Shown here in pieces: positions 1 to 64,000 of a stretch of 64,000 nucleotides of DNA (the stretch's first letter is position 1; each line of letters begins with the position of its first letter). The notes under the pieces are model-generated. The model was not told the DNA's origin. It searched no databases and worked only from the letters and a program-made list of their open reading frames with translations. This DNA comes from Flavihumibacter sp. (GTDB lineage: Bacteria; Bacteroidota; Bacteroidia; Chitinophagales; Chitinophagaceae). Location of the stretch: positions 559 to 64,558 of the forward strand of contig JBGSYC010000128.1 of the NCBI GenBank assembly GCA_041751095.1, read 5' to 3'. Made by a program: the position numbers and the translations under genes.

Positions 1-212
1 GATTTAAATATTCCCCTTCAATCTCTGACGTCTTTAGTGCCTCCTCGCTCATACTTTCGACAATCAGTTCGGCCTTATCTCGTTCCGCTATATGTGCAAG
101 TGTACCCATTAAATAACCTGACTCACGGAGAAATCTTGCTTCCAGTTCAACCCAAAACGCTTTGGTCAAATTCAAATATCGGCCAATTCGGCTTCTGCCA
201 GTTCCAGGTCAT
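1..212 (-). pseudogene. Fic-family protein, DUF4172-type N-terminus; partial (runs off the window) and apparently frameshifted
   Basis: Minus-strand ATG at 212 gives MTWNWQKPNWPIFEFDQSVLG*. One frame over the sequence continues as ...ELEARFLRESGYLMGTLAHIAERDKAELIVESMSEEALKTSEIEGEYLN to position 1. The WNWQ..WP.F and SEEALKTSEIEGEYLN strings are typical of Fic N-terminal domains. The frame breaks near 147-160. Confidence 0.5.
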
Positions 213-445
213 GAGCTATAAATTCTTCTTTCTATAACTCAAATGTAATCATAATGTGAGTTATAAGTTTACGTTTTATTGCTCATTTTGCTTTCCCATG
301 CATAAGTAGCTATAGTTGTAAGTCAACTATGCAGGAATTTTTGCAAAATGATTTGAGGTGAGTTTGATCCGATCAGTTTCTTATGGTTAGGTGTAGGTGA
401 AGCAGCCATCGAATGTATTTGGGAAGAACGTAAAAAGAACGGCCC

Positions 446-661
446 TCACTTCCATGTGTCGCTACAATCATATGTAATACAAGTAAAGTTTAAGTGTTCT
501 TTTTTTCGATTTTCATGCAAGCCTTCAACATGATATTGCATCAATTCCTGCTGCTGTTTCACCGAGAGCTTAGATGGTCGTAAGGAACAGGACGGCCGGT
601 GAAGTTGATCAGTAAGTTCCTTCGCATACTGGCGATTTATTAGATTTGCGCACTCGAACAA
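446..661 (-). CDS. Hypothetical 71-aa ORF (TTG start); possibly a gene fragment
   Basis: ORF track only. I recognise no motif, and the start codon is non-ATG. Confidence 0.2.
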   Translation of the reverse strand: MFECANLINRQYAKELTDQLHRPSCSLRPSKLSVKQQQELMQYHVEGLHENRKKEHLNFTCITYDCSDTWK

Positions 662-725
662 ATATGCTCAGGACGAAAAACGTCTCGTATATTTGAGATG
701 TTCAACTCACTATTCATTTACTTAC

Positions 726-1646
726 ATGAAGTACCTATTTACCCTTTTCATCATTTTAGCATTTAAACAATTGACTACTGCACAGCAAACCATCCTGCTT
801 TACCCGGCGGGCGAGGTACCGAATTACAAAAACGGCGGAGAAAAAGAAAAAAAAGAAACAACTGATATACTGCGTATCTCGCAGGTGCAAAATCCGGATA
901 TCACGGTATACCTGCCGGCAAAGCGAAACGCTACGGGTCAGGCTGTTGTAATTTGTCCCGGTGGTGGCTACTCCATTCTGGCTTACGATTGGGAAGGTAC
1001 AGAAGTGGCAAAATTGCTTAACTCAAAGGGGATTGCAGCGTTTGTATTAAAATATCGCTTACCCGATCCCAAAAGCAACGTAGTTCTACACCTTTCGCCT
1101 TTGCTCGATGCTAAGAGAGCTTTGCGAATAGTTCGTGCAAATGCGGCTAAATGGAACATACAAAAAGATCGCATTGGTATCATGGGTTTTTCTGCAGGCG
1201 GCCATCTTGCTTCCACATTGCTTACGCAATTTGATGAAGGCGATAAAGCTTCGAGAGATTCGATAGAACAACAAAGCTCCCGGCCTGACTTTGGGGTATT
1301 GGTTTATCCTGTTATTTCTATGACCAAGCCTATTATGCATAGCGGATCACGTAACCGTTTGATTGGCTCAAATCCGGATGCTGAACTTGCCTTGAAATAT
1401 TCAGGCGAACTCCAGGTAAAAAAAGAAACACCTCCTACTTTTTTAGTGCATGCTCTGGATGATAATGGAGTACCGATGGAGAATAGCCTGCTTTTCTTCC
1501 AGGCAATGAAAGATAAAGGGGTGTCTGGCGAACTGCATGTTTATCCTCGTGGCGGTCATGGTTTTGGATTAGCGACTGGTCAGGGCTCTTTGGAAAACTG
1601 GACTTCATTATGCGTTGATTGGATCAGAGGTCTGAGTAAGAAGTAA
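726..1646 (+). CDS. Secreted alpha/beta-hydrolase (esterase/lipase fold-3, carbohydrate-esterase-like)
   Basis: Signal-peptide-like start MKYLFTLFIILAF at ATG 726 (the track start at 693 is TTG). Oxyanion motif CPGGGY, nucleophile elbow GFSAGGH, C-terminal GGHGF. Confidence 0.85.
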   Translation: MKYLFTLFIILAFKQLTTAQQTILLYPAGEVPNYKNGGEKEKKETTDILRISQVQNPDITVYLPAKRNATGQAVVICPGGGYSILAYDWEGTEVAKLLNSKGIAAFVLKYRLPDPKSNVVLHLSPLLDAKRALRIVRANAAKWNIQKDRIGIMGFSAGGHLASTLLTQFDEGDKASRDSIEQQSSRPDFGVLVYPVISMTKPIMHSGSRNRLIGSNPDAELALKYSGELQVKKETPPTFLVHALDDNGVPMENSLLFFQAMKDKGVSGELHVYPRGGHGFGLATGQGSLENWTSLCVDWIRGLSKK

Positions 1647-1837
1647 GATTGAAAGATTAATATTTATTGATGGTTACAAGCAAATGTAATTTATACATGT
1701 ACAGCCTGAGGAATTAATTCTTTTCTTTCTAAACAAAATTCTCCCTTTGTAACGGTTACCATCCTGTAGAATGCACGCGACCACGCCAACGCGTTAGGAC
1801 GTGTTATGACATTCCTGGAGATGTTGAATTAACTTGT

Positions 1838-1957
1838 TTATCCCGCCAATCTCCAGGCATCTTTAAAAAAATATAACAATTTCAGAAGATTTGTTTTACC
1901 TGTCCCGCTTTGACCAATAATGCAAACTTCTTCCAGCGGCAGACCTTCTTTAATATT
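1838..1957 (-). pseudogene. Remnant of a P-loop NTPase (Walker A only)
   Basis: Minus-strand reading gives NIKEGLPLEEVCIIGQSGTGKTNLLKLLYFFKDAWRLAG*. Walker A GxxGxGKT is present. There is no start codon and stops lie on both sides. Confidence 0.4.
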
Positions 1958-2245
1958 TTAATATGCCGTTTAGGATAAGTTAAATCTTAGGTGAGATTTT
2001 TAAACTGCCTGAAGTTCTTAATATAGATTTCTTTTACTTTCATCTCTCAAATTGATTCTATACATAGATCTGATAATCAATTGTACATTTCTGAATAACT
2101 AAATACACGGACAAAATCATACTATAAATCGATCATCAATATTTTTGATTTCATGTATATGGGCTTTTTCATTAAGCCAATCAATTCTTATCAAATTTCT
2201 ACAAAATAACAGACGACAAATTCTGGTACAGTATTATACATGCTG

Positions 2246-3181
2246 CTAATTTTTGGGCCCCGGCTTAAACAATGTTTGCGAAAGCTCCTTAACTCCGTCA
2301 GCATAAGACGTCGGTTTCACGTTGAAGTAATCTTCAAACTTTCTTGAATCAAATATATAATCGTATTGATACTGGTAGTACAGTTCCGTTGTTTCAGCAA
2401 CGATTTTATTAAAAAGTCCAAAGGTGGTTAGCATCAACTTATTTAGCGCCGTATAAGCAGGACGCGTATTGAAAATTCCTGCAGCCAGTTCAATAAACGC
2501 TTTTCCTGTAAGAGCAGGTGCTGTAGGCAAATGCCAGGTTTGGTTATCACTCTCAGGGTGAGTGCCTAACAATGCAACGGCCTTTCCGGCATCAGGCACA
2601 TAGGTAAAAGAATGTTTACTGGAAGCATTGCCAAGCCACATTGCTTTCGACTTTTTAGCAAACCTGGCAAGCACCATAGAATCGTAAAAGCTGTTAAGAC
2701 TTTCAGCACCATAAAAGTCTGCAGCCCGCGCAATAGAAGCACTTATATTGCCGGCCTTCACTTCACTCATTAATTGTTCTGCAACCTGTGCTCTTATTGC
2801 TCCTTTAATACTTGATGGATGGTAAGGTGTGTCTTCTTTCATAGCTCCTTCCACCCGACCATACATATACACGTTATCAAAAAAAATCAGCCGTGCATTG
2901 CCTGCCTTTGCCGCATCAATAAGGTTTTGCATGATTAAGGGCCATTCAACCTGCCAGATTTTTTTATTGTACTGCAGTCCGGCACACATATAGATAACGG
3001 ATGAACCTTTTGTTGCATCAAGCACCTGTTGTTTATCTTTCAAGTCGGCACCCACCCACCATGCGTTAACGGGAGGATCTATCTTTCTCCGGCTTACAAG
3101 CCGTACTGAATAACCTTGTTGTAATAGCTCTTTCATTACAACATTACTTACCGGTCCGCCGGCGCCTAAAATAGTATGCAT
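2246..3181 (-). CDS. NAD(P)-dependent epimerase/dehydratase family (atypical SDR) protein
   Basis: N-terminal Rossmann motif MHTILGAGGPVS; 311 aa, a length typical of SDR-a5 NmrA/epimerase-like proteins. Confidence 0.75.
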   Translation of the reverse strand: MHTILGAGGPVSNVVMKELLQQGYSVRLVSRRKIDPPVNAWWVGADLKDKQQVLDATKGSSVIYMCAGLQYNKKIWQVEWPLIMQNLIDAAKAGNARLIFFDNVYMYGRVEGAMKEDTPYHPSSIKGAIRAQVAEQLMSEVKAGNISASIARAADFYGAESLNSFYDSMVLARFAKKSKAMWLGNASSKHSFTYVPDAGKAVALLGTHPESDNQTWHLPTAPALTGKAFIELAAGIFNTRPAYTALNKLMLTTFGLFNKIVAETTELYYQYQYDYIFDSRKFEDYFNVKPTSYADGVKELSQTLFKPGPKN

Positions 3182-3246
3182 GTACTTTGTTTTTGTATGT
3201 GCAAGCTACAACGCACTACGAGGCAAACCGGTTAACATAAGATAAG

Positions 3247-3271
3247 AAAGAAACGCAGTTGGCGTTTCTTT
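3247..3271. terminator. Perfect 10-bp hairpin (AAAGAAACGC-agttg-GCGTTTCTTT) between the MFS operon end and the SDR gene; possible bidirectional terminator
   Basis: Read directly from the sequence. T-rich tract (attttac) on the plus side and cttatctta on the minus side. Confidence 0.4.
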
Positions 3272-3314
3272 ATTTTACGTGTATAAAGTTGATCTGAAAA
3301 AATCGTCCACTCTT
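3256..3314 (-). repeat. 59-bp non-coding copy (57/59 identical) of an internal piece of the Crp/Fnr gene at 27722-27780
   Basis: Both loci read cagttggcgtttctttattttacgtgtataaagNNgatctgaaaaaatcgtccactctt. The flanks are unrelated. Confidence 0.85.
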
Positions 3315-3541
3315 GTTTGACTTTGTGAGCATCGTGTGAGTATTTAGTCAAGCTACCTTATCTATATCCATACAAAGGAATCTTTGTTACAAGGTTTAGA
3401 ACCATCAAGAGATCAGTCTTGCCAGGCAAGAACCTCTTCAAATTACTTTTAAAAGTATTTCATTTCTTTTGACATCCGTTGGTAGAACTTTTTCAGGTAC
3501 CTTCAAAAATTGTCAAAATTTATATTGGCTGATGTTTGATA

Positions 3542-4921
3542 CTAGTGCCCGGCAACAAAAATGCCGTCTATTTCTTCCAAAGTTTTCCCTTTGGTTTCCA
3601 CTAAAACCTTTAAGATAATTAATAAATTCAGCGCGCTGAAACCTGCAAATATCCAGAATACGCCCGCGGCTCCGACATTTTCGAGCAGCCAGGGGAAAAA
3701 TTGCCCAACTAACCATACCGCTATCCAGACAAATAAAGTACAAATGGTAACTGATTTCACTCTTACATCTGCAGGAAAGATTTCATTAATCAGAATCCAG
3801 GTGATCGGGCCCAGGGAAAGCGCAAAACAAGCGATAAATAAAAGCAGCATAACCAATAACAAAGGGCCAGTCGTGTAATTGAAGTAAAAACAGGTGCCTA
3901 CTACCATCAGGGAGCTGATAATACCTGAAAGGCCTGTAATCAATAACGGCTTACGCCCCCATCTGTCTGAAAGGAATATGGCAACTACGGTAAAAATAAC
4001 ATTAACAGCACCGATGATCACCTGGGCAAATAAAGCATCCGAGCTGTCCAGGCCGGCGGCAGCAAATATTTTGGGCCCATAATAAATAATAGCGTTGATG
4101 CCACTGAATTGCTGGAACACCGCCAGTAATATCCCGATAAGCAGTAAAGGGCGGATTGCCTTACTTAAAACTGTACGTGATGAATGAAGGTTTTTCGCGA
4201 GAGAAGCGCTTATAGCAGTATATTCCTTTTCGGCTTCAGATTTGCCCCTAATGCCCTTAAGGATAGCAAAGGCCCCTGCCGTCTTACCTTTTAATAACAT
4301 CCAACGCGCACTTTCAGGCACCACAAATAATACCAGCATAAACACCAGCGAAGGAATAGCCATCACAAGAAACATGCTCCGCCATATTTCATTGTGCAGC
4401 AGCCATCCCTGAAGAAAACTGTTATTATAGCTCTTAGCAGCAAGGCTCAGTAAAAAGGCGTTTGAAAAATACGCCGATAAAATTCCGATAGTAATAGCCA
4501 GTTGATAGAGGGAAATCATTTTACCTCTGGAATGCGCAGGCGCAAATTCTGCAATATACAGGGGCGAGATGACAGAGGCTACGCCCACTCCTATTCCACC
4601 CACTAACCTGTACCACACCAGCATATTGGCGGAACCTGACCAGGCACAGCCTAAGGCGGATGTCAGGAAAAGTACAGCCGAAACTATTAAGACCTTTTTC
4701 CGGCCGATGGTATCGCTTAGAAAACCGGCTGTTATGACGCCGATAATACTGCCTAGTAGACCGCTGCTGACAAACCAGCCTTCCATCGCTATGCTCATGT
4801 TGAACTGTTTGTTGACCAGTTCGATGGTACCGGATATAACAGCCGTATCAAAACCAAACAATAAACCGCCCAGGGACGCCGCAAAGCAAATAAAGCCGGT
4901 TGTCCGGAAAGCTATCATCAT
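3542..4921 (-). CDS. MFS sugar porter (XylE/GalP-like sugar:H+ symporter)
   Basis: GRKKVLI loop motif, PESARWM, PETKGKTLEEI; about 12 predicted TM segments; 459 aa. Confidence 0.9.
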   Translation of the reverse strand: MMIAFRTTGFICFAASLGGLLFGFDTAVISGTIELVNKQFNMSIAMEGWFVSSGLLGSIIGVITAGFLSDTIGRKKVLIVSAVLFLTSALGCAWSGSANMLVWYRLVGGIGVGVASVISPLYIAEFAPAHSRGKMISLYQLAITIGILSAYFSNAFLLSLAAKSYNNSFLQGWLLHNEIWRSMFLVMAIPSLVFMLVLFVVPESARWMLLKGKTAGAFAILKGIRGKSEAEKEYTAISASLAKNLHSSRTVLSKAIRPLLLIGILLAVFQQFSGINAIIYYGPKIFAAAGLDSSDALFAQVIIGAVNVIFTVVAIFLSDRWGRKPLLITGLSGIISSLMVVGTCFYFNYTTGPLLLVMLLLFIACFALSLGPITWILINEIFPADVRVKSVTICTLFVWIAVWLVGQFFPWLLENVGAAGVFWIFAGFSALNLLIILKVLVETKGKTLEEIDGIFVAGH

Positions 4922-4938
4922 GTGGAAGGAGATTTATA

Positions 4939-5319
4939 TTACCGTTTGTAATCATCATCGTAGCGTTCAATATCTTCCAGTTGCCAGTCGCCGAAAGCCA
5001 CTTCCAAAACCCGCACCGCTTTATCGCCGCCACAGGAGAGGCGGTGCCTTTCATTTACCGGTATCCAGATTTCTTCGCCCGCCATATACGTGCGTGTAAT
5101 GTCTCCTACCTGTATGGTAGCATGATCATCCATCACGATCCATAATTCTGCCCGGCGCGTATGCGATTGCAGGCTTAGGCGCTGCCCAGGCTTCACGGTC
5201 ATCAGGCTAACGGTGCAGGGCTCGTTGTAAGCAAATTGCTTAAAAGAGCCCCAGGGGCGCTCAACAAATGCTACCGGTGGCTTATCAGAAGGGATAACCA
5301 GGTTTTCGATTTCAGTCAT
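4939..5319 (-). CDS. Small cupin, type II phosphomannose-isomerase-like domain
   Basis: RPWGSFKQF...VKPGQRLSLQSHTRRAELWIV...IPVNERHRL matches the ManC C-terminal PMI cupin pattern. Confidence 0.7.
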   Translation of the reverse strand: MTEIENLVIPSDKPPVAFVERPWGSFKQFAYNEPCTVSLMTVKPGQRLSLQSHTRRAELWIVMDDHATIQVGDITRTYMAGEEIWIPVNERHRLSCGGDKAVRVLEVAFGDWQLEDIERYDDDYKR

Positions 5320-5336
5320 AAAAATATATTTTATAA

Positions 5337-7115
5337 TCAGGATTTAGTGCGCACGTAGGCTTTCAGTGTTCCGCATTGCTTATCCTTACTCTCACCACAG
5401 GGGCTGATAAGGTAAGCACCTACCTGCGCAGGCACAATAAATGTTTCCGCATAATGCACGACAAAAGGCATAAACAACCCGTCCGGGCTTTCTACCTGTA
5501 CTTCACGCCCTTCTACCAGGTTAAGTACATTCACTACTCCTCCGGTGTGATGCAAAACCGGTTTTGTAAACCAGTGGCGGCGTGTTTCTATAAAATCGTC
5601 TTCGTGTAGCCCCGTACGTTCTTCCACACAGCCGTCTGTTTCAGCTATCCGCTCTACGCGGTTTAACAGATTCTCTTTGGTCCAGGTGGCTGTACGGCTC
5701 CATTCAATATTTTTTTCTCCGTGATTGATATTGATGGGCCGGGGCCGACCATCCATGCCCATCCGCCCCCAGTCCCATAATTTAAACGTGAAAATATAAG
5801 GAGTGGCGCTCACTTCCAGCACCATGCCATTGATACCGGAACAATGTACAGTACCCGCCGGTATCAGAATATGGTCATGCTTTTTAACCGGCCATTTCTC
5901 TACGTACGCATCTGCATTGAACCGGCCGGTAATTTCTGATTGCCGCAAATCATCCATCATTTGAGACGGTTGAATATCTTCCTTCAGGCCCAGGTATACG
6001 CATGCATCTTCAGCGGCATCGAGCATATAATAACTTTCGGCCTGGGTATAGGGTAATCCAAAATGTTCCCTGATATATTCAGTTAAGGGATGCACCTGCA
6101 AGCTGAGGTTGCCTCCTCCCATTGTGTCCAGAAAGTCGAAGCGGATCGGGAACTCATCACCAAAGCGGGCGTACACAGGGCCACCTAATAATTCCCTGGG
6201 CTGGTAAAACACCAGGTTAATAGCCGGTATCTCGAAACGCAGGTTGCCAAAGCCAAGCATTAAGCTGTTCTCTTCCGGCACACAATCAAAGCCCCAGGCG
6301 TAGTTAATGGCGGACCGGTCAAGGTCGCAGACCTCTTTCAACCATTGCCCTCCCCATGGGCCGGGGTCAAAAAAAGGCACCACCCGGAAAGGTTGTGTCA
6401 CAGCCTGGCGCAGTCCCGACCGCAGGGCTTCGCCACTTACCATAGCGGGTTGTTGAGGGATTGCCGTATCTAACACATAATCCCATTTGCTGATCAGCGT
6501 CTTCTTTAACCGGTCGGCTACCCGCCAGTCTACAAAGTAGGCCCGTTTGTACTGAAGGGCCGCTTCAGTATTTTTATTCTCTATGCCAAGGTTACTTGCT
6601 TCGTCGCGGCGGAAACGCAACTGCCCCTCCCAGCGCGGCATATCGGCATATATCAGTAAATCGGCCTTTGCCAGCAAGGAAGCACCCGTACCATAAATCA
6701 ATACAATCCCTTCTGTGATAGCCTGAATTTTGTCCCGGGTAAGCGCCAGGCTGCTTCTGTCAAAAAAATCGTCAACGTCGAGGCGGGTTAGGTAACCAAA
6801 TATACGGTCGTCGGTTACATCCCGATAAACCATCTGATCAATCTCTGCAGTTGATTTATAAGCATCTGCAGCCAGGTAAATGTGTGCGGGTTGCAGGGCC
6901 TGAGTAAAAGCCCGTACAACTTCTTCCTGGTGCACGCCAATGTAAGATTCTACGGTTATAATTATTTTCCTGAGAGCGAACCGGTACACCTCCTTTTTTA
7001 ATTTAGCTCCGATTGATTGCCAACCCTGCCAATACTCATCATAGCCTGACACCGTGATAAATGGATGCTTATTATAATTTGATGATATTTTATGGCTCAT
7101 GATCTTATGCTTCAA
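5337..7115 (-). CDS. Long class I mannose-6-phosphate-isomerase-like protein with an N-terminal extension of about 240 aa
   Basis: PWGGQW, FPIRFDFLD, LSLQVHP, AESYYM and IPAGTVHC match the type I PMI zinc-site motifs. An alternative start (MSHK) lies at 7100. Confidence 0.75.
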   Translation of the reverse strand: MKHKIMSHKISSNYNKHPFITVSGYDEYWQGWQSIGAKLKKEVYRFALRKIIITVESYIGVHQEEVVRAFTQALQPAHIYLAADAYKSTAEIDQMVYRDVTDDRIFGYLTRLDVDDFFDRSSLALTRDKIQAITEGIVLIYGTGASLLAKADLLIYADMPRWEGQLRFRRDEASNLGIENKNTEAALQYKRAYFVDWRVADRLKKTLISKWDYVLDTAIPQQPAMVSGEALRSGLRQAVTQPFRVVPFFDPGPWGGQWLKEVCDLDRSAINYAWGFDCVPEENSLMLGFGNLRFEIPAINLVFYQPRELLGGPVYARFGDEFPIRFDFLDTMGGGNLSLQVHPLTEYIREHFGLPYTQAESYYMLDAAEDACVYLGLKEDIQPSQMMDDLRQSEITGRFNADAYVEKWPVKKHDHILIPAGTVHCSGINGMVLEVSATPYIFTFKLWDWGRMGMDGRPRPININHGEKNIEWSRTATWTKENLLNRVERIAETDGCVEERTGLHEDDFIETRRHWFTKPVLHHTGGVVNVLNLVEGREVQVESPDGLFMPFVVHYAETFIVPAQVGAYLISPCGESKDKQCGTLKAYVRTKS

Positions 7116-8037
7116 ACAGTAAAGCGGCTCCCAGGAGTGCTGCAGTATCGGGAAATTTTGCCGGCCGTATATCAGGCTTTCCCCAGGGGCACCAGGCTCT
7201 TTTTGCGACCAATTGATTAAAGTATGGTATAAGTGTTTTGCTTGCTTTAGAGATACCGCCTCCTAGTACAATAACTTCAGGGTCATAGGCATGGATCAGA
7301 TTCACCAGGCCAATCCCCCACGCTTCCAGGCAACGGTTTTGAAGAAGAAGGGCTAATTCGTCGCCTTGCTCAGACAAGTTAAAAATGGTTTCGAGGTCTA
7401 TTACAGTAGCATTATTCAACCGGCTGTTATTAAACAAAGGATTTTGAAAGGCTGCTTCCTTAATCATCCAGGTAGAAGCCACCGCTTCTACACAGCCATA
7501 ATTACCACAAGTGCATATGCTGTTTGTATTCTGGAAGTCAATTACAAAATGCCCTCCCAGTATGCCGGCCTGAAAATGTCTGCCTCTTAATATTTTCCCG
7601 TTTATGATGGCTGCGCTTCCGTAGCCGGTACCCAGCGTTATCATCACCATATCGGAATTTTCCTGGCCGGCACCGTATTTCCATTCTCCCAGGCAGGCGA
7701 GACGGGCGTCATTTTCTATTTTGAAGTCCATACCTAATTCCTGGCGGGCCCAATACGAAAGGTCGATACCAGGTGCATCTGCATACTTGCCGCTGGTACT
7801 TATTACTGTGTTATGATCGGTATCAACCAGCCCTGGAAAAGCCATACCCATTAAGTGAATATGATCTAATGCTGTCTGTTGCATTAAATGGGTAATATGA
7901 TATTTTAGCAAAGGTAAATGCGGCTCCAGGCCTTTTTCAGGGGCGGCTTTAACAACGGCACTTATCAGCAAATGGCCATCTGCTACAATTCCTATCTTAA
8001 TTCTGGTTCCGCCAAGGTCTACGCCAATGAAATTCAT
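7105..8037 (-). CDS. ROK-family sugar kinase
   Basis: N-terminal IGVDLGGTRIK ATP motif and ROK zinc motif CTCGNYGCVE. Its start overlaps the upstream stop as ATGA (8034-8037). Confidence 0.85.
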   Translation of the reverse strand: MNFIGVDLGGTRIKIGIVADGHLLISAVVKAAPEKGLEPHLPLLKYHITHLMQQTALDHIHLMGMAFPGLVDTDHNTVISTSGKYADAPGIDLSYWARQELGMDFKIENDARLACLGEWKYGAGQENSDMVMITLGTGYGSAAIINGKILRGRHFQAGILGGHFVIDFQNTNSICTCGNYGCVEAVASTWMIKEAAFQNPLFNNSRLNNATVIDLETIFNLSEQGDELALLLQNRCLEAWGIGLVNLIHAYDPEVIVLGGGISKASKTLIPYFNQLVAKRAWCPWGKPDIRPAKFPDTAALLGAALLFEA

Positions 8038-8600
8038 GGTAAATCGGTTACGATTTGTGGCTTCCCGTTTACATTCATTATTCTCGCAGCAAAACCATTT
8101 TTGGCAATCTCTTCATAATTGTGGCCCGCATCTGATGGCCAGCAGGCGCCGAATGAAAGCAATTCTGCGCCTGTATTTATTACACGGTGGGCCGTATGCC
8201 CCGGTATATAATGTAAACTGCCGGGACGCATTTTTTCAGTGGATGTTTTACGGTCGCGACTCATAAACAGCACGTAACCTTCTCCCTGAATACACCAGTA
8301 AAATTCTCCTCTGTCAGACATCGCATGATAATGCCCCCGGGTCATAAAATATTCTTCTCCTACCTGTCCGGGCTGAAGCTTTGTTACCCCGAAGAACAAA
8401 CCGCCTGTTGTACCTTCTGATACAGGCATATACGCTTCCACCTGGTAAACCGTTTGATTTTCCGGCATTTGTTCCCTGGCTGATTCATCGGCGAAGATAC
8501 CTTCAAGGTCTTTGACCGTGGTCGTTTTTTCAGCAACAGATGAGCCCTGTAATGAGTCCTTCAAAAAAAATACAGGAGGCGGTACTTGTAATATATCCAT
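8034..8600 (-). CDS. Cupin-type glucose-6-phosphate isomerase family protein (archaeal cPGI-like)
   Basis: TRGHYHAMSDRGEFY fits the cPGI signature TxGHxHx6ExY; 188 aa cupin. Confidence 0.7.
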   Translation of the reverse strand: MDILQVPPPVFFLKDSLQGSSVAEKTTTVKDLEGIFADESAREQMPENQTVYQVEAYMPVSEGTTGGLFFGVTKLQPGQVGEEYFMTRGHYHAMSDRGEFYWCIQGEGYVLFMSRDRKTSTEKMRPGSLHYIPGHTAHRVINTGAELLSFGACWPSDAGHNYEEIAKNGFAARIMNVNGKPQIVTDLP

Positions 8601-8695
8601 AATAATATAATTAATCGTTAAGATGCTGAATACTTCATAATCACACTTCCCTTTTTTTATACCACCCGACGTTTAAATAAATATTTTAGATACAT

Positions 8696-10729
8696 TTATT
8701 TTATCTGCTTGTCCCTTATTTCGGGGAAGACGGTTAACCTTAGCATGGTGGCTCCGTACGGTACCAATTCAATCATTTCCGTAGCCTTCTCCAGGTGAGA
8801 TAAATAGTTCTTTGGGAAAGCAGGGTTCTGATATATTCTTTTACCTGACAATGAATCGGTCAGCACCGGCATTTGCCAATCCTTAATTCTCCGGGCGGGT
8901 ACCTGGATACGCACCGGAACTTCCGCAAGGTTCCAGGGATTTTCAGTAACCATTTTCTGAATCACCTTCATCTTTTTTAATCCGGCCTCTGTGGCTACCA
9001 ATGCATAGTTCCAGGTGCCGGAAGGTTCTAAATTCAGGGCCGGCATATCAACTGAAGACTTCGGGTAATCCAGGATGATTTCACGACTATACTGTATGGG
9101 GAGGCTGTATACCAGCGGGCCCCTTTCTACCCCCGCTCCATTTTCCCTCCAGCGGGTTATCTCCACTCGCATGGGCAGAGACAATTCGATCTTATCATTG
9201 GAAGAGAAAGTACGCTCGATTTTCACAAAGGTTCCGGGAGAAATTTTACCCGGCCACGGCTTACCGTTTATGTTTATTGTGGCGTCCCTACACCATCCGG
9301 GTATGCGGATGTTAAAAGGAAAACTAACCGGCTCTTTTGTTTTGAATGTGAAAAGGATATGTTCCGAGAAAGGGTAACCGGTTTCTTCGGTTACTGTCAC
9401 TTCCCTATTTTCTTTTCCAACATACGTACTTACCTTCCCGGGGCCATACAATGCGGCCGTCAGTCCCCCCTCTCTGCCACTCAGCCACATCTGTCCGACA
9501 TAAACAGGCATCATTCGATTAACATTCCCGGTGCAGCATTCTACATCGTGCCCCGGCAAATAAGCCATTCTTGCAGGGTTATAGCCTAAATGATTGGAGT
9601 TTACAGTAGCGATTACCTGGTTAGGGCAGGAAAAATACTGATGTGATTTAAAGTCTTTTTCTACAGAACCAATCCCCGCATTGAATACTGCCCGTTCCAA
9701 CTTATCAGCCCAACTTACTTCACCGGTGATTTGGAGCATATACCCTATCGTCCATGGGTATACCGCTACGTTACAGGTCTCGTGTCCGGCAAGCGGAGAG
9801 ATGCCTTTTGTTTCTTCCGTGGAGCTGGGTACACCGGAAATTAGCTGATGATATTTTTCTAATTTTTCAAGCCCCTTTCTTGCGGTAGCTAAATACGCTT
9901 CTTTGCCTGTATACATGAATAAAATAGCCGGTATCTTCACTAGTTCCAGATACACAACTCCATGGTAATCCGGTTTTTCATCGGAATTAAAATCAAGCGT
10001 GCGCTTAGCGCGGGTTCGGTATTTTACATCATTGCTAAAAAGGGCATATGCTTTTTCGGCCATCACCAGCAATTGGTGATTACCGCTTATGCCATATAAC
10101 CAGCAGATTTCTTCCAGGTTGGCAAGTTCCAGTTCATCGCTGAAGCTTTCTGGTGTAAGGCTTAAATAATGCTTCTCCAATTTCTCTATAATACTTCTGT
10201 TCCCGGTAACTCCGTATTCAGCCATATAGGCCCGGAAAAAGCCGGCATGCGGCCAGTTGTGCCAACGGCCTTCCAGATGTGTAGGCCCAAGCAGGCCGTT
10301 GCTTTGCTGATTGTCTAATACATATTGCAATTGTTGCCGGGCCTTTGTCAGCAACTCCTCGTCCTTTAGCAAATAAGCACAGCGGATAAGTCCGTCCACA
10401 TAGTAACCTACCTGTTCATAGGGCCACCAGTCTTTACCTTTCTGCACCCCGGGACGCACTATTTTGGAAGCAGCCCAGCCGGAAGTGTTGAACGGATAGC
10501 CCGCCACTTCCACATTGCCGGTTAAACCATTTTTTTGATTGCTAAGGAAAGCATGAAGCCAACCCTGTGGGGTTATCTGCGAAAGCGGTAAATCTTTAAA
10601 AACATTATAGGTAACGGCCGCGCCCTTTGTTTTCGTAGCCACTTCTTTTTCCTGTCCGTAGCTCTCATGACTTAATGTAAAAAATATCATAACAATAAAA
10701 GGAAAAACGACTCTTCTCCGTACATTCAT
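8696..10729 (-). CDS. Glycoside hydrolase family 127-like (beta-L-arabinofuranosidase/DUF1680 family), secreted
   Basis: Signal peptide present. HETCNV and ECCTGN match the Glu/Cys and Cys-Cys zinc/nucleophile motifs I recall from HypBA1-type GH127. 677 aa. Confidence 0.8.
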   Translation of the reverse strand: MNVRRRVVFPFIVMIFFTLSHESYGQEKEVATKTKGAAVTYNVFKDLPLSQITPQGWLHAFLSNQKNGLTGNVEVAGYPFNTSGWAASKIVRPGVQKGKDWWPYEQVGYYVDGLIRCAYLLKDEELLTKARQQLQYVLDNQQSNGLLGPTHLEGRWHNWPHAGFFRAYMAEYGVTGNRSIIEKLEKHYLSLTPESFSDELELANLEEICWLYGISGNHQLLVMAEKAYALFSNDVKYRTRAKRTLDFNSDEKPDYHGVVYLELVKIPAILFMYTGKEAYLATARKGLEKLEKYHQLISGVPSSTEETKGISPLAGHETCNVAVYPWTIGYMLQITGEVSWADKLERAVFNAGIGSVEKDFKSHQYFSCPNQVIATVNSNHLGYNPARMAYLPGHDVECCTGNVNRMMPVYVGQMWLSGREGGLTAALYGPGKVSTYVGKENREVTVTEETGYPFSEHILFTFKTKEPVSFPFNIRIPGWCRDATININGKPWPGKISPGTFVKIERTFSSNDKIELSLPMRVEITRWRENGAGVERGPLVYSLPIQYSREIILDYPKSSVDMPALNLEPSGTWNYALVATEAGLKKMKVIQKMVTENPWNLAEVPVRIQVPARRIKDWQMPVLTDSLSGKRIYQNPAFPKNYLSHLEKATEMIELVPYGATMLRLTVFPEIRDKQIK

Positions 10730-10758
10730 TGTATATCATTTTATGATTTTAATCACAT

Positions 10759-10780
10759 AACTGGTATATACCTGTATACT
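10759..10780. promoter_or_regulatory. 22-bp box AACTGGTATATACCTGTATACT (contains the palindrome GGTATATACC); candidate AraR/GntR operator, 29 nt upstream of the GH127 ATG and 135 nt upstream of the divergent regulator
   Basis: Near-identical boxes at 13308-13329 and 21966-21987, seen directly in the sequence. Confidence 0.5.
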
Positions 10781-10915
10781 CATTAATTTTCAAGGTAAGT
10801 TTTTTTTGTTATATATCCTGACCTTTTTTCTGTTCAGATTCGCTTACCTTCATTATTGATGATCTCGCTTTTACATGACGCATAAAAGTTATATCTGTTT
10901 ATAAAAATCGCTTTG

Positions 10916-11917
10916 ATGGACTACATTACCATAGATCATACTTCTTCAACCCCCATTTACAAACAGATTGTATCTTCTATTTCCAATGCCATTGACGAGA
11001 GCATTTTAAAACAAGGTGATTTGATTCCATCGACAAATAAAATTGCTGCACATTTTTCTTTGGCAAGGGGCTCAGTGTTTAGTGCCTATAATGAATTGAA
11101 AGCTGCGGGTATTATTGATTCGCGGCCGGGCAAAGGGTATTATATCGTTAATACAACTACTAACCGTAAGCAAAAGATTCTGCTCCTGTTAGACAGTTTT
11201 GCCCCATACAAAGAGATCCTGTATAATAGTATAATAAATACCATCGGTACTAAGGCCAGGATTGATGTATACTTTCATCATTTTAATGTTGATCTGTTAG
11301 CCTCTCTGATAAAGCAGCATCAATTGCATTACAATGCTTTTGTTGTGGTACCTATTATCCACCCCAGCGTAACAGAAATATTGGAAACGCTGCCCCGGAA
11401 GCAGTTATATATCCTTGACCTGGGTTATAATGATTTTGGTAAAAAGTATGCTTCAGTATGCCAGAATTTTGAAAATGATATTTTCCAGGTGCTGCAACAG
11501 TATAAGGATCGCCTGAACAGATACCTGAATTTTGTTTTGGTCATGCAAAAAAATCACGTGGCCCGCGAGATTATAAACGGTTTTACGCGATTCTGCAAAA
11601 CCAATAACATGGCCTTTAATGTACAGGCAACCGTAAAAAACGAAGCGGTAACCAATGGATCCTGCTTTATTATTATTCAGGATAATGACCTGGTAGACCT
11701 GATCAGTACTGTGCAGCAAAAGGGACTAAACCTTGGAAAAGAAGTAGGCGTTATTTCTTACAATGAAACGCCTCTAAAAAGTGTTATCGGAGAAGGCATT
11801 ACCACCATTTCTACTGATTTCCATCTGATGGGTAAAACGATAGCCGAAATGGTACTTAACCGGAAAAGAGGACATGTGGAAAATCCTTGTACACTCAGGT
11901 TGCGCAAATCTCTATAG
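10916..11917 (+). CDS. AraR-type chimeric regulator: GntR winged-helix N-terminus plus LacI/PBP1-type sugar-binding domain
   Basis: IYKQIVSSISNAIDESILKQGDLIPSTNKIAAHFSLARGSVFSAYNELKAAGIIDSRPGKGYYI is a GntR HTH. The remaining 260 aa or so are periplasmic-binding-protein-like. ATG at 10916 (the track starts at TTG 10913). Confidence 0.8.
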   Translation: MDYITIDHTSSTPIYKQIVSSISNAIDESILKQGDLIPSTNKIAAHFSLARGSVFSAYNELKAAGIIDSRPGKGYYIVNTTTNRKQKILLLLDSFAPYKEILYNSIINTIGTKARIDVYFHHFNVDLLASLIKQHQLHYNAFVVVPIIHPSVTEILETLPRKQLYILDLGYNDFGKKYASVCQNFENDIFQVLQQYKDRLNRYLNFVLVMQKNHVAREIINGFTRFCKTNNMAFNVQATVKNEAVTNGSCFIIIQDNDLVDLISTVQQKGLNLGKEVGVISYNETPLKSVIGEGITTISTDFHLMGKTIAEMVLNRKRGHVENPCTLRLRKSL

Positions 11918-12247
11918 TTCTAATTTACTGGTTGCGGCAGTTGGCTCACCGGGTTTTACCCTATCAAATTGTATAATGCTTTTGAAGCTGTAGATGGCTA
12001 TTAAGAGAATAGTTATACCTAATAAAAGTCTGATATGACGCGAAGGCACGCATACAGGTGTTTCTACATAATGCCGGGTAAACCTCATTCCTTGCTCAGC
12101 CATTTTGTCAAGATTCGGAGTTTTCATCTTTTCCTGTCCGTAACATCCAAGTTCTCCAAAGCCAGGATCATCTGCAAAAATGTAGATGACATTTGACTTT
12201 GAATCTGCTTTTCCCAAGATGCTTTTGTGCGCTTCCGGTATAAACAT
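11912..12247 (-). pseudogene. Sulfatase N-terminal fragment (about 70 aa of sulfatase sequence, then unrelated tail)
   Basis: NVIYIFADDPGFGELGCYGQEKMKTPNLDKMAEQGMRFTRHYVETPVCVPSR includes the CxPSR formylglycine motif. Similarity ends right after PSR, and the ORF runs into the 3' end of the regulator gene. Confidence 0.75.
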
Positions 12248-12358
12248 GAAAGCAGATAATTAAGGAACATATCTTTCAAAAAGCAATTCTCAAAATAAGA
12301 TAGTTTGGTTTAATCCTTTTGACACTAGGTTACTTTTGTGGCCTTGCGCGAAACCTCG

Positions 12359-13159
12359 TCATTGAAGTTTTGGATTTATATTCACTTCCGTCTGTGGAAT
12401 AGGCCATTGGTAATCCTGCGCCCTGAAATTTTTTGATGTAACGTACCACCTGCTATAGGGGTCGGTGGTTGTTCCCTTTTTTCTCAGGGGCCTGACTGTA
12501 TTTGGAAAAGGAGCACCATAAAAATCGGCTTTCAGCACTTGTCGGCGATTTTCCAGCGTAGCAAGTCCCAGTAACGGATACCTTCGAATGCTGTTTCAAT
12601 TCTGCGTTCTTTACGTATGATCTCACGCAAAAGCGCAGTTTTGGTCTGGGTTATTGGAGGCATATTTACAGATGCCCTTCCTCTTACCTTATTAATCGTT
12701 AAATTAAGCATACCCTGGTCAATGGCATGTCCGGCTTCCAGCCAGGCTTCGAGGTAACTTAAAAGTACTTCTTCATACCTAATAATCGGGAGGTTACCGC
12801 CATAGTTATTAAGATTACCCGAATATCCTTCATCAAGATATTTTTTGATTCCGTACCCCGTTTGCGTTGTCTGTTTTCCTGCTCCCAACTGGTCAGGTGC
12901 CAGTGTTGAATCAGGGTGAGTAATATATCTACCTCTGAATGATTGACCGTTAAAAAGGATGTTATATTTCAACCGCGCGTCCCTGTTTTTTGTCGGATCT
13001 TTTGGATCATACAAAGGACTGGTAAAAGAAAATGGTGTACCGTTTTCCCGCAAAAGAGTTTAGGGCAATGCCAGTAAAGAGGAGGATCGCTAAATTAGTC
13101 AGCAGCCGACAGCCAGTTGTTGATAGACGGTAGTTGAGGCTTTTGATGTGCGTAATCAT
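12359..13159 (-). pseudogene. SusD/RagB-family gene with an internal deletion and frameshifts
   Basis: Three pieces on the minus strand: a signal-peptide-like start MITHIKSLNYRLSTTGCRLLTNLAILLFTGIALNS (ATG 13159); a C-terminal SusD body in another frame (track ORF 12532-13053, ...IRYWDLLRWK); and, after a further frameshift, the tail VLKADFYGAPFP...QDYQWPIPQTEVNINPKLQ*. Confidence 0.7.
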
Positions 13160-13307
13160 AAATATAAATCCTATTATAAAAATTGCTAGTGGATGAGTAA
13201 AAGAAGGATTATGCCATTGGTGTTAAATGCATAAGAAACAAAGGCTTTTATGCCTTCCTGTTCTTTACGGACAATTCTATTATGCCTAAAAATTACAAAC
13301 TGGTATA

Positions 13308-13329
13308 TACTGGTACATTGAATAATATT
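13308..13329. promoter_or_regulatory. Second copy of the 22-bp box (AACTGGTATATACTGGTACATT), upstream of the decayed SusD
   Basis: Direct sequence comparison with 10759-10780 and 21966-21987. Confidence 0.4.
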
Positions 13330-13531
13330 CAATATAATTTAATTTTAAAAATATCAAAAAAATTTCTTATGGGCTTTCATACTTCCTTCCTAAGCGATGG
13401 TTGATGATTAAAATGTAGTTCAGGTTTTTAATCCCTTTATTCGAACTGCTGGTCGATATATTTTCGGTGTCCCTTGCGATTCGAGCTTAAGAAACTTATA
13501 AAGGTTTTAATATATGATAAAGTTGATCTAA

Positions 13532-14062
13532 CTTCCATTTCGCGGCCGTAAGCGCAGTATATATGAAGGCGGTATTCGGGTGCCATTTATTGTGCGGTGG
13601 CCCGGGCACGTACCCGCGAACCGCATCGACGATCAATCCGTTGTAAGCGGTGTAGATTTACTGCCTACTTTAAGCAAATGGGCGAACCAAGCCGTGCCAG
13701 AAAATCATGCCCTGGATGGTGAAGACATCAGTGATATTTTATTAGGGAAAACCCGACCGCGCACCAGACCCCTGATGTGGGAAGGCCGCATGCCAGTAAT
13801 TGGACCAGTCATTAATCAAAATCCAACCCTGGCTATCCGTGACAAAGAGTGGAAATTGCTCATGAACCCCGATCGCAGCCGCATCGAATTATACCATATA
13901 ACCAAAGACCCTACAGAGGTAAACAATTTGGCCCTGCAACATCCCGATATAGTAAAACGCTTGTCTGAGCAATTACTGACTTGGAAAAAGTCAGTACCAG
14001 GCTCCGTAAGAGATGGAGCTGGAATGATGCAGTACAATTGGCCAGGAAAAGAAACTAAGTAA
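13532..14062 (+). pseudogene. Sulfatase C-terminal fragment
   Basis: In-frame reading from 13532 gives LPFRGRKRSIYEGGIRVPFIVRWPGHVP..., the conserved sulfatase K-x-x-x-YEGGIRVP block, plus the C-terminal domain. No N-terminal catalytic half is present, and a stop codon sits at 13529-13531. Confidence 0.75.
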
Positions 14063-14239
14063 ATCTTCCATTAACGAAATCAGAGGTATGACTTTCCACT
14101 AAAGCTGGAATAATGCTATCTGAAGGTTTCTCATAAATTATTATATCTCTAATACAAACTAACCTTCTTTTTTCATGTACAACTAACTTACTTTTTTATT
14201 TATTTTATACCGAAAAATCTTTAAAAACCTGCTGAATAC

Positions 14240-16774
14240 ATGACGATTCATCAACGCCGACAATTTTTAAAAAGGCTTGGCATTAGTTTAGCTTCCATCG
14301 CTTTTTCTTTTTCTAAAGCCGTCTCTGCTTTTTCAGGAGAAAAAAGAAATAAAGCTAATCTTGCAATACCCCTTTTTAAAGATAATTTGTCCCGCACTAC
14401 TAACCGGGTTTGGATTGGCGAGGATTATTGGGCGATCCCTATGGAGGATTGGAGAGTAAATGAAGGAAGAATAGAATGTCTAGGGGTAGAGAAGTTTTCG
14501 CGGGTTAATATTTTAACGGCGGTGATTAACCGGGGCATGGGTGACCTGCTTATTTCTTCCGATGCAGGCTTACTTAAAAAAACATCAACTGGCAAGGGCG
14601 GTTCAGCAGGCTTTGCTATTGGTATAAGAGACAACGTCGATCCGGATGCAAAGTCGGTTTGTTATTTTGGAAAGGGGATCAATGCAGGAATCTCTACAAA
14701 GGGTAATTTGTTCATTGGTAATAAATCTGCACCCCTACCGCCAGATTTTGATTATACGATTTTTAATTTGTCTGTTAAAGGAGAAAAGAAGGGCGCCCGT
14801 ACCGAACTTTCCCTGACCTGTAAAAGCAAATCTGCTCAGGCATCCGTATCCTATCAAACCGAACAGGAAATATCCGGGTTGGTAGCACTTGTAAATAATT
14901 TCGAAGAAGAAGGCACTGATACTTTTTGGTTTAAAAACATTACGCTTACCGGTTCAAAGATCAGCACAAAAGCTGAAAATAGTTTTGGGCCTGTTTTATG
15001 GTCGATGTATACCCTTTCAAAAGGAGTATTGAAGATAGTTGCCCAAATGCCACCGATAGGAGCCAGAGACACACAGCAAGTACAGCTATTTTTTAAAAAA
15101 GGAAACGAATGGATTAAATCGGCTGCAAGCCCGATCGATAAAGCGGCTTATACGGCTCATTTTCATTTGCCAAACTGGAATGCGTTGGTGGATTTGGAAT
15201 ATCAGTTAAGATACAGCACTAACGGTAAAGTGCATTCGTTTGCTGGACGTGTCAGAAAGGAGCCAGGAGACAGGCCTTTGCAATTTGGGGGTTTAACCTG
15301 CCAGAATTTTATCGCTTACCCTTACAATCCCTTAATTAATAATTTAATAAAGCACAATCCGGATATATTGTATTTCTCCGGGGATCAAATATATGAAAAC
15401 CACGGAGGGTATCCGATTAAGCGTCAACCCGAAGGAGATGCAATATTAAGTTACCTGGGCAAGTGGTATATGTTTGGCTGGGCTTTTCGGGAGGTCATGC
15501 GTGACCGGCCTACCATATGCACGCCCGATGATCATGATGTGTTTCAGGGAAATCTGTGGGGTGAAGGCGGAAAAGGAGTTTCGTTTGAGGAATGGGAAAA
15601 GGTGAAAAGTGCTCATGGAGGATATGTGCAAACGCCAGGCATGGTCAATGTAGTCGCCCTCACGCAATGCGGGCACATGCCGGCTCCTTATCATACCGAG
15701 GCCTTACCCTCGGGTATCAAACCATGGTACACCGATTTGCTGTATGGCAAAGTGAGCTTTGCCATTATCAGCGACCGGATGTTTAAATCAGGTCCGGAGG
15801 TGGTTCGTAAAAGCGCCGGGCGAATAGATCATATAACAGAACTCATTGGTGAAAATACCCTGGAAGATTCAAACCTGGAAATGCTGGGCGCCCGGCAAAT
15901 GCAATTTTTGCAAGCTTGGATCAGCGATTGGAAAGGCGCCAGTATGAAAGTGTTGCTTTCGCAAACCCTTTTTGCCAACGTAGGCACTCATCATGGCGAC
16001 GAAAAAATGTTCTTGTATGGCGATATGGATTCAGGCGGATGGCCAAAACAAAAGCGTGATGAAGCGCTTAAACTTATTCGGAAAGCGGCCGCTTTTCATA
16101 TCAACGGCGATCAGCATTTGCCCTTTATTGTTCAATATAGTTTACAGGAAAAAAGAGATGGTGGATGGACGTTTTGCACCCCCGCTATTTCCACCGGTTA
16201 TATTCGCTGGGGCCAGCCAGATGCGGTGAACGCACCCTACACAGACCGGCCCGCACATGGCCTGTCAAATACGGGATGTTATAAAGATATATTCGGAAAC
16301 CTGAATTACATTTATGCAGTAGGCAACCCTAAGGATAAGTTCCAAAACAAAGACCGCTACATAAGAGCGCAAAATAAAGCGTCTGGATTTGGCATTATAA
16401 CATTTAATACAAACGATCGAACTATCAAAATGGATGCATACCGGTTTTTAGCCGATAAAGACAACCCAACCAGTGATGATCAGTTTCCAGGTTGGCCATT
16501 AACCATTTCTCAAATGGATAATGATGGAAGAAAACCAGTTGCTTTTTTACCTCTTCTGCAAATAAATAAACCCGACCAGGTAGTTAAAGTTTTGAATGAA
16601 AAAGACCATTCCGTTGTCACCGTTATTCGTATAAAAGGAGCTTCCTATCAGCCACCCGTGTATGCCGAAGGAGTATATACGGTGCAAATAGGAGAAGGGG
16701 CTGCAGTTAAAGAACTGAGAGGATTACAAGCCGCCGCACAAACAGCAAGCGAACCAATCAAAATTACCGTGTGA
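14240..16774 (+). CDS. Tat-secreted PhoD-like metallophosphatase with an N-terminal domain of unknown type (about 340 aa)
   Basis: Twin-arginine signal MTIHQRRQFLKRLGISLASIAF. Metallophosphatase blocks FSGDQIYEN, PDDHDVFQGN and INGDQHL. Confidence 0.65.
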   Translation: MTIHQRRQFLKRLGISLASIAFSFSKAVSAFSGEKRNKANLAIPLFKDNLSRTTNRVWIGEDYWAIPMEDWRVNEGRIECLGVEKFSRVNILTAVINRGMGDLLISSDAGLLKKTSTGKGGSAGFAIGIRDNVDPDAKSVCYFGKGINAGISTKGNLFIGNKSAPLPPDFDYTIFNLSVKGEKKGARTELSLTCKSKSAQASVSYQTEQEISGLVALVNNFEEEGTDTFWFKNITLTGSKISTKAENSFGPVLWSMYTLSKGVLKIVAQMPPIGARDTQQVQLFFKKGNEWIKSAASPIDKAAYTAHFHLPNWNALVDLEYQLRYSTNGKVHSFAGRVRKEPGDRPLQFGGLTCQNFIAYPYNPLINNLIKHNPDILYFSGDQIYENHGGYPIKRQPEGDAILSYLGKWYMFGWAFREVMRDRPTICTPDDHDVFQGNLWGEGGKGVSFEEWEKVKSAHGGYVQTPGMVNVVALTQCGHMPAPYHTEALPSGIKPWYTDLLYGKVSFAIISDRMFKSGPEVVRKSAGRIDHITELIGENTLEDSNLEMLGARQMQFLQAWISDWKGASMKVLLSQTLFANVGTHHGDEKMFLYGDMDSGGWPKQKRDEALKLIRKAAAFHINGDQHLPFIVQYSLQEKRDGGWTFCTPAISTGYIRWGQPDAVNAPYTDRPAHGLSNTGCYKDIFGNLNYIYAVGNPKDKFQNKDRYIRAQNKASGFGIITFNTNDRTIKMDAYRFLADKDNPTSDDQFPGWPLTISQMDNDGRKPVAFLPLLQINKPDQVVKVLNEKDHSVVTVIRIKGASYQPPVYAEGVYTVQIGEGAAVKELRGLQAAAQTASEPIKITV

Positions 16775-16848
16775 ATGGTTCGATGTATGTTATGGCGGAA
16801 CTCAAAAGATGATCACTATCCTGACGATAAGCGCCTGTTGGCTCTCCG

Positions 16849-17061
16849 TTAAAATTTTTCAGGGTCTAAGCCTTTCATTTTACCAAAGGCCTCCAATAAC
16901 CCGGTCGTCTTGGTAATAAAACCGTCACTATTCACATCCTGGTATTTGACATAGCCTGGCTTGGTATATTTAGTTTGAAAAGGACTTTTGTCAATCTCTT
17001 CCTGCATTTGAAATATACCAATGGCATGAACGAGGTTAAAGGAGTTAATTGGATATCCTAT
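16849..17061 (-). pseudogene. Internal fragment of a SusC/TonB-dependent receptor paralog
   Basis: Minus strand reads IGYPINSFNLVHAIGIFQMQEEIDKSPFQTKYTKPGYVKYQDVNSDGFITK...*. This is the G.P...Y.Y...GIF...EEI...PGD.KY.D.NGDG.I block of SusC proteins, bounded by stops. Confidence 0.6.
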
Positions 17062-17389
17062 TCACCACTGGAAAATTGAAAGTAAAAAAATTAAGTCCCT
17101 GGGCTAATGTTAAAGCATTTTATTCAATCTTATAGTTATCAGCAGGTAATTAATTATTAATAACAGGCTTTTAATCATAACGTCATATGCGGCTCCGTTA
17201 CATGAATATTTTTATTATCGAGTGGTATCGATTTGGCACCTGCAACAAATGAAATCGCTGCAAATGATGGTGCAAATAAATTTTACAGATAAAAAATTCG
17301 TTGAATATGTATCAACGTTCTGCATCCTCCTTAAAGGATATAGTAAATATCGGCGAGAAACTTATAGCATCTTATACTCTTATTTCGGA

Positions 17390-18868
17390 CTACTCCCAGC
17401 CCGGGTTTTGCTTTACATTCGGATTGTTAATGATCTCACCGTTAATAATTGGGAAAAGATAACCCTTCGGATAAGGCGGTGCGCCTGCTTCGGCTTCCAG
17501 TAACTGATGCCGCTTCAGATCGTACCAGCGATCCCCTTCGAAAGCCAGCTCCAGCCAGCGCTGCTGCAATATTTCTCTCACTGAAACCGTACGGCGCGTA
17601 ATACCGGCCCTATCGGTAATTTTATTGAGTTCCAACTGCGCATTAGCCGCATCTCCCATAGCCAGCAATGCTTCAGCCCTGAGCAGTATCACATCGGCTA
17701 ATCGCAAACCGATAATATCACTATCAGAGAAACGGATAGTACCCTGGAGCGACCCCATATACTTCTTAACGTAATGATTAGGTTCTGTTTGTCCGGGTAT
17801 GCTGTTTCTGCCGATATCGGAAGACAGCCAGCCTTCTGTGGCTCTCACCTCCCCCATTGCGGCATTAAAGCGCACCACATCGTTCATGGCTTTATAAGCC
17901 TTTATAATTTTATCGCTCGGCTGAAAGGTAAAATTGCCTCCCGTTGGCGGCGTATTTTTCCTGGGCAGAAAAGCCATTACAAAATCATTCACATTATTAG
18001 ACCCGGGAATCAGCGCATTGTACACAATTTCAAAGATGGATTCAGTGGTACTGTTTTGTGTAAATATCGTTGCGTATTCTGCAGTTGGAACCAGCCGGAA
18101 TTGCGTATTGCGGATAACAGAATCCGCATATTTTGCTGCTTCTGCCCACCGCACAGGCCCGGGATTAAGTTTACTTTGGGCGTATGGGGAACTGATATAC
18201 ACGTAGAATTTTGCCAGCAAAGCATGGGCTGCTCCTTTTGTAGCCCTGCCCCGGTGATTGGTTGGAAAATTTACAGGCATGAGCAAAGCGGCCCTTAACA
18301 GATCCGATTCAATTAATTTTATGATTTCAACCGGAGCCACCTGAGGTTTAGTGAAATTACTTTCCGCATTAAGGTGGGGCTCTGTAGACAGTACCAGGTT
18401 TTCCCACACGCGCAACATGTTGAAGTATGCAAATCCCCGCAGGAAGTAAGCTTCGCCCATTAACCTGTTCTTTTCCAGCGGAACGGTGAACCTTTCAGCA
18501 GGAATGTCCGGGCCATAAAATATGATATTATTAATGGCCCTGATTGAAGAGTAATAGGCCTGCCAGTTCGTATACGGATACACGTTATTGATATTGCCTT
18601 TAATATCTTCACGGGTAGTGGCATTCCGGCTCGTATAAGAATCTGAACGCACTTCTCCGTTAAGCAGGTAACGCAACGGCATTTCATTGCTGGCGCCCGG
18701 AGTTTCCAGACCCATCCGGTAATAGGCGCCCATAAGAGCCCCCCGCAGATCAACTTCTGTTTTGAACTGTTGATCCAGAGCGATTTCACTAACGGGTTCT
18801 TTTTCCAGCACATGGCAGCCTGCCATTATCAGCATCAGGAAAAGCAAAAAGACAATTGAATATTTCAT
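17390..18868 (-). CDS. susD: SusD/RagB-family nutrient-binding outer-membrane lipoprotein
   Basis: Lipoprotein signal LMLIMAGC, FEGDRWYDLKR, C-terminal NPNVKQNPGWE. Lies immediately downstream of SusC. Confidence 0.9.
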   Translation of the reverse strand: MKYSIVFLLFLMLIMAGCHVLEKEPVSEIALDQQFKTEVDLRGALMGAYYRMGLETPGASNEMPLRYLLNGEVRSDSYTSRNATTREDIKGNINNVYPYTNWQAYYSSIRAINNIIFYGPDIPAERFTVPLEKNRLMGEAYFLRGFAYFNMLRVWENLVLSTEPHLNAESNFTKPQVAPVEIIKLIESDLLRAALLMPVNFPTNHRGRATKGAAHALLAKFYVYISSPYAQSKLNPGPVRWAEAAKYADSVIRNTQFRLVPTAEYATIFTQNSTTESIFEIVYNALIPGSNNVNDFVMAFLPRKNTPPTGGNFTFQPSDKIIKAYKAMNDVVRFNAAMGEVRATEGWLSSDIGRNSIPGQTEPNHYVKKYMGSLQGTIRFSDSDIIGLRLADVILLRAEALLAMGDAANAQLELNKITDRAGITRRTVSVREILQQRWLELAFEGDRWYDLKRHQLLEAEAGAPPYPKGYLFPIINGEIINNPNVKQNPGWE

Positions 18869-18897
18869 GATCTTAGAAGATTAATCGGGTTAGAAAC

Positions 18898-21800
18898 TTA
18901 AATATCGAGAGACAGGCCGAAGGTGAAGATGCGGGCTCTCGGGTACGCCCCAAAATCGATCCCATACTGACCTTCGCCATTGAAAGACCGTACGTCTGGG
19001 TCAATGCCTTTATATTTGGTGAAGATAAATACGTTGTTGCCTGTCATATACACCTTCAGGTTATTCAGACGCAAACGTTGGGTAATGTTGTTAGGGAACT
19101 GATAACCCAACGTGATATTGTTAACACGCAGATAAGAACCGTCTTCTATGAACAGGGTTGACTCTAAACTATTGGCTCCTCCGGTAAGCCCGGTAGCTGC
19201 TCTTGGGATATTAGTGATGTCGCCGGGCCGCCGCCATCTGTTGCGCACTTCAGCACTGCTGTTACGGCTCGGCGATTCCATGGTTATCAGAGACATACGG
19301 GTAGCATTGAAAATGTCATTACCGTAAGACCAGTTCATGAATACATCCAACGATACCCCTTTATAAGAAAAACTGTTGTTGATACCCCCCACATGCCGGG
19401 GTTGCATGTTGCCGATATTGGTACGGTCGGTTGGCGTTAGTTTCCCATCACCGTCAATGTCACGGTAAATCACATCACCGCCTGCGAACTTATAGCCGTT
19501 AAAAGTCAAATTGTTCTTGTTGTCCTCGCTTCTGGCATAAACTCCGTCTGATATATATCCATAAACTCCACCCAGCGGATATCCTACCTGAATGGTGCTC
19601 TCCAGTGCATCTACCCCATACACACGCTGCTGGGCAAAAACAAATATCTGATCGTTGGCATTGCCATACAGGGAAAGGACTTTGTTGCGGTTAAACGATA
19701 CATTGACGTTAGTGGACCATTTGAAAGCTCCAGTCAAATTTCTGGTGTTTAGCCCGAACTCCAAACCTTTATTCTCTATTTTACCGAGGTTAATGGTTAT
19801 GGTTCCTGCTCCTGAGGATTGGGCCAGTTGGCGGTCAAGCAGCAAATCATCCGTGCGTTTGTTGTAAGCTTCAGCAATAAACGTTATGCGCTCGTTTAAG
19901 AAACCCATTTCCAGTCCCGCATTGTATTGCGTAGTGGTTTCCCATTTGAGGTTACTATTGGGCACGGCTCCGGGCACAGTTCCGGGACTGCCGACGTAAT
20001 CGGCGCCGGTAGTATAGAGGCCACGGTTGCCAAAATTGCTTAATCCACCCTGGTTACCTACCTGGCCGGCACTACCCCTTAGTTTCAGGTAGCTTAAGTA
20101 TTCAACGTCACGCAGAAAACCTTCATCGGAAATGTTCCATGCTACCGAAACTGATGGAAAAGTGCCGTATCGGTTATTTTTACCAAAACGGGATGAACCG
20201 TCACGCCGCAAATTACCAGACAGGATATACTTATCTCTGAATGAATAAGTGATCCTGCCCGCCAGCGATTGCAAACCGTAAGAGGATTGATTGGAATTAA
20301 CGCCTACTATCGTGGCGCCACCATTTAAGGTAGATACAATATCTCCCGGGAAATTAGACGCATCGCCGCTAAAGCCCCGGTTCGTGAATTCCTGTTGTTC
20401 AAACACGGCCAATACGGCCAGGTTATGATCCGGTGTGATCTGCTTTGTATAATTGATGGTATTGGTATTGATCCACTGAAATGCTTCCGACAAATCGAAC
20501 CCACCGCTGGTTCGGCCCTGCTGGTTAGCTGTGCTTGGCGTAAAGCTCGAGTTCCGTCCCTGCCGGTAGTCAATGCCCCATGTACTGCGGAAAGTCAGGT
20601 CTTTGATGATAGTGACTTCACCAAACACACTACCGAATACCCGGTTGTTGCTCGCGTCCCGACGCTCTTCGTACAAATTTGCCAGCGGGTTGCCTGTATT
20701 GCCGGCAGGTTCAAAAAAAGTGTAACGGCCGAGTGAGTCATAAGGCTGTGTTAAAGGGTTTTTGACAAGTGCGTTCATGTATACGCCGTTGCCCGCTGTG
20801 TTAACGGCACGGGGCTGCGTATTGGAAAGAGATAAACTGTTGCCGAAACGTATGCGCTTGCTCACCTCAATATCCAGATTTAAACGTGCGGTCATGCGCT
20901 TAAAACCGGATGAAATTAAAATACCTTTCTGATCAAAATAATTAAATGAGGCAGCATATTTTACCCGGCCTTCCCCGCCTCTTAGCGCCACATTAATATC
21001 GGTGATGGGAGCGTTATTTTGTAATAACAAACCTGGCCAGTCGGTAGTTGAAGCCGTATCACCTGTTTGCCTGATCTCATTAAAAAAAGCATCAAAGGGG
21101 CGGTTGGTGTTCGTGTACATTTCTTTCATTACCTCCCAATGTTCAAAGCCATTCAGCATTTCATACTCCCGGGCAATGTTCTGAATGCCGCGGCTGATAT
21201 TAACCGTGGTCCGGGGCTTTCCTTTACCGCGTTTTGTTGTAATCAGGATTACACCGTTAGCGGCCCGGGCGCCGTAGATAGCCGACGCCGCAGCGTCCTT
21301 AAGTACATCAATTGCCTCTACGTCTGCCGGATTAATATCTTCAATAAAGCCGTTTAATGGTATCCCGTCTACAATCAGCAGAGGGTCGCTTCCTGCCCTG
21401 ACGGAAGAAATGCCACGGATACGGATGGTAGTGCCGTTGGTGCCCGGAGCTCCGCTATTTTGCACGATTTGTACACCGGCAGCACGGCCCTGCAGCATAT
21501 TATCCAGCCGGGCCACGGGTTGGTTCTCCAGGTCTTTCGGTTTAATGCTTGCAATAGAGCTGGTCAGCGATTTTTTGCTCTCCGTACCATAACCGGTTAC
21601 AATAACTTCCTCCAATACTCTGGTACCGGCCACTAAAGCAATTGTTATGCTTGCACGTCCATTTACTGCGATTTCCTGATTTTCAAAACCCTGGTAACTG
21701 ACAATCAGTGTTGCATTTTCATTGGGAACTGTAATTGCGAAGGAACCCTCGCCGTTGGAAGTGGTGCCGGTAGTAGTGCCTTTTACAACAATATTTACAC

Positions 21801-21936
21801 CTTGCAAAGGTTCACCTGTTTTTTGGTCGGTTATTTTACCGGTAACCCTGAAATCAGGCAGTCTGTAACAATAGCTGTTTATCGAGAATAACAGCAGCAA
21901 AAAAACAAGTGCAGGAACTTTTAGCAAGGCAATCAT
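18898..21936 (-). CDS. susC: SusC/RagA-family TonB-dependent outer-membrane transporter
   Basis: Carboxypeptidase-regulatory-like N-domain (VTGKITDQKTGEPLQGVNIVVKGTTTGTTSNGEGSF), plug (IRIRGISS...DGIP), terminal ...FGLSLDI; 1012 aa. Confidence 0.9.
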   Translation of the reverse strand: MIALLKVPALVFLLLLFSINSYCYRLPDFRVTGKITDQKTGEPLQGVNIVVKGTTTGTTSNGEGSFAITVPNENATLIVSYQGFENQEIAVNGRASITIALVAGTRVLEEVIVTGYGTESKKSLTSSIASIKPKDLENQPVARLDNMLQGRAAGVQIVQNSGAPGTNGTTIRIRGISSVRAGSDPLLIVDGIPLNGFIEDINPADVEAIDVLKDAAASAIYGARAANGVILITTKRGKGKPRTTVNISRGIQNIAREYEMLNGFEHWEVMKEMYTNTNRPFDAFFNEIRQTGDTASTTDWPGLLLQNNAPITDINVALRGGEGRVKYAASFNYFDQKGILISSGFKRMTARLNLDIEVSKRIRFGNSLSLSNTQPRAVNTAGNGVYMNALVKNPLTQPYDSLGRYTFFEPAGNTGNPLANLYEERRDASNNRVFGSVFGEVTIIKDLTFRSTWGIDYRQGRNSSFTPSTANQQGRTSGGFDLSEAFQWINTNTINYTKQITPDHNLAVLAVFEQQEFTNRGFSGDASNFPGDIVSTLNGGATIVGVNSNQSSYGLQSLAGRITYSFRDKYILSGNLRRDGSSRFGKNNRYGTFPSVSVAWNISDEGFLRDVEYLSYLKLRGSAGQVGNQGGLSNFGNRGLYTTGADYVGSPGTVPGAVPNSNLKWETTTQYNAGLEMGFLNERITFIAEAYNKRTDDLLLDRQLAQSSGAGTITINLGKIENKGLEFGLNTRNLTGAFKWSTNVNVSFNRNKVLSLYGNANDQIFVFAQQRVYGVDALESTIQVGYPLGGVYGYISDGVYARSEDNKNNLTFNGYKFAGGDVIYRDIDGDGKLTPTDRTNIGNMQPRHVGGINNSFSYKGVSLDVFMNWSYGNDIFNATRMSLITMESPSRNSSAEVRNRWRRPGDITNIPRAATGLTGGANSLESTLFIEDGSYLRVNNITLGYQFPNNITQRLRLNNLKVYMTGNNVFIFTKYKGIDPDVRSFNGEGQYGIDFGAYPRARIFTFGLSLDI

Positions 21937-21965
21937 TATCTGAGATTAAGAAGTGTAAGGATACA

Positions 21966-21987
21966 AACTGGTATATACTGGTATACT
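21966..21987. promoter_or_regulatory. Third copy of the 22-bp box (AACTGGTATATACTGGTATACT), 29 nt upstream of the SusC ATG
   Basis: Direct sequence comparison. The spacing to the start codon is identical to that of the GH127 copy. Confidence 0.5.
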
Positions 21988-22039
21988 AATTTTATTCAAG
22001 GTAAATAATCTTTTACAAATTATCTGAAAGTATTTTGAC

Positions 22040-22513
22040 ACATTAATGGGGTACCGTTACCAATCAGAAAGTTCTCTGTCACAATTTTGTTTCGTCGCCC
22101 TTCGTCCTGTGCCACAGGATGTTCCGTATAGTGTGCACCATTATGCCATTTCCAGAATATGCCGGTTTGTATCCGGCAGCCTTAAATGCCCCTGCCAGCG
22201 TTACTTTCTCTGTGTGTATAGTTTCCGATCCTCCGGTAAAGAGACGACACGGTGCGCAGATGGTAATGTCCCGTCAGCCAGGCTGGCCCTTGTTGGAGCG
22301 AACAGCGGGCGCAGGAAAAACCATCAAACCAGGCACCTTCCTCAGCTAAGCTGGCTAATGCAGGACACTGCAGGTAAGAATTACCCTTCCGGTAGAATCT
22401 CCCCAGACCTGATCCTCAGATAAAATGATGACAACATTCGGTTATGTACTTGTGAGACACCCGCTGAATAAGCACAATAACTGAAAGCGAATGCTAAATA
22501 GAAAAGTTTTGTA
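22040..22513 (-). pseudogene. Sulfatase N-terminal part, multiply frameshifted and 3'-truncated
   Basis: Minus-strand pieces lie in three frames: KTFLFSIRFQLLCLFSGC (signal), PNVVIILSEDQVWGD, LQCPALASLAEEGAWFDGFSCA, AWLTGHYHLRT, SETIHTEKVTLAGAFKAAGYKPAYSG and (K)WHNGAHYTEHP. The two plus-strand track ORFs here are shadow ORFs. Confidence 0.7.
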
Positions 22514-22516
22514 GTG

Positions 22517-23653
22517 TCACTTACTCAGGCGTATAATTTTATATAGTTCCTCTGCAAAAAGTTTAGCACCTGGAATTGTTAAGTGCACAGGGTCTGTTTC
22601 TTTTCCCGGACGTAAATTTTTTAGCGAAGTAATTTTTTCTCCCGCCACAAAGAATAACTTTTTATCCTTTTTTTGAAATTCGGTGACAATCTTAATAATG
22701 CTGGCGCTAAACTGGGCCGGTGTAGTATGCGTTTTAGGGTTTTCGGTTTTCTTGGTGTATAACAAACTAATGCAAAATATTTTAGATGCTGGCTGATTAA
22801 TCCTTAAAGTCGTTAGGAACTCCCGGTATTCATTCTCAAATCGTTCAACTGATTTATTGGCCCCGTTAAAATCATTATACCCGATAAGCAACGTTATAAC
22901 ATCAGCTTTCGGCAGATCGCGAACCATTTTTGCAATAGGCAAAGCGATTCTGGAACCACCGATCCCCAGGTTGTATAGTTCCAAATTTAATTTTTGAGAT
23001 ACAATAAAAGGGTACGTTAGATACGACGCCCCATCCTGGCCCCTTCCATGTGTAATGCTATCGCCAAGGCCGATATACACTTTTTTTCGGGCAGGTTGGT
23101 AAGTACTAAGTTCACTATGGTCATCCAATTCTAATCTTGTTAACGATAAATTGGAAAAGCTGGGCAGGATAATTTCATAAACACATTCTTTATCAACCCG
23201 TAATGAGTCAAGAATAATATCTACTGACTGATTTAAAGCGACTGCATTGCATGGAATTTCTTTATAAAAAACACCATCGCGGATAACTCCAAAATATCCT
23301 TTTTCCTTTAATCCCGGCTCTTGCGTAAAAGTCAAATGAATTTTAGAACTTTTGGTTTTAAACTGAATCTTTATTCCGCTGGTAGAGCGGGCCGTTTCAC
23401 CCGAAAATATTCTTTCTTCCGGTGGCAAACTTATTAGGGAATCAGAAAAATGTTTATCGAGCAGAAAACCGGAAAAACGCGTATAAAAGAGTTTAGATGG
23501 CGATCGGTAGATATAACCGGCTCCGGTTACATGAATATTCTTATTGTCCAGTGGTATTGTTTTAGCAACGGCAGCAAAAGAAAACGCAATAAAGCATCCA
23601 ATTAATAAGGTTTGATATTTGCTGATCCTGCCCGCTTTCATTGTGGTTGTCAT
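22517..23653 (-). CDS. SGNH/GDSL hydrolase (carbohydrate esterase-like) with N-terminal beta-sandwich domain
   Basis: Block I IGLGDSITHG, block III LLIGYNDF, block V DPVHLT. Start taken at MTTTMKAGR (23653) because the longer track ORF overlaps the GH31 3' end. Confidence 0.8.
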   Translation of the reverse strand: MTTTMKAGRISKYQTLLIGCFIAFSFAAVAKTIPLDNKNIHVTGAGYIYRSPSKLFYTRFSGFLLDKHFSDSLISLPPEERIFSGETARSTSGIKIQFKTKSSKIHLTFTQEPGLKEKGYFGVIRDGVFYKEIPCNAVALNQSVDIILDSLRVDKECVYEIILPSFSNLSLTRLELDDHSELSTYQPARKKVYIGLGDSITHGRGQDGASYLTYPFIVSQKLNLELYNLGIGGSRIALPIAKMVRDLPKADVITLLIGYNDFNGANKSVERFENEYREFLTTLRINQPASKIFCISLLYTKKTENPKTHTTPAQFSASIIKIVTEFQKKDKKLFFVAGEKITSLKNLRPGKETDPVHLTIPGAKLFAEELYKIIRLSK

Positions 23654-23666
23654 GTTGTGAGCAAAT

Positions 23667-26600
23667 CTATTGTTTTGATGTATACAGGGCAAGCGTAGTT
23701 CCGGCACGCAGATAGACCGGCATCTGGCCCGGGCGAGCATTGACTTTTTTAGTAGTGCCTCCCTCAATTGTCTCACCAGTCCAGAAATTTTTCCACTTCC
23801 CTTGAGGAAATGTCACCTTTCTTGTGTTGCCTTCCTGCAGAACCGGTGCAACCAGAATATCCGTTCCAAGCAGGTACTGATCGTCAATGGCGGCCATGTT
23901 CGGCTTGTCAGGATAGGCCAGCATCATAGAACGGATCATCGGCAAGCCTGTCCGGTTGCTCAACTCTGCCTGGCTGAAAAGATAGCTGGCAAGGCCCATA
24001 CGCACTTTTGCATAGTGTCTGTACAGCTTTACGGCTTCATCTCCGTAATGCCAGGGCTCACGGGGTTCTGTACCATGCATACGCATAAGCGGACTGAAGG
24101 TGCTGAATTCCAGCCACCGAACGTATACTTCCGGATCAGGCTGACCAAAAAATCCACCCATATCGCTGCTCCAGATAGAGAATCCACAAGAGGAAAGATT
24201 TAAGGCTCCGGTAAGGGCCGCTCTTAAGCCGGTAAAATTAGCCCTGTGGTCACCGGCGAATGAGGCAACCCAGCGCTGGCTTCCTGCCGACCCCGCCCTT
24301 CCGAAAAGAATATAATCAGCGCCGAGGCGTTCACTAAATGTCTGAGCAAATGTCCTGTGGTAATCATACGCATAAAAATTATGCATCTCTTTACCTGTCC
24401 GGCCGTCATAAAATACGGCATCTTCCGGCACTTCATCTCCAAAATCTATCATACTACCGGCAATGCCTAAGTCAATTCTCCGTTTCCAAAAGGCGCGTGA
24501 TAATTGCATCGCGTTTGGATGACTGAAGTCTACGTACTCCTTGTGTTTGGATAAGAAAGGTTTTCCATTTGCATGACGCAGCACCGGAAGCAGGCTGTCT
24601 GCAATGCCGGGAAGCAGCCGACGTTGCTGATCCATACTGATAGAAGAGTTCCACCATGACAAAGGCCGTATACCTGTTCCTTTTAATCCTTTATGTAAGT
24701 CGGGGTCGTCGCTTGCCGCGCCTTCGGCATACACAGCGGAATGGACAATGCCCAGACTGTCCATTTTTCGTACGGCCGCAAGTACCGCCTTTGCAGGCTT
24801 GCCCGGACTTTCTTCGTTCCAGTTCTTGCCTGTTCTGCCTAACCAGGGTTTGAATGCCCAGAGCGGTGGCACGATCGGCTTACCAGTAAGACTGGTGTAG
24901 TTCTGCAAGGCGCGGTCGGGCGTTTGAGGCCAGAAATAAAAATCCAGTACGGGGCCAAAGGCGGTCAGAGTTGCGATACCGGGTTCACTCTGGCCCAGGT
25001 CAGCGCGAAGGCGGTATGAGGAATTGAAGAACAGGCTGTAGCCGGATGTCTGAAAAAACGGTACAGGTTTATACGTCTGATTGCGAAGGCCGATGGTAAG
25101 TCCGGGATAATCGTCCATTCCCCAGAGCGTAATGGTCTGGCCATTCAGATTAGCCGTATTGTACCTTTCTCCTGATCCGCGGACAAGGATTGCGGGGCCA
25201 AGCGGTTGCGTTAACTGAACAGCTTTTAATCGTGCCGAATCATCAAACCAAAAACCAAATGAGCGTTTATTTAATACAAATTGCCCCGGGTTAGATTGTA
25301 TCGTTACCTGCCAGTCATCGCCTGTTTTTATGAAAATATTCAAACCGGATACTGAATAAACCGGCTGCCGATCTATGGTTAATTCTTTAATTTTTTCATT
25401 AGTGGCCGGATTAAAGTAACCGGTTTCTTCTCCATGAAGGCGGACTCCGCCGCCTAAAGGAAACTTCATAGTCAGTTGATAAGGCTGTTCATTAATTATA
25501 CCTTCCATCAATAACGCGTCCGCTGCAAGCTTTACATTTTTCAAAGTAAATGACTGCCAACGCTTACTTTGAATATTTCCCGGCGATCCGTCTGCATACC
25601 AGTTACGGGATACGACATCCAGTGTTTTCAGATAAACGTCAAGCGAGTCGCAGGCCTTTTGAACGTTATCAGCCAGCAGTACCTGATTAACTTTACGGCG
25701 GATATCGAAGGGTTGTATTGAGTAAGGGATGGGCCCGCCTGCTTCTTTGCGAAAGTTGAAACCTTCAAGCGTAAGCAAATCACACCAGCGTTGTGTGAGA
25801 TGAACCCGGTCGGCAAATGTTTCAGCGGTTGTAGCCCTTTTGAGCGTTTGCTGCATTTTCCATATAGCGGCTTTCTCTTTTTGTGCTGGATAAACCAACT
25901 TAACGGGCCGTTGCCAGCGTAAGGTGCCGGATGGGAGGCTGGTAATTGTTTGCCCGGAAGTAATCACTGCCGGTGCGGCCCCAAAAGATGTTTCCATAAA
26001 CAGATCGGGAGCCGGTCGGTCATCGAAATCTACGGCTACCGGACTGGTACGCTCCGAATCACGCCACCTGGTTCTGCTAACGATGAGGCCAAAGGGTTTA
26101 ACCGGTTTCCCTTCAATTGCAGACCATGGTAATTTCAGCAATACGGTCCAGGCACTTTTTTCAGCTTTCATTTCAACTGTAAACCGGGTAACAAACCGGG
26201 CACTGTGATCTTTAATCACATCGCCACCACCTTCGGGGTGCTTAACCTGCGTTAGTTGTCCGCGGATAACACCTGCCGACTGCCCATCTTTGGATACGGA
26301 GAACTGGTAAAAATGGCCACTCTCCATTGCAGAACGGACATATACATCAACCCTGTCCTGAAAATAGGTGTCCAGTAAAAATGAGTTATCAATATGATCC
26401 TTCAGCTTTAGCTTCCGGAAGTGGCCCGGATGACTCATATTCGGTTCCAGGCAATAAAACAGTATGTACAACGAATCGTTGGTCCAGGCAAATCTTGTTT
26501 GGGTAGGCGTTACGGTTCCATTTTCACCACCTGCTTTGTAGAACCGGTTCAGTACCGGCGAGGTTGTCCAACCGCCTAAAGGTGTATTAACGGTTGGTAA

Positions 26601-26741
26601 GGTTTTAACCTGCGGGCCAAGTGTGATGGCCGTTACACCGTAGGTTAACGGCGATTGAGCGGAAACAAGTTGCCATGCTGATAACAATGTGCAACTAAAC
26701 AATACAAGCCAAAATAAACAATAAGACTTCAGCGTATTCAT
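23667..26741 (-). CDS. Glycoside hydrolase family 31 (YicI-like alpha-xylosidase/alpha-glucosidase) with N-terminal CBM9/DOMON-like domain
   Basis: Signal peptide present. IDFGDEVPED resembles the YicI nucleophile block KTDFGE. Also FAGDHRANF and IWSSDMGGF. 1024 aa. Confidence 0.8.
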   Translation of the reverse strand: MNTLKSYCLFWLVLFSCTLLSAWQLVSAQSPLTYGVTAITLGPQVKTLPTVNTPLGGWTTSPVLNRFYKAGGENGTVTPTQTRFAWTNDSLYILFYCLEPNMSHPGHFRKLKLKDHIDNSFLLDTYFQDRVDVYVRSAMESGHFYQFSVSKDGQSAGVIRGQLTQVKHPEGGGDVIKDHSARFVTRFTVEMKAEKSAWTVLLKLPWSAIEGKPVKPFGLIVSRTRWRDSERTSPVAVDFDDRPAPDLFMETSFGAAPAVITSGQTITSLPSGTLRWQRPVKLVYPAQKEKAAIWKMQQTLKRATTAETFADRVHLTQRWCDLLTLEGFNFRKEAGGPIPYSIQPFDIRRKVNQVLLADNVQKACDSLDVYLKTLDVVSRNWYADGSPGNIQSKRWQSFTLKNVKLAADALLMEGIINEQPYQLTMKFPLGGGVRLHGEETGYFNPATNEKIKELTIDRQPVYSVSGLNIFIKTGDDWQVTIQSNPGQFVLNKRSFGFWFDDSARLKAVQLTQPLGPAILVRGSGERYNTANLNGQTITLWGMDDYPGLTIGLRNQTYKPVPFFQTSGYSLFFNSSYRLRADLGQSEPGIATLTAFGPVLDFYFWPQTPDRALQNYTSLTGKPIVPPLWAFKPWLGRTGKNWNEESPGKPAKAVLAAVRKMDSLGIVHSAVYAEGAASDDPDLHKGLKGTGIRPLSWWNSSISMDQQRRLLPGIADSLLPVLRHANGKPFLSKHKEYVDFSHPNAMQLSRAFWKRRIDLGIAGSMIDFGDEVPEDAVFYDGRTGKEMHNFYAYDYHRTFAQTFSERLGADYILFGRAGSAGSQRWVASFAGDHRANFTGLRAALTGALNLSSCGFSIWSSDMGGFFGQPDPEVYVRWLEFSTFSPLMRMHGTEPREPWHYGDEAVKLYRHYAKVRMGLASYLFSQAELSNRTGLPMIRSMMLAYPDKPNMAAIDDQYLLGTDILVAPVLQEGNTRKVTFPQGKWKNFWTGETIEGGTTKKVNARPGQMPVYLRAGTTLALYTSKQ

Positions 26742-27223
26742 TACTGTATTATTGCGTTAGTTTTTAAATAATTTTTCAAATTATTTAACGCATAAACGTT
26801 AACACCAATACCGCAGTATTATTTACCGAATTTTATTACAAGTTCCGTTTTAATGAACTAATCCCACTGTTGTGCCTGAAATATTTATACACATTACGCG
26901 ATAATGATCATCTGATGAACAGCAAAAGAAGGCACTGCTTCCATTCTGCTATTTGTAAACAGCCAGTTACTAACTTTTGCCAACTTCCGTTTCCGCTTTT
27001 GTGTGATGGTCTTCATGAAGCATAAGATGCTTTTTCAAACCAGTTTTTCGGAGGTGGCAAATTACGCTCATTTTTACGGGACATTAAATCCCGCGTAATC
27101 TTGCGCCGTACAACTACCCACCGAACGGAAGAAAATACAATCATTCATTTAGAATGAGTGCAAAGTACAAATCATCACCGTTCTAAAAATGGGAAGTCTT
27201 CAGTCCGCCGGCGCAGGCTCGTA

Positions 27224-27847
27224 TTATACTTTCTCCTTTTTCGTTGTTACCTGATCATGTAATCTTCTTCTTATCCGGGAGAGTGATACAGGCGTTATAC
27301 CTAAAAAATTTGCGAGGTAATATTGAGGAACTCTTTGTAGAAAAGCCGGTTGTTTTTCGAGTAACTCCAGGTATCTCTCCTCGGGTGTTTTGGTTACAAA
27401 ACTTACTAAGCGGTCTTCATAGCAGCAAATAAGGTACTCTGCTACAAGCCTGCCAAATCGTTCCATTTTAAATGCAATACGTCCATCATTGAGCAGTTTT
27501 GCAAGGGCTGTATTGTTGAAACAAATAATAACAGCATCCTCCATTGCTTCAATATTCGTAAAGCCCGGTTCCTTTTTTAAGAAGCTCTTATAGGAGCTAA
27601 TTAAATCACCTTCAAAGCAAAAGTAATTGCTGATCTCTGCCTCATCTTTATCAATGTAAAAGCGAAAAGAGCCGGAAAATATAAAGCCCACTTCATTACA
27701 TATTTTCCCGGCTCCGATAAACAGTTGGCGTTTCTTTATTTTACGTGTATAAAGCAGATCTGAAAAAATCGTCCACTCTTCATCGGAAAAAAGCACAAAT
27801 TGTTCAAGCGACCTTCTGTAAGCGGTTAGTTGCTCTGATTGCGGCAT
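27224..27847 (-). CDS. Crp/Fnr-family transcriptional regulator (cNMP-binding domain + HTH)
   Basis: Size and layout fit. C-terminal HTH reads QRVPQYYLANFLGITPVSLSRIRRR. Confidence 0.85.
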   Translation of the reverse strand: MPQSEQLTAYRRSLEQFVLFSDEEWTIFSDLLYTRKIKKRQLFIGAGKICNEVGFIFSGSFRFYIDKDEAEISNYFCFEGDLISSYKSFLKKEPGFTNIEAMEDAVIICFNNTALAKLLNDGRIAFKMERFGRLVAEYLICCYEDRLVSFVTKTPEERYLELLEKQPAFLQRVPQYYLANFLGITPVSLSRIRRRLHDQVTTKKEKV

Positions 27848-28247
27848 AGGTTGATTATATTAATAATTGTTATGGAGTGGCAGGGATGATTGTAAAGTTA
27901 TGCCGTCTTTGAGCTTTGCATCCTATTAACCTTGTTTAGTCACTTGTACGTTCTGTAATTCTACCACGGTATAAGCTCTCCCGGGGCAGCATGCTTATTA
28001 TTCCCAGTCATTTCCATTTTAGCCCTTCCTTAGGCTTTTTATTGCTCCGGGAAAGCACAAATGTTTCCGGAACGTTCCCACAGCATCTTATGTGTTTTGA
28101 TACCGGTGTTTCCCATACCGTTTGTGCAATTTACTATAAACCTGACACTTATTAATTATTGCCTTTTTAGTGTTATAAGCGCTTTTTCTTTACTTTGGCT
28201 TCCGGGACTATTCATCTGATGAGTTTCCTGCCGGCAGCAAATGCGGG

Positions 28248-28255
28248 TATATTTG
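28248..28255 (+). promoter_or_regulatory. Possible Bacteroidota -7 promoter element TATATTTG (consensus TAnnTTTG), 32 nt upstream of the ATG at 28287
   Basis: Motif match only. Confidence 0.3.
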
Positions 28256-28286
28256 CACTGTAATACATTTTCAATTTTCGGTAACC

Positions 28287-28868
28287 ATGTACGAGCAATT
28301 CTTCCGCAAATTCAATGAAAAAGTTTCCCTTACAGCGGATGAACAGGACTTTGTAAAACAATACCTTACTCCAAAGAAGCTACGAAAAAAGCAATACCTG
28401 CTTCAGGAGGGCGATGTATGCAAAAGCATTTGTGTTGTTGAAAAAGGTGCATTAAAAGCCTATGTTTTGGATGAGACCGGCGAAGAACACATTACAGCAT
28501 TTGCATTGGAAGGCTGGACAATGGGCGACCTCTATAGCTTTATCAAGCAGGAACCTGCCACACTAAACATAGATGCTCTTGAAGACTGTGAACTTGTCCT
28601 TATCAGCAAATCTGCTCATGATGAACTCCTGCAAAAGATGCCGAAATATGAAACTTATTTCCGCATTCTTATCACCGATGCTTATATGGCATTGCAAAAA
28701 CGAATGACCAGCGTCATCAGCCTTACGTTGGAAGAGCGGTACAAGGCGGTTTCTCAAATGTATCCTAACCTCATACAGCGGGTGCCTCAGCACATGATTG
28801 CATCCTTCATGGGTCTTTCTCCCGAAACACTAAGCCGCGTGAGAAGCAGGATTAACACAAGAAAGTAA
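28287..28868 (+). CDS. Crp/Fnr-family transcriptional regulator
   Basis: cNMP-binding fold pattern. HTH reads QRVPQHMIASFMGLSPETLSRVRSR. Confidence 0.85.
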   Translation: MYEQFFRKFNEKVSLTADEQDFVKQYLTPKKLRKKQYLLQEGDVCKSICVVEKGALKAYVLDETGEEHITAFALEGWTMGDLYSFIKQEPATLNIDALEDCELVLISKSAHDELLQKMPKYETYFRILITDAYMALQKRMTSVISLTLEERYKAVSQMYPNLIQRVPQHMIASFMGLSPETLSRVRSRINTRK

Positions 28869-28880
28869 AGGTCTTATCAA

Positions 28881-28904
28881 AAGCGTTGACAAAAATCAAC
28901 GCTT
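28881..28904 (+). terminator. Hairpin AAGCGTTGA-caaaaa-TCAACGCTT downstream of the Crp gene
   Basis: Perfect 9-bp stem read from the sequence. The T tract is weak (tctcc). Confidence 0.4.
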
Positions 28905-28997
28905 TCTCCTGCTCACGATCAACACTATTTCCTGCTCAAAAGCATTGGAGCAGGATAGCCTGCAATGGTAGTTTTGTATCACCAAAAACAAATAGAA

Positions 28998-29660
28998 ATG
29001 ACTACAAAACAAACAATCGCAGTAATCGGAGCAACGGGCAATATGGGTTCCGCTATCGCTAAAACACTTTCAAAAGGCAACAACAGACTGCTTCTTCTTG
29101 CTAACAACAAGTACAAGGTTCAATCTCTGGCAGACGAAATTACAAGCAGTAATTCATCGGCTGATGTAGAAGCGTATGAGTGTCCTACCAATGCGTCGTG
29201 GGAAGCAGACGTTATCATTCTTGCAGTTCCTTACCAGGCTGAAGAGGAAGTTGCTGCCAAAATCAAAGATGTCGCTAATACGAAAATTGTGATCAGCATT
29301 GCGAACCCGCTGAATGAAACCTACAGTGGTTTACTTACTGCACCTGATACAAGTGCGGCAGAAGAATTGCAAAAGCTGTTGCCCAACTCAAAAGTGGTAA
29401 AAGCGTTCAACACTACGTTTGCTGCTGACTTTTCAACCCCGGTAATAGACGGCAGGCAGGTAGATGCTTTCATTGCAGGTAATGACGCAGATGCGTTGGA
29501 AACAGTCTCAGCATTAGCGACTACAGCAGGTTTCAATCCAATCGTAGCAGGTGAATTATCAGTAAGCAGAACGCTTGAAAACATGGCGGTTTTACTGATA
29601 CAGTTGACAATGAAATACAACTACAACTGGTTAGCAGGCTTTAAAATTTTACACAATTAA
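28998..29660 (+). CDS. NADPH-dependent F420 reductase-like / NAD(P)-binding oxidoreductase
   Basis: IAVIGATGNMGSAIA Rossmann motif; about 220 aa. Start taken at MTTKQ (28998). Confidence 0.65.
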   Translation: MTTKQTIAVIGATGNMGSAIAKTLSKGNNRLLLLANNKYKVQSLADEITSSNSSADVEAYECPTNASWEADVIILAVPYQAEEEVAAKIKDVANTKIVISIANPLNETYSGLLTAPDTSAAEELQKLLPNSKVVKAFNTTFAADFSTPVIDGRQVDAFIAGNDADALETVSALATTAGFNPIVAGELSVSRTLENMAVLLIQLTMKYNYNWLAGFKILHN

Positions 29661-29690
29661 TTCACAACAAACTATTATAAAAGCAAAGAG

Positions 29691-30176
29691 ATGAAAAAGT
29701 TATTAGCAACAAATTCAGAAAACACTACCGCCCTAATTGCAAGGCTTGCATCGGGTATTGTAGTGTTTCCGCATGGCGCTCAAAAATTATTAGGCTGGTT
29801 CGGCGGCTATGGTTTTGAGGGTACAATGGGATTTCTGACAGGAACAGCTGGCTTGCCCTGGATCGTAGCCCTACTGGTTATCCTGATTGAATTTTTCGGT
29901 GCATTATTTCTTATTGCAGGTTTTGTCACGCGTTTAGCTGCAATCGGTGTGATTGGAAATTTCATAGGAGTAGTAGTTACATCCCACCTTAACAATGGCT
30001 TCTTTATGAACTGGTACAGCGAGCCGAATAAAGGAGAAGGGATTGAGTTTTTTATTCTTCTTTTCGGCTTGGCAATTATCTCTCTGATTGCAGGAGGCGG
30101 TAGGGCAAGTGTTGACGCGGCGATTACCAAAGGTGCGATAGCCAATCAAAGAACATCTAAGGCAATCATCGCATAG
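29691..30176 (+). CDS. DoxX-family membrane protein
   Basis: Four TM segments; GAQKLLGWFGGYGFEGTMGF is a typical DoxX N-terminus. Confidence 0.8.
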   Translation: MKKLLATNSENTTALIARLASGIVVFPHGAQKLLGWFGGYGFEGTMGFLTGTAGLPWIVALLVILIEFFGALFLIAGFVTRLAAIGVIGNFIGVVVTSHLNNGFFMNWYSEPNKGEGIEFFILLFGLAIISLIAGGGRASVDAAITKGAIANQRTSKAIIA

Positions 30177-30311
30177 GTATTCGTACAATTAAAACATAGC
30201 TGCTAAAATGGAACGAAAGTGATTTAGTAACCAAGGCTAATGATGTACAGCCAAAAGTATTTGTAGCTTACGGCGTACAGGATAATACCTTATCTATATA
30301 GTATTCAAGAG

Positions 30312-30638
30312 ATGCAAAATCTTATGAAAGAAAGAGTTCAAGATAAAATAAATCGTGTTCGGGAGCTTGCAAAAACGTCCGTAAAGGAAAAGGTTGCAAA
30401 TGCGGGCGGAAACTTTCGTTCTGCTGATAGTTTGTCACATGTAGTTCGTAACGCTAAAGAAGCAAATGTTTTTTTAGAAGAACTAGAAGTTGCTATTCGC
30501 ATTTCCAAAAAAAATAGAAATTTTATAAGAATTGAAATGAAACGGTTTGAAGTTATTCGAACCGTTTTTGTTTTTAGCTTAAGCTTGCTGAATAAAGATT
30601 TACAAGTACAGGTGAGTGACACAACCAAAGCTCAATAG
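30312..30638 (+). CDS. Hypothetical protein (doubtful 3' end)
   Basis: ORF track only. A terminator-like hairpin plus T-run lies inside the ORF at 30540-30576. Confidence 0.25.
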   Translation: MQNLMKERVQDKINRVRELAKTSVKEKVANAGGNFRSADSLSHVVRNAKEANVFLEELEVAIRISKKNRNFIRIEMKRFEVIRTVFVFSLSLLNKDLQVQVSDTTKAQ

Positions 30639-30685
30639 TAGCACTAAAGTTAAGTACATAACCCTTTTAAATCCTCCTCAACTCA

Positions 30686-30832
30686 TCAATTAGGCGAGCT
30701 CCGATACTCATTAGGTGAGTACCCCACCTGCTGCTTAAAAAACCGGGAAAAATGATTAGGGTACTTAAAACCGAGTTCGTAAGCAATTTCGCTGACTGAC
30801 TTATCGTATTGGAATTGCCTGAACTCAGCTTT
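30686..30832 (-). pseudogene. C-terminal fragment of an AraC-family regulator (second HTH only)
   Basis: Minus strand reads KAEFRQFQYDKSVSEIAYELGFKYPNHFSRFFKQQVGYSPNEYRSSPN*, preceded by a stop. Confidence 0.65.
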
Positions 30833-30860
30833 TCACACGCCGGTATAATATTGCAGAAGA

Positions 30861-31200
30861 CTAAAAATTATTCCGTACACCAACTTGTAGCTGAAATGGG
30901 TCTCCTGATGGATTTATTATGCCTGCTGTATTAACTCTGTAGTTGAATCTAACATTTTCCGCATCGGTATAAGGTCCGCCAAGCGGGAGCTCCTTAAAGG
31001 TAAATTCGCCCTGCGCATTCGTTAAAGCCTTTGTGGAGAACCCTGTTGATTCGTTTCGCACCAAAACCGTGGCTCCCAACTGCGGTTTTTTTTCATTGTT
31101 TACCACTATCCCCGAGATGGAGGCCTGTGTTGTCTGGGCAATCACCGCTTCATTTATAACACAGCAAATATTAATAAACCGCAAAGTAAATTTTGCAACA
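30861..31200 (-). pseudogene. TonB-dependent receptor remnant: N-terminal carboxypeptidase-regulatory-like segment fused to the last 35 aa or so of the barrel
   Basis: ISGIVVNNEKKPQLGATVLVRNESTGFSTKALTNAQGEFTFKELPLGGPYT is followed directly by ...FQLQVGVRNNF (terminal aromatic). A signal-peptide-like MLQNLLCGLLIFAVL lies in another frame upstream. Confidence 0.65.
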
Positions 31201-31313
31201 TATAACTGTTTGATTTTTGGTTCGACGTTAGTTTCTGAGCAGCTAATATAATTCTGCTCTATTAAACCTTTATTACATTAACGTGAACCTTGTAGTACTA
31301 AATTCTTCCCTGC

Positions 31314-31457
31314 CTGAACTATGATTTGAATGATCTTGGGATAGGCTATGAATTTCTCATAGTGTTCATTAAATCAAATGAATGTCTGAACTATGATTTG
31401 AATGATTTTGGGATGGGCTATGAATTTCTCATAGTGTTCATTAAATCAAATGAATCA
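31314..31457. repeat. Tandem duplication, 2 x 72 bp (2 mismatches over the first 70 nt); the second copy includes the stop codon and last 5 codons of the DUF3667 gene
   Basis: Copy 1 is 31314-31385 and copy 2 is 31386-31457, compared base by base. Each unit contains the hairpin CTATGA-atttc-TCATAG. Confidence 0.9.
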
Positions 31458-32190
31458 TAGTTAAAGACCTTGCCGTGGACAGAAAATCTATCAGCCAGTC
31501 TTGTATAACACCCGCCAAAAGAAAGCACAAAATAGTAACGAAGATAGTTTTAATGATTACCGTGCTCTTTGAAACATCGTTAAAAAAATTCTTGTTGGTA
31601 ATAATGGTGTAAATGATGATAGGAGGAAGTTCTACGTAACGGGTTTGTAAATGAGGCCATATAAATTTTAATAGATGAACCGAAGCCGTAAACAGCATTA
31701 CCAAAGAAAGACTGTACAGAATTAATATCAGTATCTCCGCATAATAATACTTTGAATTATAAAAAAATAAATAGGTAAGTAACGTATAAACGGGCAACAT
31801 CACGATTTGTAAGATAACCATGTATTGATGAAAGAAAGAAGCCTCGTCCGGATTGCCGGCGTTATAATATTTCATCAGCGTCAGGTTAATCCAATAGTAG
31901 ACTAATGCAGCGAATGTTGCGCATAAAAAGAACATGGAAAAGGGCTTTTGATGCCTGCCTCTGTTTCCTTCAACATATTCTTTCTGCATTTGTCCGGGAG
32001 CAATGATCAATCGTTTCAATGTATATGGAAAACCCCTGTCTAAATGGGTAAAAAAATGGAAAACCTCATGTACAATATTAGAGATTGTCAATCTTTTGAT
32101 TGCAAAAGGTTGTCCGCAAACATTACAGTACTTGCCCGGTCCATAAGCCCCGCATTGTTTACACGGTTGCTCTGTTGAAATATTGGTCAT
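31441..32190 (-). CDS. DUF3667-like membrane protein with N-terminal zinc-ribbon
   Basis: CKQCGAYGPGKYCNVCGQPF followed by multiple TM helices. Confidence 0.65.
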   Translation of the reverse strand: MTNISTEQPCKQCGAYGPGKYCNVCGQPFAIKRLTISNIVHEVFHFFTHLDRGFPYTLKRLIIAPGQMQKEYVEGNRGRHQKPFSMFFLCATFAALVYYWINLTLMKYYNAGNPDEASFFHQYMVILQIVMLPVYTLLTYLFFYNSKYYYAEILILILYSLSLVMLFTASVHLLKFIWPHLQTRYVELPPIIIYTIITNKNFFNDVSKSTVIIKTIFVTILCFLLAGVIQDWLIDFLSTARSLTMIHLI

Positions 32191-32363
32191 GGATTTGAAA
32201 AAATTTGTGATCCATACACAAGAATAATAAATATTTTTAAAAGGGTTTACGTCATTATTTCGGGAATGTGCTTTTACACGTCGATTTTGAGGTGAATGTT
32301 AGCAATTGAATTTTCTTCTCTTTTTACTGCCAGAAATTCTCCACTTGTTGGAAAACGAATCAG

Positions 32364-35159
32364 TTAATTGGTTCTTCTTCCCTTTTTTTGCTCTTTTATC
32401 TTCTTATCCAATTCCTCGCTGTCTTTTAACATCTGTTTTGGATGATCCATGTCTGAATTTGATTCTAACGCTTTCCAGTTGAATTTCTCATCAATAGGGG
32501 TAAGTGCCTTTTGCGGATCAAATATGAGGCTGTCAACAGCAATAGCGTTGTACGGGGTGAAATCGGGCTTATCCGTAAACAGATCCGCCATATCGGCTGC
32601 ACCTGCATCGTATTGATTAAGGTAAGGGATGCCTAACGAGTTCCACAGCGTTTTAAAAATGCTGCCAAAACTATAATGCACCTTACCTGCATACCGTTTT
32701 TTTGCATAAGGAGATATTACCATCAATATACTCCGGTGTGCATCTACATGATCTACGCCACCCTGCGAATCATCTTCAGTGATCACGATAGCCATGTTTT
32801 TCCAGTAAGGTGTTCTTGACAGGTATTCTACCACCCTTCCAATCGCGAGGTCATTATCTGCCATGTAGCTTTCTCTGAAGGGATACCCGTCTTCCGGACG
32901 CTCTTCGGCGCCATGGTCATTGGGAATACGAGCCGTTATCACAGCCGGCAAAGGTTTACCGGGTTTTCTCCACCTTTCTTCCACTTCTTTAATAAACATA
33001 TCTGCACGGAATTGGTCGGGGATGGCGGTATTGTACACAGGAAACAGCCTGGACGAATGTTCAATCAATTTTGCGGGCATAGGGTAGTTGACCATATATT
33101 TTACCCCTAACGGTTTAAAATCCTGATCATTCAGCCTTGCTGCCAATCCGAGGCCTAATCCAAAATTGAAATAGTCAATATTATTCCTTTCAAAATGATC
33201 CCATATAGAACCGGCTTCATTATAATCCTCAGGATAAATGGCGCTGGAAGAGCCAACCATAGACAAATTGCCAGGTGCCCCTGAGTTTGCACGCATGCTT
33301 CGATTGCCACCATAACTGGCCGAAGTACTTGTTTCTACCCATTCATTAGGATAAGTGCCCACAAGCCAGCGATGACCATCGGCGGAATGGTCTGCATCCA
33401 CATAGAAATTATCACCAATTGCGAACCGTTCAGCTAATGATAAATGATTGTGAGCAATGGTTACGTTGGTAACCGTATTTGTTTTTTTCGTGTTTGTTAC
33501 CATGGGAACGTTCCTGCCAAACCTGGCAATCGTTGAATCTCCGTTTGCATAGGATAACTGACCCAATACTTCGTCATATGTTCTGTTTTCTTTTGGTATA
33601 AAAACCCAATGTTTTATTGGTGATGATCTTTGCTTAGGAAAGAGTGGAATGGGATTTCTTTGACGGGACTGAAATGATTTACTGTTCACCGGCTCAAAAC
33701 GAAAGTTATTATCAATTACCTGTTGGGTGTATTTCTTCAGCAAAGCGTCGTCGGGAATCCCAATAATGGAAATAGTGCCCTTCATCAGCCGGCCGATATT
33801 GCTCCCTTCAGGGCCAGGAACAAAATCCTTTCCGCCATTCGGGCCGCTTCCATATCCCTTTGCATTAGCTACATACATTTCTTTACCGTCGTTGCTGACA
33901 GTAATCTTTGCCGGGAACCATCCGGCCGGTATATGCCCTGTCACTGTCATGCTGTTGATATCAATAACTGCCACCGCATTAATTCCGGCTTCTGCTGCAA
34001 ACAATCTCTTCTTATCCGCAGACAGTGCGAGGCCAAACGGGATAACGCCCCTTAAATTTTTCAGTCTTGGTTCAGGACTTAGCGGAATATTATTTAGCAA
34101 AACATTTGTTTGGGCATCAATTACGGAGATACAATCGTTATTGCCATTGCTTACGAAAATATATTGGTCTGATGCAACGATTGAATTAGGGCTTGACCCT
34201 CCAACGGCAGGCACACCATTAATTAATTCTCCTATCCTGATGCCTGTTTTTACCTTAGCAGTTACTGCAGGTTTTCGTGAAGCAGCAAGGTCTATTGTCC
34301 ATACAGAAAATGCTTCCGGAGCATACGGATCGCCCAATGCAGGAATGTTAACTGAATCATTTTTAAAATCGCTGCAGGTCTCTTTTGATAAATAATCAAA
34401 AGCAGGAAATGGAAGCGCTGTGCCAGCGAGATTTTTGGGGTCTAAGCTATTGATGAGCTTGTATTCATACATCCCGACATTTGCTACATAAACTTTCTTT
34501 TCATTGGGCGATAAGGCAATTCCAAAAGGATACCTGCCGACCGGTATGCTGTATAAAAGTTTTTCATTTTCTACATCCACGATAACCATGCGAAAACCAA
34601 TCTGATCTACTGCATACAATCGTTTGCCATCTCTACTAAGCATCATATCTCCAATGTAGCCGTGCGTGTAATCATTGCTGTCAGTTTTCACGGCACAATC
34701 AATATATCCCTGCGCTTCGCCGTTAATGAGACTGAATTTATATATCCGGTTTTGCTGGCCCCCGGCAACATAAACAGTGCTGTTAGCAGGGTTTATTGCT
34801 AAGCCCATAAATACCGAAGCCAAAACGCCGTTTTGCGTAGCAGGCCCTGGTGGTATTTGCTGAACTGTGGGATTATCAGCATGAATATCACGAATGATAG
34901 AAACAGACAGCGGACTTGTGCCTGAATTGGCGGTTACCAGTGTATTACCATCGGGACTGATGATTAACCCGTAAGGATGCGGGGCTACCATAACCTGTTT
35001 TCCTGCGGGCTCAACGATACGTCCATTGGGTATGATTGTCTGGCCATTTTTTACTATTCGTGTTGGCAAATTGCCCGCAGGCGGTGTAATAACATATTGT
35101 GCATTGGTTGCGAATGAATACAGGCAGAATAAGATTGACATTACCGATAGACGTATCAT
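32364..35159 (-). CDS. Secreted fusion of a YncE-like beta-propeller with a phosphoesterase/alkaline-phosphatase-superfamily domain
   Basis: Repeated ...LYVAN.G...VIDV... propeller blades in the N-terminal half. The C-terminal half has ITEDDSQGGVDHVDAHRS (phosphoesterase-like DE..GG.DHV block). 931 aa. Confidence 0.75.
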   Translation of the reverse strand: MIRLSVMSILFCLYSFATNAQYVITPPAGNLPTRIVKNGQTIIPNGRIVEPAGKQVMVAPHPYGLIISPDGNTLVTANSGTSPLSVSIIRDIHADNPTVQQIPPGPATQNGVLASVFMGLAINPANSTVYVAGGQQNRIYKFSLINGEAQGYIDCAVKTDSNDYTHGYIGDMMLSRDGKRLYAVDQIGFRMVIVDVENEKLLYSIPVGRYPFGIALSPNEKKVYVANVGMYEYKLINSLDPKNLAGTALPFPAFDYLSKETCSDFKNDSVNIPALGDPYAPEAFSVWTIDLAASRKPAVTAKVKTGIRIGELINGVPAVGGSSPNSIVASDQYIFVSNGNNDCISVIDAQTNVLLNNIPLSPEPRLKNLRGVIPFGLALSADKKRLFAAEAGINAVAVIDINSMTVTGHIPAGWFPAKITVSNDGKEMYVANAKGYGSGPNGGKDFVPGPEGSNIGRLMKGTISIIGIPDDALLKKYTQQVIDNNFRFEPVNSKSFQSRQRNPIPLFPKQRSSPIKHWVFIPKENRTYDEVLGQLSYANGDSTIARFGRNVPMVTNTKKTNTVTNVTIAHNHLSLAERFAIGDNFYVDADHSADGHRWLVGTYPNEWVETSTSASYGGNRSMRANSGAPGNLSMVGSSSAIYPEDYNEAGSIWDHFERNNIDYFNFGLGLGLAARLNDQDFKPLGVKYMVNYPMPAKLIEHSSRLFPVYNTAIPDQFRADMFIKEVEERWRKPGKPLPAVITARIPNDHGAEERPEDGYPFRESYMADNDLAIGRVVEYLSRTPYWKNMAIVITEDDSQGGVDHVDAHRSILMVISPYAKKRYAGKVHYSFGSIFKTLWNSLGIPYLNQYDAGAADMADLFTDKPDFTPYNAIAVDSLIFDPQKALTPIDEKFNWKALESNSDMDHPKQMLKDSEELDKKIKEQKKGRRTN

Positions 35160-35180
35160 CGATGTAGTTTTGTTTTTTAA

Positions 35181-36959
35181 TTAATATCCTGCGGCGTGTC
35201 CGTCTTTCCGGGATTCTGATGCCCCATAATAAACTTTCTTTTCAGCATCCCACTTAATAGCCTGGTATCCTCCAAAATGACGCAGGTCGTAGCCTGCGTG
35301 ATGGCCTCTTTTCATCAGCTCAATAATTACTTCCGGGGCAAAACCATTTTCCAGAAAAACACGACCACCATTGCGTTGTGCAGCTTCTCCTGCCGGTGTT
35401 GAAGACCCTTCGTGATTGATGCGGGGTGCATCGCCGGCTTCCTGTAAATTCATGTCAAAATCTATCAGATTGACAATTATCTGCACCTGTCCGAGCGGCT
35501 GCATATCACCACCCATCACACCGAAACTTACATAAGGCCTCTCTTTTTTGGTAACAAAGCCGGGAATAAGGGTATGAAAGGGCCGCTTCCCGGGAGCATA
35601 AGTATTCATGCGGCCCTCTTCGAGACTGAAAGCGCTTCCCCGGTTTTGTAAACTAAAGCCAAGCTCCCCGGGAACAATCCCCGAACCCATACCTGCAAAA
35701 TTGCTTTGGATCAATGATACCATGTTTCCTTCATTATCGGCTACGCTTAAACAGATAGTGTTATTACCTTTTTCTATATCTCCTGCCCTATAATCTGTTT
35801 TTGCTTTTCCCGGATCAATTAACCTTCGTCTTCGTTCGGCGTAGTCTTTATTCAAAAGGGCTTCTACCGGAACTTCATGAAAGGCCGGATCGGCATAGTA
35901 AGCCGCCCGGTCTTCAAAAGCCAACTTCTTTGCTTCCACAAAATGGTGGATATAATCAGCGCTGCCAAATCCCATTTCTCTTATGTTACATCCTTCAAGA
36001 ATGTTCAACATTTGAAGTACCGCCAATCCCTGACTATTGGGAGGTAATTGCCAAACCTGGTAACCGCGGTAATCTGTACTGACCGGTGTTACCCATTCAG
36101 ACTTATGAGTCATCAGGTCTTCCCGGCTTAAAAATCCTCCGGCGCTTTTAACCGTTCTTTCAATAGCTGCCGCAATAACGCCTTTATAAAAAGCATCCTT
36201 TCCCCCCTCAATAATGCGCTCTAATGTATTGGCAAGGTGAATATTTTTAAAGATTTCACCTTTTTCCGGCGCTTTGTTGCCCGGCATATATGTTTTTGCA
36301 AATCCCGGATAGGTATGCAAAGTATTTGCATACTCTTTCCACAAAAATGCGATGACTTCCGTTACCGGAAACCCCTGCCGTGCATATTTCACGGTCGGCT
36401 GTAGCAATTCAGGCATAGGCAATTTGCCAAAACGCTCATGCATGGCGTACCATCCGTCTACACAACCGGGCACTGAAACTGATAAGGCCCCGTACGTTGG
36501 TATCTTCTGTATCCGCTGCTGTTTGAAGTAATCTTTTGTCAATGATCGCGGAGATCTGCCGCTACCATTCAAGCCATATAATTTTTGGGTCCTGGCATCC
36601 CATATAAGCGCAAACAGATCACCTCCCAAACCATTACCTGTTGGTTCTACCAAACCCAACATACAATTAGCTGCTATAGCTGCGTCTATGGCTGTTCCCC
36701 CTTTTTGTAAAATATCGATGGCCACTTGGGTGGCCAAAGGATGACTGGTAGCAGCCATACCATGTTGTGCAATGACTTCTGATCTTGTTGCAAAGCTTTT
36801 GCCTGTATAGCGGAACTGACCTGAACATACAGGGATAGAGAAAGTGAGAATGCCACAGACGGATATCCAATGTCTGTTGAACACTCCTGTACAAAAATAC
36901 CTTAACCACAATGCAAAGGCACGTTGTTTCACAAAGAACATTTTGAAAGCTATTTTCAA
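35181..36959 (-). CDS. ggt: Gamma-glutamyltransferase
   Basis: GGDLFALIW; autoprocessing/nucleophile region GNNTICLSVADNEGNMVSLIQSNFAGMGSG; GVMGGDMQPQ-like block. The true start may be a downstream Met. Confidence 0.9.
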   Translation of the reverse strand: MKIAFKMFFVKQRAFALWLRYFCTGVFNRHWISVCGILTFSIPVCSGQFRYTGKSFATRSEVIAQHGMAATSHPLATQVAIDILQKGGTAIDAAIAANCMLGLVEPTGNGLGGDLFALIWDARTQKLYGLNGSGRSPRSLTKDYFKQQRIQKIPTYGALSVSVPGCVDGWYAMHERFGKLPMPELLQPTVKYARQGFPVTEVIAFLWKEYANTLHTYPGFAKTYMPGNKAPEKGEIFKNIHLANTLERIIEGGKDAFYKGVIAAAIERTVKSAGGFLSREDLMTHKSEWVTPVSTDYRGYQVWQLPPNSQGLAVLQMLNILEGCNIREMGFGSADYIHHFVEAKKLAFEDRAAYYADPAFHEVPVEALLNKDYAERRRRLIDPGKAKTDYRAGDIEKGNNTICLSVADNEGNMVSLIQSNFAGMGSGIVPGELGFSLQNRGSAFSLEEGRMNTYAPGKRPFHTLIPGFVTKKERPYVSFGVMGGDMQPLGQVQIIVNLIDFDMNLQEAGDAPRINHEGSSTPAGEAAQRNGGRVFLENGFAPEVIIELMKRGHHAGYDLRHFGGYQAIKWDAEKKVYYGASESRKDGHAAGY

Positions 36960-37228
36960 CGTTATGATCTTTCTTTTTTAAGTTGGCTTCAAAATTTTAT
37001 TTGTCTTTCCTTACACGAACGGCCTACCACACTCTCTTGTCATCTTTCATGAGCCCCTTTTTGGCTTTGTGTTATGTAGCGACCTCTCGGGCGAAATGAA
37101 AGATCACTGAAACTTTTGCAGGCTGTGATTTCTGAACTTGCCAATATACCGGCGAAATCCAGTAAAGTAATAAGGTTGAAAAGGAAATAAACAAAACAGG
37201 TTAATTTTCCTGTTCGATATAATAACCA

Positions 37229-38716
37229 TCATTCTTTATCCCACCAAACTTTAGTGTTGATGTTATCAGGACCCTGTATGCTTACTGCGGCAGCATAGTT
37301 TTCCCGGTTAGTGACCTGTTGTTCATCGGGATACTGAAATCTTACAGGAATTTGGTTATTGTTATTATTTACAAATGAAGGAGTAAGATTGGGGATACCT
37401 GTACGTTTCCATTCGTGCCATGCCTGCAGATCATTAAAGAACAGCGCAATCCACCGTTGTGTGCCTATCACTTGCATGCCGTTAGCTTCATTGAAAGCAA
37501 CCCCGGGTTGATTCAAATAACCGGCAGAAGCATTGATGTTAGTTCCTGACACATTTCTGTAATAGTCAACAGATAATTTTATACCATCTTCATAAAGCGC
37601 TTTGGCATCGCCGCTGATCCATCCTTTCAAAGCAGCTTCCGCTAAAATAAATTTCACTTCCGAAACAGTCATCACCAATCCTTCTGCTCTCACGGGCACC
37701 TGCAGACCCAGATAGTAAATAGTACCAAGAGCCGATACTTTCCTGTCAATATTACTGCCGAGGTTAGCATCCGTTTCTCCACTGCGTACGCCTGCCCATT
37801 TTGGTTGTGCCGTACCTGCAGATTCAGCGGTTGGCTGTGCAAACACACGCAATCGGGGGTCATTAAATTCGTTTAATTTATCGGCGAAAGTTTTACCCAG
37901 GCGTCTGTCAAAAAAGAAACCTGAACGCTGACCGGTGATGGGAAAAAGATTGGGTGATTCTACGTATTTCAATGCCGCATTATCGTTGTTTGCCATCATA
38001 ACAGGGTAGGTAGCCGTATTATTGATCATTTCCTGCATAGCGGCAGCAGGATTTACCTTGTTTGACTGGCGCAACAGTAAACGCAGCTTCAGGGAATTAG
38101 CAAACCGCTTCCACCTGGTTACATCCCCGTTAAATAGAATATCGCTTCGGATGGCTCCGCCGTTAGCAGATAATAACCTGTTTGCTTCTGTTAATTCAGC
38201 TATTAAACCTTTGTATATGTCTTGCTGGCGGTCGTACTTTGGAGTGTAAACGGGGTCGGCCTGTTTTCCTTTAAGCGCTTCGGTATAGGGAAGATCACCA
38301 TAACAGTCTGTCATCCTTGAAAAGATCAGGGCCCGCATTACCAGGGCTACGCCTTTATAATTGTTGAGGTTTCTTTCGCTGCCAATGTCGTAAAGATTTT
38401 GAACATTTCGCAGGGTATTGTAACCATTGCTCCAAACGCCAAACGAACCCCATTGATACCGGTCTGTTCCCGGCTCGCGGATCTCTGCTGACTGCTGGGC
38501 TACAACATTACCAATAGAAAAAGCATCATTCACCATCTGGTTTACCGTACCACGAATGATACTGACCATCAGAAGTTCAGGATTCACTTCTTCGGGGTTG
38601 TTGGGATTTTTATTGACTTCTTCAAAACCTTTATCGCATCCTGCAAAAGCAAACAGTACAATAAGAATTAAAGAGGTAAGAATATGTTTGTGTGGCATTT
38701 TATCAAAAATTGACAA
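37229..38716 (-). CDS. SusD-like (SusD_2-type) outer-membrane lipoprotein
   Basis: Lipobox LFAFAGC and NPNNPEEVNPELL. Lies directly downstream of SusC. Confidence 0.8.
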   Translation of the reverse strand: MSIFDKMPHKHILTSLILIVLFAFAGCDKGFEEVNKNPNNPEEVNPELLMVSIIRGTVNQMVNDAFSIGNVVAQQSAEIREPGTDRYQWGSFGVWSNGYNTLRNVQNLYDIGSERNLNNYKGVALVMRALIFSRMTDCYGDLPYTEALKGKQADPVYTPKYDRQQDIYKGLIAELTEANRLLSANGGAIRSDILFNGDVTRWKRFANSLKLRLLLRQSNKVNPAAAMQEMINNTATYPVMMANNDNAALKYVESPNLFPITGQRSGFFFDRRLGKTFADKLNEFNDPRLRVFAQPTAESAGTAQPKWAGVRSGETDANLGSNIDRKVSALGTIYYLGLQVPVRAEGLVMTVSEVKFILAEAALKGWISGDAKALYEDGIKLSVDYYRNVSGTNINASAGYLNQPGVAFNEANGMQVIGTQRWIALFFNDLQAWHEWKRTGIPNLTPSFVNNNNNQIPVRFQYPDEQQVTNRENYAAAVSIQGPDNINTKVWWDKE

Positions 38717-38732
38717 TTGGTAAAATTATTTA

Positions 38733-41700
38733 TCAGAATTTAAAATTGACATTCAAACCCATGCTTCTTGGTGTTGGTAAAGTCATGTCTTCAATACCCG
38801 GTAAGATTGTTTCTCCGGAAATACCGGAAGTGTCGGGATCTATGTGGGGTACCTTTGTCCATAGCTTCAGATTTCTGCCTACCAGAAAAATACTTATGTC
38901 CCGCACGGGTAATTTTCCCAGCAGCTTGTTTGGAATGGTATAGCCGATTTTTACTTCACGCAGCTTTATATAAGTGGCATCAAAAGTGGCTTGTTCAGGA
39001 TTAAAGAAACCAGATCCCCAATATCTTTCAGCGGTTACATTTACATTATTGGGCTTGAAAGTACCATCCGGATTTGCCATTACACCCACGCCAACGTAGC
39101 CACCGTTTCTTCCACCTAAACTTTCTTTCAGTTGTCCGGCTTCATTGCCTCTTACATACATATACGAGTAAATTTCACCGCCCTTTTTCCAATCGAGCAA
39201 AGCGCTTGCCTGCACTCCTTTGTACGTGAATGCATTGGAGATGCCGGCCATCCAGTCGGGGTTATAGTTACCTACTTTTATCAGATCTTCGGTAAATTGC
39301 GGCAGCCCGTTTAAATGAATAATGTTGCCCTGAGGATCTCTTTGAAATCCACGTCCATACATATCACCCATGCGTTCGCCCACTCTTGCCTGCACAGATA
39401 CATATCGTCCAGGCAGGGCATAAGTGTTAATGCCGTCTACCAACGATATTACTTTTGCGCGGTTTGCTGACCAGTTAACCGAAACATCCCATCTGAAGCT
39501 ATTATTAAGCCTGATAGGATTAAGATTAAGCATCACTTCGATACCCTGGCTTCGTATTTCGCCGGCGTTTAAAAAGCGGGAAGTATAACCACTGGTAAGG
39601 TCAATAGGGATATTCAATATTTGATTCCGGCTGCGGGTGTTATAAAAAGTAACGTCAATGCCTATTCGACGGGCAAAAAAATTCAATTGAGTTCCGAATT
39701 CATACGTATCAATATTTTCGGGCAACAGATCGGCGTTGGCAATAGCGGCAGGCTCGGATACCGTTTGGGTTCCTGCCCAGGGAGTTGCATAACTGTAAAC
39801 ATTTCTTAGCCTGTACGGCCTCGTGTCGTTACCTACTCGTGCCCAGCTTGCCCTGATCTTGCCAAAGGAAAGCGGACTGTTTGCCGGGAGTTTCACCAGG
39901 TCAGTAAACACAGCGCTTAAAGATGCCGAAGGATAGAAATAAGAATTATTAGCGGAAGGCAAAGTGCTTGACCAGTCATTTCTTGCGGTAACATCAAGGA
40001 ATACAGCATTTCGGTAGGTTAACTGTCCGAAGCCATATAAACTGTTGATCTTATATTTTGAATCAAATTGCTGATTAACCAGGGGTATACGCGAATTACC
40101 TAAATTATAAATGCCCGGAATACTCAACTGCCCGGCAATTGCACTTAGGTCTTCTTCGCGCTGCTGCATTTGGTTACCGCCTGCAGATACTTTGAAATTC
40201 CAGTCTTCCTTTAGCTTTTTGTCATAGGTTAGCAGGAAATCTGCATTACGCTCCTGGAAGAATATACGATCTAAACGATACATACCTAATGGAAAGGCGT
40301 TGCTGCCGGGAGTACGGCGGCTATCCCTGCGTTCATTGCTCTGATCTAATCCTGTACGTAACAATAAACTGAGATCCGGGGTAAATTCATAGGTTAGTGT
40401 TGCATTACCGACCCAACGGTTCTTTGTAAGCCCGTTTAAATTTTCATACACTGTATAATACGGGTTATCATTAAACTGATAGTTATACGTAAACGGCTGT
40501 ACGCCTTCCAGACCTTTTACCCAGTAATCACGCATTTTATCTGTAGGCACCTGTCTTCCTTCCCATATCCATGTATATACTACGCTTTCATTTCCATAAC
40601 TTACTACAGGCCTGTTTTTGCTGTCTGTACTGATGTAATTTATACCCGCATTCAGACGCAGCTTTTCTGTGAGTGCGTAGCCGGTGTTCAAAGCGATCGT
40701 ATTTCTTTTTTGGTCTGTATTAGGCACCAATCCTGTTTGGTCAAGATTGGTAAACGAGAGGCGGTAATTTCCTTTGTCATTGCTTCCGGTAAGAGAAATA
40801 TTATTGGTAAGGGTTCGCCCTGCCTGATAAAACTCCTTTACATTGTTTGGGTATGGCGCCCATTTTATTTTCTCGCCATTTTTTGGGGGCCATTCAGTAT
40901 TTACCGGTACGGCTAACTCCCGTCCGTCTAAGGCAGGTCCCCAGCTTCTTCCGCCATCGCCAATATTATATACGTCACCGCGGCCTTGTCCATACTCATT
41001 CTGATAATCAGGTAAGCGTAGGACAGTTTCAAAGGTGGTTGTTGAATTAACCGTAACGCCCATTCCCCTTGTTCCCTTACCTGTTTTGGTAGTGATCAAG
41101 ATCACCCCGTTTGCCGCCCTCGACCCGTATAATGCAGCAGCAGTTGGACCTTTTAGCACAGAAATGGCTTCAACATCATCCGGATTGATTTCGCCTGCGC
41201 CATTACCATAGTCGATGTTCTGTCGTTGGGATGAGGCGCTTACCTGATTATTAATAGGTATCCCATCCACTACAAACAAGGGCTGATTGTTACCTGCAAG
41301 GGAGGTCTCGCCTCTTATCACCACCCTTGATGAACCGCCGATACTATTTGAGCCTCCAACTACGTTCAAACCTGCCACCCTGCCTGCAAGAGAATTGACA
41401 AGGTTGGTTTCCCTTGCCTGCGTTAAAGATTCTCCTTTTACTTCCTGCACTGCATATCCTAATGCTCTTTTTTCGCGGGTAATGCCCAAAGCCGTAACAA
41501 TTACATCACTTAGTACATTTTGAGCTGATTGTAGTTGTACACTAATGTTGTTATTTCCGGTAAATGGCACCTCCATAGTCCGATAGCCTGTGAAGCTGAA
41601 AACGATAATATCCTTTGTTGTAAAAGCATTTTTATTGGTGAGGGTATAAACGCCCGCTGCGTCAGTCGATGTGCGAAAGGTAGTTCCTTTAATTTCCACA

Positions 41701-41840
41701 GTCGCTCCTTGTAGCGGCTGCCCTAAACTGTCTGCAACAACACCTTTAATAATTTGACTGAATGATAAAAAGGGGAGGGCTAAAAAAATAAGCGTAAGAC
41801 AGCATAGATTTCCTGTGTAATTATTTCGCGGTTTCATCAA
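38733..41840 (-). CDS. SusC/RagA-family TonB-dependent transporter
   Basis: Carboxypeptidase-regulatory-like N-domain, plug (VIRGETSL...VVDGIPI), terminal ...GLNVNFKF; 1035 aa. Confidence 0.9.
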   Translation of the reverse strand: MMKPRNNYTGNLCCLTLIFLALPFLSFSQIIKGVVADSLGQPLQGATVEIKGTTFRTSTDAAGVYTLTNKNAFTTKDIIVFSFTGYRTMEVPFTGNNNISVQLQSAQNVLSDVIVTALGITREKRALGYAVQEVKGESLTQARETNLVNSLAGRVAGLNVVGGSNSIGGSSRVVIRGETSLAGNNQPLFVVDGIPINNQVSASSQRQNIDYGNGAGEINPDDVEAISVLKGPTAAALYGSRAANGVILITTKTGKGTRGMGVTVNSTTTFETVLRLPDYQNEYGQGRGDVYNIGDGGRSWGPALDGRELAVPVNTEWPPKNGEKIKWAPYPNNVKEFYQAGRTLTNNISLTGSNDKGNYRLSFTNLDQTGLVPNTDQKRNTIALNTGYALTEKLRLNAGINYISTDSKNRPVVSYGNESVVYTWIWEGRQVPTDKMRDYWVKGLEGVQPFTYNYQFNDNPYYTVYENLNGLTKNRWVGNATLTYEFTPDLSLLLRTGLDQSNERRDSRRTPGSNAFPLGMYRLDRIFFQERNADFLLTYDKKLKEDWNFKVSAGGNQMQQREEDLSAIAGQLSIPGIYNLGNSRIPLVNQQFDSKYKINSLYGFGQLTYRNAVFLDVTARNDWSSTLPSANNSYFYPSASLSAVFTDLVKLPANSPLSFGKIRASWARVGNDTRPYRLRNVYSYATPWAGTQTVSEPAAIANADLLPENIDTYEFGTQLNFFARRIGIDVTFYNTRSRNQILNIPIDLTSGYTSRFLNAGEIRSQGIEVMLNLNPIRLNNSFRWDVSVNWSANRAKVISLVDGINTYALPGRYVSVQARVGERMGDMYGRGFQRDPQGNIIHLNGLPQFTEDLIKVGNYNPDWMAGISNAFTYKGVQASALLDWKKGGEIYSYMYVRGNEAGQLKESLGGRNGGYVGVGVMANPDGTFKPNNVNVTAERYWGSGFFNPEQATFDATYIKLREVKIGYTIPNKLLGKLPVRDISIFLVGRNLKLWTKVPHIDPDTSGISGETILPGIEDMTLPTPRSMGLNVNFKF

Positions 41841-42444
41841 TACTTAATTTCCGCAAAAGTGACCTGAAGATTGTTCAGGAAATACGTGATCCGGGAGAAT
41901 TAACAATTCAATGTTTTTAAAGCAATCATTTCATAACAATGAGTAAATGATTTGGAAACATAACATACCATCAATTAATTCAAAAAGGGATTATACGAGT
42001 AATAAATTGCGGATAATTAATTTGCTGCGGCTACAATTTAGAAACCGCTTGTTTATTTTTTATTATTATGCCGGAATAGAAAGTGCCGCCGCTATACAAG
42101 TGACATAACTTTGCGACGAAAAAGATGATAACGAAAGTTTTCAGGTAAATAAAAGACTTAAAGTGAAGATGTATCTCTGAGCACAAATAAGCGTAAATTG
42201 AACAAAACTCAGAAACTGTAGGTTATACGGGAAGTAGAACAAAACCGGTTAACCGGACGGTACGAAAGCATAGTCTGAGACCCTTGTAGTGACATATAAC
42301 TTCCATTCTATTGGTCTCCCCATATGGAAGACATTCGTTCTCTGATTGTTGTCTTGTCATAATTTTCCTGGCAGGCAACCAATACTGCAAAAACTCGTTA
42401 TATTCATATCCCATAACTATCACTTCATACCAAAAACCACTGCT

Positions 42445-43551
42445 ATGTTGAAAAAAATTAGTTACACACTTTGTTTTTTAGTCCTGTTCGTTTTTGTTGG
42501 TAACACCATGCTGTTTAACAGTTCCCAGCCTCCGCAGGGGTATACCGGTGCTACAGGACAATACTGTACCAGTTGTCATGGTAGCTTTGCTTTAAACTCT
42601 GTTGGCGGCAGTGTAACTGCAACCGGACTTCCGACAGGTAGTTATGTGCAAGGTCAGGCATATAATTTTTCCATTACCATATCTCACGGGGCAGTAAGAA
42701 ACAGGTGGGGCTTTTCCATAGCTGCCCGTAATGCTGCCGGTCAGCCTGTAGGAACATTTTCTGGCACTCATCCTAATGCAGCACCTAACGGCAATGAGCT
42801 TAGCCACAACAATGCTGTTAGCTTCAGCGGTACCTCTTACACCTACAATAATTTAACCTGGACTGCACCAGCTTCGCCTGCCCCTGCAGATAACCCGGTA
42901 AGCTTTTATTACGTAGGAAATGCAGCAAACGGAGACTTTGGCGCCGGGTCTGATTATATTTATTCAGCTTCAACGGTGGTTGCTTTGCCTATTATACTTT
43001 CTGCCTTCACTGCCGATGTAAGAGGAACATCTGTCAACTTAAAGTGGGAAACCTCGAGTGAAAACAACAGCAGCCATTTTATTATTGAGAAAAGTGCAGA
43101 TAACCAGCATTTTTATGAGTTAGCTAAAGTGAATGCATCGGGCAGTTCTTCATCGAAGCGTAATTATGCATTTACTGATGATAAACCGGCATACTATGAA
43201 GGAGCGACTTTTTACCGTTTATCTTTGGTTGATAAAGACGGTTCAAAAAAATATTCAAACGTGTTGAATGTATCTATCAAAGCGATAAGCACATTTATTA
43301 AGAAGCTATACCCAAACCCAGTCAGGAAAGGGAATAATATGCAGGTTGAAATAATTAGTAACAGGCAACAGCGTGTGTCAATTCAACTAATAAATAATAG
43401 TGGAAATAGGGTGCAGCATACAGCATCTTCTCTTCGGAAAGGAAATAACACGATCAATCTTTCTATAAATAAGAGTGTTGCTGCCGGCATGTACGCTTTA
43501 TTGGTGCAGATGGAAGATGGGGTACAACAAATTCCGGTTTTAATACAATAA
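42445..43551 (+). CDS. T9SS-sorted secreted protein with an N-terminal domain carrying one CxxCH motif
   Basis: Signal peptide from ATG 42445; GYTGATGQYCTSCHG; pre-CTD module LPIILSAFTADVRGTSVNLKWETSSENNSSHFIIEKS; T9SS type-A CTD (LYPNPV...). Confidence 0.7.
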   Translation: MLKKISYTLCFLVLFVFVGNTMLFNSSQPPQGYTGATGQYCTSCHGSFALNSVGGSVTATGLPTGSYVQGQAYNFSITISHGAVRNRWGFSIAARNAAGQPVGTFSGTHPNAAPNGNELSHNNAVSFSGTSYTYNNLTWTAPASPAPADNPVSFYYVGNAANGDFGAGSDYIYSASTVVALPIILSAFTADVRGTSVNLKWETSSENNSSHFIIEKSADNQHFYELAKVNASGSSSSKRNYAFTDDKPAYYEGATFYRLSLVDKDGSKKYSNVLNVSIKAISTFIKKLYPNPVRKGNNMQVEIISNRQQRVSIQLINNSGNRVQHTASSLRKGNNTINLSINKSVAAGMYALLVQMEDGVQQIPVLIQ

Positions 43552-43604
43552 AGTTGATGTGGTTGAATACGAAAGGGCCTTAACAAAAAGAGCCGCGACT
43601 TTTG

Positions 43605-43711
43605 CTTATCCGTGTCTCTCGGTGTGTACTTCTTTGTGCCTCCGTGGTTAAAATTGGTGATGAAGGGAACCACAACACAAAGCGGAAGCACGGAGAAGCA
43701 CAAAGGCAAAC
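43605..43711. repeat. Imperfect inverted array of CACGGAG/CACAAAG units (REP/MITE-like); related element at 53661-53710
   Basis: The left arm revcomp aaccacggaggcacaaag resembles the right arm aaccac...gcacggagaagcacaaag. The 12-mer GAAGGGAACCAC is shared with 53689-53700. Confidence 0.3.
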
Positions 43712-43973
43712 ATTGATAATATGCTTTTATTCTTGCAATACTTAGGTATTATATGTTACTTTGCACTTCAAAGCTCTTTTTAATATGGAGGAAAACGATT
43801 GGCTTTGGCATACTACTTATTCTTTACAGTTTGAATTTAACAACAAAAATCATAATTTTTTTCCCCGTATACTTTGTATTGCAAAGTACTTTAAAGTAAC
43901 TTTTATAAAATCCGCTTTGCCTTAATAAAATATTACAAAGCTTACCGGATAAAACATTTAAAAATATGGAGAT

Positions 43974-44378
43974 ATGATTAAATTTCAGAAGAGCTATTTC
44001 ATAATTGCAGTATCATTATTTGTTACCGAGGTTCTCATTGCCTTATACCTTCATGACGAGATTATCAGACCATATTTTGGAGATGTTCTTGTAGTAATTC
44101 TGCTTTATTGTTTTGTTAAAAGCTTCCTGAACATACCAGTCGCAATTGCCGCTTTTTCCGTTCTTCTCTTTTCTTACCTGATAGAAACATTGCAATACTT
44201 TCATATCATTCATTACCTGGGCTTAGACCGTTCAGCATTAGCCAGTACTATCATGGGAAATTATTTTACCTGGGTTGATATTCTGGCATATACATTGGGA
44301 ATCTCAATCGTGTTATGTATAGAATGGCTAATGGTAACTGGTAAGAAACTGCGATCGTTAACAAACACACGACAATAA
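43974..44378 (+). CDS. DUF2809-like small membrane protein
   Basis: IRPYFGDVLVVILLY and GNYFTWVDILAYTLG patterns; 134 aa, 4 TM. Confidence 0.5.
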   Translation: MIKFQKSYFIIAVSLFVTEVLIALYLHDEIIRPYFGDVLVVILLYCFVKSFLNIPVAIAAFSVLLFSYLIETLQYFHIIHYLGLDRSALASTIMGNYFTWVDILAYTLGISIVLCIEWLMVTGKKLRSLTNTRQ

Positions 44379-44383
44379 AAAGC

Positions 44384-45145
44384 ATGGCATTTTTTGTAAG
44401 CAATGATTCAATAGTTCGGAAAATCTGGGGAAAGGGCGACACTATCCTGTTGATTTTTGCCGGTGCTTCAGCTGAGTTTGCCTTAAATAGGGCAGTGGAC
44501 TGGCTTTACTTTACCGGGCGTCTTCCCGCCGACCCGCTGGGCAGGCTGTTCTCCACAGTTTGTTATGCCAGGCAAATTGTATTTTCAGAATATCATGAAG
44601 CGCTCAATGCTATTGACAAGATTACTGCTATTCATAAGTCCGTAGAAGACAGTCGTGGTGCTCAGATACCCGGCTGGGCTTACCGGGATGTTTTGTTTAT
44701 GCTGATCGATTATTCTATCCGGTCTTTCGAAGTAATGGAAAGAAAACTGACGCAGGAGGAAAAAGCCGAAACTTTTGATGTGTTTTTGCGCGTTGGTATA
44801 AGGATGGGGATTAGCGGTTTGCCACATAATTACCAGGCCTGGATAAATATGCGGAGCGAACATTTAGAGAAAGATATTATTTGCAGCGATTTTACGATTG
44901 ATTTGTGTAAACAATACAGAAAGCATCTTGGATGGCTCAGATATCAGTTGCTGAAGCAGTCTCAGGTGCTGGTTGTGCCTGAAAGAGTTAGTACGCTACT
45001 TTCTTTGGGCACAATTCCTTTGCTAACACCTGTTCTGCAAGTGTATAAACTGACGCGGTTCTTTCAGGTGCACGGGTTGCTCAGGAATGCCATACTTCCT
45101 CCCGGTTATAAGAAACAAATAGCGAAATTAGATACCCGTAATTGA
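44384..45145 (+). CDS. MpaB/DUF2236-like oxygenase family protein (tentative)
   Basis: Size and N-terminal pattern only; weak recall-based assignment. Confidence 0.4.
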   Translation: MAFFVSNDSIVRKIWGKGDTILLIFAGASAEFALNRAVDWLYFTGRLPADPLGRLFSTVCYARQIVFSEYHEALNAIDKITAIHKSVEDSRGAQIPGWAYRDVLFMLIDYSIRSFEVMERKLTQEEKAETFDVFLRVGIRMGISGLPHNYQAWINMRSEHLEKDIICSDFTIDLCKQYRKHLGWLRYQLLKQSQVLVVPERVSTLLSLGTIPLLTPVLQVYKLTRFFQVHGLLRNAILPPGYKKQIAKLDTRN

Positions 45146-45470
45146 GCAGGTCCGCGTGGAGGAGTTACTGACAAAGTGAAAATGGTTGATTAAAAAAAGG
45201 ACACCGAACCATCAATTGATGTGAAAAGGATATCACTAAAAATGAAGTTGAGATAAATAAGGGTGTTCTCATTTTCAAAGCGGAATTTACCCTTATGAAA
45301 TCTAATTAGCCTCATTTAAAATTATTCATACACCCAAAAAACGGTTCAATAGAGTAATTTTACCAGAATGTTCATGAGCGATCAGATTGGCAATTACACA
45401 TAAATTCCAAAAATTAAGCGCCTGAGGCAATACAATCTCCTATTCACTCTTAGTGTGAAAACCAGTTTTT

Positions 45471-46586
45471 ATGAAAGACATTTCCGAATTCTTTTCCGGC
45501 CTTTTTGATACGGACCGTTGGCCGCCGAGGTGGGAGTGTGGATACTGGTCTGAATTTCATGGCTGGCTATATATTGTCAGTGATCTGATGATCTGGCTGG
45601 CATATTTTTTAATTCCTCTCATTATCATCAATTATTTCAAAACTAAAAAAAGTTCGATCAGGTTTCATGCAGTGTATCTGTTATTTGCAGCCTTTATACT
45701 GCTGTGTGGTACCACTCATTTTCTTGACGCAGTAATGTTTTGGGTACCAGCGTATCGCTTTAATGCTTTAATCAGGTTTCTAACGGGTATAGTAAGTCTG
45801 GTTACTGTTTATCAACTGGTGCTTATCTTACCAGGCATGATCAAGTTGAGAACCGGCCTGGAGCTCGAAAGCGAAATTGCGCGCCGCGAACAGGTAGAAC
45901 GCGATCTTGCCGAGGCGAATAGCCGGTTAAACGCCTTTGCTTCTGTAGCGTCTCATGATCTGCAGGAACCTCTTAGAAAAATTAAGCTTTTCACGGAAAT
46001 GGTCTACGAGAAAAACCAGGCTTTATATGATGATGCCAGTAAATTGAATACTGGGAAAATTATTCAATCCGCGTCCCGGATGCAGGGTCTTATCAAAAGT
46101 GTGTTAACACTTTCTTCCATGGATAATAATATAGAAGTTAAAAATGTCGACACGAACGAAGTGGTGCGTTTAGCTCTTGAAACACTTGAGTTGCGCATTC
46201 ACGAGAAAAAGGCTGCCATTCATACCAACGAATTGCCTGAAGTAATGGGCAACTTATCATACCTGACACAATTGTTTACTAACCTGGTTAATAATGCCCT
46301 TAAGTTCAATAAAAGGACTCCGGAAATTGAAATAACAGGTAAAAAAATGGATGGCGTTGTTGTTATTATGGTCAGTGACAATGGAATTGGAATGGGTACT
46401 GAATCTTATGATAAAATTTTTCAGGCATTTCAACGAGTGCACCCTCAATCCGCATATGAAGGCACCGGCATTGGCCTTGCGATCTGTAAACAAATAATGG
46501 ATTTACACAGAGGAAGTATAAAGGTAAACAGCACTCCGGACGTCGGTACTACATTCACCCTTACATTCCCCTCTCCTGATAATTGA
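45471..46586 (+). CDS. Sensor histidine kinase: ETR1-like ethylene-binding transmembrane domain (3 TM) + coiled coil + HisKA + HATPase_c
   Basis: HisKA H-box ASHDLQEPLRKI; N-box NLVNNALKF; G-boxes DNGIGM and GTGIGLAI. The N-terminal 130 aa align with ETR1 helices 1-3 (SD..I..AYF.IPL, LCGxTH, LT..VS...LV.I.P....V/L-K/R-T). Confidence 0.85.
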   Translation: MKDISEFFSGLFDTDRWPPRWECGYWSEFHGWLYIVSDLMIWLAYFLIPLIIINYFKTKKSSIRFHAVYLLFAAFILLCGTTHFLDAVMFWVPAYRFNALIRFLTGIVSLVTVYQLVLILPGMIKLRTGLELESEIARREQVERDLAEANSRLNAFASVASHDLQEPLRKIKLFTEMVYEKNQALYDDASKLNTGKIIQSASRMQGLIKSVLTLSSMDNNIEVKNVDTNEVVRLALETLELRIHEKKAAIHTNELPEVMGNLSYLTQLFTNLVNNALKFNKRTPEIEITGKKMDGVVVIMVSDNGIGMGTESYDKIFQAFQRVHPQSAYEGTGIGLAICKQIMDLHRGSIKVNSTPDVGTTFTLTFPSPDN

Positions 46587-46712
46587 TTCAGGCGCTGGGC
46601 TCAACGTAAGCTTACAAATGATTCACTTGTTCACACTAGCTGCGAATCCGGAGCGGTAATCTTATCCCCTCTTCAGAATCCTGCCGGGTGCAAATAAAAA
46701 GAAGCGGTTTGC

Positions 46713-49364
46713 TTATCTCTTTTGTTCAGAAAGAAAGGTGACAAGGGCAGCGAATTCTTCATAAGAGAGCGCATTGGCAAGTCCGGCGGGCATCATAGAT
46801 TTCTCCATTTCCTTTCGGCTTACAATATCTGAAGTTTTGATCGTAAACACCTGACCGGCAATATTTCTCATCACCAGTTTTTCGGCGGATTCTTCAGTAA
46901 TGAATCCCACGTAGGTCTTGTCGCCCTTTGCGGTAATTAACACGGTTGCAAAGCCCTGTGAAATGCTTGCATCAGGCTTAAGGATAGATTCGGCAATCCG
47001 TTCCTTGTTCATGATAGATCCGATCTGTCCCATAAAGGGCCCCTTTAAGGGCTCACCTTTTCTGATGCTGTGGCAGGCCACACAGCCCTGCTGCGTATAA
47101 AGCGCTTTACCTTTTAAGGTGTCTCCCTTGATATTGGCGATGGCAAGCATTATATCTTCAATGGAGGCTTCGCCGATCTGGCCTTTTTTGCTTTTTATTT
47201 TTTCGAAGTCTACCCTGATTTCGTCTGTGGCTGCAACTGCTTCTATTCCTCCAAATTCCGCAATTCCCATATAAAGTCTTTTATTAAGGTCGGCATAGAA
47301 TTGCTTATCCGCCTCATTGGAAGCTGCCCATTCCCGGGTAAGCAATTCTTTGATCATGGGCGAATATACCCAGGTTGCAGTTTTATAATACGGCCCATGC
47401 ACAACCGGCCGGGTGCCCCACCAGGTAGTACCGTCATAGGGTGCTTCCTTTTGGTAGAGACGCGCAAGGGTTGTGAGGATTTGCTTTTTTAATGCGGCAT
47501 CCCCTGCTTTTTTATATGCAGCAATCAGGCCCTCCACAGCTTTTTGATCATGCATATATCGCAACGCCCAAAGGGCAATGGTAGAATTTTCAGTGCCAAT
47601 GGCCGCTACACAGGCATCAACGGCGTTAAGCGCCACTAATGAACGGACCGCAACATGCGCCGGCATGATTGAAGCATTGGGTGTGGCATGAGGGCCTTCG
47701 GCATCTTTAGCCGGCTCTGTAAACGTTGCAGGCACCTTAACCTGTAACAGCGCAGGTACGGCTTCCATGCGGCCGAGTCGGCCGAGGCCAGTTATGGCAG
47801 CAACCTGAACTCTCGGGTCACTGTCGGCAACACCATTTACGAACGGCGCAACAGGAACATTTTCGAGGTTCGGTTTGCGGTCGCTGAGCGCACGTAAAAC
47901 ATAAGCTTTAACATCGTTATCAGAAACCAGCTTAAGGAGATTGCCTATTCCTTTCTCACCTGTTGCCTGGGCATAGGCAAATATTGCGGCAACGCGGGTG
48001 TACAAAGGCAATGATTTGTCTGTGGCAAGCTTCCATGCTGTTTTACGGGCCCCGGGTCTTGTAATCAGTTCTTGCTGCGCATGCAGGCGGGCAACGGCGC
48101 TGCCGGATTTCATCAGCGAAACCAGTTGCTTAACATTAGATTTTTTGAGATCAGGAAAGGCGCTGTATTTCCAATTCTTCGGCACCGCACGCATGGTGTA
48201 CCCCTTTGCAGGGTTGCCTGAATATCCTGCACCATCCCACGCAGCGAGATACATTCTCCCGGAGGCGTCTAAATCAACATCAGTGATCTGCGGCAACTTA
48301 ATAAACTCTTCCTCTTTTTGCGTATAGCTGGCACCGTCAGGGGTTAGCCGGTGAATAAACAGCTGGCTTCTTCCCCAGTCGGCCATCATAGGAACATGGT
48401 TGTATTTATCCGGCCATGTGGCATCATCCATGAACAAGGCGCCGGTACCCGAACCACCACCAAGGTCTGCAAGAGCCGGAATGATTTCATTGGTGAATTG
48501 TTTGAAAAGCAAAGGGTAGCCATATTCGCCCGATTGTACCTGGTGGCTAAAGCGGATGTTCCATCCACCGCCATCATTGGTATTGTCACGGGTAAACATA
48601 TTCATGTACGGGTCAATGGCAACATCGTAAATATTTCGCATGCCATGGGTAAACACCTCCATTTCCGTTCCGTCGGGCCTGACCCTGACGATGCCACCGC
48701 CCTGCATCGTCAGTTTTTTTCCTGAACGGTCAACCGCGTCATGAAATCCGAAGTCTCCCACGGCAATATAGATCCAGCCATCTATGCCCATACGAATGCC
48801 ATTGGTAGCATGATCGGTGCCGCGGCTCTGCAGGAATTGCGGAGAGCTTATATGTTCAATAAGGGGTTTTGAGGGGCCGTCAGCGACGCCATCACGGTCC
48901 CTGTCCTCATAAACCACGAGGTCCATCCCGGTGGCTTTAGCGGTTTCTCTGGAAAAGGTGGTATGGAGCACAAACACCCGGTCGCCGAGAGTCATGATTC
49001 CACGGGGGTTATCAACCCTTGCAAAGGTGGTATGTTTGTCTGGTTCGCCATCATTATCTTTGTCGTAAAGTTTGATGATGCTTCCTTTCCCGGGGGTCTT
49101 GCCCAGGGAGCCGATCATATCCACGCCCACAAACACTTCCCCCGTTGGCGCTACGGCCAGGCAAGCCGGACTGGGGGTAAGATCCGGGCCCGTGAATTTT
49201 GTGACATCAAGTTCGGCCGGCCAATCCGGGGCAATGGCAACCGGAATCGATTCAGGTATGTTCCCTGATGCGCTACCGGACTGAAAAGCATCCGGATCAC
49301 TTTTCACAATATAACCAATAAGCATTATCAGACCGGCAATAAGGCTCAGCGAAATTTTAAACAT
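46713..49364 (-). CDS. PVC-type heme-binding CxxCH protein (membrane-bound-dehydrogenase-like beta-propeller + HEAT repeats + C-terminal cytochrome c domain)
   Basis: C-terminal QQGCVACHS ... MP heme c motif; HEAT-like repeats (DPRVQVAAITGLGRLG); N-terminal anchor; 883 aa. Confidence 0.75.
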   Translation of the reverse strand: MFKISLSLIAGLIMLIGYIVKSDPDAFQSGSASGNIPESIPVAIAPDWPAELDVTKFTGPDLTPSPACLAVAPTGEVFVGVDMIGSLGKTPGKGSIIKLYDKDNDGEPDKHTTFARVDNPRGIMTLGDRVFVLHTTFSRETAKATGMDLVVYEDRDRDGVADGPSKPLIEHISSPQFLQSRGTDHATNGIRMGIDGWIYIAVGDFGFHDAVDRSGKKLTMQGGGIVRVRPDGTEMEVFTHGMRNIYDVAIDPYMNMFTRDNTNDGGGWNIRFSHQVQSGEYGYPLLFKQFTNEIIPALADLGGGSGTGALFMDDATWPDKYNHVPMMADWGRSQLFIHRLTPDGASYTQKEEEFIKLPQITDVDLDASGRMYLAAWDGAGYSGNPAKGYTMRAVPKNWKYSAFPDLKKSNVKQLVSLMKSGSAVARLHAQQELITRPGARKTAWKLATDKSLPLYTRVAAIFAYAQATGEKGIGNLLKLVSDNDVKAYVLRALSDRKPNLENVPVAPFVNGVADSDPRVQVAAITGLGRLGRMEAVPALLQVKVPATFTEPAKDAEGPHATPNASIMPAHVAVRSLVALNAVDACVAAIGTENSTIALWALRYMHDQKAVEGLIAAYKKAGDAALKKQILTTLARLYQKEAPYDGTTWWGTRPVVHGPYYKTATWVYSPMIKELLTREWAASNEADKQFYADLNKRLYMGIAEFGGIEAVAATDEIRVDFEKIKSKKGQIGEASIEDIMLAIANIKGDTLKGKALYTQQGCVACHSIRKGEPLKGPFMGQIGSIMNKERIAESILKPDASISQGFATVLITAKGDKTYVGFITEESAEKLVMRNIAGQVFTIKTSDIVSRKEMEKSMMPAGLANALSYEEFAALVTFLSEQKR

Positions 49365-49603
49365 TGCAATACTTTTTTAAAGGTAGCTTAGCGCGTAATC
49401 CGGATTGATGGATCAGGAGATCCGGCAAATTACTTGTTTAAGGTCGCTGATCAAACAATCGGGATTGTAAGTTAAAGAAATATCTGATAGCTGATTAGCA
49501 AACTGTACGAGGATGTTAGCGGAAAAAAATAATGCAATATTGATCATGGATTTAAAGAGCCGGCTGAGTTGATTGATTTGCAGATATTGATTAATTTCGA
49601 CTG

Positions 49604-49807
49604 ATGGAAAAACACCCATATCGTTTAGAAAGGACAAAGGTTGTTTCATTAACCTTTAATGAAGCGGACGATCATGTACACTATTGGATTGAAAAAACAG
49701 CAGACGAAAGGTTGAATGCCGCCTGTTTTATTATCAACCAGATTTTTGGCGCTACTCCACAAACAAGAGTAGATCGTTCAGTTTCAGATAAGAGAAAACA
49801 GCCCTGA
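49604..49807 (+). CDS. Small hypothetical protein, translationally coupled to the downstream nucleotidyltransferase
   Basis: Its stop overlaps the next start (TGATG at 49805-49809). No recognised domain. Confidence 0.4.
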   Translation: MEKHPYRLERTKVVSLTFNEADDHVHYWIEKTADERLNAACFIINQIFGATPQTRVDRSVSDKRKQP

Positions 49808-50268
49808 TGGCAGATTTATTCAACCAGGATTTTCAGGATTTTATTGAAGCACTAAACAAGGCAGCAGTAGAATATATTGTTGTAGGTGGTTATGCTGTTA
49901 TTCTCCATGGCTATGTCCGCAGCACAGCAGATATGGATATATGGATAAATAAGACATCAGTAAACTATCAAAAGTTAAAAGATGCTTTTTTTGATTTTGG
50001 AGCTCCGGTATTTTCTGCAGAAGAATTCTTAGGTGATCAATTTGACGTATGGGGTATAGGCATTGAACCTAACCGGATAGAAGTGCTGAATAAAGTTAAA
50101 GGGCTTGAATTTTCTGAAGCATATCCCTTTTGTAATACGTTCATACAAAATAGCATCAAGGTTAAATATATTCACCTCAATCATCTTATACAAGCCAAAG
50201 AAGCAGCAGGCAGGTTTAAAGACAAAGCCGATATTGAAGAATTGACGAAAAGAAATTCGAACCTTTAG
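49807..50268 (+). CDS. Minimal nucleotidyltransferase-fold protein (MNT/DUF6036-like)
   Basis: VGGYAVILHGYVRSTADMDIWI fits hGGx13DxD of the pol-beta NTase superfamily. C-terminal AAGRFKDKADIEEL. Confidence 0.6.
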   Translation: MADLFNQDFQDFIEALNKAAVEYIVVGGYAVILHGYVRSTADMDIWINKTSVNYQKLKDAFFDFGAPVFSAEEFLGDQFDVWGIGIEPNRIEVLNKVKGLEFSEAYPFCNTFIQNSIKVKYIHLNHLIQAKEAAGRFKDKADIEELTKRNSNL

Positions 50269-50375
50269 TTCAGGTATGATGTTTTTTTTTGGTCTTCGAA
50301 AGCGTAAGCAGAGCCCAGGACTGAATTTTCAGTAAGGGTAGTTCTGCAAATTGTTTAAAGCAATAAAGCCAAACC

Positions 50376-50699
50376 ATGACTTGCGATCAATTCAGAGAAC
50401 TTGCGCTTTCATTCCAACAAACCATAGCTGCACCGCATTTTGAAAGAACTGCATTTAAAGTAGTGGGGAAAAGAATATTTGCAACGCTGCATGAAGAAAC
50501 TCAAACAGCTAACATAAAATTTTCACCAGCCGATCAATCCGTTTATTGTCTTATTGATAAAGAAGCAATTTATCCGGTTAATAATAAATGGGGTTTGCAG
50601 GGCTGGACAACCTTTCAGCTTGACCGGGTTGACAGCCAGCTTATGCTTGATGCTTTAGATACTGCTTATCATGATGTGTTAAAAACTAAGAAAAAATAG
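50376..50699 (+). CDS. MmcQ/YjbR-family protein
   Basis: APHFERTAFKVVGKRIFATL pattern; 107 aa. Confidence 0.5.
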   Translation: MTCDQFRELALSFQQTIAAPHFERTAFKVVGKRIFATLHEETQTANIKFSPADQSVYCLIDKEAIYPVNNKWGLQGWTTFQLDRVDSQLMLDALDTAYHDVLKTKKK

Positions 50700-50812
50700 C
50701 AGGGAAGGAGAGTGCGCCTATGGTCGCAGCACAAATAGCGTCAAGGCCCTTTACCTGCTATTCAATTTCAAGTACATCATCCCCTTAAGTGAAGATGATG
50801 CAGGATATGAAA

Positions 50813-51304
50813 TTATCCTGCTAACAATTCATCAAGATTCCCGTGAGCCGCGGTGAATCCGGCCTCGAAGCCCATTTCAATGATTTTTTGCATATCCTCT
50901 TCATTGTCGAATGTGATTTCGACTTCAACTCTCGTTCCAGTATCCGTTGGGCTGAATTCATTTCTCCAATGCATACCCGGAATATCGTGTGTAATGTTTC
51001 CGTTCTCATCACAAAACGCGTCGTCAGCCATAAAGCTTTTATGCTGAACAATTGATTTAAAATCTGCCCGGCAAAATGACTCAGTGCCATCAGGTGCTAC
51101 CATGCTGTAGAGCCAGTGGCCACCCTCCCGGAAATCCATCTTTTTTGTTTTTGCCTTATAAGGCTTTGGTGCCCACCACTGATCCAGTACATTGCTCTCC
51201 GTCCAGGCTTTCCATACTTCTTCAGGCGGAGCATCGAATTCCCTGACTACCATAATTCTTTTGTTGGCTGCATCTTTAGAGATGGTTGTTTGTTTGTTGC
51301 TCAT
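50813..51304 (-). CDS. SRPBCC/AHSA1-family protein
   Basis: [26 protein letters not shown] is a typical AHSA1 N-terminus. Overlaps the upstream ArsR gene by 4 nt. Confidence 0.8.
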
Positions 51305-51621
51305 GGTTTTTTGGTTTTTATATGCTTTAATACATGATCTAACTGGCTAAACCGGTCTTCCCACTTTGCCCGGAAAGGCTCAAGCCATTGATCTACTTCT
51401 TTCATTTTTTTTGGGTTAATGTGATAATAAATTTCCCTTCCGGATTGTTTTTGCTTTACAAGCTGGCACTCCGCCAGAATTTTTATGTGCCTGGAAACTG
51501 CCTGCCGGGTGCTGTCAAAATGCCCGGCAATGGCATTGGGTGTCATTGCCTGCAGGGCCAGCAAGCTGAGAATCGCTCTGCGCGTAGGGTCTGCAATGGC
51601 CTGGAATACGTCTCGCCTCAT
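51301..51621 (-). CDS. ArsR/SmtB-family transcriptional regulator
   Basis: [17 protein letters not shown] and the wHTH region. Confidence 0.85.
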
Positions 51622-51637
51622 TTTTTATGATGTTTTT

Positions 51638-51657
51638 TTGCAACTGGTCGGTTGCAA
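51638..51657. promoter_or_regulatory. Inverted repeat TTGCAAC-n6-GTTGCAA, 17 nt upstream of the ArsR ATG, with a third half-site GGTTGCAAG at 51677-51685; candidate autoregulatory operator
   Basis: Read directly from the sequence. Confidence 0.4.
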
Positions 51658-51987
51658 ATATAACACGAAATCGATTGGTTGCAAGTTTTATTAAATTATT
51701 ACGTTTTGAAAATGCAGTGCCGCAAATGAAGAATAGGAATTCTTACAGTATGTACTAAGTGAAGCTTTTGTTGCGCGTGCCTGCCGATTGGTAAATCGCG
51801 CACTTGTATTGGGGCAATTGCTTCAGCCGGGTTTAAATTATTAATGGTTCAAAATAAAAGTAGCCGTTCCCCACTGAAAAATAATTGATCTCAAATGAAT
51901 TGGCAGCCAGTAAATTAATCATTCCTTTATTCGAAGCTTATTGTCATTAATTACAGAAAATTTCCGATATAATTCATCGTAAAATGT

Positions 51988-52264
51988 TCAAATAGCTCTT
52001 ACCGCTTTAGATACTTTGATTTGAGCATCTTCGATTCTTATTAATAATACACCCCTATGTGGAAGTTGCAGACGGAAACCAATTCTCCAAAGTCTTTATC
52101 TTCAGTTATCAAAATGGCATCGTTGCTCGTAGCAATGAACAAAACTTCGTGATCCTTCAACGATAGCTGTCCTCACAAATCGCATAAACTTCGAAGCCCA
52201 CTTCCCGCAACTCGGTTACAATTCCAAAATCAACACTTTCATCTGCTACAATCTGGAATTTCAT
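51988..52264 (-). pseudogene. DUF5615 (Mut7-C/PIN-like) toxin-type gene with two frameshifts
   Basis: Minus strand has three pieces in three frames: MKFQIVADESVDFGIVTELREVGFEVYAICEDSYR*, then SLKDHEVLFIATSNDAILITEDKDFGELV, then PHRGVLLIRIEDAQIKVSKAVRAI*. Its ATG overlaps the DUF433 stop (TAATG). Confidence 0.6.
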
Positions 52265-52491
52265 TAAAGAACAGATAATGTTTTTTCATGTTTCGCGTTT
52301 TCTGCTGCAAAAAGTAAACAGGCGAGAATGTCATTATTGGTTAACCGGGGATAACCTTGTTTTATTGAATCAGAAGAATAGCCATGGCCTAATTTTTCTA
52401 AAATCAATTCAACCGGTATCCTGGTATTCTTAATCACCATTTTGCCAAACATAATAGAAGGATCCGAAGATATATGGTCTTTCCAATTCAT
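52264..52491 (-). CDS. DUF433-family protein (antitoxin-like partner of DUF5615)
   Basis: DPSIMFGKMVIKNTRIPVELILEKLGHGYSSDSIKQGYPRLTNNDILACL. Confidence 0.75.
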   Translation of the reverse strand: MNWKDHISSDPSIMFGKMVIKNTRIPVELILEKLGHGYSSDSIKQGYPRLTNNDILACLLFAAENAKHEKTLSVL

Positions 52492-52736
52492 AGTACGCTA
52501 TCTGACAAATATACAAAAAAGCGCAAAGTATCCGGCGGGAGCTTCTTCATTGGCTTGTATTGTTGCTTTTGTTCCTGGAAGAGGACAGTAAATTGATCTC
52601 ACAGTACATTCGTTAAATTTGATTTTGCCTGAAATATTCACTTAGCAGGAGCCGGTTTTCTTTGCGCAGTATTGGTTGATTCAGAACAAACACAAGGCTA
52701 TCATAGCTAACCCCTGACCTGCTTTTTTATAAACCC

Positions 52737-53585
52737 TCAAATGCTATCCCTGGCAATAACACTCCAGTCGTCATTACCATGCCCTCTGGAAATCCATTGA
52801 TCCATTGCGGCTGCAATAGCGGGTATTATGGCTAAGTGGGTTCCGGCCTGCTCTGCTGCATGAATCATCAGACCCGCGTCTTTACGCGCCATATTTAATT
52901 CCCAGGATGGCTCATCAAATTTACCTTCTGAAATCTTCTTTAGCCTTGCAGGTATAGTTGCGCCCGGGTTCCAGTTATTAAAAAGATTAAGCACTTCATC
53001 AGCCTTTATGCCATGACCTTTGGCAAGCGCGAGGGCGTCGGAAAGGCCGGCCGTAAGGCTTAGCAAAAACAAATTGCCTGTTAGTTTAATCCCTGCCGCT
53101 TTACCTTCTTCGGCACCAAAGTTTATAACCTTTCCGGTCATTTTCGACAACTCCGGCTCTAACCTGCCAATTACAGACTGATCGCCTGAAACCACCATAA
53201 ACCCACTGCTTTCCAAAGCATTTTGGGGACCCATAAAAACGGGGGCATGCACGTATGTAAATCCTTTGCTTTTCCAGTATGCTATTCTATGGATAGCTCC
53301 TTTAGCGGAAGTTGTAGTATGGTCTATGATTATTGCACCATTTTTAAATCCTTTGCCGGCTGTTTCCAGCACTTCATCCACAGTGGCGTCGTCCCTCAGG
53401 GTAACATGAATGAAATCTGCTTCCTGTACCGCTTCGTCAGCATCGTCGAATGCTTTTGCGCCATACGCTTCCAATGCTTTTGCTTTGGATGCTGTACGGT
53501 TCCAAACCTTTACTGTTTCGCCTTTTTGTAACATTGCCCTGACAAAATTTGATCCTAACAGACCCATCCCTAAAAATGCTTTCAT
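52737..53585 (-). CDS. NAD(P)-dependent beta-hydroxyacid dehydrogenase (HIBADH/6PGDH-NAD-binding family)
   Basis: FLGMGLLGSNFVRAM Rossmann motif; 282 aa. Confidence 0.8.
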   Translation of the reverse strand: MKAFLGMGLLGSNFVRAMLQKGETVKVWNRTASKAKALEAYGAKAFDDADEAVQEADFIHVTLRDDATVDEVLETAGKGFKNGAIIIDHTTTSAKGAIHRIAYWKSKGFTYVHAPVFMGPQNALESSGFMVVSGDQSVIGRLEPELSKMTGKVINFGAEEGKAAGIKLTGNLFLLSLTAGLSDALALAKGHGIKADEVLNLFNNWNPGATIPARLKKISEGKFDEPSWELNMARKDAGLMIHAAEQAGTHLAIIPAIAAAMDQWISRGHGNDDWSVIARDSI

Positions 53586-53764
53586 AATCGTTGTGATTTT
53601 TGTAAAGTTAAGTAGTCCATCACGCCCTGAGAAATCTTCTGCAATACAAGAGATACGATAGCGGAGGCAAACTACAGAGCGGAACAGAGAAGGGAACCAC
53701 GGAGTTAGACCATTAAAAACTCAGTAATTTCAAACGATTTTTATGTGTAATGTCCCGCATGATT

Positions 53765-54793
53765 TTACCCGCCTGTCTTAACCACCACCTTACCTACGGT
53801 TTCACCTTTTTGGAACAACTGAATGGCATGATGCATTTCATCGAAATTATGCACATGTCCGATATGTTGGGGTTTCAATTGTAGTGCCTGCAAGGCATTA
53901 AGCATATCAAGCATCATGTCCGTCTGCTCGTAGAGATAAATAAGGTTAAACCCCATCAGAGACTTATTCTGTGTGGGTAGAAGCAGGGGATCAATTTTAG
54001 GGCGTTTGAAATATTTCCAGAGGAGTGTTGGATAATCAGGCTTATTGCCGTGACTACTAAAACTGGCACTTCCGTATACCACCATCCTGCCCATGGGAGC
54101 CATGGCCTTCCAGCCCTGCATCAGTATTTTACCGCCGATGCATTCCATAACCAGTTGTAACGGACGGTCACCAAGCGCACTGCGGAGCTTTTTATAAAAA
54201 TCATCGTCCCGAACAATGACGTCATCGTAGGCTTCCTCCTTACGCAGAAAGTCTGCTTTTTTAGCCTGGCCTACGGTGCCGATGGTATACCCGTCGAACT
54301 TCTTACAAATCCGGTTGGCCATAATACCAACACCGCCTGCAGCGCTATGAATGAGAACCGTCATTCCTTGCTGCAGGTTACCTAATGCAGTCAGCGCATA
54401 ATACGCAGTAAGCCCCTGTACCAGGAATCCGGCGCCTTCTTCAAAGTTCCAATCCGGAGGGAGGGGGATAATGTAGCGATGATGGATATTAATGTGCGAA
54501 ACATAGCCGCCGAACTTCGTAGCACCCATGACCTTATCACCCACCTTCCATGCTTCCTCGTCGGAACCTACGGCTATAATCTCCCCCGAAAATTCCAGTC
54601 CAGGGATAAATGGGCCTGCAGGTGTGGCACTGTACAATCCCTGCATGGCAAAGATATCCGCAAAATTCAGTCCGATTGCTTTCACTTTCACACATACTTC
54701 GTCAGCCTGCGGATCCCCCAGAGCTTCCGTTACCAGTTTCAGATTTTTAATGGAACCTGCCTTCGGCATGCGATAAACCTGTCGTTCTATCAT
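53765..54793 (-). CDS. Medium-chain dehydrogenase/reductase (quinone oxidoreductase/VAT-1-like)
   Basis: GLNFADI, GDKVMG and AAGGVG cofactor motif; 342 aa. Confidence 0.8.
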   Translation of the reverse strand: MIERQVYRMPKAGSIKNLKLVTEALGDPQADEVCVKVKAIGLNFADIFAMQGLYSATPAGPFIPGLEFSGEIIAVGSDEEAWKVGDKVMGATKFGGYVSHINIHHRYIIPLPPDWNFEEGAGFLVQGLTAYYALTALGNLQQGMTVLIHSAAGGVGIMANRICKKFDGYTIGTVGQAKKADFLRKEEAYDDVIVRDDDFYKKLRSALGDRPLQLVMECIGGKILMQGWKAMAPMGRMVVYGSASFSSHGNKPDYPTLLWKYFKRPKIDPLLLPTQNKSLMGFNLIYLYEQTDMMLDMLNALQALQLKPQHIGHVHNFDEMHHAIQLFQKGETVGKVVVKTGG

Positions 54794-55048
54794 AAGCTAT
54801 ATTAATGTTGCGTCAAATGTATTATGTCGTTCACACTTATAGACACAGAATAAATTCGTGAATTAAGCATTCAAACTTTTGAGCATAAGATAACATCATC
54901 AGTGTTCAGTATAGTGGAAAATTAAACATTCCTGTGCAATATCTTTCAGCAGATATTTGTCGCATTTGGCCCTGTAAATTGTCCGGATTAAGCCTTGTAT
55001 CCGGGCGAAAAATTATGCAACTTTGTTCTGTACCAAAAAGCATAGATC

Positions 55049-55489
55049 ATGGAATTTAAAATACTGATTAACGCTCCAAAGGAAACAGTATGGAATATAC
55101 TTTGGGACAATTCCACCTACCAGGAATGGACCTCTGCTTTCGCTCCAGGGTCAAGGGCGGAAACGGATTGGAAGAAAGGAAGCAAGGTCTTGTTTCTTGA
55201 TGGAAATAATTCGGGTATGGTTTCTTCGATAGCCGAGAATATCCCCAACGAATTTATGTCGATTAAACACCTGGGGAATGTAAAAAATGGCGTTGAAGAT
55301 ATGGACAGCGAAGAAGCCAGGCAATGGGCAGGCTCTTTTGAAAACTATACTCTCCATACTGTAAATGGAGCAACGGAGTTATGTGTCGTTATGGGAGGCG
55401 CAGAAATTCCACAGGAATTCGAAGGCTATTTTAAGGATACCTGGCCCATAGCTTTGGATAAAGTAAGGGAACTGGCCGAGAAAAACTGA
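55049..55489 (+). CDS. SRPBCC-superfamily protein
   Basis: N-terminal INAPKETVWNILWDNSTYQEWT pattern; 146 aa. Confidence 0.65.
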   Translation: MEFKILINAPKETVWNILWDNSTYQEWTSAFAPGSRAETDWKKGSKVLFLDGNNSGMVSSIAENIPNEFMSIKHLGNVKNGVEDMDSEEARQWAGSFENYTLHTVNGATELCVVMGGAEIPQEFEGYFKDTWPIALDKVRELAEKN

Positions 55490-55649
55490 TGCCTTTACTT
55501 GTTGAGCCAATCGCGTTGAGGGAATCTTAATTTTTGTATTCCCGGGCATCGTTATGGGTAATATTTGTGCTTTGCCCTGCCTTCGCTATGCACTACTCAT
55601 TTTTATGGAATGTTAATAGTGTTATTTCATAAGAAGAAAAAGCTATGGT

Positions 55650-56927
55650 TTAAGATAATGAAAATGCAGGAAAGTCATCGTTGCAGGCGTTTATTTTGTC
55701 TTGTAACAATTGCTGCTCGGCAAGTGATCTTGTCAATAAAAGGGCTTTCTGGTAGTGATGATGCGCATCTTCCCTGCAATGAAGGTCGAAATAGACCTCT
55801 CCGATAGCTGTATGGTAGAGATAATACTTCTCCATACCCTTGATCTGTTTCAGTTCTGCTAAAGCGGCTTCTTTGCTGATGGCATAGGACGCAGCAATGG
55901 CTTTGTTGAGTGCAACGAAGGGCGTTGGATGTTTGTCAGCTAATATCTTATAAAGAAAGTAAATGGCCCTCCAGTCAGTTGTTTCAAAGGAAGATGCGCT
56001 GGCATGCAGGTAAGCAATGGCTGCTTCAAGGTGATACACAGATGTTTCTTTTTCCGTGGCCTGATCCAGGAAAAAATATCCCTTTTGTATAAGAGGCTGA
56101 TACCACCTGCTTCGGTCCTGGTGCTTTAACAGGATGATGTTGCCGCCGTCGTCGAGCCTTGCTTTTAGCCGAGAGGCCTGGAAGCAAAAAAGCGCTAACA
56201 GTGCACTTGTCCTGGGAAGATTCGTTAAAGGGGTTTGGGTTAACATATACGCCATTCGCATCGCTTCCTGGCAAAGCTCCTCACGTATCAGTTGTTGTGG
56301 GTGCGAGGAATTGTAACCTTCATTAAACAGCAAATACAAGCAATGCAACACGGCATCAAGCCGTTGCTGCAACTGAGGAGAAGACGGCAGCTCAAGCTCG
56401 ATGTTCTCTGACCTTATTTTTTCTTTTGCCCGGTAAATGCGTTTGGCAATCGTTTCTTCATCTTTCAGAAATGCATTGGCAATTTCCGTAACGCTTAAAC
56501 CGCACAGCGTTTTCAAAGCGAGGGCGATCTGTGAATCAACGGGGATGGAAGGATGGCAACAGGCAAAAATCATTTTCAACTCGCTGTCTTCAATTTCTCC
56601 CTTTTCAAAAAATGAATGAATAGTGGGATTAGTCGTGTATTCAGACTGAAGTAAATACGCATGTTGGGAACGAACACGACGAAAAGTTTTTTCCCGCCGC
56701 AAATAGTCAACCGCTTTGTTTTTAGCTACATGGTACAGCCATGCAGCAGGATTATCCGGCGTGCCTTTATAGCTCCATGTATGCAGTGCCTGAAGCAGGG
56801 TATCCTGGGCGATGTCCTGCGCTGTTTGAAGATACTGCAGGCCCAAAAGTCTTGACAACACAGCAATCATCTTTCCCGACTCATGCCGGAAAAGATGATC
56901 TACTAATTGGTTGACGGGTTTTTGCAT
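55650..56927 (-). CDS. ECF-type sigma-70 factor with a long C-terminal TPR-like extension (ECF42-like)
   Basis: Sigma region 2 (DIAQDTLLQALHTW...NPAAWLYHVAKNKAVDYLRR) and region 4 (LKTLCGLSVTEIANAF), plus a C-terminal extension of about 230 aa. Confidence 0.8.
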   Translation of the reverse strand: MQKPVNQLVDHLFRHESGKMIAVLSRLLGLQYLQTAQDIAQDTLLQALHTWSYKGTPDNPAAWLYHVAKNKAVDYLRREKTFRRVRSQHAYLLQSEYTTNPTIHSFFEKGEIEDSELKMIFACCHPSIPVDSQIALALKTLCGLSVTEIANAFLKDEETIAKRIYRAKEKIRSENIELELPSSPQLQQRLDAVLHCLYLLFNEGYNSSHPQQLIREELCQEAMRMAYMLTQTPLTNLPRTSALLALFCFQASRLKARLDDGGNIILLKHQDRSRWYQPLIQKGYFFLDQATEKETSVYHLEAAIAYLHASASSFETTDWRAIYFLYKILADKHPTPFVALNKAIAASYAISKEAALAELKQIKGMEKYYLYHTAIGEVYFDLHCREDAHHHYQKALLLTRSLAEQQLLQDKINACNDDFPAFSLS

Positions 56928-56937
56928 GAATGCTGTT

Positions 56938-57276
56938 TTACATTTCTATCTTCATCACCTGCCGCACCTGTATTTGTCCGCCGTACTCGAAATCAGGGTA
57001 ATGCTGGCATTCGGCTACAGCCTCCTCCATGTTGTTGGCATTGATTACAAAATAACCACCTACAAGTTCCTTGCCTTCTGTGTAAGGGCCATCAGTTACC
57101 GTGGTCGTACCACTTACTAATTTTCCGCCGGGCAACAGCGCCTCCCCCGAATCATATTTTCCTTCGTTTTGAAGCTTTTCTACCCACGACATCCATTTGC
57201 CCATGTTGGTTTGCAGGTCCTCGGGAGAGGCGTCTTGTTTGAGCCCTCCATGAAAAATGAGCATGAACTTTTCCAT
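56938..57276 (-). CDS. YciI/DGPF-family protein
   Basis: 112 aa; MLIFHGG...GPYTE.KE.VGGYFVI pattern. Lies 10 nt upstream of the sigma gene. Confidence 0.75.
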   Translation of the reverse strand: MEKFMLIFHGGLKQDASPEDLQTNMGKWMSWVEKLQNEGKYDSGEALLPGGKLVSGTTTVTDGPYTEGKELVGGYFVINANNMEEAVAECQHYPDFEYGGQIQVRQVMKIEM

Positions 57277-57567
57277 AATGGTTGATTTTACGTTAAAAAT
57301 AGATTTTCCTTTTAACGAACCGGAAACAAGTTACCGGACAAATAAGAAAAACTTTTTTTTAGTGCCGGCATGGTGCTTTACAGGCTACTTAGTCGTATCG
57401 GTAACATTGCAGCACTAATGAAGGTGTGAGCCCTGAAATTGTGCTTTTAACAGCGGTGTTTGCAGGTTGATGTTTCAGCACGGTTTTCTCAGTGGAATAA
57501 TCTTTCCTCAATATCGGCATGTAAATTTATATTGAGAAAAATCTGTTAACTTACCTCTGTAATCCAT

Positions 57568-58971
57568 ATGAACCGGTCAAAAACACAAATAAGATCACTG
57601 GCTTTCTTTCTCTTGTTTATTTCGTGCATGCTACAGCAGCAGGCGGTCTCACAAATGACTACTCAAAAACCCAATGTTTTATTTATTGCTGTTGATGATC
57701 TGAATGACTGGGCCGGACCTTTTAAAGGTTACCCGGGAGTTATAACGCCTAACCTTGACCGGCTGGCAAATGAAGCCGTAATTTTTACCCGCGCGTATTG
57801 TCCGGCACCGGCTTGTAATCCTTCCAGAGCCAGTTTAATGACAGGGGTTCGCCCGGCAACTTCGGGGGTGTATCATAACGACCAGCCCTGGCGGCCCGTT
57901 TTGCCCAAAGCTGTTACATTACCACAGTATTATACAGCCCACGGCTATGATGTAGAAGGCATCGGTAAGATTTTTCATGATAAATACAATGACCGGGCTT
58001 CGTGGCCAGTCTATCATAAAGTAGAGCCATCTCCACACCCGGTTGCTGCACCTGTTCATGGTTTTGGACATTTCGACTGGAGCGCTATACCTGATAAAGA
58101 CGAGGACATGGGTGATTACAAAAACGTAGAAAAAGCCATTGCGTTTTTATCAGATTCGAGGAAAAAGCCGTTTTTTCTTGCTGTAGGGTTCACCCGGCCG
58201 CATTTACCATGGTATGTCCCTAAAAAGTATTTCGATCTTTATCCTTTAGAAAATATTACACTCCCCAAAACTTTAACAGATGACCTGGGTGATGTACCCG
58301 GGGCAGGAGTTAAAATCGCCAGGCCTGGCGGCGATCATAAGTTTATTACGGAACATGATCAATGGAAGAATGCTATACAAGGTTATCTGGCAAGTATAAC
58401 TTTTTCTGATGCGCAGATCGGTCGTTTACTGGACGCTTTAAGAAAATCCCGTTATTACAAAAATACAATCATTGTTTTGTTCGGTGATCATGGCTGGCAC
58501 TTAGGCGAAAAATCGCACTGGCGTAAATTTGCACTTTGGGAAGAAGCTACCCGGGTACCCTTGATGGTAGTGGCACCCGGTGTTACGAAAGGGGGATCAG
58601 TATCCGAACGTACAGTAAACCTGATGGATATGTACCCGACGCTGCTGGAATTAACTTCCCTGCCAAAAAAGGCAGGTATAGAAGCAAACAGTATTGTGCC
58701 TTTGCTAAAGAACCCAAAAGCTCCCTGGCGTTATCCGTCGGTGACTACGCATGGACTTGGAAACCACGCCGTTCGTTCTGAACGGTGGCGTTACATTCGA
58801 TATGAAGATGGTTCTGAAGAGTTGTACGATCACGACATCGATCCGCATGAATGGAAAAACCTTGCAGGCGATGCCAAGTTTACTTCTGTTAAAGCAGAGT
58901 TAGCCAGATCGCTGCCAAAGCTGAATGCACCGAATGCACCAGCGGAAAAAAGCAAAACGGTGGCTGATTAA
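57568..58971 (+). CDS. Sulfatase (Cys-type, iduronate-2-sulfatase-like), secreted, intact
   Basis: PNVLFIAVDDLNDW; formylglycine motif CPAPACNPSRASLMTG; GDHGWHLGE. Confidence 0.9.
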   Translation: MNRSKTQIRSLAFFLLFISCMLQQQAVSQMTTQKPNVLFIAVDDLNDWAGPFKGYPGVITPNLDRLANEAVIFTRAYCPAPACNPSRASLMTGVRPATSGVYHNDQPWRPVLPKAVTLPQYYTAHGYDVEGIGKIFHDKYNDRASWPVYHKVEPSPHPVAAPVHGFGHFDWSAIPDKDEDMGDYKNVEKAIAFLSDSRKKPFFLAVGFTRPHLPWYVPKKYFDLYPLENITLPKTLTDDLGDVPGAGVKIARPGGDHKFITEHDQWKNAIQGYLASITFSDAQIGRLLDALRKSRYYKNTIIVLFGDHGWHLGEKSHWRKFALWEEATRVPLMVVAPGVTKGGSVSERTVNLMDMYPTLLELTSLPKKAGIEANSIVPLLKNPKAPWRYPSVTTHGLGNHAVRSERWRYIRYEDGSEELYDHDIDPHEWKNLAGDAKFTSVKAELARSLPKLNAPNAPAEKSKTVAD

Positions 58972-59590
58972 ATATCAATCCAACCTCCCGGTTTTTTTAA
59001 CGTAACGGGTACGGGCGCTTACAAGAGGAAAGGGCGTTGCTGGATAAAAGCAGGTAGATTCCGGGCCTTCGAAGGTGAAATTCTTGATACCCGCATTGGA
59101 ATATCCACCCGAATGAACGAGGCGTGCTGTTCACAGCCATATTTCCTCTTATTCTTCATCACATACGCTTATGGCCTCAATGGTATCTTGCGGGGCGTTG
59201 ACCCTGAAAACGGCATGGATATGCGCGCTATAGTCAACGGACAACCCTTTCGCCTCAACTACAAAGGTAAAACGATGGACTGATTCCCTAAAGACGAATT
59301 TAATCAGTTTCTATAGGTAAACCATTAAAAGATTATACAGGCTTCAGGTATACCGCTGTCTTTTTCACCACTTTTTATTTATAAGGAGATCAATGGGCGT
59401 ACATTTTACCAGCATTTGGACTTCCTTGTACACTCCCCGATAAAGCCTTTCTATCCTCCCGGGACTTTCAAGCTGTTTAACAAACGTTGTTGCCACGGTA
59501 AGGATTTGAATTCATCCGGCGAAGCGTGTATAAGTTCGTTGCCTTTGTAATTCGCGCGTATATATAAGCTCAGCTATCAACAATACCAAA

Positions 59591-60838
59591 ATGAAAAATA
59601 AGTTTTCGCTTTTAATTGCAACGGGTTTAATGGCCTTATGTATCGATAATGTAAGTTTCGCACAGTTGAGACCGCCCAATCTAAAGGCTGCCGCAGACTT
59701 TGTACTTTTCACCGGTTCGGGGCAGGTAAACAACACCGGAACTTCGCAAATCACAGGAAAGATCGGTACCAACGGCGGTGGCACTATCACCGGTTTCACG
59801 TCTGTGCCAGGCCAGCAGGAAAGTGCAAACGCACTCACAGCGCAGGCTGCAACTGACCTCGAAACTGCTTATAACTACCTGTTTAATGCCGCTCCAACTG
59901 CGCCTCCCCACGGGACGGTATTCGGTAATAATGAGACCATTACGCCTGGTGTATATTCAACCACCGCAGCATCTTCTATCCAGGGAAATCTTATCCTTGA
60001 TGCACAAGGCGATCCGGATGCAGTATTTATTTTTAAAATAGGAGGCGCCTTTACCGCCAATCCATCTTCTCAAATCTCTTTACTCGGAAACGCAACCGCA
60101 TGTAACATATTCTGGGCAGTGGAAGGCGGTGAAATCATCATTGGTACGCAATGTGAAATGAAGGGAACTTTTATTGCACATCCGGGCGCATTTTCGATGG
60201 CCGCATCCAGTACGCTGATTGGGAGAGGACTGTCTTCTGCGGGAGCCATCGGTGTTAACGAGGTTACCGCATCTTTGCCCACTAACTGCACTACAGTGCT
60301 TCCTGTTGTTTTGATTTCCTTTACGGCCACCTGTAATCAACCCTACGTAGAATTAAAATGGGCTACCGCTGCCGAGACAAACAACAGCTTTTTCACAGTA
60401 GAGCGCAGCGTTGAAGCGCTGACATGGCAGGTGGTTGGATCAGTTGATGGCGCACGGGGTACCTCCCGCGTCAATAAATACGCGCTTACCGATAAATTCC
60501 CGGGCAAAGGGACTTCCTTTTACAGATTAAAGCAAACCGATCTGGATGGAAAATACAAATACTGGGACGTTATAGCTGCAAAAAGTTGTGGCACAAAATC
60601 TGAGGAGAGGTTGTCCATATATCCAAATCCCTCTTCAGGCAAATTTAACCTGTTACTGACAAGTGAGCCGGGCCGGGTCACTTCCATTGAAATATTCGAC
60701 GCGCTCGGACACAAAGTGGAGGGTTCAACCGGCTTTCAGCCCATGTTCGATCTTTCCGGTAAAGCACCCGGAGTTTATCACGTCCGGATACATACAAATG
60801 CAGGAATAATAAACCGGAAAATAATCCTGAAAAGATGA
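59591..60838 (+). CDS. Ice-binding-like (DUF3494) protein with T9SS C-terminal sorting domain
   Basis: AADFVLFTGSGQVNNTGTSQITGKIGTNGGGTITGF, TAQAATDLETAYNYL, TPGVY, ILDAQGDPDAVFIFKIGG, ATACNIFWAVEG; CTD SIYPNPSSGKFNL. Confidence 0.8.
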   Translation: MKNKFSLLIATGLMALCIDNVSFAQLRPPNLKAAADFVLFTGSGQVNNTGTSQITGKIGTNGGGTITGFTSVPGQQESANALTAQAATDLETAYNYLFNAAPTAPPHGTVFGNNETITPGVYSTTAASSIQGNLILDAQGDPDAVFIFKIGGAFTANPSSQISLLGNATACNIFWAVEGGEIIIGTQCEMKGTFIAHPGAFSMAASSTLIGRGLSSAGAIGVNEVTASLPTNCTTVLPVVLISFTATCNQPYVELKWATAAETNNSFFTVERSVEALTWQVVGSVDGARGTSRVNKYALTDKFPGKGTSFYRLKQTDLDGKYKYWDVIAAKSCGTKSEERLSIYPNPSSGKFNLLLTSEPGRVTSIEIFDALGHKVEGSTGFQPMFDLSGKAPGVYHVRIHTNAGIINRKIILKR

Positions 60839-60979
60839 TGAAAATGTGGTATCGCTGACGGACGGCTTTTTGCGAAACATCAAGGAAAAATTTTCTCCTG
60901 ATACCCATTGGAACACTCCTAATGTTTTGCTATTACCGCGCCAGGTTGGTAAAACAAGCTTAAAGAAAGTTATCTGGTC

Positions 60980-61254
60980 ATGCAGGTAATGTACAAGGAC
61001 TATCCGGTCAAATTATTCTTTAGCCGGTTTGGCAGGCGGGGAAAATGGCATCTGATATTATCGACCGATACTTCTCTTTTTTATATAAAGGCAATGGAGC
61101 AGTATCAGGTGCTGGAGCTCATGAAAATTATTATAGAAACATTAGAGATAATGTTGAAGATATTGACGCGAGCATTACCAGGCTTATCAATTCCGGTAAG
61201 TTGAAGGGAATACGTGAATTAATATCTCCCGGATACAAAGTAATGTTAACCTAA
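60980..61254 (+). pseudogene. Decayed C-terminal remnant of a DDE (IS4/IS5-type) transposase
   Basis: VKLFFSRFGRRGKWHLILSTDTSL..IKAMEQYQV lies in one frame, CWSS in a second and HENYYRNIRDN in a third. Together they mimic the ..LSTD....I...Y..RWSIE..FR.IK.. signature. Confidence 0.4.
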
Positions 61255-61424
61255 TTTAACTGCGAAACTTGAAGAATAATCTTCTATCTGCACCTCAGAC
61301 ACGTTACCGGGTTTACCCCTATTATAACAAATCTGTTAAAGATAACAGACAACCCTGCTGAGCAATGCCACATCTGGTATATTGGTACAATCATTGAATC
61401 TAATCAGCATATAAAACCTTTAAG

Positions 61425-62237
61425 ATGAGAAAATTGATGTTTCTTGCTCTTCTCCCTGTTGCTTTGTATTCATGTTCAACGAATGCAGTTACAGGCAGAA
61501 GCCAGTTATCACTTATTCCCGAAGCAGAATTGCAGACGATGGCTGCCCAGGAATACCGTACCTTTCTCACACAAAATAAAGTTGTTACAAGTACTGCCAA
61601 TAAAGATGCAGAAATGGTAAGAAGGGTAGGACAGAGAATTACAAATGCCATTACTCAGTATTATACCAGCAAAGGACAGGCAAACCTGCTGGAAGGTTAC
61701 CAGTGGGAATATAACCTTGTTGATTCGAAAGATGTAAACGCATGGTGTATGCCAGGAGGTAAAATAGTTGTATATACCGGGCTGCTGCCAATTACTCAAA
61801 ACGAAGCTGCACTTGCAGTAGTCGTAGGTCACGAAGTGACGCATGCTCTTGCCAAGCACGGTAATGAAAGGATGAGCCAGGGTATGATCCAGCAGTTAGG
61901 CGGTGTTGCTCTCGGAGTTGCACTTGCGAACAAAAGCCAGGAAACGCACAATTTATTTATGAATGCTTATGGCATCGGTTCCAACGTGTTAGGTGTTTTA
62001 CCCTTTTCCCGCAAACAGGAGTATGAAGCTGATCAGTTTGGGTTAAACTTCGCGGCAATGGCAGGATATAATCCACAGGAAGCAATTCCGTTATGGCAAA
62101 GGATGGAGAAAGCAGGGGGTGGAAATAAACCACCCGAGTTTTTAAGTACACACCCCGCGGAAGGCAACAGGATACAAAGATTACAGAAGCAAATGCCGGA
62201 AGCGTTGAGGTACTATAAGCCGATGAATAACCGGTAA
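61425..62237 (+). CDS. M48-family zinc metallopeptidase, lipoprotein
   Basis: Lipobox LALYSCS; HEVTHAL (HExxH); downstream EYEADQFG. Confidence 0.85.
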   Translation: MRKLMFLALLPVALYSCSTNAVTGRSQLSLIPEAELQTMAAQEYRTFLTQNKVVTSTANKDAEMVRRVGQRITNAITQYYTSKGQANLLEGYQWEYNLVDSKDVNAWCMPGGKIVVYTGLLPITQNEAALAVVVGHEVTHALAKHGNERMSQGMIQQLGGVALGVALANKSQETHNLFMNAYGIGSNVLGVLPFSRKQEYEADQFGLNFAAMAGYNPQEAIPLWQRMEKAGGGNKPPEFLSTHPAEGNRIQRLQKQMPEALRYYKPMNNR

Positions 62238-62261
62238 ACAATTAGCTAAATTTTATAATAT

Positions 62262-62298
62262 ATTCCTGTCACTATATTTTGTGACAGGAATTTTTTTA
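62262..62298 (+). terminator. Rho-independent terminator: ATTCCTGTCAC-tatattttg-GTGACAGGAAT followed by TTTTTT
   Basis: Perfect 11-bp stem and T-run, read directly from the sequence, 25 nt after the M48 stop. Confidence 0.8.
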
Positions 62299-62366
62299 TG
62301 TATGATCATATTAAGTTTGCTATCTTCGCACTCCTACAGCAAATTATCCACCAAAAACAATAGCGC

Positions 62367-62843
62367 ATGATGCAAACTTTGTTTGAAAAACTTCAATTCA
62401 ATGATGAAAAAAATCTTCTCATTCAGGGTTTACCTTCTACGATAGAAAAACAGTTCTGCAAATTATCATTTGCAAAAAACATGACTCCGCTTCTTAAGTC
62501 AAAGAAAATTGATTTTGCTTTAGTATTTGCGGTGAATGAAAAACAGCTGATCGGAATTTTATCCGACGTCTTTCCTGCCCTGCACTCGGAAGCTAAGCTT
62601 TGGATTGCGTATCCGAAAAAAACGTCCAAAATAGCAAGTGACCTTAACCGTGATTGTAACTGGGACACCATTATCGATGCGGGGTATGAACCTATAAACC
62701 AGGTATGCCTCGATCATGTATGGAGTGCCGTGCTCTTTCAAAAAGCGGAAAAGGTTTTTTCAATGGAAACTTTGCATTCCACTGCTGCGAGACCTTCTGT
62801 GGAAGCAGTTTCAAGAAAAAAGAGAAACGCTGTAGTTTCTTAA
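62367..62843 (+). CDS. Hypothetical protein (possibly DUF3052-like)
   Basis: ORF track only; no firm motif. Confidence 0.4.
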   Translation: MMQTLFEKLQFNDEKNLLIQGLPSTIEKQFCKLSFAKNMTPLLKSKKIDFALVFAVNEKQLIGILSDVFPALHSEAKLWIAYPKKTSKIASDLNRDCNWDTIIDAGYEPINQVCLDHVWSAVLFQKAEKVFSMETLHSTAARPSVEAVSRKKRNAVVS

Positions 62844-62982
62844 CCGATGTTTCCTTCCTGATCTTACAAACTAGAATGTTGTTATCGCGGAGCCATCGTC
62901 TGAAAAGATGAAGACTATCATAAATGAAAGTTGAAGGTCTGTCCCCTCCCCGGGCAGACCTTCAACAATTACAACCATCTTT

Positions 62983-63510
62983 ATGTCGTTTGTCAACATA
63001 GAAATCAAAGCAAGAACCGCAAGAACCGACGCAATAAGATTGTTTTTGCAAAACAATGGTGCGGACTTTAAGGGCGTAGATCATCAGACAGACACTTATT
63101 ATGAAGTACCCAAAGGCCGCCTGAAACTCCGGCGTGGAAATATCGAACGTGCATTGATCTATTATGAAAGAAACAACGACTTTGGACCGAGAAAATCTGA
63201 ATTCAATATCGTGTCTGTACACGATGACGGCCCGCTACATGAATTACTGGAAAACGCTTTAGGGGTTAAGGTGGTGGTAAAGAAAACCAGGGAGATATAC
63301 TTCATTGGAAACATCAAGTTCCACCTTGATACCTTGTTGCCTTTAGGTGAGTTTGTGGAAATTGAGGCGAGTAATAAATATGCAGAAGCTACCATTGAAA
63401 CGCTGCAGCAACAATGTGAGTTCTATATGAGAAATTTTGAAATAGAACCACATGACCTTGTCGATGTTTCCTACAGTGATATGCTGATGGCGTTACGCGA
63501 TGTCTGCTAA
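62983..63510 (+). CDS. CYTH-domain protein (class IV adenylate cyclase CyaB-like / triphosphatase)
   Basis: N-terminal NIEIKAR (ExExK), LKLRRG and EFVEIEA strands typical of the CYTH tunnel fold; 175 aa. Confidence 0.7.
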   Translation: MSFVNIEIKARTARTDAIRLFLQNNGADFKGVDHQTDTYYEVPKGRLKLRRGNIERALIYYERNNDFGPRKSEFNIVSVHDDGPLHELLENALGVKVVVKKTREIYFIGNIKFHLDTLLPLGEFVEIEASNKYAEATIETLQQQCEFYMRNFEIEPHDLVDVSYSDMLMALRDVC

Positions 63511-64000
63511 ACGCATTTTAGTTGTTATAGCCGTAAATTGCGGCATAATGTCCCGCAAAATGAAAAGGTTTTGAAAACTATACCGTGGGACCCACATCAA
63601 CTTTCTTACTTTCTAAATCAAGAGCCACCGTCTTCTAATAAGCTCATACAGCCGCATGTTATCAAAGATTCCTCTGAAAGAGAGAAAGAAACCTGTTTTT
63701 TGCTGTTATTGATTTACGTCATTTAATAATTGTGAGCTCTAAGGGTGAAACTTTTGGCAAATAGTGTTCAATTGGCTCAAACCCTATTTGGTTCAGGAGT
63801 GGAGCAAATAACCAAGATTAATATTTAAATCATATTGGTATCAGCTTTTTAAGAAGTATGGAGATGCTATTAAGGCAAATCCAACTGCTTTTGCTTAATA
63901 TTCAGTATTTTTTAAAAGATACTTCAAGCGGAAGGCATAATGTTGAAGGTAATGTGGATTATTATGAAGAAATTCAGAACTCCTTACTCCTCACAGTTTG

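Follow-up and report, generated by a model that had tools for sequence, protein, structure and literature searches.

An orphan sensor histidine kinase from Bacteroidota carrying an ETR1-type ethylene-binding domain, a candidate minimal ethylene receptor

The stretch of DNA analyzed here (64 kb; hereafter, the window) contains a gene for a membrane sensor histidine kinase at positions 45471..46586 of the forward strand, to which all coordinates below refer. The open reading frame (ORF) encodes 371 aa, begins with an ATG that corresponds to M1 of 41 orthologues, and includes its stop codon. Pfam resolved the product into an N-terminal ETR1_N domain (PF25487; residues 30-126, 45558..45848), a HisKA (DHp) domain (residues 153-219, 45927..46127), and a HATPase_c catalytic domain (residues 264-368, 46260..46574), the last also delimited by motif positions and invariant columns. 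An intergenic region of 325 bp (45146..45470), following the ORF at 44384-45145, presumably holds the promoter; the promoter and terminator scan relied on a sigma-70 consensus, which is uninformative for Bacteroidota. The upstream neighbors encode a DUF2809 protein and an MpaB/Lcp-type oxygenase, and a convergent gene for a DUF7133/HEAT/cytochrome c protein lies downstream. These genes were absent beside the orthologues in Runella slithyformis and two JGI genomes. A conserved neighborhood was therefore rejected as a clue to function, as the neighbors differ between orthologous loci and their proximity to the kinase is attributable to chance. The Rfam search returned no rRNA or other matches.

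A preliminary description of this locus had proposed that roughly the first 130 residues of the kinase form an ethylene-binding transmembrane domain of the plant ETR1 type, and this domain is real. The Pfam ETR1_N match scored 101 bits (E 4.5e-29), 74 bits above the family cut-off of 27 bits, and extended over profile positions 2-97 of 97; for comparison, plant ETR1 scored 116 bits, AzoEtr1 of Azospirillum brasilense Sp7 132 bits, and the reference members 116-140 bits. BLASTP aligned the kinase with a Brassicaceae ETR1 at 38% identity over 97 residues (E 4e-15) and with AzoEtr1, whose sequence was confirmed via the cloning primer given in PMC11819568, at 35% identity over 124 residues (E 3e-24). 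The three helix peptides quoted earlier were found in the translation, and the interval 45471-45870 corresponds to residues 1-133. [quoted passage not shown] The domain is nevertheless nearer the bacterial subtype than plant ETR1, since it has an N-terminal extension of about 33 residues with a single Cys, as do the cyanobacterial receptors described in PMC6682694.

Residue correspondence was established with a MAFFT alignment and, independently, with 110 plant receptors aligned by HMM. In both, D38, Y45, I48, P49, I76, C79, and H83 share columns with plant D, Y, I, P, I, C, and H, respectively. The AtETR1 residues in question we take to be D25, Y32, I35, P36, I62, C65, and H69. Ethylene binding in AtETR1 requires seven residues (PMC11819568 and PMC6682694, citing Wang et al. 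2006). Six of the correspondences had been proposed beforehand and agree with our alignments, including the TGT codon of C79 at 45705..45707; I76, the counterpart of I62, adds the seventh, which had not been listed. C79 and H83 (codon CAT, 45717..45719), the presumed Cu(I) ligands, were placed on ETR1 C65 and H69 by the profile comparison, with a score far above that of a generic three-helix match. Among 120 orthologues, Y45, P49, I76, C79, and H83 are invariant, whereas 112 have I and 8 have M at position 48, and 87 have D and 33 have E at position 38. According to PMC11971883, the D25N exchange lowers the affinity of ETR1 100-fold; together with E38 in a quarter of the orthologues, this suggests that affinities may vary within the clade.

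It could be argued that the three helices merely anchor the kinase in the membrane, that their likeness to ETR1 is one of composition, and that nothing is sensed through them. This reading, which has the possibility of a spurious alignment between hydrophobic helices in its favor and nothing more, is extremely improbable. The Pfam profile is covered from end to end well above its cut-off, 4189 representative clusters match the domain at E <= 1e-10, and the special or polar intramembrane residues (D38, C79, H83, P49, P121, T82, S109, and T112) are invariant in plants and bacteria alike. The Pfam match and both alignments together effectively refute it.

The hydropathy profile has three hydrophobic peaks, which agree with the AlphaFold2 (AF2) monomer helices at residues 28-58, 66-89, and 96-123, although the membrane region of this model is of low confidence (pLDDT about 50-70). 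Transmembrane helix 1 (residues ~34-56, 45570..45638) carries D38, Y45, I48, and P49, and helix 2 (residues ~68-90, 45672..45740) carries I76, C79, and H83. Helix 3 (residues ~102-124, 45774..45842) retains S109, T112, L116, and P121 as in plants, and R102 occupies the column of plant K91, at which K or R is found. Loop 1 contains four positively and no negatively charged residues, and the N terminus carries a net charge of -3, a pattern that indicates an N-out/C-in topology like that of ETR1. By charge and hydropathy, residues 1-33 (45471..45569) are predicted to be a periplasmic extension, within which residues 17-32 (45519..45566) form the motif W-P-[PA]-R-W-x-C23-G-x-W-x-x-F-H30-G-W. Comparison across phyla identified this motif as of a Bacteroidota type, with no counterpart in plant receptors. 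W17, P18, W21, C23, G24, W26, G31, and W32 do not vary among 42 orthologues, and C23, the sole N-terminal Cys and thereby the one candidate there for a disulfide linking two protomers, was found in 118/120, 120/120, and 140/147 members of three homologue sets. A comparable extension of about 30 aa with one Cys is known from cyanobacterial receptors (PMC6682694). The conserved Trp/Cys/His motif could change the chemistry of metal or ligand binding.

Downstream of the membrane domain, the kinase core is complete. H162 (codon 45954-45956) in the H-box SHDLQEPLR, N271 and N275 in the N box (271-279), DNGIG in the G1 box (303-307), F317 in the F box (317-322), and GTGIGL in the G2 box (331-336) are all invariant in 42 orthologues. 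Kinase cores in the PDB match down to E ~4e-33, the best solved relative being 8f71_A (E 4.2e-33), and the core is of the phytochrome-associated Cph1 type, as indicated by the JGI names, the bacteriophytochrome modules among the best PDB matches, and the H-box itself. The earlier proposal that the binding domain is fused directly to the HisKA/HATPase core is borne out by Pfam, which detected no GAF at E <= 1, no PAS, and nothing else between ETR1_N and HisKA. The spacing from helix 3 to HisKA is only about 30 residues, and the cytoplasmic linker (residues 129-152, 45855..45926) lies in a single helix predicted by AF2 for residues 129-182. Thus, one continuous predicted helix runs into the DHp domain and leaves no space for a GAF or PAS domain. 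A C-terminal receiver is likewise absent, as HATPase_c reaches residue 368 of 371.

The absence of a response regulator from the window, also asserted in the preliminary description, withstood three approaches: phmmer with CheY, PhoB, and NarL receivers, an HMM built locally from 134 receiver domains of the fetched loci, and Pfam scans of the 40 other ORFs of at least 120 aa (41 including the kinase). A regulator hidden elsewhere in the window was rejected on these grounds. The survey of related genomes that had been suggested for orthologues and a cognate partner was productive on the first count, with more than 120 protein clusters of the same architecture, but not on the second, as no receiver was found near the kinase at five orthologous loci; the closest orthologues are likewise orphans. 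AzoEtr1 and more distant kinases with this binding domain have a single-domain receiver of about 140 aa encoded immediately downstream.

The results above establish the family to which the protein belongs, the conservation of its residues, its topology and order of domains, the integrity of its kinase motifs, and its status as an orphan. The protein is most likely a Cu(I)-dependent sensor kinase for ethylene or a small alkene, with a stand-alone receiver encoded elsewhere as its signaling partner. We consider a minimal, orphan, bacterial ethylene-receptor-like kinase of this kind to be probably the best overall explanation; the binding of copper and ethylene, the sign of regulation, and the partner's identity are what we infer. 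By homology with ETR1, SynEtr1, and AzoEtr1, the kinase would act as a homodimer. Cu(I) would be held by C79 and H83 of helix 2 in a pocket lined by D38, Y45, I48, and P49 from helix 1 and I76 from helix 2, and the copper would in turn bind ethylene or a comparable small unsaturated molecule. A resulting change in helix 3 might pass along the continuous helix of residues ~129-182 to the DHp helix bearing H162, through a single helix because no GAF or PAS domain intervenes, and would alter autophosphorylation by the intact catalytic domain. The phosphate could then be transferred to a single-domain receiver of the CheY/Rcp1 type encoded elsewhere in the genome.

AzoEtr1 combines the same N-terminal ETR1_N domain with a HisKA/HATPase kinase, lacks a GAF domain, keeps all seven binding residues, and binds ethylene experimentally (PMC11819568); the region of 35% identity includes part of the N-terminal extension with its single Cys. 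In contrast to the present kinase, it is 525 aa long, a PAS domain separates its binding domain from the kinase, a response-regulator gene overlaps its stop codon, its N-terminal motif is of the LPHGxCxFW rather than the WPPRWxCGxW type, and its host is a plant-root-colonizing proteobacterium. SynEtr1 (slr1212) of Synechocystis and GeiEtr1/2 of Geitlerinema share the bacterial-type domain and the extension of about 30 residues with one Cys (PMC6682694), and their signaling relies on the activity of the histidine kinase and on transfer of phosphate to a response regulator (PMC11819568, PMC6682694). However, the cyanobacterial receptors carry PAS, GAF, or cyanobacteriochrome domains, by which they integrate light, and some carry a receiver, all of which the present kinase lacks; SynEtr1 is also accompanied by the adjacent response regulators slr1213/1214, whereas the present kinase is an orphan. 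Arabidopsis ETR1 and ERS1 have the same three-helix topology with a histidine-kinase core downstream. Beyond the binding residues, the 38% identity with ETR1 also includes F58, F61, L64, G66, T68, S98, T101, L105, and P110 (ETR1 numbering by constant offset). Plant receptors differ in having a GAF domain (PF01590) and, in ETR1, a receiver, neither of which is present here, and in having two N-terminal Cys (C4 and C6) and no Trp-rich motif, where the present kinase has a longer extension with a single Cys. Ethylene signaling in plants proceeds via CTR1 and EIN2 and not by phosphorelay. The closest relatives of the domain itself (50-69% identity) are stand-alone Bacteroidota ETR1_N proteins of about 155-180 aa, named "hypothetical protein," which have the same WPPRWxCGxW...FHGW motif but no kinase or other output domain.

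It is important to consider that the same Cys/His site could sense copper (the availability or toxicity of Cu(I)) or the redox state instead of a gas, with the kinase regulating metal or envelope homeostasis. Homology marks the site as one for Cu(I), the periplasmic motif with C23, H30, and Trp residues could be a second metal-handling element, and a review recounts the hypothesis that ethylene perception arose from ancient copper handling, although according to the same review this hypothesis lacks further support (PMC10452086). We regard such a role as quite unlikely, as no copper-resistance or transport gene adjoins the kinase in the window or at the five orthologous loci, and the non-liganding residues Y45, I48, P49, and I76 are conserved to the same degree as the metal ligands, which would be unexpected for a pure metal sensor.

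The physiological ligand of the Cu(I) site might also be a different small pi-acceptor (carbon monoxide, an isocyanide, an alkyne, or some other alkene), for which ethylene would be at best a surrogate. Plant receptors also bind other olefins, 1-MCP, and carbon monoxide, though more weakly. The clade is widespread among Bacteroidota of soils, fresh waters, and the sea and shows no obvious connection with plants, which fits this alternative, and the N-terminal cap motif and the D38/E38 variation leave scope for altered selectivity. It is still an unlikely alternative, since all seven ETR1 ethylene-binding residues are kept and the bacterial domains tested so far that have these residues, namely SynEtr1, AzoEtr1, and those of Geitlerinema (whole cells), do bind ethylene (PMC11819568, PMC6682694).

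If the ethylene-receptor interpretation is right, ETR1-type copper-site perception of ethylene or small alkenes would be a common trait of the Bacteroidota, one of the phyla that dominate soil, rhizosphere, freshwater, and marine habitats. Ethylene perception has been demonstrated so far only in a cyanobacterium and one proteobacterium (PMC11819568, PMC6682694), and a literature search of the searchable library found no paper on Bacteroidota ethylene receptors. Furthermore, the architecture is the simplest seen here, with the binding domain joined by one helix to the phospho-acceptor helix, which makes the protein an attractive minimal model for in-membrane ligand control of a kinase. It would also suit a first experimental structure of the domain, because PDB sequence and profile searches found no solved structure of an ethylene-binding domain. 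However, bacterial ethylene receptors in several phyla are already in the literature and Pfam already recognizes the domain; the value of this case is thus incremental, that of a candidate and not of a discovery.

Regarding distribution, the clusters that share the ~370-aa architecture include named members from Chitinophagaceae, Runella, and Spirosomataceae, and the ethylene-binding domain alone matches 7312 representative clusters. Given the size of this family and the existing Pfam model, the gene is not rare but belongs to a very large, already cataloged bacterial family. The relatives include freshwater and marine Bacteroidota genera, which argues against a specifically plant-directed role. 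A more speculative view, which we hold as possible though rather doubtful, is that the ~370-aa Bacteroidota proteins constitute a separate clade of minimal orphan sensors, spread across the phylum, in which the W-P-x-R-W-x-C-G-x-W...H-G-W cap is a second metal or ligand element, and which responds to a signal other than plant ethylene or reflects ethylene sensing that is general in free-living Bacteroidota and has no connection with plants. In the first case, the signal may be redox state, copper, a different gas, or ethylene of microbial or abiotic origin in soil and water. Such a clade would represent the smallest natural fusion of the binding domain to a kinase and the simplest system for studying structure and signaling mechanism. 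The expectation that routine annotation would report only a sensor histidine kinase holds for NCBI, where relatives are named "sensor histidine kinase" or "ATP-binding protein," but not for UniRef, which already uses [quoted passage not shown] Identical proteins occurred only on a 64,670-bp NCBI contig and a Logan contig from SRR28170470, and the best among the matches listed from a genome collection had 57% identity. The window also contains SusC/SusD genes and genes with T9SS tails, which, with the names of the closest homologues, point to Bacteroidota, probably Chitinophagales.

The kinase gene, an ORF at 45471..46586 on the forward strand with an ATG start, encodes 371 residues, in which Pfam places ETR1_N (PF25487, 'Ethylene receptor 1-like, N-terminal domain') at residues 30-126, HisKA at 153-219 and HATPase_c at 264-368. 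The preliminary description had likened 45471-45870 to the ethylene-binding domain (EBD) of Arabidopsis ETR1; this span corresponds to residues 1-133, the three peptides quoted there are found in the translation, D38, Y45, I48, P49, C79 and H83 sit where it put them, and the C79 codon is indeed TGT at 45705-45707. The ETR1_N match covers profile positions 2-97 of 97 with 101 bits (E 4.5e-29), the curated cut-off being 27 bits. When other members were scored with the same Pfam model for calibration, Brassicaceae ETR1 reached 116 bits, a stand-alone Bacteroidota domain 124, the Azospirillum brasilense receptor kinase AzoEtr1 132 and an Acaryochloris (cyanobacterial) receptor-like kinase 140, which establishes the window kinase as a member of this family.

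Direct comparisons relied on plant reference sequences taken from the protein database and on AzoEtr1 of strain Sp7, recovered from the chromid as a 525-aa ORF and identified by the exact cloning primer of PMC11819568. By BLASTP, residues 1-140 of the kinase aligned with Brassicaceae ETR1 (P0388, its first exon) over 97 residues at 38% identity (E 4e-15), and with AzoEtr1 over 124 residues at 35% identity (E 3e-24). The residues required in AtETR1, which we take to be D25, Y32, I35, P36, I62, C65 and H69, all fall on D38, Y45, I48, P49, I76, C79 and H83 in a MAFFT alignment of the kinase with four plant and two Bacteroidota sequences, and these columns are invariant. The six residues listed earlier thus all align, and I62, left out there, pairs with I76. 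Further columns common to the kinase and plants are F72, F75, L78, G80, T82, S109, T112, L116 and P121. An independent check, in which 500 sequences were aligned to an HMM built from orthologues, showed D/Y/I/P/I/C/H in these seven columns for 110 plant receptors as well. Among 120 orthologues in this alignment, Y45, P49, I76, C79 and H83 are invariant, whereas position 38 holds D 87 times and E 33 times, and position 48 holds I 112 times and M 8 times; R102 occupies the column of plant K91, where 106 of the 110 plant sequences have K and most bacteria have R or K. Because both alignments place C79 and H83 on C65 and H69, the pairing on which the preliminary description had staked the comparison, the resemblance stands. 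That the kinase senses copper or redox state is unlikely. The reading that its helices serve only as a membrane anchor is effectively excluded by the Pfam match and by the MAFFT and HMM alignments. That seven residues are needed for ethylene binding by AtETR1 is stated in passages of PMC11819568 and PMC6682694 citing Wang et al. 2006, and saturable ethylene binding has been reported for AzoEtr1 residues 1-130 (PMC11819568).

The N-terminal extension carries a motif, W-P-[PA]-R-W-x-C-G-x-W-x-x-F-H-G-W, at residues 17-32 (45519-45566), which varies little or not at all among 42 orthologues. Comparison of bacterial EBD extensions across phyla (loci L002, L007, L008, L012-L016, L020, L037, L050 and L052) revealed two conserved flavours: WP[PA]RWxCGxW..FHGW in Bacteroidota, and [FY][ML]PHGxCYLWxP in cyanobacteria, Acidobacteria and Azospirillum. 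A P-x-x-x-C-x-x-W core is common to both and absent from plants. This agrees with the remark that cyanobacterial receptors have an N-terminal stretch of ~30 residues whose one cysteine might stand in for the two plant disulfide cysteines (PMC6682694); the EBD of the kinase is therefore classed, by its sequence, as the bacterial ETR1-domain subtype in a Bacteroidota-specific form. In the Acaryochloris marina S15 plasmid locus (L008, NZ_CP064925.1), the tblastn match to the sensor domain at 4001-4399 begins 51 nt before position 4052, where the CDS is annotated to start, and the conserved MPHGHCYLW lies just downstream of that start, so the annotation may cut off part of the extension.

Three hydropathy peaks are centred at about residues 41-48, 70-83 and 108-117. 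Loop 1 (KTKKSSIRFHA) has four positive charges and no negative one and the first 33 residues are net negative, which gives an N-out/C-in topology, the same as in ETR1. An AlphaFold2 model built with 42 orthologues (mean pLDDT 74; low confidence for the membrane part, high for the kinase core) predicts helices at 28-58, 66-89, 96-123 and 188-216, the last followed by the alpha/beta catalytic domain, and a single unbroken helix over residues 129-182 containing H162. TM3 and HisKA are only ~30 residues apart, and the absence of a GAF domain between the EBD and the HisKA/HATPase core is borne out, as Pfam finds neither GAF nor PAS at E <= 1. The kinase boxes are complete and invariant (H162 in SHDLQEPLR, N box at 271-279, DNGIG at 303-307, F317 and GTGIGL at 331-336). 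The core is assigned to the phytochrome-associated (Cph1) kind because of the JGI names for orthologues and the bacteriophytochrome kinase modules among the top PDB matches. All family features open to testing are present in the kinase, and only plant-specific architecture (GAF, receiver) is missing.

A full-sensitivity search of 1.84 billion representative proteins with residues 1-140 matched 7312 clusters with E <= 0.001, 4189 of them with E <= 1e-10, the EBD being N-terminal in proteins of 101 to >1400 residues. In the whole-protein search, the best 120 matches all have 367-404 residues, ETR1_N + HisKA + HATPase_c and 54-93% identity; those named are Chitinophagaceae, Segetibacter, Flavisolibacter, Ferruginibacter, Runella slithyformis and Spirosomataceae, and one is labelled Verrucomicrobia. 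The expectation that routine annotation would be generic holds for NCBI, where relatives are called 'sensor histidine kinase', 'ATP-binding protein' or 'GHKL domain-containing protein', but the Pfam domain is precomputed for all of these, and in UniRef relatives already bear the name 'Ethylene receptor 1-like N-terminal domain-containing protein'. Taken alone, the EBD is closest to stand-alone proteins of ~155-180 residues from many Bacteroidota, including marine genera. These proteins have no output domain and are annotated 'hypothetical protein' (P0017, P0031, P0034, P0038, P0047, P0051, P0054, P0074 and P0076); example hosts are Flavipsychrobacter, Reichenbachiella, Aquiflexum, Maribacter, Lunatibacter, Ekhidna, Gramella and Algoriphagus.

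The kinase is an orphan. It follows a 325-bp gap, its downstream neighbour is convergent, and the 64 kb contain no receiver domain detectable by phmmer with three seeds, by a receiver HMM from 134 domains or by Pfam in 41 ORFs of at least 120 aa, kinase included, as had been noted from the sequence. Neither a nearby receiver nor any neighbour in common with the window was found at the orthologous loci of R. slithyformis (L002), two JGI genomes (L005, L006) and two MAGs (L009, L010). Two more distant kinases of the same architecture (L011, 55% identity; L012, 44%) have an adjoining single-domain receiver, as do longer EBD kinases of Terrimonas, Mucilaginibacter, Dyadobacter, Fulvivirga, Algoriphagus and a Chitinophagaceae MAG (L034). 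Several receivers of this group resemble Rcp1, and the AzoEtr1 stop codon is overlapped by a receiver gene. Single-domain receivers directly downstream of distant EBD kinases at L015, L020, L035, L050 and L052, from Bacteroidota and Acidobacteria, are 47-90% identical to one another and end in an Rcp1-like LGLYW..N motif, a pattern suggestive of a conserved family of partners. The partner of the window kinase would be a stand-alone receiver encoded elsewhere.

Neighbours in the window include a DUF7133/HEAT/cytochrome c protein, SusC/SusD pairs and T9SS-tailed proteins. Immediately before the kinase gene, at 43974-45145 (+), two genes 5 bp apart encode a DUF2809 membrane protein and an oxygenase of the MpaB/Lcp type, which is rubber-oxygenase-like. 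It is suggestive that an alkene-cleaving oxygenase family should neighbour a putative alkene sensor; the pair was not found beside the kinase in the orthologous loci compared.

On balance, the kinase is probably a homodimeric, Cu(I)-dependent sensor of ethylene or a similar small unsaturated ligand that signals to a single-domain receiver; that it senses another small ligand is unlikely. The analysis establishes family membership, conservation of the residues, topology, the order of domains and orphan status; we infer that copper and a ligand are bound, in which direction regulation runs and which kind of partner is used. The ligand would bind at the C79/H83 site within the membrane, and helix 3 would relay the signal along the single helix to the DHp domain, altering autophosphorylation and subsequent phosphotransfer to the receiver. 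Among bacteria, Synechocystis and Azospirillum have demonstrated ethylene receptors (PMC6682694, PMC11819568); a search of the available library for work on Bacteroidota members found no paper, and a PDB search found no structure of an ETR1_N domain. What sets the window kinase apart from the characterised proteins is its orphan status, its Bacteroidota type of N-terminal motif and the absence of PAS, GAF and receiver domains; it is attractive as a candidate minimal model system.

The SusC/SusD genes, the T9SS tails, the GC content of 43% and the names of homologues point to Bacteroidota, probably Chitinophagales; an Rfam search of the window gave no match. Elsewhere in the window, two ORFs at 12532-13053 (-) and 13580-14062 (+), one aligning with the SusD_RagB profile over just 58-239 of its 297 positions and the other carrying only a C-terminal sulfatase piece (SGSH_C), look like gene remnants between two polysaccharide-utilisation clusters. 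A 592-aa ORF at 5337-7115 (-) without a Pfam match lies inside a sugar-utilisation cluster with a ROK kinase, a cupin-type glucose-6-phosphate isomerase, a mannose-6-phosphate isomerase-like cupin, GH127, an MFS sugar transporter and a GntR-type regulator with a periplasmic-binding-protein-like domain. Two secreted proteins, at 59591-60838 (+) and 42346-43551 (+), bear T9SS C-terminal sorting domains, one with an ice-binding-like domain and the other with a weak Reeler-domain match. The GDSL-lipase ORF at 22517-23776 (-), listed with a GTG start, overlaps the GH31 ORF at 23667-26741 (-) by 110 bp, and its true start codon probably lies further downstream.
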